Position numbers and translations under genes: made by a program
Part shown: positions 1 through 64,000 of the stretch, piece after piece
Layout of the letters: the number at the start of each line of letters is the position of its first letter
Position numbering within the stretch: the first letter of the stretch is position 1
Assembly: GCA_041640595.1 (NCBI GenBank)
Contig: JBEPZY010000001.1
Coordinates: forward strand, 896,001-960,000
Length of the DNA: 64,000 bases
Direction: 5' to 3'
Source: Gemmatales bacterium
Lineage (GTDB): Bacteria; Planctomycetota; Planctomycetia; Gemmatales; HRBIN36
Notes under the pieces: generated by a model
Told to the model about the DNA's origin: nothing
What the model saw: the letters and a program-made list of their open reading frames with translations, nothing else
Database searches by the model: none

Positions 1-1
1 A

Positions 2-526
2 CGGTTGTTGCGCGAGATTGGCCGAGCTACCACCAACGCTGACCGATATTCGCTGGCGGTTCAGGGCCTAGTGCAGATTTTCGGCTGCGAGTCCGCTGCG
101 ATTATTCAATACCGGCGCGGCGAAGTTCACGTATGTTCGGAGGCGGGTACTCCAGTGCGATGGAATCCGGACTGGCTGGAACGGACTTATCAAAACAGGC
201 GAAAACGCTTCCTGACCATTCGCTGGCCTCCGAGCAGCGAAGGCCGGTTGACAATCATTGGCTTACGCCGAACTGAGCAACTTTTCTTAGTCCTGGTACA
301 TCCAACCTGGTCGCGGGTGCATCCGTGCATACGCCGATTGGTTTGTATGCTGGCCAATTTCCTTTCCATTTTTCCACAAGACCACTCGCTTCCGTTACCA
401 CTAATTAGCCCCACTGAGCAGGAACGGAGCGAAGAGGACGTAAGCCAGCACTGCCACCCCGACCACGAAAACAAGCACGGCGAGGCTTCCAGCAACCCAG
501 GAACTCAGGTAATTTGTTCTGGCTAA
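2..526 (+). CDS. Possible 3' end of a gene running in from the left edge (GAF-like alpha/beta segment)
   Basis: Frame is open from the window start. The N-terminal part (LLREIGRATT..LAVQGLVQIFGCESAAIIQY) looks GAF-like. The tail overlaps the convergent gene by ~126 nt. Confidence 0.35.
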   Translation, partial: RLLREIGRATTNADRYSLAVQGLVQIFGCESAAIIQYRRGEVHVCSEAGTPVRWNPDWLERTYQNRRKRFLTIRWPPSSEGRLTIIGLRRTEQLFLVLVHPTWSRVHPCIRRLVCMLANFLSIFPQDHSLPLPLISPTEQERSEEDVSQHCHPDHENKHGEASSNPGTQVICSG

Positions 527-1159
527 GTCCGATTCGGAACCACGAACTGTGCCGACCTGTTCACCTGATGCGATATCTTGCTCCGCATTGCCCAGCGGAG
601 TGTTTCTCAACTTCGGGCCACCATGCAGCGTAAAAAAAGCCGTGGCATTTCTGATTGGGTTCGCCCGTTGCTTAGCATCGGTTCCAGACGGTATCGCCTC
701 ACGCTCTCTGAATGTGCCAGCCGATACGGAACAAGTTCCCTGGGAGCTCGTAGCAGCCGTTGAATTCGCGTCGTGCATAAGCGAGGTCTGCAAGGGGAGC
801 AACAATTCCCCCGCAGTCGTGCCAACATTTTTAGAAACGGGTGAAGAATGGCTGGCGTTTGTTTCGCCTGGTGGTTTCGTTTCCGAGAGCAACGTAGGCG
901 TAGTCCTCGCGTGAACCAGGTACTGTTGAATTACAGGATTCTCCAGGGCTTGTTGCAACGAAGCGAAACCAACGAGCACGTGGTGGGGATTGACTGCTCG
1001 CAGCCGTTGCCAGATTTGCTCGGCATCGGAAACCTTCCCCGCTTGCCAGGCGATGTCGAGAGCCAGTACCAGAAAGCGGTCGCGCTGGCGTAGCTGACCT
1101 GATTGTTCGCAGGCACGCGCCTGGTTCAGGTAATGCTGTAACAACTCCTGCGCCGCCAT
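401..1159 (-). CDS. Hypothetical protein with N-terminal helical (TPR-like) domain and C-terminal transmembrane anchor
   Basis: GGAG upstream of the ATG at 1159. Helical N-terminus, low-complexity linker and hydrophobic C-terminal segment (VAGSLAVLVFVVGVAVLAYVLF). Confidence 0.7.
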   Translation of the reverse strand: MAAQELLQHYLNQARACEQSGQLRQRDRFLVLALDIAWQAGKVSDAEQIWQRLRAVNPHHVLVGFASLQQALENPVIQQYLVHARTTPTLLSETKPPGETNASHSSPVSKNVGTTAGELLLPLQTSLMHDANSTAATSSQGTCSVSAGTFREREAIPSGTDAKQRANPIRNATAFFTLHGGPKLRNTPLGNAEQDIASGEQVGTVRGSESDLARTNYLSSWVAGSLAVLVFVVGVAVLAYVLFAPFLLSGAN

Positions 1160-1237
1160 AATCACGCTCCTGCCCTACTGCCCCATTGTACCGAATGTAA
1201 CACCGAGAGGGAAATCGTAATCACCGGCGAAACCATC

Positions 1238-4200
1238 TTACCCAGCCGATCCGGCAGCGGTATCGTCGCGGCGAAGCAAACCGTATTTTTCCAGCTTGCT
1301 AAGAAAGGTGCTGCGTGGCATGCGAAGCATGCGCGCAGCGCGTGACTTATTACCGCCAGCCGCACGCAGCGCCCGCAGCAAACGTTCCCGCTCCTGAACA
1401 GCCTGAAGCGCCTGCCATTCTGAGTAAGGCAATTCCCGGTGACGCTGCGTTTGCAGCTCCGCTGCTGATGAGGTTTTTAGAAGCGTATGGCTATTGGTCG
1501 CGTTGCCTGCCAATGCAGACTCCGCCGCGAACACAAGCTCAGGGGGCAGTTCACGGACGGTCAGGCTCGGCCCTTCGGCAAGGACGACAGCCCGTTCGAT
1601 GACATGTTCGAGTTCGCGCACGTTCCCTGGCCAATCGTAAGCCTTAAACAGCTCCAGGACCTCGTCTTCGATGTGGGTGATGGCTTTGCCGCAACGGGCG
1701 TTGTACAGGTGCAGGAAATGGATCGCCAGTTCGTAAATGTCTTCGCGGTGTTCCCGCAAAGCCGGTGTGCGGACGGTGATGACGTTGAGGCGATAAAACA
1801 AGTCCTCGCGGAATCGTCCTTCCTGCATCAATCGCTCCAGGTCCTGATTAGTGGCAGCCACGACGCGCACATCCACCCGGACCGGCTCGCTGGAACCGAC
1901 CCGTTCAAAAGTCATCTCCTGCAGCACCCGCAGCAATTTCGTCTGAACTTCCAGAGAGATGTCGCCAATTTCGTCGAGGAAAAGTGTACCACCGTCGGCC
2001 AGCTCGAAACGCCCTACTTTGTCACGATGAGCGCCAGTGAAGGCCCCTTTGACGTGACCGAACAGTTCACTCTCCAGAAGCGTCGGCGACAGGGCAGCGC
2101 AATGCACCTTTACAAACGGTTTATCCCGACGTGGACTCAATTGGTGCAACGCGCGAGCCACCAGTTCTTTGCCGGTTCCGCTCTCGCCACGAATCAACAC
2201 GGCGGCAGGACTGGGAGCTACTTTGCGAATCAGTTCGTTGAGTTCCTGGATGCAACGGCTCGAGCCGACTAACAGGGCATTCGGCTGAGCGGATGTTCGG
2301 GACGGCACGGGTGTATTTGCCGGCTCACCTTCCTGGGTTTGGGCTGGCGCTAGTTCGGCCTGTCGCAAAAGTTGATTCTGCAAAACATGGATTCGCCGCT
2401 GTTGCTCGGAAATCTTCTCTACCTTTTGTTGCAATTCGCGGTTAAGCACCTCAAGCCGCTGATGCGTCTGGGCACTGTGCAGTGCTAAGGCTGCCATTTG
2501 TGCAAATGCGCGAAGCAGGTGTCCTTCCTCCTGGTCGTAAAATGGTTCCACACGGCCAAGCAGAATCACGGCCTGAATGATACCTTCGTAAGCAAGTGGA
2601 ACAGCCAGGTGAGCCTGCCACTGCTCTAATTGCCGCTGCGCAGGCGTGAGCACTCGGAAGGGGCCCCACGGCACATAAAGCGGACATTCTTGCTCGGCAG
2701 CGCGAACGATATGGCTTTCTGCGGATAGGGAATCCGGTAGTTGCCAGTCGCCATGTTTGACCGTGAGGCGAAACTCCTCGCCGTTTCGTAGATAGAGAGC
2801 TGCGCGACGCGCATCCAGTGCTTCGACCAGCACCTGCAACAGCTGGGGGCACAGGGTGGGTACATCGAGAAGCTGCCCCACCGTCTGGCTCATCCGCTGC
2901 AGGGTGCGATCCAGCTGTGATTTTTCCCGGTGCAACCGCAAATAGATGACGGTACGTAATCGCCAGCGCACCAGGTCCATTACGACCAGCAACAGCCAGG
3001 ACGTCATGCTGACGAAAACTGCCTGTCGGAACGGCGAATGGCTCTCGATACGGGTGCCGATCGTCAAGGTTACCACGAAGAGCAGACCGGTGTAAACCAG
3101 TCCGGCTAATGCGCTGAGCACAAATGTAGCCAGGCCCCAGTGCAAAACCTGGCCGACCTCCATCATGCCATAGCGAGAAATGCTCACTCCGTAAGCCACG
3201 GTGAAGCACAGCGATGCCAGAAACATGGGCCAGGTTGCACCACCGAGACTGAAACGTTCCGCATCGGTAACCGCCAGCAGGACGGTATAAGCTACCAGGG
3301 CCAGAGCTACCAGCGCCCCCGCGAGTATCCACTGCAACTGTTTGCGTTCGCGGCTGTTGGGCTGCGCTCGCCAGAAACTGTGGGCAAGGCTAACCACGCA
3401 ACCGACAAATAATGCAGCCGAAACGAACACGCTTGCGTACACCTCCCGCATCAGCCACAACAAAATGGTTTGCACGCGGTCTGTTTTGTCGGGCAGCGCA
3501 GCAAAGCGATAGGTCCAGACGAGCAGCAAATAGGTCGCCACTTTGGCCACCAGCAGCAACACCGGCACGCTGTAAAGAGCGGTCAAGGTCAACCAGGGTC
3601 GGCGTTCCAACCACTTTTTCGGTCTGGGAAAGACGAGGTAAAAATGCAAACTAACCACGGGTAACAGCCCAGCACAGATCATAAAGACGAGCACCAGGGG
3701 CGGACTGCTCGCTATACGATACCAGTGGTAACCGCCCATAAACGCGCCGATGGTCACCACGCACAGCAGGTAAAATCGGCGAACCGCGTCGTCATTGGGT
3801 CGTCGCCACCACACCAGCGCCACCAGCCCGAACAATCCCAGCTTGACCACAAACCATAACAGCGAATGGGTAAACTCCTCCGGCGGAGTCGTTCCTACCA
3901 GACACCACACCGCGGCTTCGCGTCCATCTTCTTTGCGGAAACGAACCCGCACCCATTCTTCGTCACCATACACCAGTACATGCGTGTCCTTTTCCGGCAG
4001 CGTTTCCAGAGCTTCACGGGGAAATTTTTCCGGCGAAACTGCCAGCCGGGGAAATTCGCGCCAGTTCCGTAGCTCCGCTACAGTGCGAATCACATCGGAA
4101 AACGTCTGAATGCGGTGAGGCCCCACACTGAACAGATCATCGCCCACTTCCGGAGGTGGCCCAGGCTCATACCGCAAATAAGTGTAGTTGATTTTTTGAA

Positions 4201-4321
4201 TGTCCGTACCAAACGCAGCTTGCAGACCAATCTCGGGAGCCTGAGCAGCATACCAGACAACTGCAATGCCGTACAGGCATACCGCAATACCACAAGCGAG
4301 CAGTCCAGCACGCCACCACAC
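1238..4321 (-). CDS. Membrane-integral sigma54-dependent transcriptional activator (multi-TM sensor + GAF + AAA+ + Fis-type HTH)
   Basis: Walker [15 protein letters not shown] loop, [27 protein letters not shown] and C-terminal [14 protein letters not shown]. Many hydrophobic N-terminal segments and no receiver domain. Confidence 0.93.
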
Positions 4322-4352
4322 GGTGCCACCCCCCTGCCCCGATTGTATGGTT

Positions 4353-5576
4353 TTATGCCACCGCTACCACACGCGAGCCGACCTCCTGAGCGAGTAAACC
4401 AGCCTTGTCCGTGCGTTCCCACGTAAATTCCGGCAACTCCCGTCCGAAATGACCATGTACCGCCGTTAGCCTGTATATAGGCCGGCGCAATTGCAACGCC
4501 TCGATGATCCCCCGCGGAGTCAGCGCAAAATGCTTACGAATCAACTCAATCAGCTGGTCTTCACTGAGGCCTGCGCGAATAGTTCCGAAGGTGCTCACCC
4601 AGATGCTCAACGGTTCTGCTTTGCCGATAGCATACGACAGTTGCACTTCACACTGGTCGGCAAGACCAGCAGCGACAATGTTTTTGGCGATGTAACGTGC
4701 CATATACGCGGCGGAGCGGTCCACCTTTGTCGGGTCTTTACCGCTGAAAGCACCGCCTCCATGCCGTCCTCTCCCCCCGTAAGTGTCCACGATGATTTTC
4801 CGGCCAGTCAGTCCTGTGTCGGCAGCTGGGCCTCCTTCCAGAAAGCATCCTGTCGGATTGATGTGGTAAATGATATCCTCGTCCACCAGGTCGGGGCGCT
4901 CAGCCTGAAGTGTTGGCAAAATAAGCCGTTCGATGATCGCTTTTTTCGCTCGTTCGGAAAAATACGGCCGCCCTTCTCGGTGCTCTACCACGCTGGTGTC
5001 GTGCTGGGTCGAGAGCACCACGGTATGGATGCGAGCCGGAGTCCCGTCGGGATGATATTCCACCGTGACCTGACTTTTGGCATCGGGGCGCAGAAAAGGC
5101 AGCTCCCCACTGCGGCGAAGCTGTGCCTGTTTTTCGACCAAGCGATGGGCGAGATAGATAGGCAGCGGCATCAGCGATTTCGTCTCACGGCAGGCGTAGC
5201 CAAACATCATCCCCTGATCCCCGGCACCACCGCTATCCACTCCCAGAGCAATGTCGGGCGATTGCTTATGAAGGCAGATGTCCACCTGCACGGTATCGCA
5301 AGAAAATCCGACCGCCGGGTCTGTGTAACCGATCTCACGAATGGTGTCGCGGACCAGGCGATCCACGACCGATCGAGTCAACGTTGCCTTGGTTGTGATT
5401 TCTCCAGCTACGACTACCAGGTCGGTTGTCACCAAAACTTCGCAAGCAACCCGACTTTGTGGGTCGTGCTGTAAGCAATAATCGAGAATGGTGTCGCTGA
5501 TCTGATCGGCCACCTTGTCCGGGTGGCCCATACTTACGGACTCACTGGTGAAAAGGTAATTGCGACCGAGAGCCAT
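4353..5576 (-). CDS. metK: S-adenosylmethionine synthetase
   Basis: [40 protein letters not shown] and [16 protein letters not shown] motifs. GGAGG SD precedes the ATG at 5576. Confidence 0.98.
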
Positions 5577-5697
5577 AGGTTTCCTCCGCGGCGCCAGACG
5601 TGCATCCTCACAGTCAAGCGCTCCGTCTGCTACCGAATACCTCGAGGCCAAGCTGGATAACCACTTACCCTACCCTAGCCTGGCTGGCCAAGTGGCC

Positions 5698-5726
5698 ATT
5701 ATAGTTACCCAGATAACGCAACTCAA
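5698..5726 (-). promoter_or_regulatory. sigma70-type promoter for metK
   Basis: Minus strand reads TTGAGT-17 nt-TATAAT, ~120 nt upstream of the metK start. Confidence 0.65.
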
Positions 5727-5847
5727 GCATGCGGGATTGTCAGCGAACCGTTTCTGGCCTCGCATGCCGGCAAAGCTGGCTCCAGCCGCGTGGGAAGGGA
5801 AATCCGGAAGTCCTCAGCGAGTTCCACGTTAATTTTTGCCCGTACCG

Positions 5848-7188
5848 CTAGCTGGAGAGCGTAACCCGGCGATATTCGACCTTGTCCGCGGCAAAGATAC
5901 CAAGCCCTTTCTCTCCGGCCAGCTGCACATGCTCCGGCTGGCGTCGGCGGAATTGTTCGTCCTTTTGCGGGTTGCTTTTTTCCGTTCCCATCTCAGCCAC
6001 CGGTGGCCAACCTCGGCTGGCACGATACTGGTCGAGAATATGCCAGCCGACATGGTCCAGCGCTACCGGATCGGTGGCAAAAAACAGCGACTTTTTCTCC
6101 CACACATCCCAGGTGTTGTTCCAGGTACCTGGCCCACCTTCATAACAAGCAATCAGGGCGTCCATGACCAGCAGCACCACTTTTTGCCGCAGCGGTTCGA
6201 GAGATACCATTTCCGGAATAAAGGTACCGCAGGTATTATCCAGTTCCGGCGATGGTGCATATTTGCCCATGTGCGAACGGGCCACGTTGTTTACGAAACC
6301 GTGCGACAGGTCCTTCAAAGACATGGTGATGCCACCGGAACGGTGATCCTTAAGCACCGTGGCAACAATGATTTTGTTCACCAGATCGGTTGTTACCAGC
6401 CGACTGAGATGGGAATTTTCGCTGGGCCGATCATGCGGACTGAGCTTCGGCATGGCATACGGCAACCGGCGGAACACATCCGGGTCGTATCCGACTACAT
6501 GCGGGTCAGGTTCGGGCCGCTTTCCAGTTTTCTCATCCGGGTCACGCCCTTCCAGATCGGTTTGCTGACCATGGTACTGCGCGTGGGAAGCATACCAGCC
6601 GACTGACGGATAACGGCTTTGCAGAAACTTTTCGTACCCGGCCCGGCAAAATTGGTCGGCGTAGCGCTCATAGAGGACAATGTCGCGCTCGGTCAGGCCC
6701 GCGCTTTTCAGTCCCTCGATCAGAGCCGCGACCAGCTCGATATTGGTAATCGCGCTTCGCTTTTTGCCATCGGTCAGGCCGACAGGGTTGACCTTGATGG
6801 CCACGCGGTCTCCTTTTTGGAACAGCGTTTTCCAGGCCGAAACCGGGTCGTCGGCTCCGGTCAGGGTTTGCATGCCGCGGCTGACCATCTGCTGGACTGC
6901 CTCGAGCTGAACCCGACCATTAATTACGGAAGCAGGATGATGAACTTCGACGACCTTTCCCGGCCAGCGTCCCGGCAAACCAAACGCCGGTTTTGCCACC
7001 TCGACACATCGTCCCGTGAAACGCTCCTCGGGCGACAGAAGGTAAACAGGTCGCGTGTCTCCATCCGACTCCAGGCCGTTTTGATCCGATTGAGACGAGC
7101 AACCCAGCAAACCGGTCAGTCCACAGCTTGCCAAACCGACTCCCGTACGCTGCAAAAACTGGCGACGGCTCCAGGTATGTTCCTGCAT
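5848..7188 (-). CDS. DUF362-like protein with twin-arginine (Tat) lipoprotein signal
   Basis: SRRQFL Tat motif and LLGC lipobox. GDRVAIKVN, LKDH..GITMSLK and ATDPVALD motifs typical of DUF362. Confidence 0.8.
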   Translation of the reverse strand: MQEHTWSRRQFLQRTGVGLASCGLTGLLGCSSQSDQNGLESDGDTRPVYLLSPEERFTGRCVEVAKPAFGLPGRWPGKVVEVHHPASVINGRVQLEAVQQMVSRGMQTLTGADDPVSAWKTLFQKGDRVAIKVNPVGLTDGKKRSAITNIELVAALIEGLKSAGLTERDIVLYERYADQFCRAGYEKFLQSRYPSVGWYASHAQYHGQQTDLEGRDPDEKTGKRPEPDPHVVGYDPDVFRRLPYAMPKLSPHDRPSENSHLSRLVTTDLVNKIIVATVLKDHRSGGITMSLKDLSHGFVNNVARSHMGKYAPSPELDNTCGTFIPEMVSLEPLRQKVVLLVMDALIACYEGGPGTWNNTWDVWEKKSLFFATDPVALDHVGWHILDQYRASRGWPPVAEMGTEKSNPQKDEQFRRRQPEHVQLAGEKGLGIFAADKVEYRRVTLSS

Positions 7189-7393
7189 GATAACCCCCTT
7201 TCTCGCGGGCGACAATTGTCGAGCCACGCTGTCCTTTTGCCCTCCGAACGTTATGCTACGACTTTCGAGCTATTACCACAAGACGTCGCACAAACGCGAA
7301 ACTTATCAAGGCGCCAGGTGTTTAACCGCATAGGGAAGCTGCTCGTGGGCTGAGCGGCTTGTGGAACCTGCCACACTATACGGGGAGAAAGCC

Positions 7394-7834
7394 ATGCGTC
7401 GAACACCTCAACTGGCCGTGCTATCGCTAGCCATCCTTGCCCTGACCGGTCTGGCTTACGCTGACCGGGAAGGTGAACCTCGCAAGCCCAGGCCTCAGAC
7501 GAGAATTGCGGAGTTCCGCAAAGTAGATGGCTCCAAACTCGTTTTCCTGGTTCGCGGTGATTCTGGCGAACGCGAATTTGCTTGCGAATACGATTCCGAC
7601 ACCAAATTTCTGGCCGAAACCGATCAGGACGTAAAGGTAAAAGTCCGCGGCGAAGGTGGTGTGGAGCGGGAAGTGACAAAACCGCAAACCAAGCCGATTC
7701 AGCTCAAGGACCTCGTCTCGGGTCAGCGCGTGGTCGTCACCATGCTGGTCGGCGATGAAAAGACCACTCCGCGTTGTGTGGAAGTCCGCGTGCTTCGGCC
7801 ACAAAAGCCTCGCCGTGAAGGCAGCGATGGCTAA
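7394..7834 (+). CDS. Secreted hypothetical protein (OB-fold-like)
   Basis: GGAG SD, signal peptide ending AYA, beta-rich body with LKDLVSGQRVVV. Confidence 0.7.
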   Translation: MRRTPQLAVLSLAILALTGLAYADREGEPRKPRPQTRIAEFRKVDGSKLVFLVRGDSGEREFACEYDSDTKFLAETDQDVKVKVRGEGGVEREVTKPQTKPIQLKDLVSGQRVVVTMLVGDEKTTPRCVEVRVLRPQKPRREGSDG

Positions 7835-7993
7835 CGCTTTGTGGAAACTTTGGCGGGCGTCCGAAAACCTTTACCGCAGCCGACCGGGTTTGGGATACGG
7901 GCAAGGGATCGGAGCAGCCCTGCGGATGGACCGTAACCACTTCGCTAACCTGCCCGCTTGAATGCTGCGTTTGGCCTGTAACCGAGTGGTAAG

Positions 7994-8020
7994 GGGCACG
8001 GTTGAACCGTGCCCTTTTTT
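7994..8020 (+). terminator. Intrinsic terminator
   Basis: GGGCACGGT-TGA-ACCGTGCCC stem followed by TTTTTT. Confidence 0.85.
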
Positions 8021-8161
8021 CGTGAAACGCGTCAGCCCATTTTTGATTATTGCCATGCTTACCAACCGGAGCCTCCAGGCATTCCCTTGGAGTGTCAGCA
8101 GGGCTACTGAAGAGGGGTTTTCGGGGTGATCGTGGCATTCAGGCTTGGCTTTGTACAATAA

Positions 8162-9529
<1,368 letters not shown>

Positions 9530-9550
9530 GGCGAGGCGGGATGTGCCAAA

Positions 9551-10327
9551 ATGAGCCGCACCTTGACGTTTCTGGGCACCGGAACCTCAACCGGGGTGCC
9601 GCTGTTGGGCTGTGATTGCGAAACTTGCCGCTCTCCCGATCCTCGTAATCAGCGTTGCCGCTGCTCTGTCGTGATCTGTACCACGCAGGGCAATCTGCTG
9701 ATTGACACACCCCCGGAGATTCGTTTGCAACTGTTGCGTGCCGGTGTCCACCGCGTCCATGCGGTCGTTTATACGCATCACCATGCCGACCACATTTTCG
9801 GTTTCGATGACGTTCGCCATTTTGCCCGACAGCTCGGTGGTCCTGTTCCCATTTACTGCAACCAGGCCACTGCGCAATTCCTGCGTCGCACGTTTGACTA
9901 TGCGTTCCATGCCGAACCGGTTTTATGGCAGCAAGGGCGCGTACCCTATGTCCGGTTGCATCAGATTGACACGGAACCTTTTGAAGTGCTGGGACAGCGA
10001 ATGATTCCCGTTCCGCTGGAACACAGTATTCCGGTCACGGGTTTTCGACTCGACGGGCTGGCATACTGCCCCGATGTGGGAGCGATTCCGGAGGGGAGCT
10101 GGAAATTACTGGAAGGCGTGGAAATTTTGGTGCTCAACGCACTGCGTCCGCAAAAGCCTTTATCCGGACATTTGACCCTGGAACAAGCGCTGGCCATCAT
10201 CGAACGTCTGAAACCGCGGCAGAGCTATTTGACCCATTTAGGACACGAAATGGAGTATAATCGTATCCAGAAGCAATTGCCCGCAGGTGTTGAATTGGCT
10301 TATGATGGACTGAGCTTCTCGTTTTGA
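9551..10327 (+). CDS. MBL-fold metallo-hydrolase (PhnP/YycJ-like phosphodiesterase)
   Basis: FLGTGTSTGVP..GCDC..C, THHHADH and C-terminal LAYDG motifs. Confidence 0.9.
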   Translation: MSRTLTFLGTGTSTGVPLLGCDCETCRSPDPRNQRCRCSVVICTTQGNLLIDTPPEIRLQLLRAGVHRVHAVVYTHHHADHIFGFDDVRHFARQLGGPVPIYCNQATAQFLRRTFDYAFHAEPVLWQQGRVPYVRLHQIDTEPFEVLGQRMIPVPLEHSIPVTGFRLDGLAYCPDVGAIPEGSWKLLEGVEILVLNALRPQKPLSGHLTLEQALAIIERLKPRQSYLTHLGHEMEYNRIQKQLPAGVELAYDGLSFSF

Positions 10328-10345
10328 GTGAAGCAGGAGGTGCTC

Positions 10346-11443
10346 ATGGCCGGTGCAATTGAAGTGCATGTCGTCATGCTGGCTGGCGGCTCGGGGACGC
10401 GGTTCTGGCCCTGGAGCCGACACACCCGACCCAAGCAGCTTCTGGCACTGGTTGGGCAGCAAAGTTTGCTTCGGCAGTGTGCGGAGCGGTTTCGCGGTTG
10501 CATTCCTGCTGAGCACTTCTGGGCGGTAACCACGGCCGAGCTTTTGCCCCAGGTTCGTGAGCACTTGAACGACCTGGTACCGGAAAGCCAGCTCATCGGC
10601 GAACCGATGGGCCGAGACACCGCCCCTTGTATTGGCCTGGCAGCAGCGCTCATCGCCCAGCGCCACCCTGAAGCGGTGATGATCGCTGCCCCAGCCGACC
10701 ATCTCATTGAGCCGGTCGGAGCTTTTCACCGATCCATTCAGGCAGCGGTGACGCTAACCCAGGAGTTCCTGGATGCGCTGATCACGCTCGGCATTGTCCC
10801 TACTCGTCCGGCCACCGGTTACGGTTATATCCGGCGAGGCGCATGGATTGGCGAGCGGCAGGGCATAGCTGTTTATCGTGTCGCCGAATTCCGCGAAAAG
10901 CCGGATTTGCAAACCGCCGAACAGTACCTGGCCAGCGGCGAGTTTTACTGGAACAGCGGTATTTTCGTCTGGCGTGTGCAAACCATCCTGCGTGAACTTG
11001 CCCGGCAGCAACCGCGTATTGAAAATGCCGTGCGCCGACTGGCGGAGAACTGGCATTCGCCTCAGCGAGACGCTCTGCTTCGCCAGGAATACGCGGCCCT
11101 GCCCAAAATCAGCATTGATTACGCTGTCATGGAAGGCTGTCGAACTGCCCTGGTGCTGGCAGCGCCATTCCGCTGGGACGATCTCGGTAGCTGGAGCGCA
11201 CTGGAACGCCTTCATCCGCAGGATGCAGACTACAATACGATATTGGCGCGACACGTAGGGCTGAAGACGCGCCGCTGCATCATCGTCGGTGAGTCCAACC
11301 GGCTCATTGCTACGCTCGGTGTCGAAGATTTGCTCATTGTTCAGGCTGACGATGCCGTGCTCGTCGCCCAAAAACAGCAAGAAAACGATATTCGCCAGCT
11401 GGTCGAGCTCCTGCGAGACACAGGACAGGAGGCTTTTCTGTGA
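10346..11443 (+). CDS. Mannose-1-phosphate guanylyltransferase
   Basis: LAGGSGTRFWP.SR...PKQLL, EPMGRDTAP, FREKP, WNSGIF, ISIDYAVME and WDDLGSW motifs. AGGAGG SD. Confidence 0.93.
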   Translation: MAGAIEVHVVMLAGGSGTRFWPWSRHTRPKQLLALVGQQSLLRQCAERFRGCIPAEHFWAVTTAELLPQVREHLNDLVPESQLIGEPMGRDTAPCIGLAAALIAQRHPEAVMIAAPADHLIEPVGAFHRSIQAAVTLTQEFLDALITLGIVPTRPATGYGYIRRGAWIGERQGIAVYRVAEFREKPDLQTAEQYLASGEFYWNSGIFVWRVQTILRELARQQPRIENAVRRLAENWHSPQRDALLRQEYAALPKISIDYAVMEGCRTALVLAAPFRWDDLGSWSALERLHPQDADYNTILARHVGLKTRRCIIVGESNRLIATLGVEDLLIVQADDAVLVAQKQQENDIRQLVELLRDTGQEAFL

Positions 11444-11916
11444 TGAGCACCCATTCCCGATCGACGGGTAGGCTTCTGGGTCTGGATTACGGCGAAGTGC
11501 GGATCGGGCTGGCTATCAGCGATGTGGAACGCCGCGTCGCTTCGCCCATCGGCGTCTATCAACGGCGCTCGACCCACGAAGATGCTGACTATTTTCGCAG
11601 GCTCGTTTACGAGAAAAACGTATCCGCGATCGTGGTCGGCTTACCCCGCCAGACCGGAGGCGAAGAAGGATACGCTGCTGAGGCTGCCCGCCAATTCGGG
11701 CAATGGCTGGCAGAAGTAACAGGCTTGCGCGTGATTTACTGGGACGAGCGATTCACCACGCAGCAGGCGGATCGGCTTATGCGCGAAGCTGGACTGAGCG
11801 GAAAGGCCCGCAAACAGAAACTCGATACCGTTTCGGCTCAAATCCTGCTGCAAGGTTATCTCGACGCCGGCTGCCCTGCCCCGCCCGTCTCGGATACAAC
11901 TACGTCGCAGACGTAA
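11440..11916 (+). CDS. ruvX: YqgF/RuvX family pre-16S rRNA nuclease
   Basis: LGLDYGEVRIGLAISD, VVGLP, DERFTT and D..SAQILLQ motifs. Confidence 0.93.
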   Translation: MMSTHSRSTGRLLGLDYGEVRIGLAISDVERRVASPIGVYQRRSTHEDADYFRRLVYEKNVSAIVVGLPRQTGGEEGYAAEAARQFGQWLAEVTGLRVIYWDERFTTQQADRLMREAGLSGKARKQKLDTVSAQILLQGYLDAGCPAPPVSDTTTSQT

Positions 11917-12050
11917 CCGTCTGTGTCCTTACCTGGCCTGCGCTGCCTTCGATGCTGGCGGGACTGGCTAAGCTTTGGCGGCCGGTGTATTTTTATTATG
12001 GTGATTGGCGTACTCACCTGCTAAGCCCACATGGAAAGCATCGCAATGAC

Positions 12051-12133
<83 letters not shown>

Positions 12134-12191
12134 ATAGTCTGGGCGAATAGACAGACCCGGCCTGGAACGGCGTGAATCGTTTGCCCGGCTT

Positions 12192-12422
12192 TTACGAACT
12201 CGGCGCAGCCGGGGCACGTTCGCTGGCCTGGAATCCGCTGGTACGATGGGAACCGTCGCAGAACGGCTTGTTTTGGGAATGTCCACAGCGACACAAGGCG
12301 ATGGCGGGTTTGCCAGAAGGAAGCGGGAATGGCTTTCCTTCCGCGTCGAGCACCTGCACCGGGCCTTCGACGACATAAGGTCCGTTATCGCGCACACGGA
12401 TAGTTACCACCGCATCAGCCAT
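12192..12422 (-). CDS. CDGSH iron-sulfur domain protein
   Basis: DNGPY..G and ALCRCGHSQNKPFCDGSH motifs. True start is MADAVV with a GGAG SD. Confidence 0.93.
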   Translation of the reverse strand: MADAVVTIRVRDNGPYVVEGPVQVLDAEGKPFPLPSGKPAIALCRCGHSQNKPFCDGSHRTSGFQASERAPAAPSS

Positions 12423-12732
12423 GACTCTACCTCCATTAGCTGAAGTGCATCTCCCTCGTATCAGCGTGATGCCAGAGCGCTGAATTCGTTTCGTTTCCCC
12501 CCACAATCGTTCGATTTTGCTCCAGATGATGCGCGTTCCGACTCCGATAATTTTTCCATTAGTCGCATCGTGTCCGAAACCTGTTACGCGAGTCGAAATT
12601 GATCTCCTTCGTTCCGCCAGCGTTCCGATGCTACACAATGGTCGGCAGCGGAACAATAGTTGGGGCGACCGGATAGTTGCACTCCGGTAGTCTTTTATTA
12701 TGCAGGGGGCAGGCGAACTCACAAAGGCAGGT

Positions 12733-13497
12733 TCAGAATTTTTGCGAGGCAAACTCTTCTTTTGGATCGTGTGGCACAAAGAGCCACGATATTTGCTGGG
12801 CCAGGTAAACGACGAACGCTCGTCGAAAGCGTTCCGGGGGCAAGTCGGGGTCAACGGATGCCGGCCCGCTGCCGCGAGGAAACTCCACGTGCAAATGTTC
12901 CTTGATCACCAAATCGCTCAGGACATCCTCAGCATCGGGCATGCGCGCCGGTGCTACTGTGACTGTTACGTCTGCCCGAGCCCGGTACAGCGTTCGATTG
13001 GAGCCATTCTCATAGAGCGAAGGATTGTTGAGCTCGACGAAAATGACCAAGTCGGCGCGCAATTGTCGGGCCATTTCGGAAGGTTCGAGGGCCTGCCACT
13101 GGTCGTTGCGATCTTGCCAGCGATGCACCACGCTGGGTGCCAGCACAACCAGGCGTTCCTTCTCCTGTTCGAACCCCTTAGCCAGAGCCTTGGACAGAGC
13201 ATCATCCAGTTCGCGGGCTAAAGGGCCCAGGTGAATTTGCGTCCCTACGTCCGTGTAAGTTACCACTGCGACGCGAAGAGGCTCCTTGCGTGGCTTGTTC
13301 AACTTTTCCCGATAACTGAGCAGATCAACTGGCGGCGGTGGACGCATGTCTTTGCCGAGCATGACTGCCGTGAAGTATATCAACGTCGGCAAGGTACAAC
13401 CGCTCATGACTGTCGAAAAAATGGCCACGCATACAATGCCAGATACACAAACGCGAACCCGACTTTTCCACCCGCCAGTGCCCATTCGCCCCATCAT
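12733..13497 (-). CDS. Planctomycete hypothetical lipoprotein
   Basis: Hydrophobic signal with MSGC lipobox. Alpha/beta body (ARQLRADLVIFVEL) resembles CsgG/TolB-N-type folds. Start is uncertain. Confidence 0.7.
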   Translation of the reverse strand: MMGRMGTGGWKSRVRVCVSGIVCVAIFSTVMSGCTLPTLIYFTAVMLGKDMRPPPPVDLLSYREKLNKPRKEPLRVAVVTYTDVGTQIHLGPLARELDDALSKALAKGFEQEKERLVVLAPSVVHRWQDRNDQWQALEPSEMARQLRADLVIFVELNNPSLYENGSNRTLYRARADVTVTVAPARMPDAEDVLSDLVIKEHLHVEFPRGSGPASVDPDLPPERFRRAFVVYLAQQISWLFVPHDPKEEFASQKF

Positions 13498-13619
13498 ACC
13501 CCGTTCCTCGCTTCCATGCCCCAATCCCCAAGGCTTCTCTTTTCCCCGCTTCGTTCACCCGGACGAAAAATATCGCGGTATTTCAGGCCGTCGGCGCGAT
13601 GGTTCGGCGGTGCCCACTG

Positions 13620-14387
13620 TTACCAGGATCCATTGCGGAGGTAAAGCAAGGCACGAATCAGCCAGCACCCCAAGACGAGCCAGAGCATAGTCCAGGCGGC
13701 CAGAGAACTGAGCCAGTGCCAGTCAGGAAGTCCTAGCGTTCGGCCGCTTATCCCCGCGACCGCGAACCAGACTGCCATGGTGACGGCTAGCAATACCATC
13801 ACCGGGCCGGCCGGGTTGACAGCCAGAGCAGCTCGCCAGTCTCCATGCATGAGCAGGCTGAAGCTCGTGGTCAACCCGCAGCTCGGACATGGCCAGCCGG
13901 TCAATCGCTGAAAGCTGCACGGTGGCAATCCTAACTGCTGATGCGTCCCCCAGCGGCGCGGCTGACCATTCTCGTCATAAGGATTCAGGCTGCGGGCTAT
14001 TCCCAGCACGGTACCAATCAGCAGAGCGATAAGTATCAGGCTGATACGTTGCCACCAGGCCAGTTTTTGCTCAGCCTCGACAGGAATCACTACCGGCATG
14101 ACTTCTGCCGAATCGGTGCTTGCTGTAGCTGGGAGCTCGGGTCGGCCTTCGTTTTGTGGTGTCGGTGCGCTGCCAGTAGCTTCCAGGCGTCCGGGGAGCG
14201 CTGCCATTTCGCTGCGAGCCTTATCTACTTCATCACCTGCCTGGTGTGATTCCGCTGCCGGCACACTATCCGTTGCCAGTGGCCGTGCCGGGGCAGCAGG
14301 GATAGCCGTTTCGGCGGCCCGATGGCAATCGGCAAGCTCATCGGGATGGTGCCCTGCCACAGTCTTCGTGTTTGGGTCGCGCACCAT
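13620..14387 (-). CDS. DUF2752 family membrane protein with disordered N-terminal extension
   Basis: HQQLGLPPCSF..LTGWPCPSCGLTTSF..L.HG motif flanked by TM helices. Start is uncertain. Confidence 0.8.
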   Translation of the reverse strand: MVRDPNTKTVAGHHPDELADCHRAAETAIPAAPARPLATDSVPAAESHQAGDEVDKARSEMAALPGRLEATGSAPTPQNEGRPELPATASTDSAEVMPVVIPVEAEQKLAWWQRISLILIALLIGTVLGIARSLNPYDENGQPRRWGTHQQLGLPPCSFQRLTGWPCPSCGLTTSFSLLMHGDWRAALAVNPAGPVMVLLAVTMAVWFAVAGISGRTLGLPDWHWLSSLAAWTMLWLVLGCWLIRALLYLRNGSW

Positions 14388-14538
14388 AACGTCCTCGCCA
14401 AGCCACGACAAGACCAGATCGTATGCAGGACGCGAGATTCTTCCAGAATGGCGCCACGTAGCCGTGGCCAGAAACTATGCCAAAACAATCAGCGGCATGC
14501 ACAGGCTGGACGTCGGAATTCAGCACCCTTGGAGCTGC

Positions 14539-17500
14539 CTATGGGCGGAACCGCCGGGTGAATTCCTCGTAAGCGTCGCGCAGCTCAGGAGGTAGAACCG
14601 GCCGGTCACTCGCATCCACGTCAGCGGATTGCCCTTCACGAGTAGCAGCGCGATTCGGACCTATTGCTCGCCGTCTCCCCTGAGACAGTTCCGCCTGCAC
14701 GACCTGGGGCTTATCGCGAAGCAGGCGCTGGAGTTCTTCGGGCGTTTTAACACCCAGGCGCTGCATTAGCTCACGGGTTGGCTTGTCAATTTCGCCTCGC
14801 TCCATTTTCTTCCGCAAACTGTCCAAAGTCAGGTCGCCCGGAGCTTCTGAGAATTCAGGGTTCGGCTTCATAGGTTTCGTGGCCAGCGGGCTGTCCTGCG
14901 CTGGGCCTTGCCGATCTACACCGGAAGTGTTCCCACCGCTGGTCGGCCCTGCCTGGCTCCCCGGCTTGTCTAGCGGCTGCTGAGAGCTGGCATTTCCGCT
15001 GTTACTACCACCTCCCTGGCCGGGCTCGGAACCCTGCCCTGAATCAGGCTTTCCGCCCGACTGCCCACCAGCATTCGCCTGCCCGGATTGACCGCTGCCG
15101 GCTTGTTGACCGCCGGCTTGCTGATTACCCCCACTTTGATTGCCATTTTGCGGCGATTCCCCTGGCTTTTGGCCTGCACTCGCCTCACCAGGCTGGCCCT
15201 GACCAGGTTTTTGTTGCCCACCTGCCTGCTGGTTACCGCCGCTCTGATTGCTCCCGGCCTGTCCAGGTTGACCGGACTGACCCTGACCGGGCTGCTGTTG
15301 GTTACCTGCCTGGCCACTCGAATTGGACTGGCTAGCACCGCTCGAACCACTAGGTTTTTGACCCGATCCCGACTGCCCAGCCTGGGCAGAGTTGCAACCG
15401 TCTCACCCACCTCCAGGTTTCTGCGGGCCACCTGCCTGCGGCGTGTTATTGCCCTGTGGGCGATTCGCCTGCTGTCCGGCGTTCGGCTGGCCCGGTTGGT
15501 TCCCCTGCGGCTTTTGCGGACCGCCTGCCTGGGCATCACCCTGCCCCTGCTCGCCGCCCATCGGCTTATTCGCCTGCTGTCCGGCGTTCGGCTGGCCGGG
15601 CTGATTCCCCTGCGGCTTTTGCGGACCGCCTGCCTGGGCATCACCCTGCCCCTGCTCGCCGCCCATCGGCTTATTCGCCTGCTGTCCCGCATTCGGCTGG
15701 CCGGGCTGGTTCCCCTGCGGCTTTTGCGGACCGCCGGCCTGGGCATCGCCTTGCCCCTGCTCGCCGCCCATCGGCTTATTCGCCTGCTGCCCCGCGTTCG
15801 GTTGGCCCGGTTGGTTCCCCTGCGGCTTTTGCGGACCGCTGGCCTGGGCGCCACCCTGCCCCTGCTCGCCGCCCATCGGCTTATTCGCCTGCTGTCCGGC
15901 GTTCGGTTGGCCGGGCTGGTTCCCCTGCGGCTTTTGCGGACCGCCTGCCTGAGCACCACCCTGCCCCTGTTCGCCGCCCATCGGCTTATTCGCCTGCTGT
16001 CCGGCGTTCGGCTGGCCGGGCTGATTCTGGGCAGGCTTTTGCTGTGCGTTTACATCGCTTCCACCGCCCTGGTTGGTCGTTTGCGGCTTATCTTCGGGCT
16101 TCCCGGCCGCTGAACCGCCAGCTTGATTTCCAGGCCCCGGCTTCTGGGGTTTATCAGAGGACTGCGAACCCGAGACCGTGCCAGGTTCGCTTTTATCAGG
16201 CGAACGGGAGTTTTGACCTGAACCGCGTTGCTCCGGATTACCGGAACCGCTTTTGTCGGGGGATGGCTTTTCCTCGCCGGAGCCGCTCGGCTTAGCCGCG
16301 TTGTCTTCCGGCTTGGAAGCTGGCTTATCTGCGGTCTCAGGCTTATTGTCCGGGCTGGGTTTCTGCTCATTCGCTCCGCGTTCTTGGGCACCTGGCTTGT
16401 CTGGTTTTCCGGGATTCGGTTTTTCCGGCTCAGACGGCGGGCGTTGCGGTTCGGTCAATTCCAGCAACACCTCCCGCGACTTCCCCGTATTCGGCTCCGG
16501 TCGTTTACAGTCCGTACCCTCTACCCACAGAAGCAGCTTCGTTCCCGCAGCCAATCGCACGGGCTCAGCCGGTCCAGGAGACTTCTGACTATCGCTGACG
16601 ACCACCGCCCGAGTCAGGTCAAGAGTAAGTTGGTACGCTGCTGGCACAATAGGCGTAAACCCATTGGGCTTCTGCAACGGGCCTATTTCCGCAGCCTCAT
16701 GAGCGATGCGAAGAAGCCGTTTTTGACCTTCTACCTCTTGCAACACCAACCAGACGAGGTCGGCCGCAAAATCATCGTTCGCCGTACCTATCACGGCCAC
16801 GGTAGCATCTACCGGGAGTTTGACCACCGGCCGGCCAGATTCGTTTGCGTTGGCCGGAGGCAGTTTTTCCTGGCCGACCTGATCCAGCGTAATCACTGGC
16901 CGCTGGTCCTCAATGACGCGGATGTTGAACCATTGCAACGTGCTGTACTGGTTCGACTTGTTCTTGAGCACCACACTGTAACGCTGCCACCCTTGTTTCA
17001 GAGTCAGCCGGTCGGGCAAAAATACCCGATTGGGCTGGTGATTGGGGTCGCTGTCGGGTTTTTGCACCAACTGGAAAACTTCCTGCCGGGGTGGCTGACC
17101 AGATTCCACCGTCAATTCGCCACTAACAATCGGCTGGTCGGCGAACACGGCTATTTCCACCTGGCTTCCGACCAGCGCCTCGATTTCGCCCACGGTTTGC
17201 GTCTTGGCCTCCCGCCGCGTGTACTCAGGGTAGTGAATTGTGATCTCAAACTGCCGCAGCTCCGGAGGATTGGTCAACCGCTCGACCAGGCGATACACTC
17301 GCGATTGCCCATCTCCGCCTGTTACGCGGAAAAACAATCCGCTGGCAGGAACACTACTGGCTCCCAGCTCCAGCTGCCATTCGGTGCGATACTGGTCAAT
17401 CGCCGTCATGGAGCGGCGAACGGGTTGTTCTCCGGGTTGCGTCCAGGTTTCGAGCCAGGCCTCGGGGGGCACCAGACCGTGTACTTTGACGCGAACCGTG

Positions 17501-18216
17501 ACCGGCTGACCACGCCGCACGGGAATTTCCAGAACTTCCTGTTTGTGCGGTTCAACATAAGGCCCGTCTTTCTCCGGCGCCAAGAGCTCAAACCGCGTAT
17601 CTGGCGGGATGGCCGTATCAGTAAACGGCACCAATGCTCTGGCCACCAGCGACAAAAATTGCTCCGGCACGAACAATGCGAACACGCCCATCACAATGAG
17701 CAGAGTCACCAGAACAAAGAACCAGCGCAAACATTGACCCGGCTGTGCAGCTGCCTCCGGATCGGTGTAACGGAAATCCTCCTGGGCTTCTCGCCGCAAC
17801 GCCTCCTTCACTAGATTCGGGATCGGCCGTTCGCGCAAGTCCAGATAAGCTGTTAGCGCATGGCGTGTAACTTGCGCCGATTTCTCCAGACGCCAGGCAG
17901 CATAGAGCAAGCTCACTTTCCGGCCCAGCGGCACAATGAGACGAAACCAGGCAAAAATCCCGCAGCCCACCAAAAACCCCGCGAACAACACCTTCCGTAG
18001 CCAGCCCGGCAACCCCTCTGGTCGCAACGCCTGGTCCGCCAGTGCCACCACCAACACGTAAACTGCGCAGGCCACCGCCAGAATGAAAACCGCGGTCGTG
18101 ATCTCCGTCCAGCGAATGCGCTCTGCGGTGCGTTGCAACTCGCGTAGCAACCGCTCATCTCGGGGTCGGCCAGCAGATGGTTGCTGCCTTTTCGTCAGCC
18201 CCGCGACTGTGCTCAT
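14539..18216 (-). CDS. Large membrane-anchored protein (N-terminal TMs, Ig-like modules, Gly/Gln/Pro linker, helical C-terminus) with one in-frame TGA at 15405-15403
   Basis: GAGGAG SD before the ATG at 18216. ORF-track ORFs 15403..18282 and 14539..14871 share a frame, and I found no other stop between them. The same G/Q/P/S composition continues past the TGA. C-terminus is PPELRDAYEEFTRR. Confidence 0.8.
15373..15389 (-). promoter_or_regulatory. Candidate bacterial SECIS hairpin
   Basis: mRNA CUGCCCA-GGC-UGGGCAG begins 13 nt 3' of the in-frame UGA and has G in the apical loop. Confidence 0.45.
15462..16023 (-). repeat. Coding tandem repeat: 105 nt / 35 aa unit, 5 full copies plus a partial
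   Basis: Near-identical copies of QPGQPNAGQQANKPMGGEQGQG(G/D)AQAGGPQKPQGN. The DNA motif recurs at 15464, 15569, 15674, 15779, 15884 and 15989. Confidence 0.97.
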
Positions 18217-18426
18217 GGCTAGTCTCCTCGGTGGCCTCGCCCGGGCCGGTCCTGCAACAAAATGGTTCTCCCGTTCACCCAACGAACCGCTCTATCGCAG
18301 ATGGAATTCCCCTCCCTCTACTGTTCAATTGTAGCAGAAACGGTCGCGGAAAGGTAGCCTTTTCCACACGCATATCCGACGACGTTCCACCAGTCATTGA
18401 GAAAGTCTTGGCTCGGAAGTTTTCGT

Positions 18427-20604
18427 TTATCGGAGCAATGCAGCGACCAGTCGCTCCAGATTGGCCGATTCCCGAACCAACTCAACACCACTGGCCAGCT
18501 TCAGCCGTTGTAACCGACTCTCCGCCGCCGGGTGGAATAAAACTGTACGGCCCTCGGTGCACAGGGGCACAAATCCGAATAGCCCCCCGTACTTCATCCC
18601 CCCAGGCAGCAACATTTCGTCCTGAACAGACTTCACCAGGTGAAAGTCGAAACCGGCTAAATCAATGGCGCTGCGGGCTACGGCACCATCGGCCAGGCAG
18701 CGAGCCAGTAACGCACACGGGCCCAGCTTGCTGTAAGCGACCAGCCACACTCCCTGTCCATCTTTCTTGAGCTGATGCGCTGCTGCCAGCAGAGTCAGCA
18801 CATCTTGAACACGGCAAGCGAACACGCTCGGATTATAGCCGAAATAATAACCGGCGTAGGTCGGGTTCACGGTCGGCAGTGGGGTAGGTTTGTCGGGCAA
18901 ATGGTACTCACCCGTCAAAAACACGTCCGCACTAATCACAAGCACCCCCGCGTTCAGCAGCTTCTGCACCTCCGGTACGGGCTTGCCTTGCTCATCGAGC
19001 AAACTGGCCTTGCCGTCAGGGTGAATCCAGACGCAAACAGTACCGTTCCAGTTTTTCGGTTCCAAACCCAGTGCGGGCAGCTGTACATCCGGCCGCGCAG
19101 TGCGTGCTATCAGGCCTTTGTGCAGCGTGAAATCCTTTTCTTCATGCTTTTGTAAAGTGCCCTCCACGATCTCAACAACCGATCGGCCCGGTTCATCAGC
19201 GGCGGGGATCGGCCAGCGGTCTTGAACCATGACACGCAGAGCCGTTCCGACTACCTCGCGATAGCGCTTGACATCCTTGCTCAACGCCTCCATCTGCTGG
19301 TCCGAAGTCTCGCTCAAATAGCGACGCAGCGCCGCCGCATCTTTGGCGTTCGATGGTCGTGGATGTTGTTCGTCGAACACGCTAAGCTGCTTAGGCGGGA
19401 TCGGTTGGAATGGCCTTTCGCTGATCGGTTCCGGGAAACCCAGCTGCAAATGGCGATTGAACCAGTGGTACATCATCTCCCGGCTGACCTGATTGTAATT
19501 GTGCGGAAACGGGAAATACTTAGCCAGGACGCGATCCTCAGCCCCGTAAAGCCCGTAGATGCGCCGCAGTTCGGGCAACCCCACCTGCTCAATGTCTTTC
19601 GTCCAATCGTTGGCACCAGTCATGGCCAGCGGTTTGGGGGCAAACAAAGCCGCGACTTCCACGTTGTTAGTACCGATACGCAGCAGCGAAGCGTTTTCGC
19701 ATTCGCAACCGCCCTGCATGTTCATGGATACCATCACTGCCGGGAATGCGACCTGCACCCGGTCATCCACTGCCGACAGAATGAATGTCTGCGTTCCGCC
19801 GCCGCTGGCTCCGGTTACTCCGATGCGTTGGGTGTCCACTTCCGGTGCCAGACTGAACAGAAAATCCAGAGCGCGAATACTGTTCCAGGTTTGCAAACCC
19901 ATTAAACTTTGCAAGCGCAATTGTGTCTCCACCTCCGCCCCTTGCGCAAAGCCGCCCCGATGAGCGATACCCTGAGAATCAGCGTAACCGACCATGTCAT
20001 AATGAAAAACCACACACCCCATCCGTGCCAGCATGGCACAGCGTGCCTGCAACGGATACCGTGCCCCGTTTTCCGTTTTTTCTGCACCACTGGCCAGTTG
20101 CTGTTTAACTTCCGCGTCGCTGGCCTCGTAAAACCGACCATTTCTCCAGTGTCCGTGAGGACAAAGCACGCCGGCAAATCGCTGTCGCACGTTGGGCTTC
20201 GGTTTGGGCCGATACAGGTTCCCGGTTACATAATGCCCTGGCAAACTCTCAAAATATACCTTCCAGACCGTGTATTCGTCGCGGTCAATGGGGCTATGGA
20301 CGACGGCGTTTAACGGCGTTCGTTCCGGCATGGGCCACAATCCCAGCGCCACCAGAATCTGCTCGCGCAATTCCCGAGCACGGATTTCCCAGGCTTCTCG
20401 CGTCTGGGGTACCTGGATGCGAGTCGTGGTGTTATAATCCCGCGGTTTGCCCAGACGGCTATCTTTCGGCAACGTTTTTCCGTCCAGCACTCGCGTGAGC
20501 GCTTTGCCATTCGGGACCTGCACCTGCTGGGTCTGGCCCGAATCAAGAGCCAACGCCAGGACGGCCGAACACGCAACCGCTGTCAGCAAAGCCTGCCGCG
20601 CCAT
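18427..20604 (-). CDS. Secreted alpha/beta-hydrolase (acetyl xylan esterase-like, duplicated fold)
   Basis: Signal peptide, VLCPHGHW, YDMVGYADS and nucleophile elbow GASGGG. GAGGAG SD before the ATG at 20604. Confidence 0.85.
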   Translation of the reverse strand: MARQALLTAVACSAVLALALDSGQTQQVQVPNGKALTRVLDGKTLPKDSRLGKPRDYNTTTRIQVPQTREAWEIRARELREQILVALGLWPMPERTPLNAVVHSPIDRDEYTVWKVYFESLPGHYVTGNLYRPKPKPNVRQRFAGVLCPHGHWRNGRFYEASDAEVKQQLASGAEKTENGARYPLQARCAMLARMGCVVFHYDMVGYADSQGIAHRGGFAQGAEVETQLRLQSLMGLQTWNSIRALDFLFSLAPEVDTQRIGVTGASGGGTQTFILSAVDDRVQVAFPAVMVSMNMQGGCECENASLLRIGTNNVEVAALFAPKPLAMTGANDWTKDIEQVGLPELRRIYGLYGAEDRVLAKYFPFPHNYNQVSREMMYHWFNRHLQLGFPEPISERPFQPIPPKQLSVFDEQHPRPSNAKDAAALRRYLSETSDQQMEALSKDVKRYREVVGTALRVMVQDRWPIPAADEPGRSVVEIVEGTLQKHEEKDFTLHKGLIARTARPDVQLPALGLEPKNWNGTVCVWIHPDGKASLLDEQGKPVPEVQKLLNAGVLVISADVFLTGEYHLPDKPTPLPTVNPTYAGYYFGYNPSVFACRVQDVLTLLAAAHQLKKDGQGVWLVAYSKLGPCALLARCLADGAVARSAIDLAGFDFHLVKSVQDEMLLPGGMKYGGLFGFVPLCTEGRTVLFHPAAESRLQRLKLASGVELVRESANLERLVAALLR

Positions 20605-20747
20605 AATCGTTCTCCTCTGCATTGGCGACATGTTTGCTTTAGCCACTGCTACCACGCTTCGTCAAGGGACTAAGAGACGTTCGCTCTGCGGTTGCTAACA
20701 TAAACAACCGAGCGCACTGCCGTTTTCTCGGACTAAGGAGGCTTCTC

Positions 20748-21929
20748 ATGCCACGCAAAAAACGAGTAGCCGCAGTGGTTACCGAATACCGGCTCAATTC
20801 GCACGCGGATGTTATTGTCGGCAAGATACTCGAAGGATTCGATCACAAGGGCGGCGGGTTTCCGGATTTGGAATTGGTCTCCATGTATGTGGACCAATTT
20901 CCCGACAACGATATGAGCCGGGCGCTGGCGAAAAAGCATGGGTTTCGGTTGTGCCAGACCATTGACGAGGCCCTGACTTTGGGCGGTAACAAACTGGTGG
21001 TGGATGGCGTGCTCCTGATTGGTGAGCACGGCAAATATCCGTTCAACGAAAAGGGGCAGCACCTGTATCCGCGTCGCCGATTTTTTGAAGGCACGATCGC
21101 TGCATTCGACCGCTGCAAGCAGGTGGTACCAGTCTTCAATGACAAACACCTGTCTGCGACCTGGGAAGACGCACACTGGATGTATGAGCAAGCGCGACGG
21201 CGGATGATCCCGTTCCTGGCAGGGTCATCCTTGCCGCTTACCTGGCGCAAACCCCCGTTGACACTCCCGCGAGGTTGCGAAATCGAAGCGGCAGTAGCTC
21301 TGGGTTACGGCCCGTTTGAATCCTACGGATTCCACGCTTTAGAAACGCTGCAATGCATGGTCGAACGCCGTAAGGGTTTCGAGACCGGCGTGCGTGCGGT
21401 GCAATGCCTGACCGGCGAGGCTATTTGGCAGGCCATGGATCGCGGCGAGTGGTCGCAGGAACTGCTCGAGGCAGGCATCGCACTTATTCCCAGTAAAGGC
21501 AAAGGCGACTACCGCAAAGCCGTGGCGGGTAACGGGCAAGGGGGCGTTTTTCTCATTGATTACCGCGACGGTTTGCGTGCCGCCGTGGCTATGCTCAACG
21601 GCTATGTGTACGAAGGTTTTTCCGGAGCCTTCGCGTTTGCCTGTAAACTCCGTGGCCAGGCTAAACCGCTGGCAACGCATTTCTATCTCGAAAACCGGCG
21701 CCCCTTTGGCCATTTCGCCTATCTGGTGAAAGCCATCGAGAGCATGATCCACACCGGTCATCCGCCTTACCCTGTCGAGCGCACCCTTTTGACCACCGGC
21801 ATTCTCGACGCTGTCATGACCAGTCGGTTTGAGAAAAACAAACGCATCGAAACGCCACACCTCGATATTCGCTACACGCCCACCGATTGGCCTTTTGCTC
21901 CGGAACCGGCTCCTGAGCCGCATGATTGA
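20748..21929 (+). CDS. Conserved hypothetical protein, Gfo/Idh/MocA-like oxidoreductase fold
   Basis: AAGGAGG SD. VDGVLLIGEHG.YP, VFNDKHL, AGSSLP and YGFHALE motifs. Confidence 0.75.
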   Translation: MPRKKRVAAVVTEYRLNSHADVIVGKILEGFDHKGGGFPDLELVSMYVDQFPDNDMSRALAKKHGFRLCQTIDEALTLGGNKLVVDGVLLIGEHGKYPFNEKGQHLYPRRRFFEGTIAAFDRCKQVVPVFNDKHLSATWEDAHWMYEQARRRMIPFLAGSSLPLTWRKPPLTLPRGCEIEAAVALGYGPFESYGFHALETLQCMVERRKGFETGVRAVQCLTGEAIWQAMDRGEWSQELLEAGIALIPSKGKGDYRKAVAGNGQGGVFLIDYRDGLRAAVAMLNGYVYEGFSGAFAFACKLRGQAKPLATHFYLENRRPFGHFAYLVKAIESMIHTGHPPYPVERTLLTTGILDAVMTSRFEKNKRIETPHLDIRYTPTDWPFAPEPAPEPHD

Positions 21930-21999
21930 CACGAAACGCTCGCCGCATGATCCCAGGCAATTCGGCCACAGGCGATAAAATTGCCGGCCGGGCGCTTGG

Positions 22000-22113
22000 T
22001 CTGACAGGACAGTTGCGCATAGGATTCGGAAGAGTCTGACCGGTGCAAGATGGTTGAAGAGGCGGTAGGCATTCTGACAAGACAGTTGCGCATAGGATTC
22101 GGAAGAGCCAGAC
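22000..22113. repeat. Two ~41-nt direct repeats separated by a 32-nt unique spacer (73-nt period)
   Basis: TCTGACAGGACAGTTGCGCATAGGATTCGGAAGAGTCTGAC (22000-22040) and TCTGACAAGACAGTTGCGCATAGGATTCGGAAGAGCCAGAC (22073-22113), differing at 3 positions. Confidence 0.9.
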
Positions 22114-22254
22114 TGCTCGATTTCGGGATATTAACACACAAGTCGGGCCAGTGCTTGCGCCGCCAGCCGCGTGGCCAGGGGCTTGCGATCGAACTCAATG
22201 CTTGAGACTTCGGCACATTCTCGGCAAGATACCGCACAATGTAGCAGGTCAGCG

Positions 22255-22530
22255 ATGAGCGAAGGGGAAAAAGTCGTTGTCGAGTTTCTCGGAGTGCCGC
22301 GCTTTCGCACCGGCGTGGATGAAGCGCGCGTGCCCTCCGGAACACTGCGCGAGATTCTCAAGCACCTGCAGCAACAGTTTGTCGGTTTGTCAGACCTGGT
22401 CGGTGCGGATGGGGAACTGGCTCCCTGGTTTCGCGTTGCGTTGGCAGATGGCCGATTGGTCGCGGATGGCGACACTGTAATTCCGCCGGGCAGCCGGTTA
22501 CTTCTACTTTCGGCTGATGTGGGCGGTTAG
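22255..22530 (+). CDS. MoaD/ThiS family ubiquitin-like sulfur carrier
   Basis: 91 aa beta-grasp pattern (VEFLGVPR..TG, GTLREIL) ending in the diagnostic C-terminal GG. Confidence 0.85.
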   Translation: MSEGEKVVVEFLGVPRFRTGVDEARVPSGTLREILKHLQQQFVGLSDLVGADGELAPWFRVALADGRLVADGDTVIPPGSRLLLLSADVGG

Positions 22531-22703
22531 GTTGAATCGCCACCCTCGCCGGTGTTAGTGCCACCCATCAATAATCACGTGGCAAACGGCCGCGAAGAGT
22601 GCTACGTGATAGCCGCATCCGCTTCCCAATCGCCAACTGCCAGCCGCCGCTGGCTACTCATATTGTTCCCGAAAAACTGCGGACTCGTTCGGCTGATGAG
22701 CAG

Positions 22704-23045
22704 CTATTGATACTCGGATCGCGGCGGGTGAAACACATCCAGAGCACGCAGCCCCTCTGAGGACGCGATAACCTCGTGTGGCACGTTGGAAGGAATGATG
22801 TAGCGGTCGCCCGCGACCAGTTCCTTCTCTGTCTCGCCGACGCGAAACAGCGCCTTCCCGGCCAGCACCAGGCCGATCTGCTCATGGGGATGGTGATGGC
22901 GTGGCACCACTGCTCCCGGACGCATCTCCACCAGCGAGCACATCAGGTTCGTACCCCACCAGGTGCTGATAAACACGCCCGGAAAAATCTCGTGGCGGGG
23001 ACACTCCTGTTCGAGAGGGAATGGGACAGAAAGCTTCCGGCTCAT
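22704..23045 (-). CDS. Cupin domain protein
   Basis: H.HPHEQ.G, GD...IPSNVPH and LDVFHPPR.EY motifs. Confidence 0.9.
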   Translation of the reverse strand: MSRKLSVPFPLEQECPRHEIFPGVFISTWWGTNLMCSLVEMRPGAVVPRHHHPHEQIGLVLAGKALFRVGETEKELVAGDRYIIPSNVPHEVIASSEGLRALDVFHPPRSEYQ

Positions 23046-24349
23046 GGATATTGCTGCAAGCCCCCTCCCAGGGCGTTAATGACCTCCGCCCGGTTACGAA
23101 CAATGAGCACCTTACGAACCGGGTCGTAAACAATTGTTCCTGGTCCGCCACTGCCATCAGGCTGACGCCAGCTTTCGGGGGCTACGGTGGTGGTGATGAT
23201 TTGAATGAGTTGGGCTGCCTGAAATGCCTCCTGCTGTGCCTGCAACCATTGCCCTAACGGCGTGAAGGAGAAGGCTCCAAACCAGCCATTTGCTCCTACC
23301 AAATCGCCGATCGGGTAGTACCGGGTAACCAATTGCTGAGCGGCCTTTGCCGGAGTCATCACCTGAATTACTTCGTTCTTGACCACGTATTCCAGGCCGA
23401 CTCGCGATAGCACTGTCCGAAGCACTGTGCGTTTGGTCACGCCCTTTGGCAACCGGACACTGATGGGCGTGTTCTTATCCACGTTGGCTTCTTTCAACTC
23501 GTTCTCGTCCACCACGATAGGCTGACCCAGCAACTTTTCCAGCTGGTCCAGAACTTTCTCGAAAGAGACGCCATCCCAGTTAATCGGCTCGGTAATGGTT
23601 TCGCTGAGCGAGCGGAGGATCGCTTTTTCCTTCTCGGTAAAAGGCACCATGCCGTTCCGGTATTTTTCCGCCCGTTTATTGATGCGTGCCCATTGTTCGG
23701 CCGGTGGGTAAGTGATGTCGCCGGTAATCGGTGTCGCTGAGGCAATCAGGTCGCGCATCACTTTGGCCGCTGCTTCCTCGCGCTGACGCTGGATGTCACG
23801 GACTTCCCGCAGTTCGACCGCCATCCCCGTCTGGCGTCGCAGCACTGTCGCTACTCGCTGAAGCTCGGGATCGTTGGGATAACGCTTTTCCAGGTCGGCC
23901 AGCAGCTTTTGCGCAGCCGAATACTCGCGCAACTCTACCAGTCGGCGGATAGTGCTTAGTTCCTGCTTAACATCCGTGCGTGGCTCGGCAACATTTGCAG
24001 CGGGCGGTGCATGTGGTTTAGCCGGTGCCTGAGCGGCGTGATTCTCCAGCTCGCGTAACCGCTGAGCCACCAGCCCCCGCAATTCTGTTCGCCGACCCGG
24101 TGGCAATGCCCGGTCCTGCTCGAGCATTCGCCGGGCCGCTTGCAATAGTTCTATTGCCCGTGCTGGATCGTTGTGGCGCAACCTCTGAGCCTCGGCCAGG
24201 AAAGCTTGAATGTCGGCTTCGACACGCTGGGCTTCGATTTGCTGACGCTTGTAAAAGTCATCCGCCAGGCCGCCGGGCTTGTTCTGACCCAACGCCGGTC
24301 CGGCAAATGCGACGATCCCCGCCAGCACAACCGCGATCCGCTGCAACAT
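23042..24349 (-). CDS. Secreted protein with helical N-terminus and STN / secretin-N-like domains
   Basis: Signal peptide. INWDGVSFEKVLD.L..IVVD (STN-like) and TRYYPIGDLV..LIQIITTTVAPESW..GGPGTI. No secretin barrel. Confidence 0.7.
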   Translation of the reverse strand: MLQRIAVVLAGIVAFAGPALGQNKPGGLADDFYKRQQIEAQRVEADIQAFLAEAQRLRHNDPARAIELLQAARRMLEQDRALPPGRRTELRGLVAQRLRELENHAAQAPAKPHAPPAANVAEPRTDVKQELSTIRRLVELREYSAAQKLLADLEKRYPNDPELQRVATVLRRQTGMAVELREVRDIQRQREEAAAKVMRDLIASATPITGDITYPPAEQWARINKRAEKYRNGMVPFTEKEKAILRSLSETITEPINWDGVSFEKVLDQLEKLLGQPIVVDENELKEANVDKNTPISVRLPKGVTKRTVLRTVLSRVGLEYVVKNEVIQVMTPAKAAQQLVTRYYPIGDLVGANGWFGAFSFTPLGQWLQAQQEAFQAAQLIQIITTTVAPESWRQPDGSGGPGTIVYDPVRKVLIVRNRAEVINALGGGLQQYP

Positions 24350-24541
24350 GGCTCGCTCCTTTCGTGTCCCCCGGTGCTTTGGGAATTTGCCAGGCTTTTG
24401 CCCTTTATGCTACCCTGGAGTTAACATAGTCCCTGAGAAGCCTTGCGCCAACCTAAAAATTTTCGGCTATCACTGGACGCCGTGGCGTTTCCCTCACTGT
24501 TCCACCCAGTATTGCGTTCCTTGCAGCCGACAAGCTCTGGC

Positions 24542-25240
24542 CTAATCGTCACGGTTCGAGCCGCCCAATAATCCGGCGCGGAACAGGAAGTACAAAATGA
24601 CCAGCAAGGTGCTGACAACGGCAGCGACGTATGTCCATGCTGCCGCGTTCAAAACCCGGTCCACGCCTTCGCGTTCTTCCGGAGCAATGATTCCACTCTC
24701 CAGCAACAGCCGCTTCGCACGGGCGCTGGCGTCAAACTCCACCGGCAGGGTCACCAGCTGGAACAGCAACACCGCAGAGAAAATTCCCACCCCGACCAGC
24801 ACGACGAACGGGTGAATGAACAGCCCAATAGCCATCACCAGGTAACCGATAGTCGAACCGATATGCGCCGTCGGTACCAGAGCCGAGCGAATCCACAATG
24901 GGGCATAGTGGGTGGCGTGCTGCAAAGCGTGCCCGGCTTCGTGTGCCGCTACGCCAACGGCCGCTACGGACCGGCTGTGATACGTTTGCGGCGACAGAGC
25001 CAGCCGTTTGTGTATCGGGTCGTAATGGTCGCTGAGGAAACCCTCCGTTAGCGTAACCTCAACGTCGTGGATGCCGGCTTGTTCGAGGATAAATTCGGCA
25101 GCTTCCGCGCCCGACAGACCACTGGAAGTCGGGACGCGGCTGTAATAATCGAAGTTCGCCTTCACCCGCCAGCTTGCCCACAGAGAAAGCAACAAGCCCG
25201 GCAGGATGAAGAGCAAATAAATCGGGTCAAAGTAGAACAT
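24542..25240 (-). CDS. Neutral zinc metallopeptidase (YugP-like, Zn_peptidase_2)
   Basis: LSDHYDP, AAHEAGHALQH, TLPVEFDAS.RA and VLNAAAWTYVA motifs. AAGGAG SD. Confidence 0.92.
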   Translation of the reverse strand: MFYFDPIYLLFILPGLLLSLWASWRVKANFDYYSRVPTSSGLSGAEAAEFILEQAGIHDVEVTLTEGFLSDHYDPIHKRLALSPQTYHSRSVAAVGVAAHEAGHALQHATHYAPLWIRSALVPTAHIGSTIGYLVMAIGLFIHPFVVLVGVGIFSAVLLFQLVTLPVEFDASARAKRLLLESGIIAPEEREGVDRVLNAAAWTYVAAVVSTLLVILYFLFRAGLLGGSNRDD

Positions 25241-25827
25241 GGCTCGTTCTCCTTCCCAGTGATCTGGTCGGGGTAATAGACGGCAATCAGGCAATTGGCA
25301 AGTCGCCAGGCGCCCTATGAAGTCGCTTCAATCCGGCGGCCAGCGAAAGCCTTGTTTCCTTGTATGGCCAATCGCGGCTTGCGGTAAGCAGTTCGCCAAT
25401 CTTTACCAGCAGGAGCCAATGCTCGCGGTCGGTCGCGGAAGCCGCGACGCTTCCAGCCTTCACCATCCATCTGCCTCTCACGTTCGCTTCTCGCGCAGTC
25501 GCGGAAGCAGGGTCGCGCTAAGCCCTTTCCATTGTACGCTGCGTGTTACGCTAATCTGGCAAACCGCTCCAGACTTGTCCGATACAATAGGCGATAGCCA
25601 CAGACTTCTGTGCAGGATAGTCGCCAGCAACCTTATCTGGCGAAGCTTATAGTAGACCGCATCCGACCGCATCCAACTGGAAATTCGGCGATAATGCTAT
25701 TCGGTCCAGGGGCCATGGTCGGAACAGCCAAATCACTGCCAGCAGGGCCAAAAAGAGGGCTATGATAGCCCTCCCTCTCGGCGCGCTATGGGACGAATAA
25801 TCAAATCATTGCCAGCAGGAGTCAGGT

Positions 25828-26118
25828 ATGCCGTCCAGCGATCCCCGCGATGTCGTGCGTCTGGTTGCCGTTGAAGATACCCAGGAAGCCTTTGCGATCA
25901 AGGCGGCTCTGGAAAGTGAAGGAATCGAATGCCAGGTGGTCGGAGATTATCTCGATGCCAGTCTGGGAACGCTGAAAGTAATCCCGGCCGAAGTATGGGT
26001 ACATCGGCGAGACCTCGAACGTGCCCAGCAGCTCCTGGAAGAATTACGCCGCCAGCAGATGGAGAACACGGGCGACGCACAGGAAAGCAGCAACGCAACC
26101 GACGAGGAGCAGGAGTGA
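25828..26118 (+). CDS. DUF2007 (putative signal transducing) protein
   Basis: EAFAIKAALESEGI and EVWV...DLERAQQLL pattern. Confidence 0.8.
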   Translation: MPSSDPRDVVRLVAVEDTQEAFAIKAALESEGIECQVVGDYLDASLGTLKVIPAEVWVHRRDLERAQQLLEELRRQQMENTGDAQESSNATDEEQE

Positions 26119-27263
26119 ATTGGCAGCTACCTGAGTTGTTAGCCGAGTTAGTACGGCGACCGAGCCAGAATCCCATGGGGTTGCCGCTGAGCGGACCGGG
26201 TTTTGGCGAGGCGGCGGTGACGGATTTTCTGGAAGCGTTATTTCGGGAATGGAATTTGCGCTATCTCCGCCAGCCGGTTCTGCCGGGTCGGGAAAATATC
26301 ATCGCGTTCTGTCCGGGCCGAGAAGGTGCCCCTGTGTTTTTATGGGAAGCGCATCAGGACACGGTGCCCGCCGGCGATATGGTGGAGGCTTTTCGGCCCC
26401 GGATCGAGAACGGTCGGCTTTACGGTCGCGGTGCCTGCGATGTCAAAGGTGCGCTAGCGGCGATGCTCGCGGCTCTGCGCCGGCTCATGGCTGAGCCGAA
26501 GGAACGCCGATACGGGATCGTCCTGGCGTGTGTCGTGGATGAGGAGTACACCTTTCGGGGCGTTCGGGAACTGGTGAAACTACCGCTGGAGGTGCACGGA
26601 GCCATTGTCGCGGAACCGACACGGCTGCAAATTATCGTGGCCCACAAAAGAATCGTGCGCTGGCGCATCCATACTCAAGGACGCAGCTGCCACAGTTCCC
26701 AGCCTGAACTTGGCGTCAACGCTATTTACCGCATGGCTGGTGTGGTGCAGGCTGTGGAGCAGTACGCAGAATGGTTGCGCAGTTACCGACGCGACCCCTG
26801 TCTGGGGCCAGCTACTCTGAGCGTAGGACGAATTGAAGGCGGCATCAGCGCGAATATCGTGCCGGAGCGTTGCACCATTGACCTCGACCGCCGCGTCTTG
26901 CCCGGTGAAGAACTCGACCAGGTACCGAAAGAATTGGCCGATTTCCTGGGCCGAACCATTGGCCCGAACGGTTGGCATCAGGAAGAACCCTGGATGGCTT
27001 TGCCGCCGCTGTCACCCGAAGGCAAGGAAGCGCTGGTGGCGCGACTGCGGGAAGCCGTTTATGAGGTTCGGGGCCGGGCTGACATCGGTACCGTCGCTTA
27101 CGGAACCGATGCTTCGACGCTGCAAGAGGCAGGTATCCCCTGTGTGGTTTTCGGCCCGGGCGACATTGCCCAGGCCCACACGGCTGAAGAGTGGATCGCT
27201 CTGGACGAATTGGAACAGGCCGCTGAAATTCTTTATCGCTTCGGAATCTGGCGGAGTGGCTAA
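26115..27263 (+). CDS. M20 family peptidase / acetylornithine deacetylase (ArgE/DapE-like)
   Basis: EAHQDTVP, GRGACDVKG, DEE, GRSCHSS.P and FGPGDIAQAHT motifs. The GTG start overlaps the upstream stop. Confidence 0.9.
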   Translation: MNWQLPELLAELVRRPSQNPMGLPLSGPGFGEAAVTDFLEALFREWNLRYLRQPVLPGRENIIAFCPGREGAPVFLWEAHQDTVPAGDMVEAFRPRIENGRLYGRGACDVKGALAAMLAALRRLMAEPKERRYGIVLACVVDEEYTFRGVRELVKLPLEVHGAIVAEPTRLQIIVAHKRIVRWRIHTQGRSCHSSQPELGVNAIYRMAGVVQAVEQYAEWLRSYRRDPCLGPATLSVGRIEGGISANIVPERCTIDLDRRVLPGEELDQVPKELADFLGRTIGPNGWHQEEPWMALPPLSPEGKEALVARLREAVYEVRGRADIGTVAYGTDASTLQEAGIPCVVFGPGDIAQAHTAEEWIALDELEQAAEILYRFGIWRSG

Positions 27264-28255
27264 TGCGTGCACTGGTATTTGACCGCTTCGGCGAGCCGGC
27301 AGAAGTGTTGCAACTGCGCGACCTCCCCGTCCCGAGACCGGCCCCCGGTCAGGTTCGCGTGCGCATGATCGCCAGCCCGATCAATCCGTCGGATTTGCTG
27401 TTGATTCGCGGGACTTACGGTCGTCGCGCTGAGCCACCCGCTGTGCCGGGATTTGAAGGCGTGGGCATTGTGGAAGAAAGCGGCGGCGGTTTGCTGGGCT
27501 GGCGGGTGTTAGGACGTCGCGTCGCTGTGCTGAACGGTCGTGGCGGCAACTGGCAGGAACAAGTCGTTGTCCCTGCACGACAAGCGGTACCAGTCCCCGA
27601 TGATTTGCCCGACGAACAGGTAGCCTCTTTCTTCGTGAACCCGGCGACGGCACTGGTTATGGTAACCCACGTCCTTCGGGTGCCTAAAGGCGAATGGCTG
27701 TTGCAGACGGCAGCCAATTCCGCGCTCGGAAAAATGGTGATTCGCCTCGGCCAGGCCCTGGGTTTTCACACCGTGAATGTCGTGCGGCGAGAAGCAGCAC
27801 GCCAGGAGCTTGCTTCCCTGCAGCCCGATGCTGTTTTGGTCTGGCAGCAGGACGATGATTTGAGCCAACTCCTGCGTGATCAGTTGCCGCACGTTTCGCT
27901 GCGCTATGCTCTGGATTGCGTGGGCGGCAAACTCGGTTCGCAGGTGATTTCCTGCCTCGGCCCGAGAGGACATTTGCTCGTTTATGGCACTTTGTCCGGG
28001 GAGCCGTTAGTCTTTAGCCCCCGCGACCTGATGGTCAATTCCCGCAAAATCGAGGGTTTCTGGCTGTCGGAATGGGTGCAGCGGCAAAGCGCCTGGACGA
28101 TGCTGCGACTGTTTCGACAAATCATTCGGTTGATGCGGCGTGGTGTGCTGACCACCGAGGTTGCAGCGCAATACCCGATCGAGCAGTATCAGGAGGCTCT
28201 AAAGCACGCTCAGGCTTCCGGACGTTCGGGAAAAGTGCTGCTTCGTTTCGGGTAA
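27263..28255 (+). CDS. MDR-family oxidoreductase (zinc-independent, 2-enoyl-thioester reductase-like)
   Basis: ASPINPSD, PGFEGVG, VNPATA, QTAANSALG and GKVLL motifs. Confidence 0.88.
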   Translation: MRALVFDRFGEPAEVLQLRDLPVPRPAPGQVRVRMIASPINPSDLLLIRGTYGRRAEPPAVPGFEGVGIVEESGGGLLGWRVLGRRVAVLNGRGGNWQEQVVVPARQAVPVPDDLPDEQVASFFVNPATALVMVTHVLRVPKGEWLLQTAANSALGKMVIRLGQALGFHTVNVVRREAARQELASLQPDAVLVWQQDDDLSQLLRDQLPHVSLRYALDCVGGKLGSQVISCLGPRGHLLVYGTLSGEPLVFSPRDLMVNSRKIEGFWLSEWVQRQSAWTMLRLFRQIIRLMRRGVLTTEVAAQYPIEQYQEALKHAQASGRSGKVLLRFG

Positions 28256-28260
28256 CACTC

Positions 28261-28983
28261 ATGCCGGAACGCATGCCAACCACCCGCGGGTCAAGGCGAT
28301 GGATCCTGGGAGGCCTGTTTGTGCTCCTGGGACTGGTGTCGTTGATTATCAGCGCGCTATTTGTGGACTGGCGAAACTGGATTTCGGTATTTCGGTCGCA
28401 AGCCGAGGACTGGCGCAATTACGTAGCCGAGCGCTGGTGGGTAAGCAGCGCCGCGTATTTCGGCGTGTATGTGCTGTTTGCAGGACTGGCCCTGCCGGGA
28501 GCGATGGTACTGACCCTGGTTGGCGGCGCTCTGTTCGGATGGCTATGGGGCGTGGTGCTGGTGAGTTTCGCTTCCACGGCAGGGGCAACACTGGCCATGC
28601 TCCTGAGCCGCTGGCTGCTCCGCGATTGGGTGCGACAGCGTTACGGCCACTATTTGCCCACTTTGCAGGCGGAGTTGCATCGCGCTGGGGGCTGGTATTT
28701 ACTGAGCCTGCGCCTGAATCCGGTAGTCCCGTTCTTCATGATAAACGTGGCGTTTGGTTTGACAGATATTCCGGTGTGGCGATTCTGGTTGCTGAGTCAA
28801 CTGGGAATGCTACCGGCGACGGTGCTGTATGTATGGGCCGGCACCGAATTGGAAACCGCGATTGTAACCGGCCAAATCGTCCCTGCCCGCATTATCCTGG
28901 CGCTGCTGGTAATCAGTTTCTTGCCAATTTTGGGGCGCTGGCTGGCGACACGCTGGCTGACAACCCCGCGCACGACAAATTAG
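28261..28983 (+). CDS. TVP38/TMEM64 (VTT/DedA superfamily) membrane protein
   Basis: LPGA..LTL.GG.LFG, LRLNPVVPFF..N and SQLGMLP motifs. Confidence 0.88.
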   Translation: MPERMPTTRGSRRWILGGLFVLLGLVSLIISALFVDWRNWISVFRSQAEDWRNYVAERWWVSSAAYFGVYVLFAGLALPGAMVLTLVGGALFGWLWGVVLVSFASTAGATLAMLLSRWLLRDWVRQRYGHYLPTLQAELHRAGGWYLLSLRLNPVVPFFMINVAFGLTDIPVWRFWLLSQLGMLPATVLYVWAGTELETAIVTGQIVPARIILALLVISFLPILGRWLATRWLTTPRTTN

Positions 28984-29061
28984 TTCGTATGATATGTGCG
29001 TGCGCGCGGGTAGCAGCACGACCATAGTTACCCCGATGAATTGGCAACCGGAGAAGATGAC

Positions 29062-30300
29062 ATGGAGATTCTGCGACAACAAGACCCAGCGGTCTGGGAA
29101 GCGATTGAGGGCGAGCGCCGCCGTCAGCAGGAAGGTCTGGAAATGATTGCCTCCGAAAATTACACCAGTCCGGCAGTGCTGGCGGCTCAGGGTTCGGTGC
29201 TGACCAACAAGTATGCCGAAGGGTACCCGGGGCGGCGTTATTACGGTGGCTGTGAATTTGTGGATCAGGTAGAGCGGCTGGCGATCGAGCGCGCCAAGCA
29301 GTTGTTTGGAGCCGAATTCGCCAACGTCCAACCCCATTCCGGTGCTCAGGCGAACATGGCGGTTTATTTCGCCTGTCTGCAGCCCGGCGACACGATTCTG
29401 GCGATGGATCTGGCTCACGGCGGACATCTGACTCACGGCATGCGCTTGAATTTCTCGGGCAAACTGTATCGTGTGGTCGGCTATACCGTACATCCGGAGA
29501 CGGAGCGAATTGACTTTGACCAGGTAGCGCGGCTGGCACGGGAACATCGCCCCAAGTTGATCGTCGCTGGTGCCAGTGCTTATCCGCGACAAATAGATTT
29601 CGGACGTTTCGCAGAAATTGCGCGACAAGTTGGGGCATTGCTGATGGTGGATATGGCGCATATTGCCGGTCTGGTGGCAGCCCGATTACATCCCGATCCG
29701 GTGCCGGTGGCCGATTTCGTTACCTCAACGACCCACAAAACTTTGCGCGGGCCCCGCAGCGGTTTCATTCTTGGCAAGGAAGAATGGGGCCAGAAGATTA
29801 ACCAGGCGGTTTTTCCTGGCATTCAGGGCGGACCTCTGATGCATGTGATCGCAGCAAAAGCAGTGGCGTTCGGCGAGGCCCTGCGACCGGAATTTCGCCA
29901 GTATGCCCGCCAGATTATCCTCAATGCCCAAACGCTGGCCGAGGAACTGCTTCGCGCGGGTTTTCGGCTTGTTACTGGTGGAACCGATAATCATCTCATC
30001 CTGGTGGATGTGACGCCGCGCGGATTGACCGGTAAACTGGCCGAGAAAGCTCTCGAACGGGCCGGAATCACCGTCAACAAGAACCTTATACCGTTCGACA
30101 AACGGCCCCCGTTGGATCCGTCGGGCCTGCGCATTGGCACCCCGGCGTTGACCACTCGCGGCATGAAAGAGGCGGAGATGCGGCAAATCGCGCGCTGGAT
30201 TGATGAAGTGCTGCGTGAACCGGACAACGAGACCGTGTTGTCGCGGGTGCGCGAACAAGTGCGTGAATTGTGCCGGCAGTTCCCCGCTCCCAGCAACTAG
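29062..30300 (+). CDS. glyA: Serine hydroxymethyltransferase
   Basis: [40 protein letters not shown] and GGTDNHL motifs. Confidence 0.98.
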
Positions 30301-30650
30301 GGGCACGCTCTCGTCGTAATGCCCGCAACATGCTGAGCCGCTCCGCTCGGATCACCAGTGACTGGCCGCCGGTGGATCACCGACTCCCGGTCTGAAAGAG
30401 CGTTCCCAAACGCATTGGCTGAATCCTTCGCCAAGTGTTACCAGCAAGCCAGCAGTATCGTCTCAGGCCGGCAGACTTCCGCTTGACCGGCATCGGCGTT
30501 AGCGGTATGGACGACCAAAATGGGGCGACTCGCCAAGAACTTAAACCGCATCAGATGTCCTCACAACCGGGCGGCTTTCGGATGGGTCAGCCGTAGAGAA
30601 CCTATTGGGTATCAGATGTCCCGAAGAGAAGTTCTACGGAGGCAGGAATT

Positions 30651-31106
30651 ATGTCGCGAAGTTGCTGGGCGATCTGGGCGGCAACGGTGATGATATGCAC
30701 AGCCGTCTCTTCAGGGTGTTTGGCCGTCGTTGCCGGTGGCACTGCGGGGCTTGTTGGCGCTGCAGCTTATGAGTACTGGAAAGGCGCGGTGCGAGAAACG
30801 ATCCCTGCCAGCAGCGATAGTGTCTGGCAAGCGGCTCACGCTGCCCTGGCCGACCTCGGTTTGCCTGTCCTTTACTCCGGCAACGAGGGCACGAAACTTA
30901 TCCTCGAAAGTCGCTCGCCAAAAGATGAGGACATCAAGGTTGAAATTGAGCCGGAAAAATCGAGCGTACCGCAAGCTCCACCGAGAACCCAGGTGTCTAT
31001 CCGCGTGGGCACCTGGGGAGATGAGTACCTGAGTCGCCGCATCCTGGAACAGATTTACGTGCGGCTGGGACACGGCGATCCTCTGATTCAGGCCGCCGGG
31101 CGTTGA
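30651..31106 (+). CDS. DUF3568-like lipoprotein
   Basis: SSGC lipobox, Gly/Ala-rich segment and C-terminal IRVG.WGDE..S..IL. Confidence 0.8.
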   Translation: MSRSCWAIWAATVMICTAVSSGCLAVVAGGTAGLVGAAAYEYWKGAVRETIPASSDSVWQAAHAALADLGLPVLYSGNEGTKLILESRSPKDEDIKVEIEPEKSSVPQAPPRTQVSIRVGTWGDEYLSRRILEQIYVRLGHGDPLIQAAGR

Positions 31107-31656
31107 TGACGGGAAGTAAATCGCAACCAGGCTATTGCCGGATCACCAAAATGCTTATACGCTATAGCAGTGGTGTGGCAGTGCGTGGTGCAGTGGATAA
31201 ACGAACCAACAACTAGCCCGCAAATGCTGAGCTGAATGTTACTGCGCGAACTGCCACGATACTTTTCAAAGCACCAGGCGGTCGGTAACTGAAACGCCCA
31301 TTGTCTGAATCCGATGGCCATACGCTTCTGGTCGCCTGGTTTTCGAACGCAAGTCGGCCCATGCCGGCGCAAGGTAGCAAGCATCGCTTAGCCCTTTCGC
31401 AATCAACCTTCCACTGGTGATTCATCGCGCGGGTTCTGTGCGACGTGGATACCTTCAGCGTCGTTGGAACCGGATGCTATATCTGGTGACTGGAACCCGC
31501 CGAGGCTCCTGGCAGTGTTAGTAACCCACTGCGTGACCTTTCCCAAAAGAGCAAACACTCGGATTGTGGCGATTTCCCGCGATACTGCATCGTAGATCGC
31601 GACACTCTCATTTGCACCTTTGAGCCAATTTCTCTGCCTTTTGCGAGACGTCCGCC

Positions 31657-33048
31657 ATGAAGACTTCCGGCAAGAAAACTCGTAGCAGCACGGCTACCGT
31701 AGAAACATCCGGTCGCGCGGATAACGCGCCCGTTGAACAGGTCCAGGTTCAACCGAATCTCGCGCCGGGAGAAACCGCCCCGCAGCAAACCGACATCGGC
31801 ATTTTGCAGCGCATGCCGGTGCAGCAGCTGATCAAGGTAGCCCGTGCCGAAGGTGTTACCCAAACCGCCGGCATGACGCGACAGCAGCTCGTTGTGGAAA
31901 TCGTTCGCCGACGGAGTGAACGCGGACATACCATTTACGGCACCGGTACGCTGGAGGTGCTACCAGAACGGTTTGGCTTTTTGCGTCTGCCGGAGCGCAA
32001 TTATTTGAGTTCGCCCGACGACATCTACGTCTCGCCGACTCAAATCCGCCACCTGAATTTGCAGACCGGCATGACCATTCACGGCGTAGTACGACCACCG
32101 CTGGAGGGCCAAACCAATTTCGCATTACTCCAGGTTGTCTCCGTCAATGGCTTGCCTCCAGAGCGGGCAGCTCAGCGGGTTAATTTCGAGGATTTGCTAC
32201 CCATCCATCCGTGCAAGCGGATAATTCTGGAAACCACACCGGACGAGATCAACACGCGCGTCGTGGACCTCATCACGCCAGTGGGACGTGGACAGCGTGG
32301 CCTGATCGTTTCCCCGCCTCGTGCCGGCAAAACCGTGTTGCTTCAGAAAATTGCTCAGGCCATCCTGAAAAACTATCCCGAAATGTACGTCATCGTGCTG
32401 CTGATAGACGAACGCCCCGAAGAAGTTACCGATATGCGACGAAATGTGGTGGGCGAAAAAGGAGAAGTGGTTGCCTCCACCTTCGATGAGCCAGCCTACC
32501 AGCATTTACACGTTGCCGAGATCGTTCTGGAAAAGGCCAAGCGGATCGTCGAGTTCGGCGGCGATGTGATCATCCTGCTGGATTCGTTGACCCGACTGGC
32601 ACGGGCGTACAATGCGGAAGCCCCGGCTACCAGCAAGACGTTGACCGGAGGCATCGTCGCTGGAGCACTGGAAAAGCCGAAGCGGTTTTTCGGCACCGCT
32701 CGACAGATCGAAAACGGCGGTTCGTTGACTATTCTGGCCACTGCACTTACCGAAACTGGCAGCCGGATGGACGACGTCATTTTCGAAGAGTTTAAAGGCA
32801 CGGGCAATATGGAACTGCACCTTGATCGCCGGCTGGTGGACAAACGGGTTTGGCCCGCCATCAACATCAACGCTTCCGGTACCCGCCGCGAAGAGCTATT
32901 ACTTGACCCGGAAGAGCTTCGCCGGGTCTGGCTTTTGCGGAAGGTGCTCAGCGATATGGACCCGGTAGAAGCGATGGAGTTGCTCGTCAGCAAACTCCGC
33001 AAAACACGAAGCAATGCCGAGTTCCTGATGACCCTTCAGTTGACCTGA
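31657..33048 (+). CDS. rho: Transcription termination factor Rho
   Basis: [58 protein letters not shown] and SGTRREELL motifs. Confidence 0.98.
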
Positions 33049-33103
33049 TCGGTAAGACCCAGTATTCCAGTACGGGCATAACACACAGCCCAACATCCGC
33101 CTA

Positions 33104-36100
33104 TCACGGCGAATGGGGTTTTTCGGTCTGCACCCGGCGAAGCTCTTCCAATGTCTTGCGGAGTTGCTCGAATTTTTCCCGATCTATGCCGGGCCCGTCG
33201 TTTTGCAGGTCGCGGATTTGCTGCTGAAGTTTCTCCTGCAAAAGGCGGATTTGCTCAAGCTGCTTCAAACGTTCCTGGGGTATTGCAGGCGCTGGCACTG
33301 CACGAATCCGTATCTCGACAGGTTGCGGTTTGGGGACTTCGACATTTTTGTTCTCGGCAGGTGCTGGCTTCGCTTCCGGCAAGTCCTTCGGCTTTGCGAG
33401 TGGCTGGTCGGGAATGACTGGAACCCGCTGTGCTGGCAGCGGTAGTGCTTGGGCTGGCACTGCGGGCGCTGGCTGAACGGGAACGGCCTGATTGGGCACA
33501 GGTTGCGGGATTGCGTTTTTGGGCAGCGGTTGTACAGGCAGTTGCTGAACCGGATTGACTGGCACCGGCTGCAACGGAACTGGCTGCACGGGAACGATAA
33601 TTCGCTGAATCGGAGGCGCTGCCGGAGGCACCGGCTGAGCAGGAACATTTCCCGGCAGTTGTTGTTTTGCAGCGGGAGCAGAACCGTTTGCCGGTGATTG
33701 ACCCGATTTGCCGCGCGGAGTTTCCAGGGGGTCAGCTACGTCGAACACCACGTGGAAATTCGCCGCTACCAGCTCCACCAGCCCCCTGGCTCGATCGAGC
33801 CGAACCTGGTGAATCTGGCTTCGCATGGCTGTCTCGCATTCGTAAACCTGGCCATTGCGTTTGTCTATGCCATGCACCATCGTTCGGTCTATGAACCGCC
33901 GATTTTGATTGTCCAGGGGCACACGTTGCCAGCTGGCACACAGGATCAAAGGCGATTCCTCGAAACGGTCCAGGATAAGCAGCTGGGGCGGCAGTTCGCA
34001 TTGCCAGCGAACTTTTTCCTGACCGCGATCGAATGCGACTACCGGACCCTCGGCAAACACGCTTCGCAAGAGGTTACCATAGGCGAGTATTTGAACGCCG
34101 TTTGCTAAAGCAATATTCACACCGGCTCCCACGTTCTGGCGATTGTTCTTGTTGCACACAAGATAGAAGTTGTAGTCGTCAGCGAGCAGTATTGCCTCGA
34201 CCTGCTCCGGGAACTGTTCGGGTAGTGCAGCCAGCAATACCTGATTGCCGGTCAAAACATCCAGCACCAGCAAATGGGGAGCCAGCACACCGGCGTCGGC
34301 ATCCGAGCCCTGTTTTGGAACGAGCAGGCTCAAAGCTACCGTATTGGGAACAAACGAGGTATAGCGGCGAGTCACGTTCCGCAGCCGTTTTGTCCAGACG
34401 TTTTGACCGGTCAAGGGATCGTAAAGCCGCCAATCTTCTCGCTGATCTTCCCCGGTTTCGCGGAGCAACAGATGTCGGCCAAGCACTCTCTCACAGCGTG
34501 TCCAGGCTGGTAGGAAATCTGGTACGGACAGCACTTCTCCAGTCCGCGTGGACAGCACCATGGGCTTGGCGTTCGGCTTTGCTGAGTGATTGCCTTCGCG
34601 TCCAGGCGGACTATAGGCAATAAACAAAGCCTGACCGTCCCCAAATAACCAGGCTCCATCCACCGCCAGCCGTTTTTCCCAACGGATTTTCCCGGAGGTA
34701 GGCTCAGCAACCACCAGGCCGCGATCGCGGCTGAAATAGGCAACAAAGCCAGGGGTCGCCACGAATTGCCCGTTGATACGCTCCCTCGTACCGTCAGGGT
34801 AATTGAGCACCCAGCTGGCGACGGACTGGTCCCAGAAAATACTCGGCTGCATCCCTTGAGGCCAGGGATAAGTTTCTCCCACCAGACTGACTTTCCACGC
34901 AAACGCCTTCCGCTCCAGGTCAAGGGCGTACAAATAGATACCCCACACGAAGAAGGCATAATGCCCCACCACCCGACACGGAACTTCCGGCGGTGAGTTG
35001 GTTGTGCCAAACTGGAAGTGATAATTTACCGGCGGTTGCTCCAGCGGCAGGGTGCGCAGCACTGCCGCATCATCGTCCCCCGTTGTTCGGCTCAAGATGC
35101 GTAGTTGTTGCGGAAAGACGTTCACGTTAATCGCCAGGCTATACTGACGCGATGGTGGCAGCAGGTCACCTTGCGTGCTCAGCCACACCTGCATTTGCTG
35201 CGGGAAGGTGCCACTCTCCACGCGGGGTTGCCCGATCTGCTGTCGGCTCGGCAGCCAGGTTCGATTTCCTGTATCGAGGTACGGCAGGAAACGTTTATCC
35301 GTCGCCAGTTCGTCGAACAGTTGCCGACCCGATTTCCCACCGGGCAGACGTATTTCCGGATAACGCTCGGCCAGTTTTCGGTAATAGAAAATGGCGTCCT
35401 GCATCTTGCCCAGACGTGCATGCAGCCGGGCCAGCGCTTCCAGTCCGGAGGCGGCGAACTGAGGATTCGAATGGGTGAGCAGAGGCAGGAGAACCATTTC
35501 CGCTTCCACGTTCTCACCGGCAGCCAGGCACTGCTCTGCCAGCAGCAAACGCGCTTCCGCGGCTAAATCGCTCGCCATTCCGAACAAGCTGACAAAACGA
35601 CGCAAGTTTTCACGATTCGGCGACGCACGCACCTGCTCCCATTCCTGCCGAACCAGCGCCGCCAATTCCTGCCGCTGTTCCGGCGATGACGGCCGCTGCA
35701 GCAGTGCACTCAATTTGGCTTCCGCATACAACTCCGGAATCACGCGAACCGAGCCATCCTGCGGAAGCAGGACATATTCCTGGGAGCCAAGTTTGGCAAA
35801 CTCTAAGTACGCCTGAAAAGCCTCACGCAAGCGTCCCTGGTTTTCCCGGCCACGGGCTACCAGATGCCAGTACTGCGCCCGTCGCTGTCGTTCTTCCTGC
35901 TCCCGTGCTACCCGGGCCGATTCTGTTTCACCATCCGGAGCCGGGATCTGCAGTAACTGTTCGTATTCCTGCAGATTTTTCTCGTAGGTATTGAAATCGC
36001 GCTGGAGCTGAATCGAGAGCGCCTCGAAAAGTTTCCGCTGGGCTCGACGGCGGGTCGCATACGAGATGTCAGGTTGCTTCAGGGCGCGGCGAAAATCATC

Positions 36101-38452
36101 GCAGGCCTTGTCGAGTTCGCCCCAGTGAATCCGCAGCGTGCCGAGCTCCGTCAACGCTTCCGGATCGTTCGGATTCTTCTCGAGGGCTTTCGCAATTTCC
36201 GCCTTGCGCACCTCAAGCTGCGGATACACTACCAGGCTGGTTAGCCCTTGAGCCACTACGTAACCGTCGTGGAAAAGCAAGTTGCCAATAGGTTCCTTGT
36301 TCTGCGCTTCGATGATTCCAAGAATGGCGCCGTCTTGCAGGCTGAGGGCTACTACCGCGCCATTGCGGGTGGGCAGAAAATAGGTGGTGGCATTGGCGAT
36401 ACCCCGGCCACCGGGGCCTTCGGTAGTGGGAGGCAAGGTGGTTCGCCACACCTGCTCACCGTCTGTCAGACGAATCGCACGCACGCTATCACGGCTCACG
36501 ACCACAATTCGCCCGTGGTAAATTCCGGCCACGTACAGGTCGTTTTGCTCCCGCGGTAACGGATTCCAGGCCAGGTTGCCATCCTGCAAATTGACGCAGT
36601 AGATCGCGTTGCTATCGGCTGCCGTAAACACAACTTTCCCGTCCGCAATCATTGGTGCGGGATAGAACCAGCGACGGTCAAGCCAGTTGTAGCGCGGATT
36701 GCCCGGCCCGATGACTATCCGACCCGGTCTCGGCACAGCGGCTTCAAAATCGGTACCCTCGTAAGGTCGTGCCCAGACCAACGTGCGGGTCAGGAGGTCC
36801 ACTCCCAGCACTACGCCAGCGTTGGTAGGGCACACAAGAATGCCGTCGCTGTAGGCCAAATGGCAGGCCTCCATTCGCCGCTCCGGGTCCTCCTGGATTT
36901 TTCTTTCGACATAGCACAACGGCTGCATCCACTGCACGGCCCCATTTTGCGGGTCGAGACAGATCAGCCGAATTTCGCCATTGCATTCGGCCAGCACGTA
37001 CAGTTTCCCGCCCAGCGGCAACGGCGGGCCGAGGAAAAACGTCTCCGCCCAGGGAGAGTTCGGAGCGCTTTTACTGCCTTCGAGCATCCAGATGCACCGA
37101 CCACCGCGGAGATCGAATGCCGAAAGATTGTTCCCCAACGACCACGTTCCCATCGGCAATGGCGCCGCACCTGGCGGAAAGACGTTCGGTTGACGTCGCG
37201 AGAACGCAGGCGGTAACGGCGTATCTTCCACAGCATAGACCCGCTCATGGTCGGTGCTGAGCGTGCCCAGAAGCCCGTTGTACACGAAAGCCATCGGCGC
37301 AAAACTACGGTATTGCTGCAACAGGGCCACATAATCGGCAGTACGCCGCGTGCTCAAAACATTGTCGAGGTTGTCCTCATAACTGGAGGCCCATTGAATT
37401 TCTCCGGTACGAATACGAACTGCCTGAATTCCATAGGTGGTACGACAGATGGCCAGTTCGCCGACACTGATGGGCAATCCACCTGGCAACACAGCCATTC
37501 GCCTCGACTGTAAGTTACGCACTGCGGTCTCGATTTCGCTACGGGTAGCTGACTCCTTGTAAGTGGGCAGCTCGTGGACCTTTTCGAGAAACGGTGCCGC
37601 CCCTTCGCTTATTGCCGTATGCAGAGCATCCCCGCCGAAGACAGGCCAATCAAATCGCTCGCGCTGCACCCGGTTGCTGGCGCTGGCTAGTTGCCGCAAC
37701 TGCTGTGGCTCCAAACGGGCCAGGGGTTCCGGCACATCGCGTCGCCAATCCCGACGTTGCAACTCCCGCCAGACCCGCTCGGCCAGGTTCGTTTGCCCGG
37801 CTCGCTCCAGTGCGAAAGCTGCCTTGACCAGTGTCAATGTCGGCAGGCGATCCCATCCGCCTGGACGCCCCAGCAACCGCTCGAAATACAAGGCTGCCAT
37901 CACCGGACTTCCCTGGTCGAGCTGAATCGTACCCAGGACGGCCAGAGCTTCTGCCCCGGCTTCGGTGTGGAGATAACGCATGGCCACTTCGGCAATTTTT
38001 TGCGGATCGCCAGCCTGAAGTGCGGCCCGCAGAGCTGCACGTGCCTGAGCACCGTAATACTGCTCGTAATGCTGCAACCCCTCCTCGCCCATGCTGGCCA
38101 GCAGACGGTTGGCTTCCGAGCGCACGCTGGCCCAGCGCCCGCGGCTATCCTGGAGGAATTTGTCTTCTTTCTCATCGAGCATGCCCTGCAACAAGTCCAC
38201 CGCTTGTCGCCATTGCTGTTCCTTGATCAACCGCTGAGCCTCTTCGAGTTTGCGTTCGGCATTGCGATCGCGGGGTAGCCGCACGCGCTCAGCAATACTG
38301 GTCTCGGGCCCTGGCTGTGTGGGACTTGTAGCGCGAACTTGCGCCAGCGCCACACCTCTCCAGCCTTCACCTACCAGAAGCATCAACAAAACCCAGGACA
38401 AAAACAGTCCGCTGAGCACGGTTGCAATAATGACCAGTCGCCGCCTTACCAT
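33104..38452 (-). CDS. Giant secreted PQQ-like beta-propeller / TPR protein with Pro-rich C-terminal tail
   Basis: Signal/TM at the N-terminus, WPVFGGD, repeated ..D..TG...W blades, TPR-like helices, QPVP-rich tail and terminal coiled coil. Confidence 0.85.
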   Translation of the reverse strand: MVRRRLVIIATVLSGLFLSWVLLMLLVGEGWRGVALAQVRATSPTQPGPETSIAERVRLPRDRNAERKLEEAQRLIKEQQWRQAVDLLQGMLDEKEDKFLQDSRGRWASVRSEANRLLASMGEEGLQHYEQYYGAQARAALRAALQAGDPQKIAEVAMRYLHTEAGAEALAVLGTIQLDQGSPVMAALYFERLLGRPGGWDRLPTLTLVKAAFALERAGQTNLAERVWRELQRRDWRRDVPEPLARLEPQQLRQLASASNRVQRERFDWPVFGGDALHTAISEGAAPFLEKVHELPTYKESATRSEIETAVRNLQSRRMAVLPGGLPISVGELAICRTTYGIQAVRIRTGEIQWASSYEDNLDNVLSTRRTADYVALLQQYRSFAPMAFVYNGLLGTLSTDHERVYAVEDTPLPPAFSRRQPNVFPPGAAPLPMGTWSLGNNLSAFDLRGGRCIWMLEGSKSAPNSPWAETFFLGPPLPLGGKLYVLAECNGEIRLICLDPQNGAVQWMQPLCYVERKIQEDPERRMEACHLAYSDGILVCPTNAGVVLGVDLLTRTLVWARPYEGTDFEAAVPRPGRIVIGPGNPRYNWLDRRWFYPAPMIADGKVVFTAADSNAIYCVNLQDGNLAWNPLPREQNDLYVAGIYHGRIVVVSRDSVRAIRLTDGEQVWRTTLPPTTEGPGGRGIANATTYFLPTRNGAVVALSLQDGAILGIIEAQNKEPIGNLLFHDGYVVAQGLTSLVVYPQLEVRKAEIAKALEKNPNDPEALTELGTLRIHWGELDKACDDFRRALKQPDISYATRRRAQRKLFEALSIQLQRDFNTYEKNLQEYEQLLQIPAPDGETESARVAREQEERQRRAQYWHLVARGRENQGRLREAFQAYLEFAKLGSQEYVLLPQDGSVRVIPELYAEAKLSALLQRPSSPEQRQELAALVRQEWEQVRASPNRENLRRFVSLFGMASDLAAEARLLLAEQCLAAGENVEAEMVLLPLLTHSNPQFAASGLEALARLHARLGKMQDAIFYYRKLAERYPEIRLPGGKSGRQLFDELATDKRFLPYLDTGNRTWLPSRQQIGQPRVESGTFPQQMQVWLSTQGDLLPPSRQYSLAINVNVFPQQLRILSRTTGDDDAAVLRTLPLEQPPVNYHFQFGTTNSPPEVPCRVVGHYAFFVWGIYLYALDLERKAFAWKVSLVGETYPWPQGMQPSIFWDQSVASWVLNYPDGTRERINGQFVATPGFVAYFSRDRGLVVAEPTSGKIRWEKRLAVDGAWLFGDGQALFIAYSPPGREGNHSAKPNAKPMVLSTRTGEVLSVPDFLPAWTRCERVLGRHLLLRETGEDQREDWRLYDPLTGQNVWTKRLRNVTRRYTSFVPNTVALSLLVPKQGSDADAGVLAPHLLVLDVLTGNQVLLAALPEQFPEQVEAILLADDYNFYLVCNKNNRQNVGAGVNIALANGVQILAYGNLLRSVFAEGPVVAFDRGQEKVRWQCELPPQLLILDRFEESPLILCASWQRVPLDNQNRRFIDRTMVHGIDKRNGQVYECETAMRSQIHQVRLDRARGLVELVAANFHVVFDVADPLETPRGKSGQSPANGSAPAAKQQLPGNVPAQPVPPAAPPIQRIIVPVQPVPLQPVPVNPVQQLPVQPLPKNAIPQPVPNQAVPVQPAPAVPAQALPLPAQRVPVIPDQPLAKPKDLPEAKPAPAENKNVEVPKPQPVEIRIRAVPAPAIPQERLKQLEQIRLLQEKLQQQIRDLQNDGPGIDREKFEQLRKTLEELRRVQTEKPHSP

Positions 38453-39125
38453 CGCCTGGACTCCTGTCGCAGAATGCCATTTTATTCCACGTTATTCACC
38501 AGCCTTGCCGCTGGCGGGGGAACGTCGCTGCGCGTCTCGTCTGGTTGATGCAATATTATTCCACGGCATTTACCAGCCTTGCTGTTATGCGACACCCGGA
38601 TGGCTATTCGCTTCAATCGTGTCGCCGCCAAAGGGTCTCGGCACAGATCGCATACCAGCCCGCCTGCCCATACACCATTCTGCCGCCCCCTGGCAAAATT
38701 GCAAGGGGCTTCAATTCCGCAAAGCCACTGGACAGGTGTAGTACCCCCAATTAAGACGAACAAGTATTCCGGAAGTAACAACGGTTTCTGCCTCGGCCGG
38801 CGGTGTCCGCCTATATCTTTGCGTTCGAAATGGCAGAACAGCGCCATTAGCCGACCAGCGTTGCGCCCAAGGCTTGAAACAAAATTTTGCCGTGCCCTGC
38901 CTTTCATTCGCCGAAAAAGTTTCCGGGTTACCAAAGACTTGTTCCAAGGCACAACCGTTTTGCCGGTGATGAACTGCGAGCAATTCGAGAGATTCCCCCC
39001 AAGCGGTCTCTCTCTGAAGGTCAGGCTGTAACAATTAACTGGGCGGAGGGGTGCCATGATCCCAGTGCATAGCAATGAATAACATAAGCGCGAACTGACA
39101 CGCTCACCCATCAGCGAGGAGCACT

Positions 39126-40400
39126 ATGCACACGCTCAGCAACACGGGCAAGGAATTGCCGTTCCTGGAAGAGGTGGAATTGCAGGGGCATATCATTGAC
39201 TCGCTGCTGTTGCCGAAGGTGCTTGATGAAATCCTGACGCGGGGCGGGCAATATGTGCTGAAAGAAATCCGCGTCGGTCAGCGCCAGCAGGACCCCAGCT
39301 ATGCCCGAATCGAGATTCGCGCGCCGACGGCGGAGCTGCTCCGGGACATCCTCGAAAGTATCCACGACCACGGGGCCACGCCGGTCGTGCAGCGAGATTG
39401 CCAGTACGTCCCGGCGGACATGGACGGAGCATTTCCGGAAGGTTTCTACAGCACGACCAACTACCGCACACAGGTTCGCCTGGGCGGGCAGTGGGTCGAG
39501 GTCGAAAACATGGAAATGGATTGCGGCATATTGGTGGAACCGGAAGCCCGGCGAGCCCGCACCATCGCCATGGCGCATGTCAAGCGTGGTGACCGTATCG
39601 TGGTCGGCCACGAAGGAATCCGTGTGTTTCCAGTCGGCCAGGAGCGTCGTCAACATTTATTTGAGTTCATGTCCAGCGCGGTGAGCAGCGAGAAACCCAA
39701 GACGGTAACCGTTCGGGAAGTGGCAGCGCAGATGTTACGCACGCGGGCCGCCGGGCAAAATATTCTCGCGGTGCTCGGTCCGGCCGTCGTTCACACCGGC
39801 GGCGTGGAACACATCAGCGAGCTCATTCGCATGGGTTTTCTGAACATCCTGTTCGCCGGCAATGCCCTGGCTGCTCACGACATTGAACAGGCGTTGTTTG
39901 GTACCAGCCTGGGTGTCTATCTGGAACGCGGTTTGCCCGCGGAAGAAGGACACGAGCATCACTTGCGAGCCATCAACACCATTCGCCGACTCGGCGGCAT
40001 CGCCGCAGCGGTGGAAAAAGGTGTGCTCCGCAGCGGCATCATGTATGAATGCGTTCGGCATCGAGTTCCCTTCGTGCTGGCTGGTAGCATCCGCGACGAT
40101 GGCCCGCTGCCGGAAGTTATCACCGATGTCCTCGCCGCTCAGGACGCCATGCGCCATTACATTCACCAGGGGAACGTCGGCATGTGCCTGATGGTGGCGA
40201 CGCTGCTACATTCCATCGCCGTGGGCAACCTGTTGCCGGCCTGGATTCGCGTCGTTTGCGTGGACATCAACCCAGCTGCGGTGACCAAACTCATGGATCG
40301 CGGCAGCATTCAAACGGTCGGCATAGTCACGGACGCCGAACCATTCCTGCGTCTGCTGGTCGCTGAACTGCGCAAACATACTGCCGTCGCAGTAACGTGA
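39126..40400 (+). CDS. TIGR00300 / LOR-SDH family protein (ornithine cyclodeaminase-like)
   Basis: ELQGHIIDS, FPEGFYSTTN, FEFMSS.VSSEKPK, GNALAAHDIE, GSIRDDGPLP and KLMDRGS motifs. Confidence 0.88.
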   Translation: MHTLSNTGKELPFLEEVELQGHIIDSLLLPKVLDEILTRGGQYVLKEIRVGQRQQDPSYARIEIRAPTAELLRDILESIHDHGATPVVQRDCQYVPADMDGAFPEGFYSTTNYRTQVRLGGQWVEVENMEMDCGILVEPEARRARTIAMAHVKRGDRIVVGHEGIRVFPVGQERRQHLFEFMSSAVSSEKPKTVTVREVAAQMLRTRAAGQNILAVLGPAVVHTGGVEHISELIRMGFLNILFAGNALAAHDIEQALFGTSLGVYLERGLPAEEGHEHHLRAINTIRRLGGIAAAVEKGVLRSGIMYECVRHRVPFVLAGSIRDDGPLPEVITDVLAAQDAMRHYIHQGNVGMCLMVATLLHSIAVGNLLPAWIRVVCVDINPAAVTKLMDRGSIQTVGIVTDAEPFLRLLVAELRKHTAVAVT

Positions 40401-40443
40401 GCGGACAGGTCAGCAAAGAGAACCTATCCAGCAGGAGCCTGTC

Positions 40444-42177
40444 ATGTCCAGTGAAGACGAAGCAGCACACGGCAGCGGTGTGATGCCCTTGAGGCCCGAC
40501 ATGACTTTGCGCCAGATCGCGATGGACTATCCGAAGTGTCGGCAGGTTCTCGAGCGGTACGGGGAGCCATCGAACCGGCCGCTGCCGTTCGGCCATCTGG
40601 AGCCACTTACGTATTTCGCCCGACGCCGTGGTCTGCCGCTGAGGCAACTGCTGGCCGAATTGTCGCAGGCAGCAGGAGTGCCTGTGGATTGGGACGCACC
40701 GCGGGCCGAGCACCTGCATCGCCCATTCGTCACCTCCGCGCTGGTTCTGACACTAACGCTCGGTGCCGGTTGGGGCATGTTCCTGCTTTTTCCCATTGCC
40801 TGGGGCAGCAGCTGGCAGGCGGTATCTCCAGGCATGGTGGTAGCGCACGGGGCGACGCAACTTTGGGGATTCGTTGGCCTGTTTGTCGTCGGCATTGCGT
40901 TGCGATATCTGCCTTCGGTCACCGGCCGTACCCGAGCGGGCTATTTATTGCGCCACGGCTTGCTGCTTATGTTTTGGCTCGGTGTTCTGGGCGGATTTGT
41001 CTGGGCTTTGTTCCCGTCGGTGGCGCCATGGATAGGCGTGGCCAGCGGCCTGGCGCTGACAGCTGCTGCGTGCTGCTACCTGGCATTCGTCGTCCGCCAG
41101 TTGGCCTTGCTGCCGCCTCCACTGTGGGGCTGGCCGGTGCTGGCTTCGGCGATCTGGATGCTGCTGTGGGCGATAGCCGAGCTGGTACTGCGCAGCTATT
41201 TCCGCCACACTGGGCCTGACCACTTTCGGCAAAGTGATCGGCAGCTGCTGATGGAGTTGGCCCTGTTCGGTTTCGCCCTCAACGCGATTTACGGATTCGG
41301 GCAACGATTGTTACCCGGCATGACCGGCACCCGCACACCGAATTGGCGGGCTATTAGGGTGGGCGTCGCAGTTCATAATGCCGGCGTATTAGCCCGCGGT
41401 TTGGCGCATCTGGGATTTGGCAACGTCGCGGCCTGGGTCGGCGCTGGGGGTCTGGCAGCCGGAGGCCTGTTATTTGTCTGGGCCATGCACGGCTACCGCC
41501 GGACGCGACCGACAGAGCCGCGTCCGGAAATCGGCCCTGAATCGCTGCGCTACTACGTGCAATTGGCGTTCGCCTGGCTGGTCATCGCTTTCCTGCTGCT
41601 GCTCGCCGGCGAAACTGTCTGGGGCGTCCGAGGACAGGCGATCCCTTCGGCCTACCAGGGAGCAGTGCGCCATGCCCTGACTGTGGGGTTTCTCACCACC
41701 CTAATTGTGGGCGTGGCCCAACGCCTGCTACCCATCCTCGACCATCGGCTATTGCGCTGGCCCGGACTGGTGTTACCGATCCTGGCGCTGGTGGGTTCGG
41801 GCAACGTCCTGCGCGTTGGCCTGGAATTTGCGACGTTGGCCAGCGACACGGTGTTTATCTGGCTGCCCGTCTCGGGAGTTCTGGAAGTCGGTGGACTCGT
41901 CCTGTTCTCCGTCAACGTTCTGGCCACGATGTGGTCTTCTCCAGAGCGTGAAGTGCGAGCGGGACAGATTACGTTACGCACTTCGGTAGCTGCCCTGCTT
42001 GCTGAGTATCCCGATCTGGAAGATGCACTTTTTGCCTGGGGCGTGAGATACCTAGGGCGTGTTCGCTCCGTGCCGCGGGAACTCACACTGGGCTCGCTTT
42101 GTCGTAGCGAAGGTCTCGATAGCGCGCAGATGCTGCAACGGATTCGCGACTGGCTGAAAAACTGTTCGGCTATGTGA
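40444..42177 (+). CDS. NnrS-like polytopic membrane protein with DUF1858/ScdA_N-like domains at both ends
   Basis: About 12 TMs with HG..QLWGF and RHALTVGF..LIVGV..RLLP. Terminal domains MTLRQIA..YP.C.QVL and TSVAALL.EYP..E..L...TLG..C. Confidence 0.7.
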   Translation: MSSEDEAAHGSGVMPLRPDMTLRQIAMDYPKCRQVLERYGEPSNRPLPFGHLEPLTYFARRRGLPLRQLLAELSQAAGVPVDWDAPRAEHLHRPFVTSALVLTLTLGAGWGMFLLFPIAWGSSWQAVSPGMVVAHGATQLWGFVGLFVVGIALRYLPSVTGRTRAGYLLRHGLLLMFWLGVLGGFVWALFPSVAPWIGVASGLALTAAACCYLAFVVRQLALLPPPLWGWPVLASAIWMLLWAIAELVLRSYFRHTGPDHFRQSDRQLLMELALFGFALNAIYGFGQRLLPGMTGTRTPNWRAIRVGVAVHNAGVLARGLAHLGFGNVAAWVGAGGLAAGGLLFVWAMHGYRRTRPTEPRPEIGPESLRYYVQLAFAWLVIAFLLLLAGETVWGVRGQAIPSAYQGAVRHALTVGFLTTLIVGVAQRLLPILDHRLLRWPGLVLPILALVGSGNVLRVGLEFATLASDTVFIWLPVSGVLEVGGLVLFSVNVLATMWSSPEREVRAGQITLRTSVAALLAEYPDLEDALFAWGVRYLGRVRSVPRELTLGSLCRSEGLDSAQMLQRIRDWLKNCSAM

Positions 42178-42222
42178 CCTTGTAAACCCGTTGGTCAAAC
42201 ATTCCATTTCCAGCCGAGCCCG

Positions 42223-42237
42223 TGGCACGGAACTGGC
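42223..42237 (+). promoter_or_regulatory. Candidate sigma54 (-24/-12) promoter
   Basis: TGGCACGGAACTGGC has GG-N10-GC spacing and one mismatch to TGGCACG-N4-TTGC. Confidence 0.35.
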
Positions 42238-42417
42238 CTTGTGCTCTGCTCGTGACAGAACTTATAACACCCGGTCTGCAAGCGCAGATGCTGCTGCCCC
42301 TCCGATGCGACAACAACCCCAGCGTCTGCGGGGAGTGGGGTGGAGGCTGGCCGAGCAGGATACCCTTATGCCCGCCGCTCCTACCAACCTACTCTCTCGG
42401 TGACCGGAGAACTCGGC

Positions 42418-43131
42418 ATGGATTGGCTGCAAATGGCAACGATTGCCGCGGGTATCTTTCTGGCGGAAACCTGTGTGGTCACCCTGAGCACGGTCCGCAC
42501 GATTTTGATCTCGCGACACCAGCGCATCTTGGCGCCGGTGCTGGGATTGGTGGAAATCAGCCTGTGGCTGCTGGCTATCGGGCAGGTGATGCAAAACTTG
42601 CATGTGCCGGTTTATTTCCTGGCCTTCGTCGCGGGCTTCGGAACAGGGAACTACCTGGGAGTGTGCGTCGAAAACTGGATGGCGCTGGGCTATGTGGTGG
42701 TGCAAATTATCACTCGTAAAGATGCTGGGCCATTGGTGCAGGCGTTTCGCTCAGCCGGTTTTGGTGTTACCTGTTTATCCGGACAAGGTCTCATGGGGCC
42801 TGTGCAACTTCTTTTGAGCGTTTTGCCTCGGGCCAGGCTGGACGAAGCCAGTCAACTTGTGGAAAAACACGACCCCGAGGCCTTTTACCTGGTGGACGAA
42901 CTTCGGACGATTCGCCGTGGATTTCTACCGCAGGCATTGCTGTTTCCGTTCTCGCTCTGGCGGAAAGAAACCACCGGCCACAGCTGGAATTTGACGGTCA
43001 ACCGGACAATCACCCACCACAATAATCCTTCCGCGAGTGTTCAGGGAGCGTCGCCAGGCCAGCATGGAGAACAATCCGAAAAAATCGGCCAAAAACCGTT
43101 GACCACAAGTCATTCGCCCATTATTAGATAG
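42418..43131 (+). CDS. DUF2179/DUF5698 membrane protein
   Basis: TLSTVRTI, LGLVEISLW, GFGTGNYLG, GFGVT...GQG and DPEAF motifs. Confidence 0.85.
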   Translation: MDWLQMATIAAGIFLAETCVVTLSTVRTILISRHQRILAPVLGLVEISLWLLAIGQVMQNLHVPVYFLAFVAGFGTGNYLGVCVENWMALGYVVVQIITRKDAGPLVQAFRSAGFGVTCLSGQGLMGPVQLLLSVLPRARLDEASQLVEKHDPEAFYLVDELRTIRRGFLPQALLFPFSLWRKETTGHSWNLTVNRTITHHNNPSASVQGASPGQHGEQSEKIGQKPLTTSHSPIIR

Positions 43132-43314
43132 TAGTAGGATTTTTCCGCTCACAAACAAAGCCAGGGATATCCGGTATGAAGCCGGCATCCAGTGGCTGAT
43201 GGCGGGCTGCACGCCAATTCTCCCAAGGAAGGGAAACTGGTCGAAAGAAACGACGAGCCAGCAGGCTATAGGTGAATTGGTCTTTCAGTAAAGCTAAGAG
43301 CAGGAGGGTCAGGT

Positions 43315-43848
43315 ATTTCCACACCACGCGCGTCGCGTCCGGGTCCGGAACGGGGTCTGCGGGTTAACGAGCAAATTCGCGTCAGCCCTATTCGCTTGAT
43401 TGGAGTCAATGGTGAATCACTGGGCATCGTGCCGACCTCGGAGGCGTTGAAACGGGCACGCGAAGCCGGTTTGGATCTCGTGGAAGTGGCGCCCTTCGAA
43501 CGCCCTCCCGTTTGCCGGATCATGGATTACGGCAAGTACAAGTATGAGCTTTCGCGGAAACAGTCCAAAGCCAAACAGCACCAGCCCAAGCTCAAGGAAG
43601 TTCGCTTGCGGCCAAAAACCGGTGAGCACGATATTGAAACGAAAATCAACCAGATACGCCGATTCCTCGAACATCACGACAAAGTGCAGGTAACCGTGCA
43701 GTTTCGTGGCCGGGAAATGCAACACGTCGAGGAAGGCCAGCGGGTCTTGCAACACGTGCTGGAAAAAGTGCAGGACCTCGCGAAACTGGAACGCCAGCCT
43801 CTCCTCGAAGGGCGGCGCCTGGTGGCCATGCTCGCTCCCAAAAGTTGA
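43315..43848 (+). CDS. infC: Translation initiation factor IF-3 with non-canonical ATT start
   Basis: RVNEQIR lies upstream of the ORF-track start. In-frame ATT at 43315 sits 7 nt after AGGAGG. LDLVEVAP..PPVCRIMDYGK and FRGRE motifs. Confidence 0.95.
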   Translation: MSTPRASRPGPERGLRVNEQIRVSPIRLIGVNGESLGIVPTSEALKRAREAGLDLVEVAPFERPPVCRIMDYGKYKYELSRKQSKAKQHQPKLKEVRLRPKTGEHDIETKINQIRRFLEHHDKVQVTVQFRGREMQHVEEGQRVLQHVLEKVQDLAKLERQPLLEGRRLVAMLAPKS

Positions 43849-44031
43849 CGGCGGGACAGTCGTTGCACGGCGTGTATAATAGTTGCTTCCCGGCGAACTC
43901 CTGGCCAGACGGGTGGTATATAATCCAGGCTGGCCGTCGGAAAAACGCTGAATTTTTACGGATACGCCATCCGATGGGCCTGGATGAATTGTGCCGGGAC
44001 CGACTGAAACCATGCTGCACTGAGGACTAAA

Positions 44032-44226
44032 ATGCCGAAGCAGAAAACTCACAAGGGTGCGAAAAAACGGTTCAAGGTCACCGCTACGGGCAAGGTAATG
44101 CGGCAGAAATGCGGCCGCCGGCACTTGCTCAGCCACAAACGCAGCAAGCGCAAACGGCGGCTCCGCCGACCCTTGGTTCCGGTGGAAGGTGCTATCGCTC
44201 CCAAGATTGCCGCAGCGATTGACTGA
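44032..44226 (+). CDS. rpmI: 50S ribosomal protein L35
   Basis: [21 protein letters not shown]; syntenic with infC and rplT. Confidence 0.97.
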
Positions 44227-44329
44227 CCGTGCTATCATTGGTCCTCGGACTCATTTCGTCCCTGGCTTGAGCCGGCAAATGTGTAGGAACTATCCACGGA
44301 AAAACACACGCTAACGGGAGTGATTGATC

Positions 44330-44716
44330 ATGGTACGGGCGCGAAGTGGTAAGACGACGACTCGCTTTCGGCGACGCCTGCGCAAGAAAACCAAGGGCTA
44401 TTTTTTGGGGCGTAAGAATCTGCTGAAGCAGGCCCTGATTACTGCCATCCGTGCGGGCGTTTATGCTTACCGCGACCGCCGGCAACGAAAGCGGATGTTC
44501 CGGCGATTGTGGATTCTCCGCATTAACGCTGCCTGCCGGGCACGCGGACTCAAATATTCGACATTTCTGGCCGCTCTGCAACGAGCCCGCATAGACCTGG
44601 ATCGTAAGTCGCTCGCGGAACTGGCCATCAACGACCCGGCCGCTTTTGACGAGCTGGTCAATCTCGCACGTCCGTATTTGCCGGGCGCTAACCCGGCTGG
44701 GCCTCCGGCGGGGTAG
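44330..44716 (+). CDS. rplT: 50S ribosomal protein L20
   Basis: YAYRDRRQRKR.FRRLWI.RINAA and LDRK.LAELA motifs. Confidence 0.97.
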   Translation: MVRARSGKTTTRFRRRLRKKTKGYFLGRKNLLKQALITAIRAGVYAYRDRRQRKRMFRRLWILRINAACRARGLKYSTFLAALQRARIDLDRKSLAELAINDPAAFDELVNLARPYLPGANPAGPPAG

Positions 44717-44753
44717 GTATCCTCGTTGCCCTGAGCGAAGGGGTAACGGTTTT

Positions 44754-45809
44754 ATGGAACTGGAGCAACTCCGGCAGCAGGCTCTGCAAGAATTGTCCGC
44801 TGTCCAGGACGAAAGCGGATTGCGGCACTGGAATAGCCAGTACCTGGGCAAAAATGGTTTGCTTACGCAAGCATTGAAACGCATCGGTCAGTTATCCGCC
44901 GCGGAGCGACCACGATACGGCCAGCAAGTTAACGAACTCAAGGAAACCTTGCTGGCGGCCTATGAACGCAAAAAACAGGAACTTCACCAGCAAGAAATCG
45001 CTCGCAGCCTGGCCGCGGAGGCGCTGGATGTTACTCTGCCCGGGCGCCCGGTCTTACGCGGCAGGTTGCATCCCGCCACCCAGGTGATGCGGGACATCCT
45101 TGCCATTTTCGCCGAACTGGGTTTTCAGGTGTACAGGAGCCGGGAAGTTGAAGACGACCTCACCAACTTCGAGCTGCTCAACATGCCCCCGCATCACCCA
45201 GCCCGAGACCTGTGGGACACCTTTCACACCACCACGCCCGGAATACTGCTGCGCACGCATACCTCGCCTGGCCAGATTCACGTCATGCGTCAGTATTGTC
45301 CCCAACCGATTCGCGTGGTTTTGCCCGGCATGTGCTACCGCTACGAGCAAATCACCGCCCGCAGTGAAATCCAGTTCCAGCAGGTCGAAGGACTGGCCAT
45401 CGGTGAACGCATAAGTCTGGCGGATCTCATAGGCACCCTGAGTACCTTCGCCCGACGATTCTTCGGCGAGGATCGCCGCATCCGCATCCGCAACAGCTAC
45501 TTCCCGTTCACTGAACCAAGCATTGAGGTAGATGTGGATTGTATTCTCTGTGGCGGTACTGGCAGGAGTCCGAAAACGGCTGGCCAAACGGCAGGCGGTT
45601 GTTCCCTGTGCAAAGGTACAGGCTGGCTGGAAATTCTGGGTGCAGGGATGGTGCATCCCGTAGTACTGCGCAACGGGGGTTACGATCCGGAACGGTTTCA
45701 GGGTTTCGCCTTCGGTATGGGCCCACAACGCATGGCCATGCTCAAATACGCCATTCACGATATCCGGCTATTCTGGAGCAATGATTTGCGGTTTCTCGAA
45801 CAGTTTTGA
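44754..45809 (+). CDS. pheS: Phenylalanine-tRNA ligase alpha subunit
   Basis: HPARD.WDTF, LLRTHTSP, YFPFTEPS, CxxC..CxxC, EILGAGMVHP and GFAFGMG motifs. Confidence 0.97.
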   Translation: MELEQLRQQALQELSAVQDESGLRHWNSQYLGKNGLLTQALKRIGQLSAAERPRYGQQVNELKETLLAAYERKKQELHQQEIARSLAAEALDVTLPGRPVLRGRLHPATQVMRDILAIFAELGFQVYRSREVEDDLTNFELLNMPPHHPARDLWDTFHTTTPGILLRTHTSPGQIHVMRQYCPQPIRVVLPGMCYRYEQITARSEIQFQQVEGLAIGERISLADLIGTLSTFARRFFGEDRRIRIRNSYFPFTEPSIEVDVDCILCGGTGRSPKTAGQTAGGCSLCKGTGWLEILGAGMVHPVVLRNGGYDPERFQGFAFGMGPQRMAMLKYAIHDIRLFWSNDLRFLEQF

Positions 45810-45872
45810 TCGGTCGCCGATAATAGTTTTCCTGGCGATAATGGCCGATACCAGAGCATCAGGAGTGTGCCA

Positions 45873-48452
45873 ATGAAAGTGCCGCTGCGCTGGCTACGAG
45901 AATATGTCAACATCAGTTTGCCAGTGGCCGAACTGGCCGAACGATTGACCCTGGCTGGGCTCGAGGTAACAGGCATACGCACGGTCGGCTTGCCCGTGCC
46001 CGAAGGGTTGCGGTTACCTCCGCAACAAATGGGCCCGGTTTGGGATGACGACAAGGTCCTGGTTGCGGAAGTCCTCGAAGTACGCAAACATCCCGACGCT
46101 GAGCGGTTGCTTTTGGTGGATTTGGATTACGGCAAAGGCACCATCACGGTCGTAACCGGAGCCAGTAATCTGAAGCCTGGCGACCGTGGACTGAAAGTGG
46201 TGCTGGCGCTGGTTGGGGCTATGCTCATTGACGGTTATTCGGAAGAGCGTGTGTTACGGCAGTTGAAACCGGCACGAATTCGCGGCGTGCTGAGCGAAGG
46301 CATGGTCTGTTCGGCACGCGAACTGGGTATCGCCGACGACCACGAAGGAATCCTCATCCTCGATCCGGACGCGCCGGTCGGAATGCCTCTGGCGGAGTAC
46401 CTCGGCGACGTAGTGCTGGAATTTGATGTTCTGCCAAGTATGGCCCGCTGCCTGTCGGTGATCGGAGTGGCCCGCGAAGTGGCTGCTCTGACTGGCCAGG
46501 AATTACGTTATCCCCCGATCCATCGCGACAATCAAGCAACCAGCGCTGGCACAGAACGAGTCCGTGTGCGGATCGAGGATTCCAGCCTGTGTGCTCGTTA
46601 CGCTGCTCTGGTCATCGAAGAGGTAACCGTGCGACCGTCGCCGGCGTGGATGCAAATTCGCCTGCAGCTGGCCGGAATGCGACCTATCAACAATCTCGTG
46701 GACGTTACCAATTACGTCATGCTCGAATGGGGCCAACCTCTGCATGCTTTCGACTACGAAAAACTCCGCGACCGGGTGGGCGGGCCAACTCCGGAAATCA
46801 TCGTCCGCCCTGCCCGACCAGGCGAAAGATTGATTACGCTGGACGGCCAGAACCGCGAATTATCTCCCGAGCATCTGGTGATTGCCGATTTGGTCGGCCC
46901 TATTGCTCTGGCCGGTGTCATGGGTGGTCAGGAAACAGAAGTTACCAGCGAAACGCAATCGGTGCTGCTGGAGTCGGCCAATTTCCATGCGGTAAGTATT
47001 CGTCGAACGGCCAGGCATTTCGATTTGCCCAGCGAAGCCAGTCTCCGTTTTAGTCGCGGTTTGCATCCCGATATCGTAGAACCGGCTGCATACCGTGCTG
47101 CCCAGCTTATTTTGCAGCTGGCCCAGGGTCGAGCCTGTTCCCCTCTAGTGGATGTTTATCCCGCACGTCCACCGGAGCAGACCATTCTTCTCCCTCTGGA
47201 TTATGTAAACCGCCTCGTAGGAGCCGCTATTCCCCGTCATGAAATTGTCCGTATTCTGAGAAGCCTTGAATTCCGCGTTGAAGAAGCCGCAACCGACGCC
47301 CTGAGCGTTACCGTACCGCGGCACCGACTTGACATACAGCATGGCCCAGCGGATCTCGTCGAGGAAATCGTTCGCATTTACGGCTATCAGCGGATTCCGC
47401 CTACCTTGCCTGAGGAACGTTTACCCAGCTATCAGACACGGCGGGACTGGCTATTGGAAGAACGTTTGCGCGATGCGCTGGTGGCTCTCGGTTGCCAGGA
47501 GGTCATTACATACGCACTCACTTCTGCTGAGCGAGAGCGACCCCTAGTCGGAGGTGATGTTGAACACGTCCGCCTGCTCAACCCGATTCATCCAGACCGC
47601 TCGGTGCTGCGCCGATGTTTGTTAACCGGGATTTTGGAAATCGCCGCACACAACCTGCGCCAACACGACCGGTTGCGGTTATTCGAGCTAGGCCTGGTTT
47701 ACCTTCCCCAGCCTAACGAAAAGTTTCCCGACGAACGCCGCCACCTGGCCCTGCTTCTGACCGGTCCGCGCTGGCCTGAGTTCTGGCAGCACCAGGACGG
47801 GCTATCCGCGCAGGACTTTTTCGACCTCAAAGGAGTGTTGGATGGACTGTTCCAGGCCCTGCATCTGGGCGATGCTGAGCACGGTACCGCAAGCGTAACC
47901 TGGCAACCGTCGCAGCAACCCTGGTTGCACCCCGGACGCTCTGCCGCGCTGGTATGGCAAGGAACCCTCCCTGCTTCAAGCTCTACTTCTTCCGAAGCTC
48001 CGACAACAAGTGGCAACCCTGTCCTTCTCGGTTACGCCGGTCAATTACATCCCGCTCTAAACGACTTTTACCAACTTGGCCGGCGAGATATTTACGTCGC
48101 CGAACTGGATCTGGAACTGCTCCTGCCCTTGATCCCGCAACGATTTACCTGCCAAGGCGTCTCACCCTTCCCTCCTGTGCGGCAGGACCTCGCATTGATT
48201 GTGGATGAACATGTACCGGCTGAGGCGGTTCGCCGGGAAATTCAACTCGCAGGTGCTCCCTTACTGAGAGAAGTGCGGCTTTTCGACGTCTATCGCGGCC
48301 CTAATATACCGGCTGGAAAGAAAAGCCTGGCCTGGACCCTGACCTATCAGGCAGATGACCGAACACTCACGGATAAAGAGGTAGCGAAAGTCCATCAAAA
48401 GATCGTAAACCGCCTGGAAAAAGTACTAGATGCCCGTGTGCGAGCCCCATGA
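45873..48452 (+). CDS. pheT: Phenylalanine-tRNA ligase beta subunit
   Basis: MKVPL.WL, SEGMVCS..ELG, RPINN.VDVTNYVMLEWGQPLHAFD and C-terminal FDX-ACB (LFDVY.G..I..GKKSLA). Confidence 0.97.
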   Translation: MKVPLRWLREYVNISLPVAELAERLTLAGLEVTGIRTVGLPVPEGLRLPPQQMGPVWDDDKVLVAEVLEVRKHPDAERLLLVDLDYGKGTITVVTGASNLKPGDRGLKVVLALVGAMLIDGYSEERVLRQLKPARIRGVLSEGMVCSARELGIADDHEGILILDPDAPVGMPLAEYLGDVVLEFDVLPSMARCLSVIGVAREVAALTGQELRYPPIHRDNQATSAGTERVRVRIEDSSLCARYAALVIEEVTVRPSPAWMQIRLQLAGMRPINNLVDVTNYVMLEWGQPLHAFDYEKLRDRVGGPTPEIIVRPARPGERLITLDGQNRELSPEHLVIADLVGPIALAGVMGGQETEVTSETQSVLLESANFHAVSIRRTARHFDLPSEASLRFSRGLHPDIVEPAAYRAAQLILQLAQGRACSPLVDVYPARPPEQTILLPLDYVNRLVGAAIPRHEIVRILRSLEFRVEEAATDALSVTVPRHRLDIQHGPADLVEEIVRIYGYQRIPPTLPEERLPSYQTRRDWLLEERLRDALVALGCQEVITYALTSAERERPLVGGDVEHVRLLNPIHPDRSVLRRCLLTGILEIAAHNLRQHDRLRLFELGLVYLPQPNEKFPDERRHLALLLTGPRWPEFWQHQDGLSAQDFFDLKGVLDGLFQALHLGDAEHGTASVTWQPSQQPWLHPGRSAALVWQGTLPASSSTSSEAPTTSGNPVLLGYAGQLHPALNDFYQLGRRDIYVAELDLELLLPLIPQRFTCQGVSPFPPVRQDLALIVDEHVPAEAVRREIQLAGAPLLREVRLFDVYRGPNIPAGKKSLAWTLTYQADDRTLTDKEVAKVHQKIVNRLEKVLDARVRAP

Positions 48453-48632
48453 AGATACTCGCCCAGCGCATTTACCTAAAACCATTGGGGAGATTTCTTC
48501 GCGGCGCACTACTTTGAGTTTGGTGAATACTGTCTGCAACACAGCTATGGTGGCATCATTTAATATTGATCCTGCCTGGTGCACCATCTAAGTATTGATG
48601 CGGGCAAAAATTCTGGCGCCTAAGTTTTCAGT

Positions 48633-49574
48633 TCACTGACCCGCGGAGCTGGATTCCGCAATAAATGCCGCTGGAATAATTGGACGCGGGTGATCCTTGA
48701 GAACGCTTACCAGGAGTTGCTCGTATTCTGGTGGCGGTGGCACAAAAGCACTTAGTCGCCATAAGGTTAGTAATTGCCGACCAGCCACTCGCTCGTGGGC
48801 TGTACTAAGCCCGAGATAAACCTTCTCCCGAACATCGTCCGATAGCTTTTTCGGGCAATAGAGTACTGCTGCGGTGGGGTAATAGTTGGATTCTCGCAAA
48901 ATACGCAGCGCTTTAGCCCGGCCGGGCTTGCGCTGTTGATAGGTTTCCAGGCTCACGCCATCCACCACAGTGCAGGCTGCTTTGCCCTCGAAGACCCAAT
49001 CCAGGGCTTGATCTATATTTGCGGGCTCTGGCGAGGGTCCAAAAAACGCCGCTGGTAACTCCCCTGCCTCGACAATCACCTTGTGTGTATAGAGGTAACA
49101 ATGATTCAGATTCCGTTTCGGAAAGGCAATAGTTTTTCCCTTGAGGTCGCTGATATTGCGGTATGGCGAGTCCTGACGGACTAGAATATAGGCCTTCAAG
49201 GCAATTGTGCCGTTGGAGCACAATAGCAAAGGTCGGACGTCAGGATATTGGTCACGGATCCAGGCATAATCAATTCCGTGCATAATGCCGAATTGCAAAT
49301 GTCCGGAGTCCAGGTCGCGGCCGATCTCCGCTGGGTCAGCCAAAATGGTAAACTCGCAAACTATCCCGGTTTGACTGGAAAATAACTCGCTGAGCGGCTG
49401 CATAAGTGCGAGCATGAGTCGGCTATCAGTACCCCGGAACAAGGCCTGGCTCAGTCCTATACGGGCCAAGCGATTCTTACCTTCTTTCTCGGCGCCACGG
49501 GCCGATAGCAGACTGCTGAGCAAAAAAGTAACAAATGCAAGACCCCATGCAGCTTGATTGACGCGTTGTACCAT
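48633..49574 (-). CDS. PhnD-like periplasmic substrate-binding protein
   Basis: Signal peptide. ILVRQDSPY..ISDLKGKTIAF and V..G.A....VD..LRIL.ES..YP pattern. Confidence 0.8.
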   Translation of the reverse strand: MVQRVNQAAWGLAFVTFLLSSLLSARGAEKEGKNRLARIGLSQALFRGTDSRLMLALMQPLSELFSSQTGIVCEFTILADPAEIGRDLDSGHLQFGIMHGIDYAWIRDQYPDVRPLLLCSNGTIALKAYILVRQDSPYRNISDLKGKTIAFPKRNLNHCYLYTHKVIVEAGELPAAFFGPSPEPANIDQALDWVFEGKAACTVVDGVSLETYQQRKPGRAKALRILRESNYYPTAAVLYCPKKLSDDVREKVYLGLSTAHERVAGRQLLTLWRLSAFVPPPPEYEQLLVSVLKDHPRPIIPAAFIAESSSAGQ

Positions 49575-49687
49575 ACGTTATCTCTCCCAGCTTATTCAGA
49601 GTAAATCAGCACCGTCCCCGCCATAACTTAGCCAGGCACGACGTTTTCGTATCGTTTTGCAGTGGCGCAGGGTGTGAGTTCCAGCCT

Positions 49688-51040
49688 CTACTGTGCAGGT
49701 ACAAGGGCTTCCCAGAGCTTACCAGCAGTAGCACGCTGCAATGCGGCCAGGGTGATGCAATAGTTGTAGAGTGCCTCATTCAGGTCGGCGCGGGTTTGCG
49801 CATCTAACAGTTGGGCGGTCAGCATTTTTTCGGTACTAAGCTGATCAGCAGCGTAAGCTTTTTCGGCGTCCTTGCGCAATTTCCCGGCTTGCTGTACTGC
49901 CTGCCGTAATAGGCGAACTTGCTCTTCCAGCTCGTGCAACCGTGAGCATAGAACACGGACTTCTAATGCAATCAGGTGTTCCACCTTCTCGGCCCCCGCC
50001 AGTGCTCGGTGATATAGTGCCTCGGTACGCGACTGACGGGCACTGCGAGTACCGGATAATACCGCAGGCATCTCAGGAGCAATCGGCCCCGGGCGATAAT
50101 CGGGGTCTAAGATTGTGGCCGGTAAAGTCTTGGAATGAATGTCCGAACGCGCAGCAAAAGTCAAGGCATTGGTGCGCCAGGTGAGACCTTGAGCCTTAAT
50201 CTCCAGGGCGATCACTTCCGCTAACAAGTGCGATTGGAGAGCTTCGGGACGATTGGCCAGAGCAAGCTCTACCGCCTTATCACAGGATATGGTGAGCTTA
50301 TGTTCGCGCATGTGTTTAGTGACCGAGTCGTAGTAATCAGCAAGACTGACAGCGGCTACGTTAATAGGCTCATGTTCAGAAAGCCCCACGGCCTCGCGTA
50401 AGGCTGCCCGGGCCTGCTCGGCTCCTAATCGAGCTCGCGCTAATCGTGTTCGGGCGATAAGTTCATAGGTGCTAATTCGCTCCAGGTCGGAAGTGGTTAC
50501 TTCGCGGCTACCGGCGTCCACCAGTTTTTTAGCCAGCTGAGCCATCACACCTAAACTACGCACCGTCTCATCAGCTATGCCGGTTTGCTCCCGGGCATAT
50601 AAATAGGAAAGGTAGTTCCGGGTAACCGCCTGGATGGTTTCCAATTTAGCCTGTGTTAAGCTCTCCTGGGCGATGGCCAGACCGTGCGTTGCCTGCTGCC
50701 GACGGTAAATAATCTGGGGCCCGGTGAGTATAGCGAACGGGGAATGAGCCGATTGGTACTGAATATGTGCCGCATGCAGGCTCGCCTGAGCCGCAGCTAT
50801 ATTCGGCTGTCGTTGCAGGGCTAACTCGATGGCTCTTTCCAGCGTCAACTCTTCGGCCTTCGAAGCCTCGACAGCAACTACCTCCCGGCTGGGTGCATTA
50901 TCATCCGGGGGAGCTTCTGCGGGAATTGCCAGTCGTGCCGGTTCCTGCGCCCACCCTGCTATTGCCAGTATGGGTATTGCCAATGCGGACCAGCCAGGCT
51001 TTTTCCATAGTCGTGTGCGTAGCGGTTGTGCGCTCGGCAT
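49688..51040 (-). CDS. TolC-like outer membrane efflux protein
   Basis: LTLERAIELALQRQPNI, AVELALANRPE, Y...QLS...L.AQ and AALQRATAG OEP repeat pattern. Start is uncertain. Confidence 0.8.
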   Translation of the reverse strand: MPSAQPLRTRLWKKPGWSALAIPILAIAGWAQEPARLAIPAEAPPDDNAPSREVVAVEASKAEELTLERAIELALQRQPNIAAAQASLHAAHIQYQSAHSPFAILTGPQIIYRRQQATHGLAIAQESLTQAKLETIQAVTRNYLSYLYAREQTGIADETVRSLGVMAQLAKKLVDAGSREVTTSDLERISTYELIARTRLARARLGAEQARAALREAVGLSEHEPINVAAVSLADYYDSVTKHMREHKLTISCDKAVELALANRPEALQSHLLAEVIALEIKAQGLTWRTNALTFAARSDIHSKTLPATILDPDYRPGPIAPEMPAVLSGTRSARQSRTEALYHRALAGAEKVEHLIALEVRVLCSRLHELEEQVRLLRQAVQQAGKLRKDAEKAYAADQLSTEKMLTAQLLDAQTRADLNEALYNYCITLAALQRATAGKLWEALVPAQ

Positions 51041-51384
51041 AGTCAGGTTCTCCTTGATACAACCGTAGCACTGGCTGGCCATTTCGCTCCGACCGCTCGC
51101 TCACTTTTTCGACCATCACCCCAGGTGAGCCACAGAAAAAATGTTGCATTTTTTCGCGTGGGCTGCCGACAGCAACGGCATTCCACGCCGATACAAAGCC
51201 TCACGCAAACATGGCTGTATCAATCAGCATGGTTATTCACAGAAACCAGGAGGGACACTTCCATCCGTGCAGAGCCGGTGCTTGGTCTAATACACCGCCA
51301 CCAAACTGGCAATTGGGCTGGCTGAATAAATACGCTTCGTTGCGGCTTTCTGATCCCCAACGGATGTGTATGGTCCGTTTCTTC

Positions 51385-54300
51385 CTACCTGGCCGTCTGC
51401 TGGAGCCAGGCGATAAGATCGGCGAGATCCTGAGGCGTGAGTTGTTTTTCAAACCCATCCGGCATAAGCGATTTGCCCGTAGATTGGATTTGCTCGATTT
51501 CACTGCGAAGTAGCGTATCCTGCATGCCTTCTGCTCGTCGCAATGTAATGGCGGTAGCTGTTTCCGCGGCAATTATGCCGCTGTACACTCTGCCGGAACG
51601 GTCGGCGACCAGGTAATTGAGATAGCGACTGTCCACTTCTCGGCTGGGATCGAGAATATCCAGGAGCAATCCTTCCGGCGTTTTGGTCTTCAATGCGGAA
51701 AGCAAGTCCGGCCCGACTTCCGTGCCGACCTGTCCGAGCCGATGACAAATAGCGCAGTGTTTAGCGAAAAGTTCGCGGCCGCGCTCGGCCTGGCCAGTCA
51801 ATTGCAGTGCGACCCGATATTGCGCCACTACCTTCTGGCGGTCTTCTTGCCCCGATTGTGCCAGCAGTTTTTGAGCGCGGTTGCGAATTGCTGGGTCAGG
51901 ATGCTGCAATAACTGCTGCCGATAAACGAGGTCTAAGTCCTGCGGCCGAATGGTGCCGGTTTCCACGGCCTGGAGCAACCTGGGCAATCGCTCCGAACGA
52001 GCAAAAAACGCTTCCTGAGCGGCTCGTCGAATGGTGGGGCTAAAACTGCCCCAATGCTCCAGCAGCACATCCACGACCTGGGGGCTATTGACCTGGGCCA
52101 GGGACTGCACTGCGGCAAGCTGAAGCTCCGGCGGCTGCTGTGGTGCTAACAACTGACGCAAGACCGCCATTGCCTCCGTGGGTTCACGATAGCCCAGCAC
52201 TCGAACCGCAGCTATGCGCATCCCCACCGGTCGAGCGGAATCCAGAGCAACCTCTGCCGCAGTGCGGAACCAGGCGTTCAATTGCTGGCCAGCTCGGGAA
52301 TCGGCAGGGAAAAACCTTTCCAGGCTTTTGCCCTGTCGCGCAAAACCCTGAGCCAGGCTCGACAGCAGTTGCAGTTGCTGCGCGGTGGGCTGTTGGGGAT
52401 TCTTCAAAAGACGGAGGAAGACCAGCTCCACTGCCTGAGGTTGCGAATTACCCGCAACCATGCTTACGAGCGTTACCAGTATGTCCGCCGGGATTTTCTC
52501 ATCCTCCGCCAGCAGTTCGAGCAACCGAAAGGCATGGGGCAAAGCGGAACTGAGTATTGCCATCTGCATCCAGCGATTGGCACCTTCCCGACGTAGCAGT
52601 TGCGTTAGCGCTTCCGCCGCTGCAGGGTCTTGGATATAGCCAAGAGCGAAAGCCAGCTGGAACTGGACTCGATCTGACCCGTCGCTGACCATGGACAAGA
52701 CCTGTCGGGAGATTGCTGCATCCTGGCGTTGCAAAAACGGCTCCGCCAGCACCAGTGCCTGTTCGCGCACACGAGGCGAATCATCCCGTAACGCGGTCAG
52801 AACGTCTTCGGCTTCCAGCAAACCAAGCCCTTCAAGCGTCCACACTGCGTGAATGCGGCCCACGTCTCTGGCACTGCGCCTGGCTAATTGCATTAACGCC
52901 GGACGAATTTCCGGCCCCGGCTTTCTTTCCAGTAACAACCGCTGGGCTGTAAGCCGGTGCCAGGCATTCTCGTGCTCCAGCAGAGCCACCAGTTCGGCAA
53001 TACTGGCCCGGCTCAAACGCGGTGGCGGCAACCGACGTCCATCCTGCGGCACAATTCGCCAGATGCGACCCCGACCACGGCTCTCCAGGTTGTAACGTCG
53101 CTTAATTTCCTCCGGTAGCGACAACGGAGTCTCGATGACCTCGCGATAAAAGTCAGCGACGTAAATGGCTCCATCTGGCCCCTGACACAAAAACACAGGC
53201 CGAAACCAGGTATCCACCGAGGCAAGGAATTCGCAATCGCGGTCTAGTCGCCGCGCTATGAACGTCGGACCGGCCAGCGCGAGCACATCTCGATGAATGA
53301 CGTTGTTTGCCGGATCGCATACGTAAGCGCATCCGGCGTGTGGCGGCGGAAATCTTCCGCCCCGCTCTATCAGAATGCCGCACGCAGATGTCACATAGCC
53401 CCCGGGTACCAGTTCGGTCTTGGCAAACCGCTTGGCCTCGGGCCCTTCCCGGCGCATTTGCGTCCGTTCCAGACGCCACGGTTCGAATGGGCTGATGCGA
53501 AACAATTTCGCTGCCGCGGTATGCTCCTCTGTTCCATCCGGGATATCTATGGTTACCGTTTGCACCCGAAGGTAGGGATTGCGGCTAAGATAACGCTCTG
53601 GCAAAACGATGTGGCGGATATGCTGGCTGTTGGTGCATGTGAACCATTGCCCGTAATCATCGGCGGTTAACCCATATTGGCCACCACCGGATGCAGGCTC
53701 GAATTGTCCCGGCTTTTCAGGGCGAAATCGAAAGTGTCGAGCATGCAGCGGAATGTTTGCAGGATTCGACACGGCCTTGCCATGCAGGTCCTGCACCGCG
53801 CGTATTTCCGAATCGGCAGCTGCGTTACAACCGTAAATCCAGTTATCGAAGTGAAACTGCAAACTGTTTGCCAGCTGCTGAATGTTGCGAAGCCCAAAGC
53901 CAGTGTAAAGCACGCTCCGCTGGTCTGCTCGCCCATCACCATCCGTGTCGCGGCAATATACCAAATCCGGCGCGTTAGCGATGATCAGTCCGCCTCGGTA
54001 AACACAGATTCCCGTGGGAAACCGTAAATCGTCCACAAAAATCCGGCTTGTTTCGAAGTAGCCGTCTCCGTCTCGGTCTTCGAGCAAGCGCACGCGACCG
54101 GCAATGACAGGCTTGCCCGTCCCCACACCGCCATTTGGATAGCCAGGCATCTCCACGACAAACAGCCGGCCATCTTCGTCAAACGCCATGGCTACCGGGT
54201 CAATTACGTCCGGTTCTGCCGCAACCAGCTCGATGCGAAAACCCGGAACCAGCCGAAAACTGGCAAGCGCTTCTTTTGGCGAAAGGGGGCCAATCGGTTT

Positions 54301-54387
54301 GTCAGGCTTCCCGATCGGCTCAACCGCCCCCATCCATGCACACAGGACACTCACGAGACCAAATAGCACAGCCGCAGCAACACGCAT
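51385..54387 (-). CDS. PVC-type heme-binding CxxCH protein (membrane-bound dehydrogenase domain + HEAT repeats + cytochrome c)
   Basis: FRIELVAAEP..DPVAMAFDEDGRLFVVEM, HEAT-like repeats, CAICH, VGPDL, ILDPS and SLMPDG motifs. Confidence 0.92.
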   Translation of the reverse strand: MRVAAAVLFGLVSVLCAWMGAVEPIGKPDKPIGPLSPKEALASFRLVPGFRIELVAAEPDVIDPVAMAFDEDGRLFVVEMPGYPNGGVGTGKPVIAGRVRLLEDRDGDGYFETSRIFVDDLRFPTGICVYRGGLIIANAPDLVYCRDTDGDGRADQRSVLYTGFGLRNIQQLANSLQFHFDNWIYGCNAAADSEIRAVQDLHGKAVSNPANIPLHARHFRFRPEKPGQFEPASGGGQYGLTADDYGQWFTCTNSQHIRHIVLPERYLSRNPYLRVQTVTIDIPDGTEEHTAAAKLFRISPFEPWRLERTQMRREGPEAKRFAKTELVPGGYVTSACGILIERGGRFPPPHAGCAYVCDPANNVIHRDVLALAGPTFIARRLDRDCEFLASVDTWFRPVFLCQGPDGAIYVADFYREVIETPLSLPEEIKRRYNLESRGRGRIWRIVPQDGRRLPPPRLSRASIAELVALLEHENAWHRLTAQRLLLERKPGPEIRPALMQLARRSARDVGRIHAVWTLEGLGLLEAEDVLTALRDDSPRVREQALVLAEPFLQRQDAAISRQVLSMVSDGSDRVQFQLAFALGYIQDPAAAEALTQLLRREGANRWMQMAILSSALPHAFRLLELLAEDEKIPADILVTLVSMVAGNSQPQAVELVFLRLLKNPQQPTAQQLQLLSSLAQGFARQGKSLERFFPADSRAGQQLNAWFRTAAEVALDSARPVGMRIAAVRVLGYREPTEAMAVLRQLLAPQQPPELQLAAVQSLAQVNSPQVVDVLLEHWGSFSPTIRRAAQEAFFARSERLPRLLQAVETGTIRPQDLDLVYRQQLLQHPDPAIRNRAQKLLAQSGQEDRQKVVAQYRVALQLTGQAERGRELFAKHCAICHRLGQVGTEVGPDLLSALKTKTPEGLLLDILDPSREVDSRYLNYLVADRSGRVYSGIIAAETATAITLRRAEGMQDTLLRSEIEQIQSTGKSLMPDGFEKQLTPQDLADLIAWLQQTAR

Positions 54388-54945
54388 GCGTTCCTCCGAT
54401 CTATTGCCTGTTTTGTCAAGCGAAATCTCCGGTTTGATGACGGTGGGCCCTGGCTGACTTTTCGCCCCTTTCTATCAGGTGCGATTCTCGCCTAGACACG
54501 ATCAAGCTCTTGCCACAAGCATCAGACTTTCCGGTACACAAAAGTTTATGCCTCAACTGCACACTGACCATAAGAACAAGCTTCGGGCAACTCGGCGACG
54601 CTTGTTAACTCATGGTAGCGCAACGCCAACTAGCCAGCATAGCTTAGCTTCCTACGGCTCACCCGGCGATATTCGTTGATGTTCCGGATGTACCCGCTGT
54701 TCCAAGCAACTTCGTTGGAGACAATGACGGCGAACTGCGCGTTAGCGGTTCCTGTTTTGCACGTTGACCACGACGGCAGTCGTTCCAGTCCGTTGAGGAG
54801 TTTCGGGTCTATACGCCTAACGGTGCAAACCACAAATCTGCCCGGCTAGCAGAACACCAGTCTATCGGGTTACACTTACCGCAGTTTGGGACCAGGATTG
54901 CTGGTGCTATCGAGCAACTGACCGGTTGACCTCACGCCTACCGCG

Positions 54946-54989
54946 AAAAAAGCAACGGGGATCGGTGCGTTCCCGATCCCCGCTGTTGC
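54946..54989 (-). terminator. Intrinsic terminator downstream of the YTV-like gene
   Basis: CGGGGATCGG/CCGATCCCCG stem with GCAAC/GTTGC extension, followed by a T-run on the minus strand. Confidence 0.8.
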
Positions 54990-55125
54990 AATTCAGCCGC
55001 CTGGTTGTAGCGACGTTTAGGTTGTCGGTAGCTGGCGGCAGTCAGGAGACATATTGAGCGTCAACTGCTGTGGCGTTTGTGATGTGCGATTGCACCGTCC
55101 AGTGTGCGGCTCCGAAAGGGTGCCT

Positions 55126-57207
55126 TTATTCCGACTGAGTAGCTTTCTCTTTCGGAAGCACCGGCACGGTCTCCGGCTTGCCTGGCTCGCTCACCGGCGT
55201 GCATGCCGGTTCACATGCCACGTGGTGGCAGCACAAGCGAGCAAGCAAGCGGCTCAGCAAGCTGCAGCGCGGCATGCACGGGCTGGGGCAAGTGTCCACA
55301 CAAGCCGATTCGCAGTGGACCCGACTCGCCAGACACCGGGCCAGCGAACCGCACCGCAAACCGCATTCAGCCGGGCAAATAGTCTGGCATGCCCCACTTG
55401 TCACACACAGACCGGCTTTATGCTCAGCCTGCGGGCAGGCGCTCAACGGGCAGCTAATCGGAGCTCGCGGGCAAACTTCACGGCAGGCCGGCTCGCAGCA
55501 GAAGCGATGGTGGAGCAGACGTCGCAGCAAGCCAGGACGCTCACACACAGACGGGCATACTGCCGCAGGCGGACACGGTACGCACTCCGTAATAGTTACT
55601 GGCACCCACCGGCAGCGAACCACCGGGACTTCTTCGCACACTCTCACCGGCACACGCTTGCACACTTTCACCGGCACGCACTCGGTAACGCAGACCGGCA
55701 CGCGGCAGACGACTTGATACGGTACTTGTTTGGCCACGCAGACCGGCACATGGCGGGTCACCTTCTCCTGCACCATCTTGCAGACCGTCACCGGCACGAG
55801 CTTCACACACTCTTGCTGCACCATCTGGCAAGTGGTTACCGGGACCTGGCGGGTGACCTGCTCCTGCACCATGCGGCAAACGGTAACCGGCACCTTTTCC
55901 ACACGCTCTTCCGCGACCATCTTGCATACGGTCTGGCACACTTGCCGTTTCACGTGAGCGCCTTCCACGAATTTTGCTCCGGGCACAGGACACGGATGAC
56001 CAACCCCCTTCTCATCAACCCAGGCACCCATCGCTTGTCGGCAGATGGTGTAGGGTACTTTCTCGGTCACCACTTCCTGTACCATACGGCAAACGGTAAC
56101 CGGCACCTGGCGCTTGCACACTTCCTGCACCATGCGGCAAACGGTGACCGGCACCTTTCGCACTTCCGTCGTCGGTACCATGCGGCACACTTTTACGGGT
56201 ACCTTTTCGACGATGCATTCTTCCACGTAGCGGACACACGGCACCTGCTCACAAATCGTCTTGGGCACGCGCACTTTGCAGCAAACCACCCGATCCGGTT
56301 CCTGGCAAACTATCCAGCGCGGACCGCCAAGTTTGAAGCAGGTCTGACCGGTACAGGGATCCACGTAGCAGCAGCTAGGTTCCCAAACGAGCCGATGGTG
56401 TTTGCGACCCGGCACACACATGGTGCGGATTTCTTCTTCGCAAACCACCCGCGTGACCGTTTTCATCTCGCACACCGGTTTGCAAACGCGACGGACGCAT
56501 TCCACCATTCGCGTCTCTTCTACCGGCTTGCACACGGTGACGCACACCTCGCGCTCGACCGTCTCCATGACCGGCTTGCAAACAGTGTACACGCATTCTT
56601 TCATCACCGTTTCCTGGACAGGACGGCAGACCACACGCTGACACTCTCGGACATGCTGTTCCATCACCTGATGGCAGACCTGGTAGGTAACATCATGGCA
56701 GTGTTGCTCCATAACCGGTTTGCATACGGTATAGCGGCATTCCCGCAGCACCGTTTCCTGCACTGGCTTGCAAACCGTTTCTACCACCGTCTTCATCGTG
56801 GTGGTGTAAACCGGCTTGCACACCGTATAGCGGCACTCCCGGTACTGAGTTTCGTAAACGGGCTTACAGCAAATCACCTCCACCGGCTTGTACTGGGTCT
56901 CGTACACGGTTTTATAACAGGTACGTGTTTCTTCCTTGTAAACCGTGCGGGTTACCGGTTTCATCACCGTTTCCTCGACGGTCTGGTAGCAAGTATGCCA
57001 GCGTTTTTCCAAAACGGTGTCGTAAACGAGCCTGTAGCAGGTACGTGTCTGCAAGCGGTACGAGGCAAAGGAATGCGTCTGGGTCTGGTCCTCCGTCGCG
57101 ACCGCTGGTAAGGCTTGTGCTGCTCCCAGCTCTTGTGCGAAAGACCGCTCGGCAGCCGTCAGTGCTACCAAAGCCGACAGCAACAGCGCAATCCGACGGA
57201 ATCTCAT
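55126..57207 (-). CDS. Secreted Cys/Val-rich YTV-like repeat protein (candidate envelope protein)
   Basis: Sec signal ending SFA. 16-aa repeats (VCKPV.ET..RE.RYT and VCRMV.E...KVPVT). Cys-rich C-terminus. GGAGG SD. Confidence 0.85.
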   Translation of the reverse strand: MRFRRIALLLSALVALTAAERSFAQELGAAQALPAVATEDQTQTHSFASYRLQTRTCYRLVYDTVLEKRWHTCYQTVEETVMKPVTRTVYKEETRTCYKTVYETQYKPVEVICCKPVYETQYRECRYTVCKPVYTTTMKTVVETVCKPVQETVLRECRYTVCKPVMEQHCHDVTYQVCHQVMEQHVRECQRVVCRPVQETVMKECVYTVCKPVMETVEREVCVTVCKPVEETRMVECVRRVCKPVCEMKTVTRVVCEEEIRTMCVPGRKHHRLVWEPSCCYVDPCTGQTCFKLGGPRWIVCQEPDRVVCCKVRVPKTICEQVPCVRYVEECIVEKVPVKVCRMVPTTEVRKVPVTVCRMVQEVCKRQVPVTVCRMVQEVVTEKVPYTICRQAMGAWVDEKGVGHPCPVPGAKFVEGAHVKRQVCQTVCKMVAEERVEKVPVTVCRMVQEQVTRQVPVTTCQMVQQECVKLVPVTVCKMVQEKVTRHVPVCVAKQVPYQVVCRVPVCVTECVPVKVCKRVPVRVCEEVPVVRCRWVPVTITECVPCPPAAVCPSVCERPGLLRRLLHHRFCCEPACREVCPRAPISCPLSACPQAEHKAGLCVTSGACQTICPAECGLRCGSLARCLASRVHCESACVDTCPSPCMPRCSLLSRLLARLCCHHVACEPACTPVSEPGKPETVPVLPKEKATQSE

Positions 57208-57697
57208 CGTCTAGCCTCCTTGTGGCATCAGCAGGACAGGCCGCTCCCAAGCAAATCAGCGGGTCGGGCCGGGAACAGCCTGCACCCAGAAGCGGCGCGT
57301 ATCGCTTGACGCTACTCGCCGCCTTGTAGTCCCCCTTATCCGCCGTGGTTTATCGGCCTCGAATTTACTTCGCTATGATCAGGAGCGCTGGCCGCACGCC
57401 ACGATTTATGGTGCGTTGTTCCGAGCAAACCTGATCTAACTGCGCTAGCGACGAACCAGGCGGGGTAACTGGGAGAAACAATAACGGTTGTAGCGAATCT
57501 CTGGAGGCACCAGCTTGGCTTGTCATGCCATATCGTTAACTTCGCGTACCCCTTCTCCGAGCCGTAGCATCAACGGATCGGGGATAAGGAATTGAAATAA
57601 CCACCGCAGCCTGGCTAAGTCAACGAGGCGAGGCATCAGCAAACGCCTGACTGAAAACCGCCTCTTCAGGCTTAGTCGGAATGGCCTGTACCAGCAC

Positions 57698-57895
57698 TCA
57701 GTTGGCCAGGGGAATGCGCTCCGGCAACTTGAGCGAAAGACAGATACGGCGACACTGCTCCAGGTCGCGCAAAATACTGTCCGCTAAATACGCGTTAGTG
57801 CGCTCGTCCTGGCACCATTCTAATTGCTCTTGTAGCTGAAGCAGTTGCTGTAATAGCTCGCGTAAGCGCAATAATTGGCGTTCGCGGAAAGACAT
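57698..57895 (-). CDS. Small coiled-coil hypothetical protein (65 aa)
   Basis: GGGAG SD before the ATG. MSFRERQLLRLRELLQQL..LEWCQD..ILRDLEQCRR suggests a helical hairpin. Confidence 0.7.
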   Translation of the reverse strand: MSFRERQLLRLRELLQQLLQLQEQLEWCQDERTNAYLADSILRDLEQCRRICLSLKLPERIPLAN

Positions 57896-57927
57896 GGGCC
57901 TCTCCCTTCTACTCGGCCCTGTCGTGT

Positions 57928-57942
57928 GCAGATGGCGTGCCA
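57928..57942 (-). promoter_or_regulatory. Candidate sigma54 (-24/-12) promoter for the small protein
   Basis: Minus strand TGGCACGCCATCTGC(A) has GG-N10-GC spacing and would give a ~20-nt leader containing the SD. Confidence 0.5.
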
Positions 57943-58191
57943 GCAAACCGCTCCTTTGGAGCAAATCGTCGCGGCTCAACGGCTGAAATTACCTCAGCCC
58001 GCAACAAAACTTTGGTTTATTTAATGCTTCTCCGATAGTGCCGAACCTTTTTCCCTGGCCACAGAATTTGTAAAATCGCTCAAAGTTATTGCAAAAGTTA
58101 CAACGGGAAGCCACGGGTCAACTATCCTTCTCACTGCGCAGGATCGATCGCCTAACTGTGGCTTTGGTCTTCAAATTCGAGGAGACCTCGC

Positions 58192-58959
58192 ATGACAACA
58201 GCACCGGATACACCAGAGCTGGTACTGGTTACCGGCTCTGCGGGTCGCATTGGCCGGGCGGTGGTAAACGAGCTCTTGGCTCACGGTCAACGAGTGCGCG
58301 GCTTAGATCGGTTGCCCACCTACGCGCTTTCTGACTACGTTGTTGCCGACATAACCGACCGTGCGGCCGTTCGCCACGCCATGCAACACGTGCGAGTCGT
58401 CATCCATCTGGCAGCGACACCCGATGACGTGGCCGAGCCGGTCAGCGAGTTGTTTCATCCGAACATTATTGGCACTTTCGAGGTTCTGGAAGCGGCACGC
58501 TTGGCAGGTGTCAGGCGACTTCTGCTCGCCAGCACTGGTCAAGTTGTGTGGTATCAGCGTGAGCGCGGTCCTTTTCCGATTCGCACCACCGATCCCGTTA
58601 CCCCCCGCGGATGGTATGCAGCAACTAAAGTTTTCCTGGAAGCTGCTGGTCGAGCCTTAGCCGAGAGTGCTGGTATGGAAGTGGTCGTGGCCCGTCTTGG
58701 CTGGTGCCCGCGAACTAAGGAGCAAGTTCAGGAGATTCGCCGCACAGACTGGGCTCAACAAGTTTATCTAAGCCCTGCCGACGTCGGCCAATTTTTCCGC
58801 ATCGCTGCCACTTGTTCGCTTCCTGATCGCTATTACGTTGCCTTTGTAACCAGTCGTCCGCATCGCTATGAGATATTAGACCTCACACCGGCCCGTCAAC
58901 TAGGTTATTCCCCACAACACACCTGGCCCGAAGGATTACCACCAGAATTGCTTGATTAG
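58192..58959 (+). CDS. NAD-dependent epimerase/dehydratase (uronate dehydrogenase-like extended SDR)
   Basis: VLVTGSAGRIG, VIHLAA, NIIGT..VLEAA and YAATK motifs. Confidence 0.88.
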   Translation: MTTAPDTPELVLVTGSAGRIGRAVVNELLAHGQRVRGLDRLPTYALSDYVVADITDRAAVRHAMQHVRVVIHLAATPDDVAEPVSELFHPNIIGTFEVLEAARLAGVRRLLLASTGQVVWYQRERGPFPIRTTDPVTPRGWYAATKVFLEAAGRALAESAGMEVVVARLGWCPRTKEQVQEIRRTDWAQQVYLSPADVGQFFRIAATCSLPDRYYVAFVTSRPHRYEILDLTPARQLGYSPQHTWPEGLPPELLD

Positions 58960-59264
58960 TCCGGTAACTGGCCAAGTTCCGCCGGCTTCTGATTCAATAA
59001 TTGCCCTGTTATTCGACCGCTGCAAGTTCGGTTGACCTAGCCATTTTACTTTACTCCATAGGATATAGTCGCTAAACTTCTCACAACCGGTATCACCATC
59101 CTCCTTGTTTGACGGACGTAAGGAAGACGCCGGTGTTTCCGGCCTTGCCACAGCTAATAGGTTCGGCGGAAAACCGAGCCGCGCGAATCGCTCTAGGTAG
59201 ACAAGTGAGTTGCCGAAGCGCTCTAACAGCATGAAATAGCTTCCAGAATCAGGGAGGAGCTTTA

Positions 59265-61709
59265 ATGCTGGTCAAGTTCTTACGCTGGCTCAATCGTCGA
59301 GTCAGCAAATCCTTAACCAGTAAGCCTCGGCAACAAAGTTTCACACCGCGCTTGGAATCTCTAGAACCGCGAAACCTGCCAGCGAACATAAGCGGCTACG
59401 TATTTCACGACCTCAACAACAATGGTCTCCGCGAACCGGGTGAGCCAGGCCTGGCCGGAATCACACTCGAACTGCGAAACTCTGCTAATCAAGTAATTGC
59501 CACAACCGTATCGGGCCCAAACGGCTATTATCTCTTCGACCGAGACCAAACCATACCACAAACCGAGCAAGTCTTTTCTCGAACTTTAACATTCAGCGAA
59601 ACAAGAACAAACACATCTGTCTCGCAGAACGTTTCTCAATTTGACCCCAGCCTCGGTAGATTGGTTGCTGTTGATATTGTCATACAAGGCCGCGTAACCA
59701 GTACTATCCAGGTAGAAAACCTTGATCCTTCTCCAGCTACTGTCAGTGCCACATTTTCCGGAAGCCTGACAGTCACAGGTCCGGGACTAAATGCCACGGT
59801 AACTACTGCCAGCGATAATGTAAGCTATAATGCAGGCCCTTATGATGGTAATAGCGACTTCGCTGGCACGAGTGGTACCACTTTGGGACCCCGCACGGTT
59901 AGCGGTTCACGAACGATTACCCTCACCGATCCGAATATACTTAGTTCATGGGTCGGTACGGGTACCGTTACCCTGACCGCTGTAGGACGAACTACTTCCT
60001 CAGCCAATGGAGGGAACCTCCTAGCCCAGATTAACGCTACCGCGGGTGCGGATATAACCATCCGTTACCGCTATATTCCCAGCAATGCCTTGCGACCAGG
60101 TACCTATACGATTCGTCAGCTACAACAACCTTCGGGTTACTTAGATGGTTTAGAGTCGCAGGGTGGCACGATCATTCCAGGTACCGTTGGCACAGACATA
60201 ATCACCATCGCACTCGGCAACCAGGATAGTCTCGAAAACAATTTTGCCGAAATTCAGCCTTCTAACATCCAGGGCTTTGTTTACCATGACCTCAATGCGA
60301 ACGGCTTTCGCGATGCAGGCGAACAGGGTATTGCCGGCGTTACAATTCAGCTTACCGGCATCAACGATCTCGGACAGACAGTGCAACTCCAGGTGCTCAC
60401 CGGTTCCGACGGTTTCTATCGCTTCACCAATTTACGTCCAGGCTCGTACAACTTGCAGCAAATCCAACCGCAACAATACTTAGATGGTCGTGATACTATC
60501 GCTCCTCTGGATGGTCTCAGTGCACAAAGCCTGGGAATTCTGGGGAACGACTCCGTTTCGCTTATCTCGCTCGGCCAGGGAACCACCTATGGCAACTATA
60601 ATTTCGGCGAGGTTTTACCCACTAGCTTACAAGGATATGTTTTCCTGGATGCGAACTTGAACGGCATACGCGATAGCGGAGAAAGCGGTGTTAGTGGCGT
60701 CACCATAAGGCTCTCGGGAACCGATGACCTCGGCAACAACGTACAACTAAGCACGACCACCCTAGCGGACGGTACGTTCGCATTTACCAATCTGCGGCCA
60801 GGGACATATACGATTAGCAAGGTTCAGCCCCCTGGTTATCTGGATGGTGAAACCCAGGTAGGGACTGCAGGTGGAGTATTAGCCGCAAATGGTGTCGGGC
60901 AGATAGTGCTTAATAGCGGTACGTCTGCTACAGGATATACTTTCGCTCTCGTTACACCTGGACGCCTCGGCGGTGGCGTGTACCACGATGCTAACAATAA
61001 CGGCAGGTGGGATCGGAATGAACGTGGTATAGGTGATGTCAAAATTATCCTCACGGGCACTGACTATCGTGGCAATTACGTTGAAATCGAACAAAAGACC
61101 GATGCTTCCGGTCGGTTCCTTTTCGACAACCTAGCTCCCGGAACCTATGCCATTTACGAGGTGCAACCCGGCGGATATTTAGATGGCAAGGATACATTCG
61201 GCATTCTCGGGGGTTACTGGCAAAATGATCTCTTTACGGGCTTGAAACTTCAGCCGGGCAGCCAAGCAATGAATTATCTGTTCGGAGAATTGCTACCGGC
61301 GTCACTAGGAGGTTATGTTTATCTTGACAACAATCACAATGGTGTTCGGGACGCAAACGATCGGGGTCTGGCCGGTGTTACCCTGATCCTTACCGGTACT
61401 AACGATTTGGGTCAATCCGTTCGGTTGACGACCAAGAGTGCTTCTGATGGCAGCTATATATTCCGCAACCTCAGGCCTGGCGTCTATGCTATCTATCAAG
61501 TGCAACCTAACGGATATGACGATGGAACCATTACCATCGGTTCTCTCGGCGGACAACGCACAGGCCCCAATCTTATAAGCAATATCAAGGTAAGTTCTGG
61601 ACAAAATGGGACGAATTATAACTTTGGGGAAGTGCTGCCCATTAAACCGAGTGGTAATCCACCATCGTTTCCTAGCAAAAGGAACTTTCTCGGGTCACGC
61701 AGGCGATAG
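59265..61709 (+). CDS. Surface protein with planctomycete LEPR leader, five SdrD B-like repeats and an inserted beta domain
   Basis: RLESLEPRNLPA leader, five G.V..D.N.NG..D..E.G..GV.I.L repeats and C-terminal PSKRNFLGSRRR. GGAGG SD. Confidence 0.88.
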   Translation: MLVKFLRWLNRRVSKSLTSKPRQQSFTPRLESLEPRNLPANISGYVFHDLNNNGLREPGEPGLAGITLELRNSANQVIATTVSGPNGYYLFDRDQTIPQTEQVFSRTLTFSETRTNTSVSQNVSQFDPSLGRLVAVDIVIQGRVTSTIQVENLDPSPATVSATFSGSLTVTGPGLNATVTTASDNVSYNAGPYDGNSDFAGTSGTTLGPRTVSGSRTITLTDPNILSSWVGTGTVTLTAVGRTTSSANGGNLLAQINATAGADITIRYRYIPSNALRPGTYTIRQLQQPSGYLDGLESQGGTIIPGTVGTDIITIALGNQDSLENNFAEIQPSNIQGFVYHDLNANGFRDAGEQGIAGVTIQLTGINDLGQTVQLQVLTGSDGFYRFTNLRPGSYNLQQIQPQQYLDGRDTIAPLDGLSAQSLGILGNDSVSLISLGQGTTYGNYNFGEVLPTSLQGYVFLDANLNGIRDSGESGVSGVTIRLSGTDDLGNNVQLSTTTLADGTFAFTNLRPGTYTISKVQPPGYLDGETQVGTAGGVLAANGVGQIVLNSGTSATGYTFALVTPGRLGGGVYHDANNNGRWDRNERGIGDVKIILTGTDYRGNYVEIEQKTDASGRFLFDNLAPGTYAIYEVQPGGYLDGKDTFGILGGYWQNDLFTGLKLQPGSQAMNYLFGELLPASLGGYVYLDNNHNGVRDANDRGLAGVTLILTGTNDLGQSVRLTTKSASDGSYIFRNLRPGVYAIYQVQPNGYDDGTITIGSLGGQRTGPNLISNIKVSSGQNGTNYNFGEVLPIKPSGNPPSFPSKRNFLGSRRR

Positions 61710-61779
61710 AAAGCTAGCTTCGTGCCAGGAAATTGGCCCCTAGAACCTATACCGGCAATCCAATCGCGAGGTCTTGCGT

Positions 61780-63438
61780 ATGCGACTTAGTGGCCGCTGG
61801 TGCATGATAATCTTTAGCACTATCAGCCTCCTAACAACCGGTGTGCTAACGGCTGAGGAAACATCCTACCGTGCTCAACACCCTGATGGTGACCCGGCAC
61901 AGCCCCTGCCTCGAGCAACTTTAGGAATTCCGCGAAAAGCTAATCCGTCTAATTCTGAGACAGATAGGAGTCCTCCCGCTGTCCTGGGTGTTCCTCGACG
62001 CAGTTCTACCAGGTCCTCTAACAGCGATACCAGTACACTGCGTGGAAGTGTGCAGGAAAGCGATAACGTGCAACCGGCCACGTTTTGGCCTTATGCCTCA
62101 CATCCCTGGCCTCATCATCCGGTTACAGCGATACCGACGCTCTCTGTACCGGCACCAGCAATGTGCCAACCGGTTCCAGACATCTGTGCGTCGAGCACTT
62201 GCAGTGAACCGAGCAATATCTGTTTACCGAGTACCTTGATTTGTGATCCATGCTCGCCTGTCTGTCCTCCTAATTGTACGGCCCCTGAAAGTTTTGGCGT
62301 TGGCTGGACCTGGGGATGGGCTAATTGCCCACCTGCTGATTATCGCGGCGCTCCCTATGTCCTTTATTCGGACTTAGAATATCTGGCCTGGTGGGTGAAA
62401 TCCATGCCGGTACCCGCGCTGATTACCACGGGCAATACCCAGGATTTAGGTATCTTAGGGCGGCCGAGTACTCAAGTTTTATTAGGCGATAGCCTGGATC
62501 ACGATGCTTTTTCTGGAGGCAGGTTTACATTAGGATGGTGGTTTGATCCGTGCAGAGTCTGGGCACTGGAAAGCACTTTCTTCTTCCTTGGCGAGGAAAC
62601 GCGCCATGATTTATTCAGTTCCGGCGGCATTCCGATTCTGGCTCGGCCGTTCTTCAATGCTCAAACCGGCCAGGAAGATTCTGAGTTAATTGCTAATCCG
62701 GCTTTGCCAGGGCTAATCCCCTTGTCCGGGCAGGCGGACGTTTCCTTTCGCACTCGCCTGATCGGGTTTGAACTCAATCTGGCACGAAGCTGGCTCTATG
62801 GTGTCAATCCTGAATGGCATAAACAATATAACCTTGATTTTCTGTTTGGCTATCGTTATTTGCAATTGCGGGAGAATCTAAGTATCCATGAGGACTTACT
62901 AGTTCCAGAAGATAGCGGCAATGTCCCCGCAGGTACGAGATTTTTGATTGACGATATGTTCGCAGCACGCAATTCGTTCAACGGCGGTCAGATCGGAATC
63001 CGAGGCGAATTACGATGGGGAGGATGGTTTATTGATGGCCGAGCTAAAGTGGCCTTCGGTAACACGACCCAGACAGTTTTCATAGATGGTCAAACGACCA
63101 TTACGACCCCAGGAGTTGGTACCGTGACCGGTCCGGGTGGGTTACTGGCCTTGCCGACCAATATGGGCCGCTACCACCGCGACACTTTCAGTGTAGTGCC
63201 GGAATTCGGTGTTAATTTTGGCTACTATATCACACCCTATATCAAGGTTTATGTTGGCTATACATTTCTGGGCTGGACGAACGTGGTACGGCCAGGTAAC
63301 GTTATAGATCGTCAGGTCAACCCATCGCAACTGCCGCCCGGCGGTGTGCTGGTTGGCCCAGCTCGACCAGCGTTCCGATTCCGCGACGGTGATTTCTGGG
63401 CACAAGGAATCAACGTTGGCATCGAAATGCGCTATTAG
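61780..63438 (+). CDS. BBP7-like outer membrane beta-barrel protein
   Basis: Signal peptide, Cys/Pro-rich linker, EYLAWW, GGRFTLGWW, LARPFFN, FGYRYLQL.E, N.F.GGQIG and terminal FWAQGINVGIEMRY. Confidence 0.88.
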   Translation: MRLSGRWCMIIFSTISLLTTGVLTAEETSYRAQHPDGDPAQPLPRATLGIPRKANPSNSETDRSPPAVLGVPRRSSTRSSNSDTSTLRGSVQESDNVQPATFWPYASHPWPHHPVTAIPTLSVPAPAMCQPVPDICASSTCSEPSNICLPSTLICDPCSPVCPPNCTAPESFGVGWTWGWANCPPADYRGAPYVLYSDLEYLAWWVKSMPVPALITTGNTQDLGILGRPSTQVLLGDSLDHDAFSGGRFTLGWWFDPCRVWALESTFFFLGEETRHDLFSSGGIPILARPFFNAQTGQEDSELIANPALPGLIPLSGQADVSFRTRLIGFELNLARSWLYGVNPEWHKQYNLDFLFGYRYLQLRENLSIHEDLLVPEDSGNVPAGTRFLIDDMFAARNSFNGGQIGIRGELRWGGWFIDGRAKVAFGNTTQTVFIDGQTTITTPGVGTVTGPGGLLALPTNMGRYHRDTFSVVPEFGVNFGYYITPYIKVYVGYTFLGWTNVVRPGNVIDRQVNPSQLPPGGVLVGPARPAFRFRDGDFWAQGINVGIEMRY

Positions 63439-64000
63439 TGGATAGGCCCCAGGAGTATGGTGAGGTGCTGGCTTAGGTGTCATGCTTCCTGCCAAGGTAA
63501 TTCTCGAAACTCCGAGGGCAAACCATTGTAAATACGCGGATCGGACTGCGCTTGAACCAGGCATTCCACCTTTTGCTAAGACAGTTGCCCATGAGCTGGA
63601 TAAGGCAGGGGTTAAGTAACTATTAACGGTGGCGGCAATGTAAAGGGCCAGTGGGTCTTATAGCAGTTCGGGGACGCTGCTCACTAATCGTGTACGTTCT
63701 TGTTCCTAGTAGCTAACCAGGCCAGTATCTCCTGGACGGTTATTTTGTCGGCAGGCAGGGATTGCGGACGTTAGAAATGCCCTTATTTTTCAAAGGTCTT
63801 TCCAGGCACGAGTTGCAGGAGATCCCGTTCGGCCTGGCGAGCCTGTTCGGACGCGCTACCGCGGGCCAGTGTTTCTCCAGGTGAGAGTGGTTGGAGTTCA
63901 CGTTCGGGCCGGCAAAATGCGTGAAAAGTTCGCTAGCTTAGCTGGGTTGCCCTTGACAGCGACGGGTCAGGGGCTATGCAACGGCCCAGGTCAAGGATGA

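Follow-up and report, generated by a model that had tools for sequence, protein, structure and literature searches.

Bacterial selenoproteins with a UxxC motif, in which selenocysteine (Sec, U) is paired with a cysteine, derive from CxxC proteins of thioredoxin-like, DsbA-like, redoxin and similar types, as listed in Table 1 of PMC13188914 and in PMC1088965. Known bacterial selenoproteins are mostly redox enzymes or metal-binding proteins, and nearly all of those listed in the same two sources have a defined domain or family model. The locus described here resembles these systems in three respects: an in-frame UGA is followed by a candidate bacterial SECIS (bSECIS) hairpin, the putative UxxC has Cys homologues, and the distribution of Sec and Cys is patchy, apparently starting from Cys in a Sec-decoding organism. 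Unlike them, it places the motif in a low-complexity Gly/Gln/Pro tether of an about 1200-residue protein, apparently outside any folded domain.

Three further systems offer partial parallels. Eukaryotic selenoproteins K and S are membrane-anchored and carry Sec in a Gly/Pro-rich, intrinsically disordered segment. The protein described here would share the membrane anchor and the siting of Sec in disordered sequence outside any folded active site. Selenoproteins K and S, however, are small proteins of the eukaryotic ER, their Sec is close to the C-terminus and their SECIS occupies the 3' UTR; we know of no sequence relationship between them and our protein. The zinc hook of Rad50 is a lone CxxC mid-way in a long arm, which could link two molecules through a metal ion bound by both copies. 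A lone pair in mid-arm is found here too, which may serve as an analogy for a possible mechanism; the Rad50 arm is a cytoplasmic coiled coil, the present tether is disordered. TIGR02302-type proteins are low-complexity membrane proteins, and the likeness to them and to DUF4175 (PF13779) lies in membrane helices at the N-terminus and, after them, a long part outside the cytoplasm with Gln/Gly-rich low-complexity sequence. A distant orthologue, G035, matched PF13779 with 23.2 bits (E = 2e-5), under the gathering cut-off of 27.3 bits, as the only one of nine orthologues scanned, and 10-12% of the members of the nearest ESM Atlas clusters carry PF13779; our protein itself did not match that model at E up to 0.1. 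A literature search retrieved no report of DUF4175 as a selenoprotein; the domain was mentioned in four papers, of which none dealt with selenium. DUF4175 is a domain of no known function.

The window, that is, the whole 64,000-nucleotide stretch of Gemmatales DNA analysed, contains the gene (G000 below) on its minus strand, with the following elements:

14539..18216, minus strand: whole gene, 1225 codons by translation, with a single in-frame TGA and a terminal TAG at 14539-14541
15403..15405, minus strand: in-frame TGA, codon 938, candidate Sec codon and position 1 of UxxC
15394..15396, minus strand: TGC codon of Cys941, the partner Cys of UxxC
18224..18229, minus strand: Shine-Dalgarno-like hexamer GAGGAG, 8-13 nt 5' of the ATG at 18214-18216

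Translation of 14539-18216 on this strand contained two stops only, the TGA at 15405-15403 (codon 938 from the ATG at 18216), where the initial annotation had placed it, and the terminal TAG, and the GAGGAG hexamer bears out its view of that ATG as supported by a Shine-Dalgarno site. The frame remains open for 287 codons past the TGA and reaches ORF 14539..14871, again as claimed; the ORF list gives 15403..18282 and 14539..14871 as two ORFs of one frame. The peptide around the stop reads KPGGG-[TGA]-DGC-N. Cys residues of the gene product are located at positions 50, 85, 162, 570 and 941, confirming that C941 is the sole Cys after residue 570.

Hydropathy analysis and structural modelling divided the product into four regions, the third of which includes a tandem repeat:

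17632..18168, minus strand: N-terminal helical region, residues 17-195 (hydropathy and AlphaFold)
16453..17598, minus strand: three tandem beta-sandwich (Ig-like) domains, residues 207-588 (AlphaFold, mean pLDDT 85.9)
14872..16431, minus strand: low-complexity linker, residues 596-1115 (composition; no Pfam family)
15463..16027, minus strand: tandem repeat in the linker, 5.4 copies of a 105-nt (35-aa) unit (Tandem Repeats Finder)
14542..14961, minus strand: conserved C-terminal region, last 140 residues (alignment, family hallmarks and structure model)

Three hydrophobic segments at about residues 38-62, 75-97 and 162-190 were seen in the hydropathy profile, and AlphaFold predicted helices at 17-63, 71-98 and 159-182 with pLDDT of 80-93. 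The positive-inside rule would put the N-terminus and the 98-161 loop in the cytoplasm and everything beyond residue 190 outside it. The best Foldseek matches of the N-domain were tandem Ig and adhesin domains (titin, an ice-binding adhesin and PrgB), which are generic. The linker consists of 23% G, 19% Q, 13% P, 10% A, 9% S and 8% N; its tandem repeat, present in 2 to 5 copies depending on strain among related database proteins, stops 58 nt before the TGA. With residues 596-1115 free of any Pfam domain and of G/Q/P/A/S/N-rich low complexity, the motif does not appear to sit at the N-terminus of a helix in a thioredoxin-like fold, as the UxxC of thioredoxin-fold oxidoreductases does. Most likely, selenium is carried in a flexible tether and not in the folded site of an enzyme, an unusual arrangement among bacteria. 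The C-terminal region is marked by the hallmarks DLxLDSLRKKLERGEID and PPELRDAYExFTRR and was modelled as a small helical bundle with helices at 46-94 and 125-136, at a mean pLDDT of only 64.6, judged too uncertain for a fold search. A similar C-terminal end was detected in 103 of 150 family representatives using a crude regular expression, which was adopted when an HMM built from alignment A3 proved too narrow (28 of 150 matches). Searched against cluster representatives, the wider family gave 1835 matches at E up to 0.001. Neither half of the protein had a usable Pfam match at E up to 0.1, and both halves gave zero matches in NCBIfam at the same threshold, including its known selenoprotein families. 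Together with zero mentions of the family's names and features in a 2026 review of prokaryotic selenoproteins (PMC13188914), this agrees with the earlier impression of an architecture new among known selenoprotein families. A tblastn comparison of five window neighbours with flanking sequence from relatives (14 flanks of about 1.5 kb) gave no match at 1e-5, and hence the gene has no operon context in these flanks.

The GC-rich, low-complexity DNA around the gene is open in several frames (14970..15959, 15088..16113 and others), so that openness of the frame past the TGA says little by itself. What goes beyond chance is that this frame encodes the conserved C-terminal domain of the family, intact and 72% identical to that of G002, an orthologue from the same genus whose gene carries it, fused, within one continuous ORF; in the orthologues, both halves are covered by single ORFs of 1078-1379 aa. 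The C-terminal region is reached only upon decoding of the TGA. One alternative is that the TGA is a true stop, giving a 937-residue protein, with the 287 downstream codons either decaying or translated from the ATG at 14871 after gene fission. Gene callers do divide the locus there in every assembly seen (as in P0036 of 110 aa and P0041 of 147 aa), and termination at a UGA is always in competition with Sec insertion. However, 10 of the 18 strain differences past the TGA are synonymous, where about 1 in 3 would be expected (p = 0.045), and 11 of the same 18 fall on codon position 3 (p = 0.014), a bias towards synonymous sites that argues against decay. The internal ATG at 14871 has no GGAGG-like site in front of it. 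We regard a true stop as quite unlikely, also in view of the comparisons with relatives given below.

The TGA recurs outside the window. In G003, a second species of the same genus with 66% identity in the N-domain, GGPG-TGA-PDC occurs at the same spot, again giving a UxxC, and the frame stays open up to the end of the contig; a conserved in-frame TGA is thus shared by no fewer than two different sequences, the DNA of G000 and that of G003. Among the 27 database proteins of the G000-like clusters, 17 terminate exactly at ...QKPGGG, one of them probably being the window's own, and six of nine proteins of the P0010 cluster end at ...GGPG, as does P0007, which adds two more lineages with an end at this residue. 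The P0001/P0002, P0007 and P0010 clusters, in all of which such ends occur, are known as proteins only, and their stop codon is assumed to be the same. In the N-domain tree, the genus has four basal lineages, and stop/U forms were found in three of them; one of these three divides into P0006/P0007 and G000 groups with stop forms in both. A TGA that persists across lineages differing by about 35% in the conserved N-domain, with the downstream domain intact, speaks against a true stop. That reading can point to several strains in which loss of the motif is tolerated: three proteins of close strains have Gly at the site (GGG-G-DG-G), one reads GG-G-PDC, and the segment is missing altogether in P0003, P0005 and P0006. 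Because close strains carry Gly or lack the segment, the U residue is dispensable.

We also considered an error of sequencing or assembly, or a nonsense mutation confined to this strain, as the TGA is 58 nt away from a 105-nt tandem repeat at which many assemblies break; an earlier search for the motif region in the same-genus genomes G001 and G003 had recovered nothing, with contigs breaking in the repeats. The TGA was retained without indels in contigs of runs X3 and X4, which come from other studies, and since such independent assemblies carry it, it is not an error. A contig of X2 is identical to the window and may be the source of this DNA. In addition, 17 distinct proteins from the database, whose repeat copy number ranges from 2 to 5, stop at the same residue, and G003 has a TGA at the homologous site, which answers the concern of the initial annotation that the codon might be private to one strain. 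This explanation is already contradicted, and we assign it a vanishingly small probability. A metagenome scan yielded four loci only: L055, which has exactly the window's sequence at the motif and may come from the same organism, one that starts past the motif, and two that are G008-like and G004-like.

The genome encodes the Sec machinery, for which the initial annotation had proposed a search: selA (475 bits), selB (387 bits, above the cut-off), selD (390 bits) and tRNA-Sec were all present, and selA was also found in G001-G004. Five other genes have in-frame TGA at classic positions, namely selD (one TGA), three of 12 AhpC/TSA matches and a Rdx/SelW-like gene. Use of UGA as a genome-wide sense codon was rejected, TGA being the commonest stop among the long ORFs of the genome (631 of 1463).

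The following hairpin was predicted 3' of the UGA:

15373..15389, minus strand: candidate bacterial SECIS apical hairpin CUGCCC-AGGCU-GGGCAG, -10.4 kcal/mol

Its stem of 6-7 bp begins 13 nt past the UGA, with the loop AGGCU/GGC at +19/+20. In G003 the hairpin CCACCG-GGUC-CGGUGG has a 6 bp stem, the loop GGUC at +22 and -9.2 kcal/mol. The two hairpins differ in sequence and occupy non-homologous peptide positions, and they lie at about equal distance from the UGA. The bSECIS model, as drawn in Fig. 2 of PMC13188914, has a loop of 3-9 nt with G in its first two positions, an upper stem of 4-16 bp, a distance of 16-37 nt between UGA and loop, and an MFE of -7.5 kcal/mol or lower; the hairpins of G000 and G003 agree with all four criteria of the model in that form. 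Under a stricter set of criteria, fixed after the G000 hairpin had been seen, a hairpin was found after 0.5% of genome positions drawn at random and after 0.39% of TGA triplets overall, and a looser test after the published criteria was passed by 4.2% of random TGA triplets. As the strict criteria were set in this order, the G003 hairpin is the only independent test, and only one of five known selenoprotein genes of this genome passed them. Such hairpins number one in the G000 gene, the one after the TGA, and two in that of G003; none follows the Cys motif of G002 or G004. The loop AGGCU also occurs in the genome's own Prx2 SECIS, UCGCC-AGGCU-GGCGA. The 81 nt around the TGA as a whole fold no better than shuffled sequence (z = -0.19), so only the local hairpin is informative, and an Rfam scan of 14000-19000 at E up to 10 returned two chance-level matches and no SECIS family.

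The presence of the hairpin in both species stands against a true stop, and it would also be in keeping with Sec-independent programmed read-through, in which a near-cognate tRNA together with the hairpin 3' of the UGA would produce a long and a short isoform; the Gly and Cys variants show tolerance of several residues at the site. Read-through of this kind is nevertheless very unlikely in our view, given a full Sec machinery that serves at least five other genes, a site that is the Cys position of a CxxC, and a hairpin that fits a SelB-type model in loop and spacing and resembles the Prx2 element.

Cys counterparts of the UGA were found in relatives. G004, from another genus, has GSGE-CAEC-K at the aligned position, and G002 has GGGD-CQC-N; in each, the pair contains the only linker Cys. 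The initial annotation had proposed to check whether relatives carry an aligned TGA or Cys with a conserved xxC. This holds for the TGA of G003 and the CxxC of G004; in G002 the pair is CxC, so that its first Cys is one residue off U. The second Cys of the motif is retained in G003, P0043, G002 and G004. A contig of the RNA-library run X5 has TGC (Cys) in place of the TGA, at a depth of 26.6 of 129; the X5 contigs were rejected as a sign of transcription or translation, neither of which they show. Across the 150 family representatives, Cys is rare past position 620 (54 of 87,868 residues), and 30 of these 54 Cys form 15 C-x(1-4)-C pairs, which are spread over 14 proteins, with K directly after the pair in 10 of the 15. 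An older pipeline asked for at least two Cys homologues and for TGA/Cys pairs in more than 50% of homologues (PMC1088965); since 136 of the 150 representatives are without a Cys pair in the linker, the family lies below this last proportion. On these alignments, U/C-x-x-C is a facultative yet recurrent feature of the family's tether. That the TGA coincides with the first Cys of a recurrent CxxC, and that a TGC variant is known, both speak against a true stop.

Combined with the Sec machinery, the aligned TGA and Cys codons, the independent assemblies and the hairpin in both TGA species seen as DNA, these comparative data suggest that UGA938 is most likely a selenocysteine codon, in support of the Sec insertion first proposed for it. 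By the canonical mechanism, SelB and Sec-tRNA(Sec) would be recruited by the GC-rich hairpin 13 nt past the UGA, with its loop AGGCU at +19, and the ribosome would insert Sec and then translate 287 further codons. The predicted product of 1225 residues would cross the membrane with three helices and continue outside the cytoplasm with three Ig-like domains. A disordered Gly/Gln/Pro tether of roughly 520 residues, with Sec as the first position of its U/C-x-x-C, would come next, and a small conserved helical C-terminal domain would complete the chain. Sec probably arose from Cys at or before the base of the hot-spring genus, with later losses in single strains by reversion to Cys, replacement with Gly or deletion. 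Either within a single chain or between a pair of tethers, the U/C pair would most likely form a reversible selenylsulfide or bind a soft metal, and failed Sec insertion would leave a 937-residue form without the C-terminal domain. The redox or metal switch and the two isoforms envisaged in the initial annotation are likewise conceivable. A combined scheme, in which selenium supply would set the 1225- versus the 937-residue form and the selenol and thiol of two tethers would cross-link through a soft metal or a selenylsulfide in a zinc-hook-like manner, dependent on redox state or metal, is speculative and, as a whole, rather unlikely; should it hold, no earlier bacterial selenoprotein would be known to have its Sec at work outside a folded domain.

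As the locus is divided into two ORFs in every assembly seen, it needs re-annotation. Sec in the low-complexity tether of a large, membrane-anchored Ig-domain protein would enlarge the prokaryotic selenoproteome by one family, and the uncharacterised DUF4175-like proteins would gain a first functional handle in the conserved CxxC/UxxC of their tether. The nearly identical hot-spring strains, with U, C, G and deletion at the same site, would provide a natural set of variants for assessing the benefit of Sec versus Cys.

The candidate gene (window 14539-18216, minus strand) spans 1226 codons and its translation contains two stops, a TGA at codon 938 (15403-15405) and a terminal TAG. The peptide around the TGA is KPGGG-[TGA]-DGC-N, and the only cysteines of the protein are residues 50, 85, 162, 570 and 941. 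A mechanical ORF list cuts this frame into 15403..18282 and 14539..14871; the initial annotation had described a frame that stays open behind the TGA, with this local motif and Cys-941 as the lone downstream cysteine, and was right in every detail checked. The linker, or tether (residues 596-1115; G 23%, Q 19%, P 13%), holds a tandem repeat of 5.4 copies of a 105-nt unit, which ends 58 nt 5' of the TGA. The copy number of this 35-residue repeat (window 15463-16027) varies among near-identical strains, as database proteins of 832, 867, 902 and 937 AA residues correspond to 2 to 5 copies, and the repeat is a frequent cause of assembly breaks and frameshifts. Several long other-frame ORFs overlap the linker on both strands of window 14970-16295, such as 14970..15959 (minus) and 15088..16113 (plus), and look like by-products of GC-rich low-complexity sequence rather than genes.

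Searches of Pfam and NCBIfam gave no match for either half of the protein; a distant orthologue in the related genome G035 matches DUF4175 below cut-off, and DUF4175 occurs in 10-12% of the members of the nearest Atlas clusters. Structural modelling in AlphaFold with a 14-sequence alignment (mean pLDDT 85.9) suggested that the protein begins with a helical region, in which three helices are hydrophobic, and continues with three beta-sandwich domains at residues 207-588. A Foldseek search with the N-domain model returned generic tandem Ig and adhesin domains only, and the C-terminal 140 residues were modelled, at low confidence, as a small helical bundle. The N-terminus and the 98-161 loop are rich in Arg/Lys, which suggests a cytoplasmic location for both; the positive-inside rule would then put the rest of the chain beyond residue 190, with the proposed UxxC motif, outside the cytoplasm. 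No conserved neighbour genes were found in the relatives, and the candidate gene is accompanied in the window by the following genes.

12192-12854, minus strand: CDGSH iron-sulfur domain protein, two genes downstream of the candidate gene
13620-14411, minus strand: DUF2752 membrane protein (E = 3e-17) with Cys-rich motifs PPC...CPSCG, immediately downstream; this adjacency is not kept in relatives
18427-20655, minus strand: 742-residue protein with weak esterase-like matches (GCE_fung, AXE1), upstream

Of 41 related genomes, 40 contain a match to the N-terminal 600 residues and 12 a match to the last 140 residues used as query. Both ends lie in a single unbroken frame of 1078-1329 AA residues in the related genomes G002, G004, G009, G008, G039, G010 and G006. 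The part behind the TGA shares 72% identity with G002 and contains, on alignment, the family blocks DLxLDSLRKKLERGEID and PPELRDAYExFTRR; when 150 cluster representatives from the wider family were screened with a crude regular expression, 103 showed a similar C-terminal end. Given the single-frame relatives and the conserved C-terminal domain, a complete protein of this family therefore requires decoding of the TGA. Strains differ at 18 sites from the TGA to 14850; 10 of these changes are synonymous (expected fraction about 0.33, p = 0.045) and 11 fall on codon position 3 (p = 0.014), a pattern lending modest support to translation of the downstream frame.

The TGA is not private to the window strain, a possibility that the initial annotation had raised. 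In G003, a different species of the same genus (N-domain identity 66%), the homologous site reads KPAPGGPG-TGA-PDC-EKSTGSGG, with xxC kept and the frame open up to the contig end. A protein search gave 11 relatives, the members of whose clusters were then examined; these are known as protein sequence alone, and TGA is taken as their presumed stop codon. In the three clusters resembling the window protein, 17 of 27 members, drawn from JGI, ENA and NCBI and carrying 2 to 5 repeat copies, terminate exactly at QKPGGG (P0024 among them probably represents the window gene itself). Another 3 have GGG-G-DG-G and continue through the site, while the remaining 7 are incomplete or lose the frame inside the repeats. 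Six of the nine members of the P0010 cluster terminate at SPGGPG, two are short downstream ORFs, and one, P0043, reads through as GGLG-G-PDC-DKPTGSGG; P0007, from another lineage, terminates at PQPGGPG. The N-domain tree places the genus in a single clade (support 100/100) of four lineages with unresolved branching order, and stop/U forms occur in three of the four; where one lineage divides into the P0006/P0007 group and that of the window, both branches have them. Assembled contigs of four sequencing runs were compared over 14850-15465, where the X2 contig is identical to the window but may be the source of its DNA, and X3 and X4 each have one contig over the site, which departs from the window at 3 other positions but agrees with it at 15403-15405. 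These X3 and X4 contigs, the TGA of G003 and the absence of indels among the contigs of the four runs rule out an error at the TGA. Shared across species, lineages and assemblies, the TGA is therefore old, with an intact C-terminal domain behind it. P0179, a family representative of 1194 AA residues known from its protein sequence only, terminates at DKGGGC, right after a Cys in a Gly run; a recoded stop might have truncated this protein too, or the contig may simply end there.

Cysteine forms of the site, which the initial annotation had proposed to seek as TGC or TGT, do exist. The protein of G004, from another genus of the family, reads GSGE-CAEC-KDQ and that of G002 GGGD-CQC-NQG, in each case the only cysteines of the linker. 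X5 is an RNA library analysed in contig form, and one of its contigs (depth 26.6 of 129) carries T>G at plus-strand 15403, changing TGA to TGC (Cys) on the coding strand. When 1.84 billion cluster representatives were searched, 1835 matched as family members with E up to 0.001. The best 150 of these have just 54 cysteines among the 87,868 residues beyond position 620 (0.06%), and 30 of the 54 are arranged as 15 C-x(1-4)-C pairs, spread over 14 proteins (P0056, P0066, P0073, P0081, P0085, P0088, P0089, P0091, P0096, P0101, P0110, P0115, P0138 and P0169). The pairs, for example P-CAEC-KGGG, CPEC-KGGG and CQC-KGGD, lie 177-495 residues before the C-terminus, and 10 of the 15 have a K behind them. 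Such a lone pair in the almost Cys-free tether of DUF4175-like proteins, usually followed by Lys and Gly, appears to be a short linear motif not previously described. Given the Cys pairs in relatives, the U of the window gene and G003 would thus stand for the first Cys of a recurrent, facultative tether motif.

The selenocysteine (Sec) machinery, on which the initial annotation had made its proposal depend, is present in full in the window's own genome (4.45 Mb, 42 contigs): selA (475 bits), selB (387 bits, above cut-off), selD (390 bits), itself with one in-frame TGA, and one tRNA-Sec with anticodon tca. In-frame TGAs were also found in 3 of 12 AhpC/TSA matches and in a Rdx/SelW-like gene adjoining selD, and for a planctomycete the organism is fairly selenoprotein-rich. 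Elsewhere in this genome TGA is an ordinary stop, ending 631 of 1463 ORFs of at least 400 codons. The sites on its contigs C1-C3 are as follows.

C1:725715-727058, outside the window: selD (CAG-U-AGK) and the adjoining Rdx/SelW-like gene with its own in-frame TGA
C1:211240-211635: AhpC/TSA-family gene with in-frame TGA
C2:6075-6467: AhpC/TSA-family gene with in-frame TGA
C3:187828-188133: AhpC/TSA-family gene with in-frame TGA

The bacterial SECIS model has a loop of 3-9 nt on an upper stem of 4-16 bp (PMC13188914, Fig. 2 legend), with a G within the loop's first two positions, mostly in the form N1-G-[G/U]-N-N2, a UGA-to-loop distance of 16-37 nt and an MFE of -7.5 kcal/mol or lower (PMC13188914). 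The window gene carries the hairpin CUGCCC-AGGCU-GGGCAG (-10.4 kcal/mol), whose stem begins 13 nt past the UGA and whose loop begins at +19/+20, and G003 carries CCACCG-GGUC-CGGUGG (-9.2 kcal/mol), with the loop at +22; the two have no common sequence and encode different peptide positions (SAQAGQ vs STGSGG), but lie at nearly equal distance from the UGA. A strict test, set after the window hairpin had been seen, demanded a perfect Watson-Crick stem of at least 6 bp with at least 4 GC, and a loop of 3-6 nt having G among its first two nucleotides, starting at +15 to +25. It was passed at 1012 of 200,000 random genome positions and by 430 of 109,539 TGA triplets, at 4 adjacent codon positions of 1204 in the window gene, all from the post-TGA hairpin, and at 8 of 991 in the G003 gene, representing two hairpins, one of them after the TGA. 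Two hairpins each pass in the Cys forms of G002 and G004, none near the Cys motif. In a looser test after the published criteria, 251 of 6000 random TGA triplets passed, 129 of them at -9.2 kcal/mol or lower. In this genome each of the five known selenoprotein genes has a hairpin of at least 5 bp whose loop, placed at +17 to +38, contains G; the strict test is passed by one of the five, Prx2 (UCGCC-AGGCU-GGCGA), whose loop is identical to that of the candidate hairpin. Two results count against a SECIS: taken in full, the 81-nt region around the TGA folds no more stably than its shuffled versions, and an Rfam search reported nothing.

A 2026 review of prokaryotic selenoproteomes gives more than 110 families, and its text makes no mention of DUF4175, planctomycetes, or a disordered, linker, periplasmic or membrane-protein context (PMC13188914). 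The nine new families of the deep-Sep paper are proteins other than the candidate (PMC12013277, section 7), and the excerpted Porphyra planctomycete paper lists other selenoproteins (PMC4807772). In full-text searches DUF4175 turned up in 4 papers, none of them about selenium, and the planctomycete selenoprotein literature yielded no description of the candidate protein. By the Sargasso Sea criteria (PMC1088965, section 18) the locus would count as a new selenoprotein, since the TGA is conserved in two or more sequences, there are homologues with Cys, and a SECIS-like structure is present, although it would fail the filter of >50% TGA/Cys pairs in that work because the motif is facultative.

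On this comparative evidence, it is quite likely that UGA 938 encodes Sec, and the candidate is a credible predicted new selenoprotein family. Sec would be inserted at codon 938 in a SelB-dependent manner, and would have replaced an ancestral Cys no later than the base of the genus, with later losses to Cys (the X5 variant), to Gly (the P0004 type and P0043) or by deletion (P0003, P0005 and P0006). It is speculative that the U/C pair acts as a selenylsulfide switch or binds soft metals, possibly between two tethers, and also speculative that selenium supply sets the choice between a 1225-residue and a 937-residue form. Sec decoding of this gene looks canonical; the unusual point is the position of the predicted Sec, in the disordered tether of a membrane-anchored Ig-domain protein.
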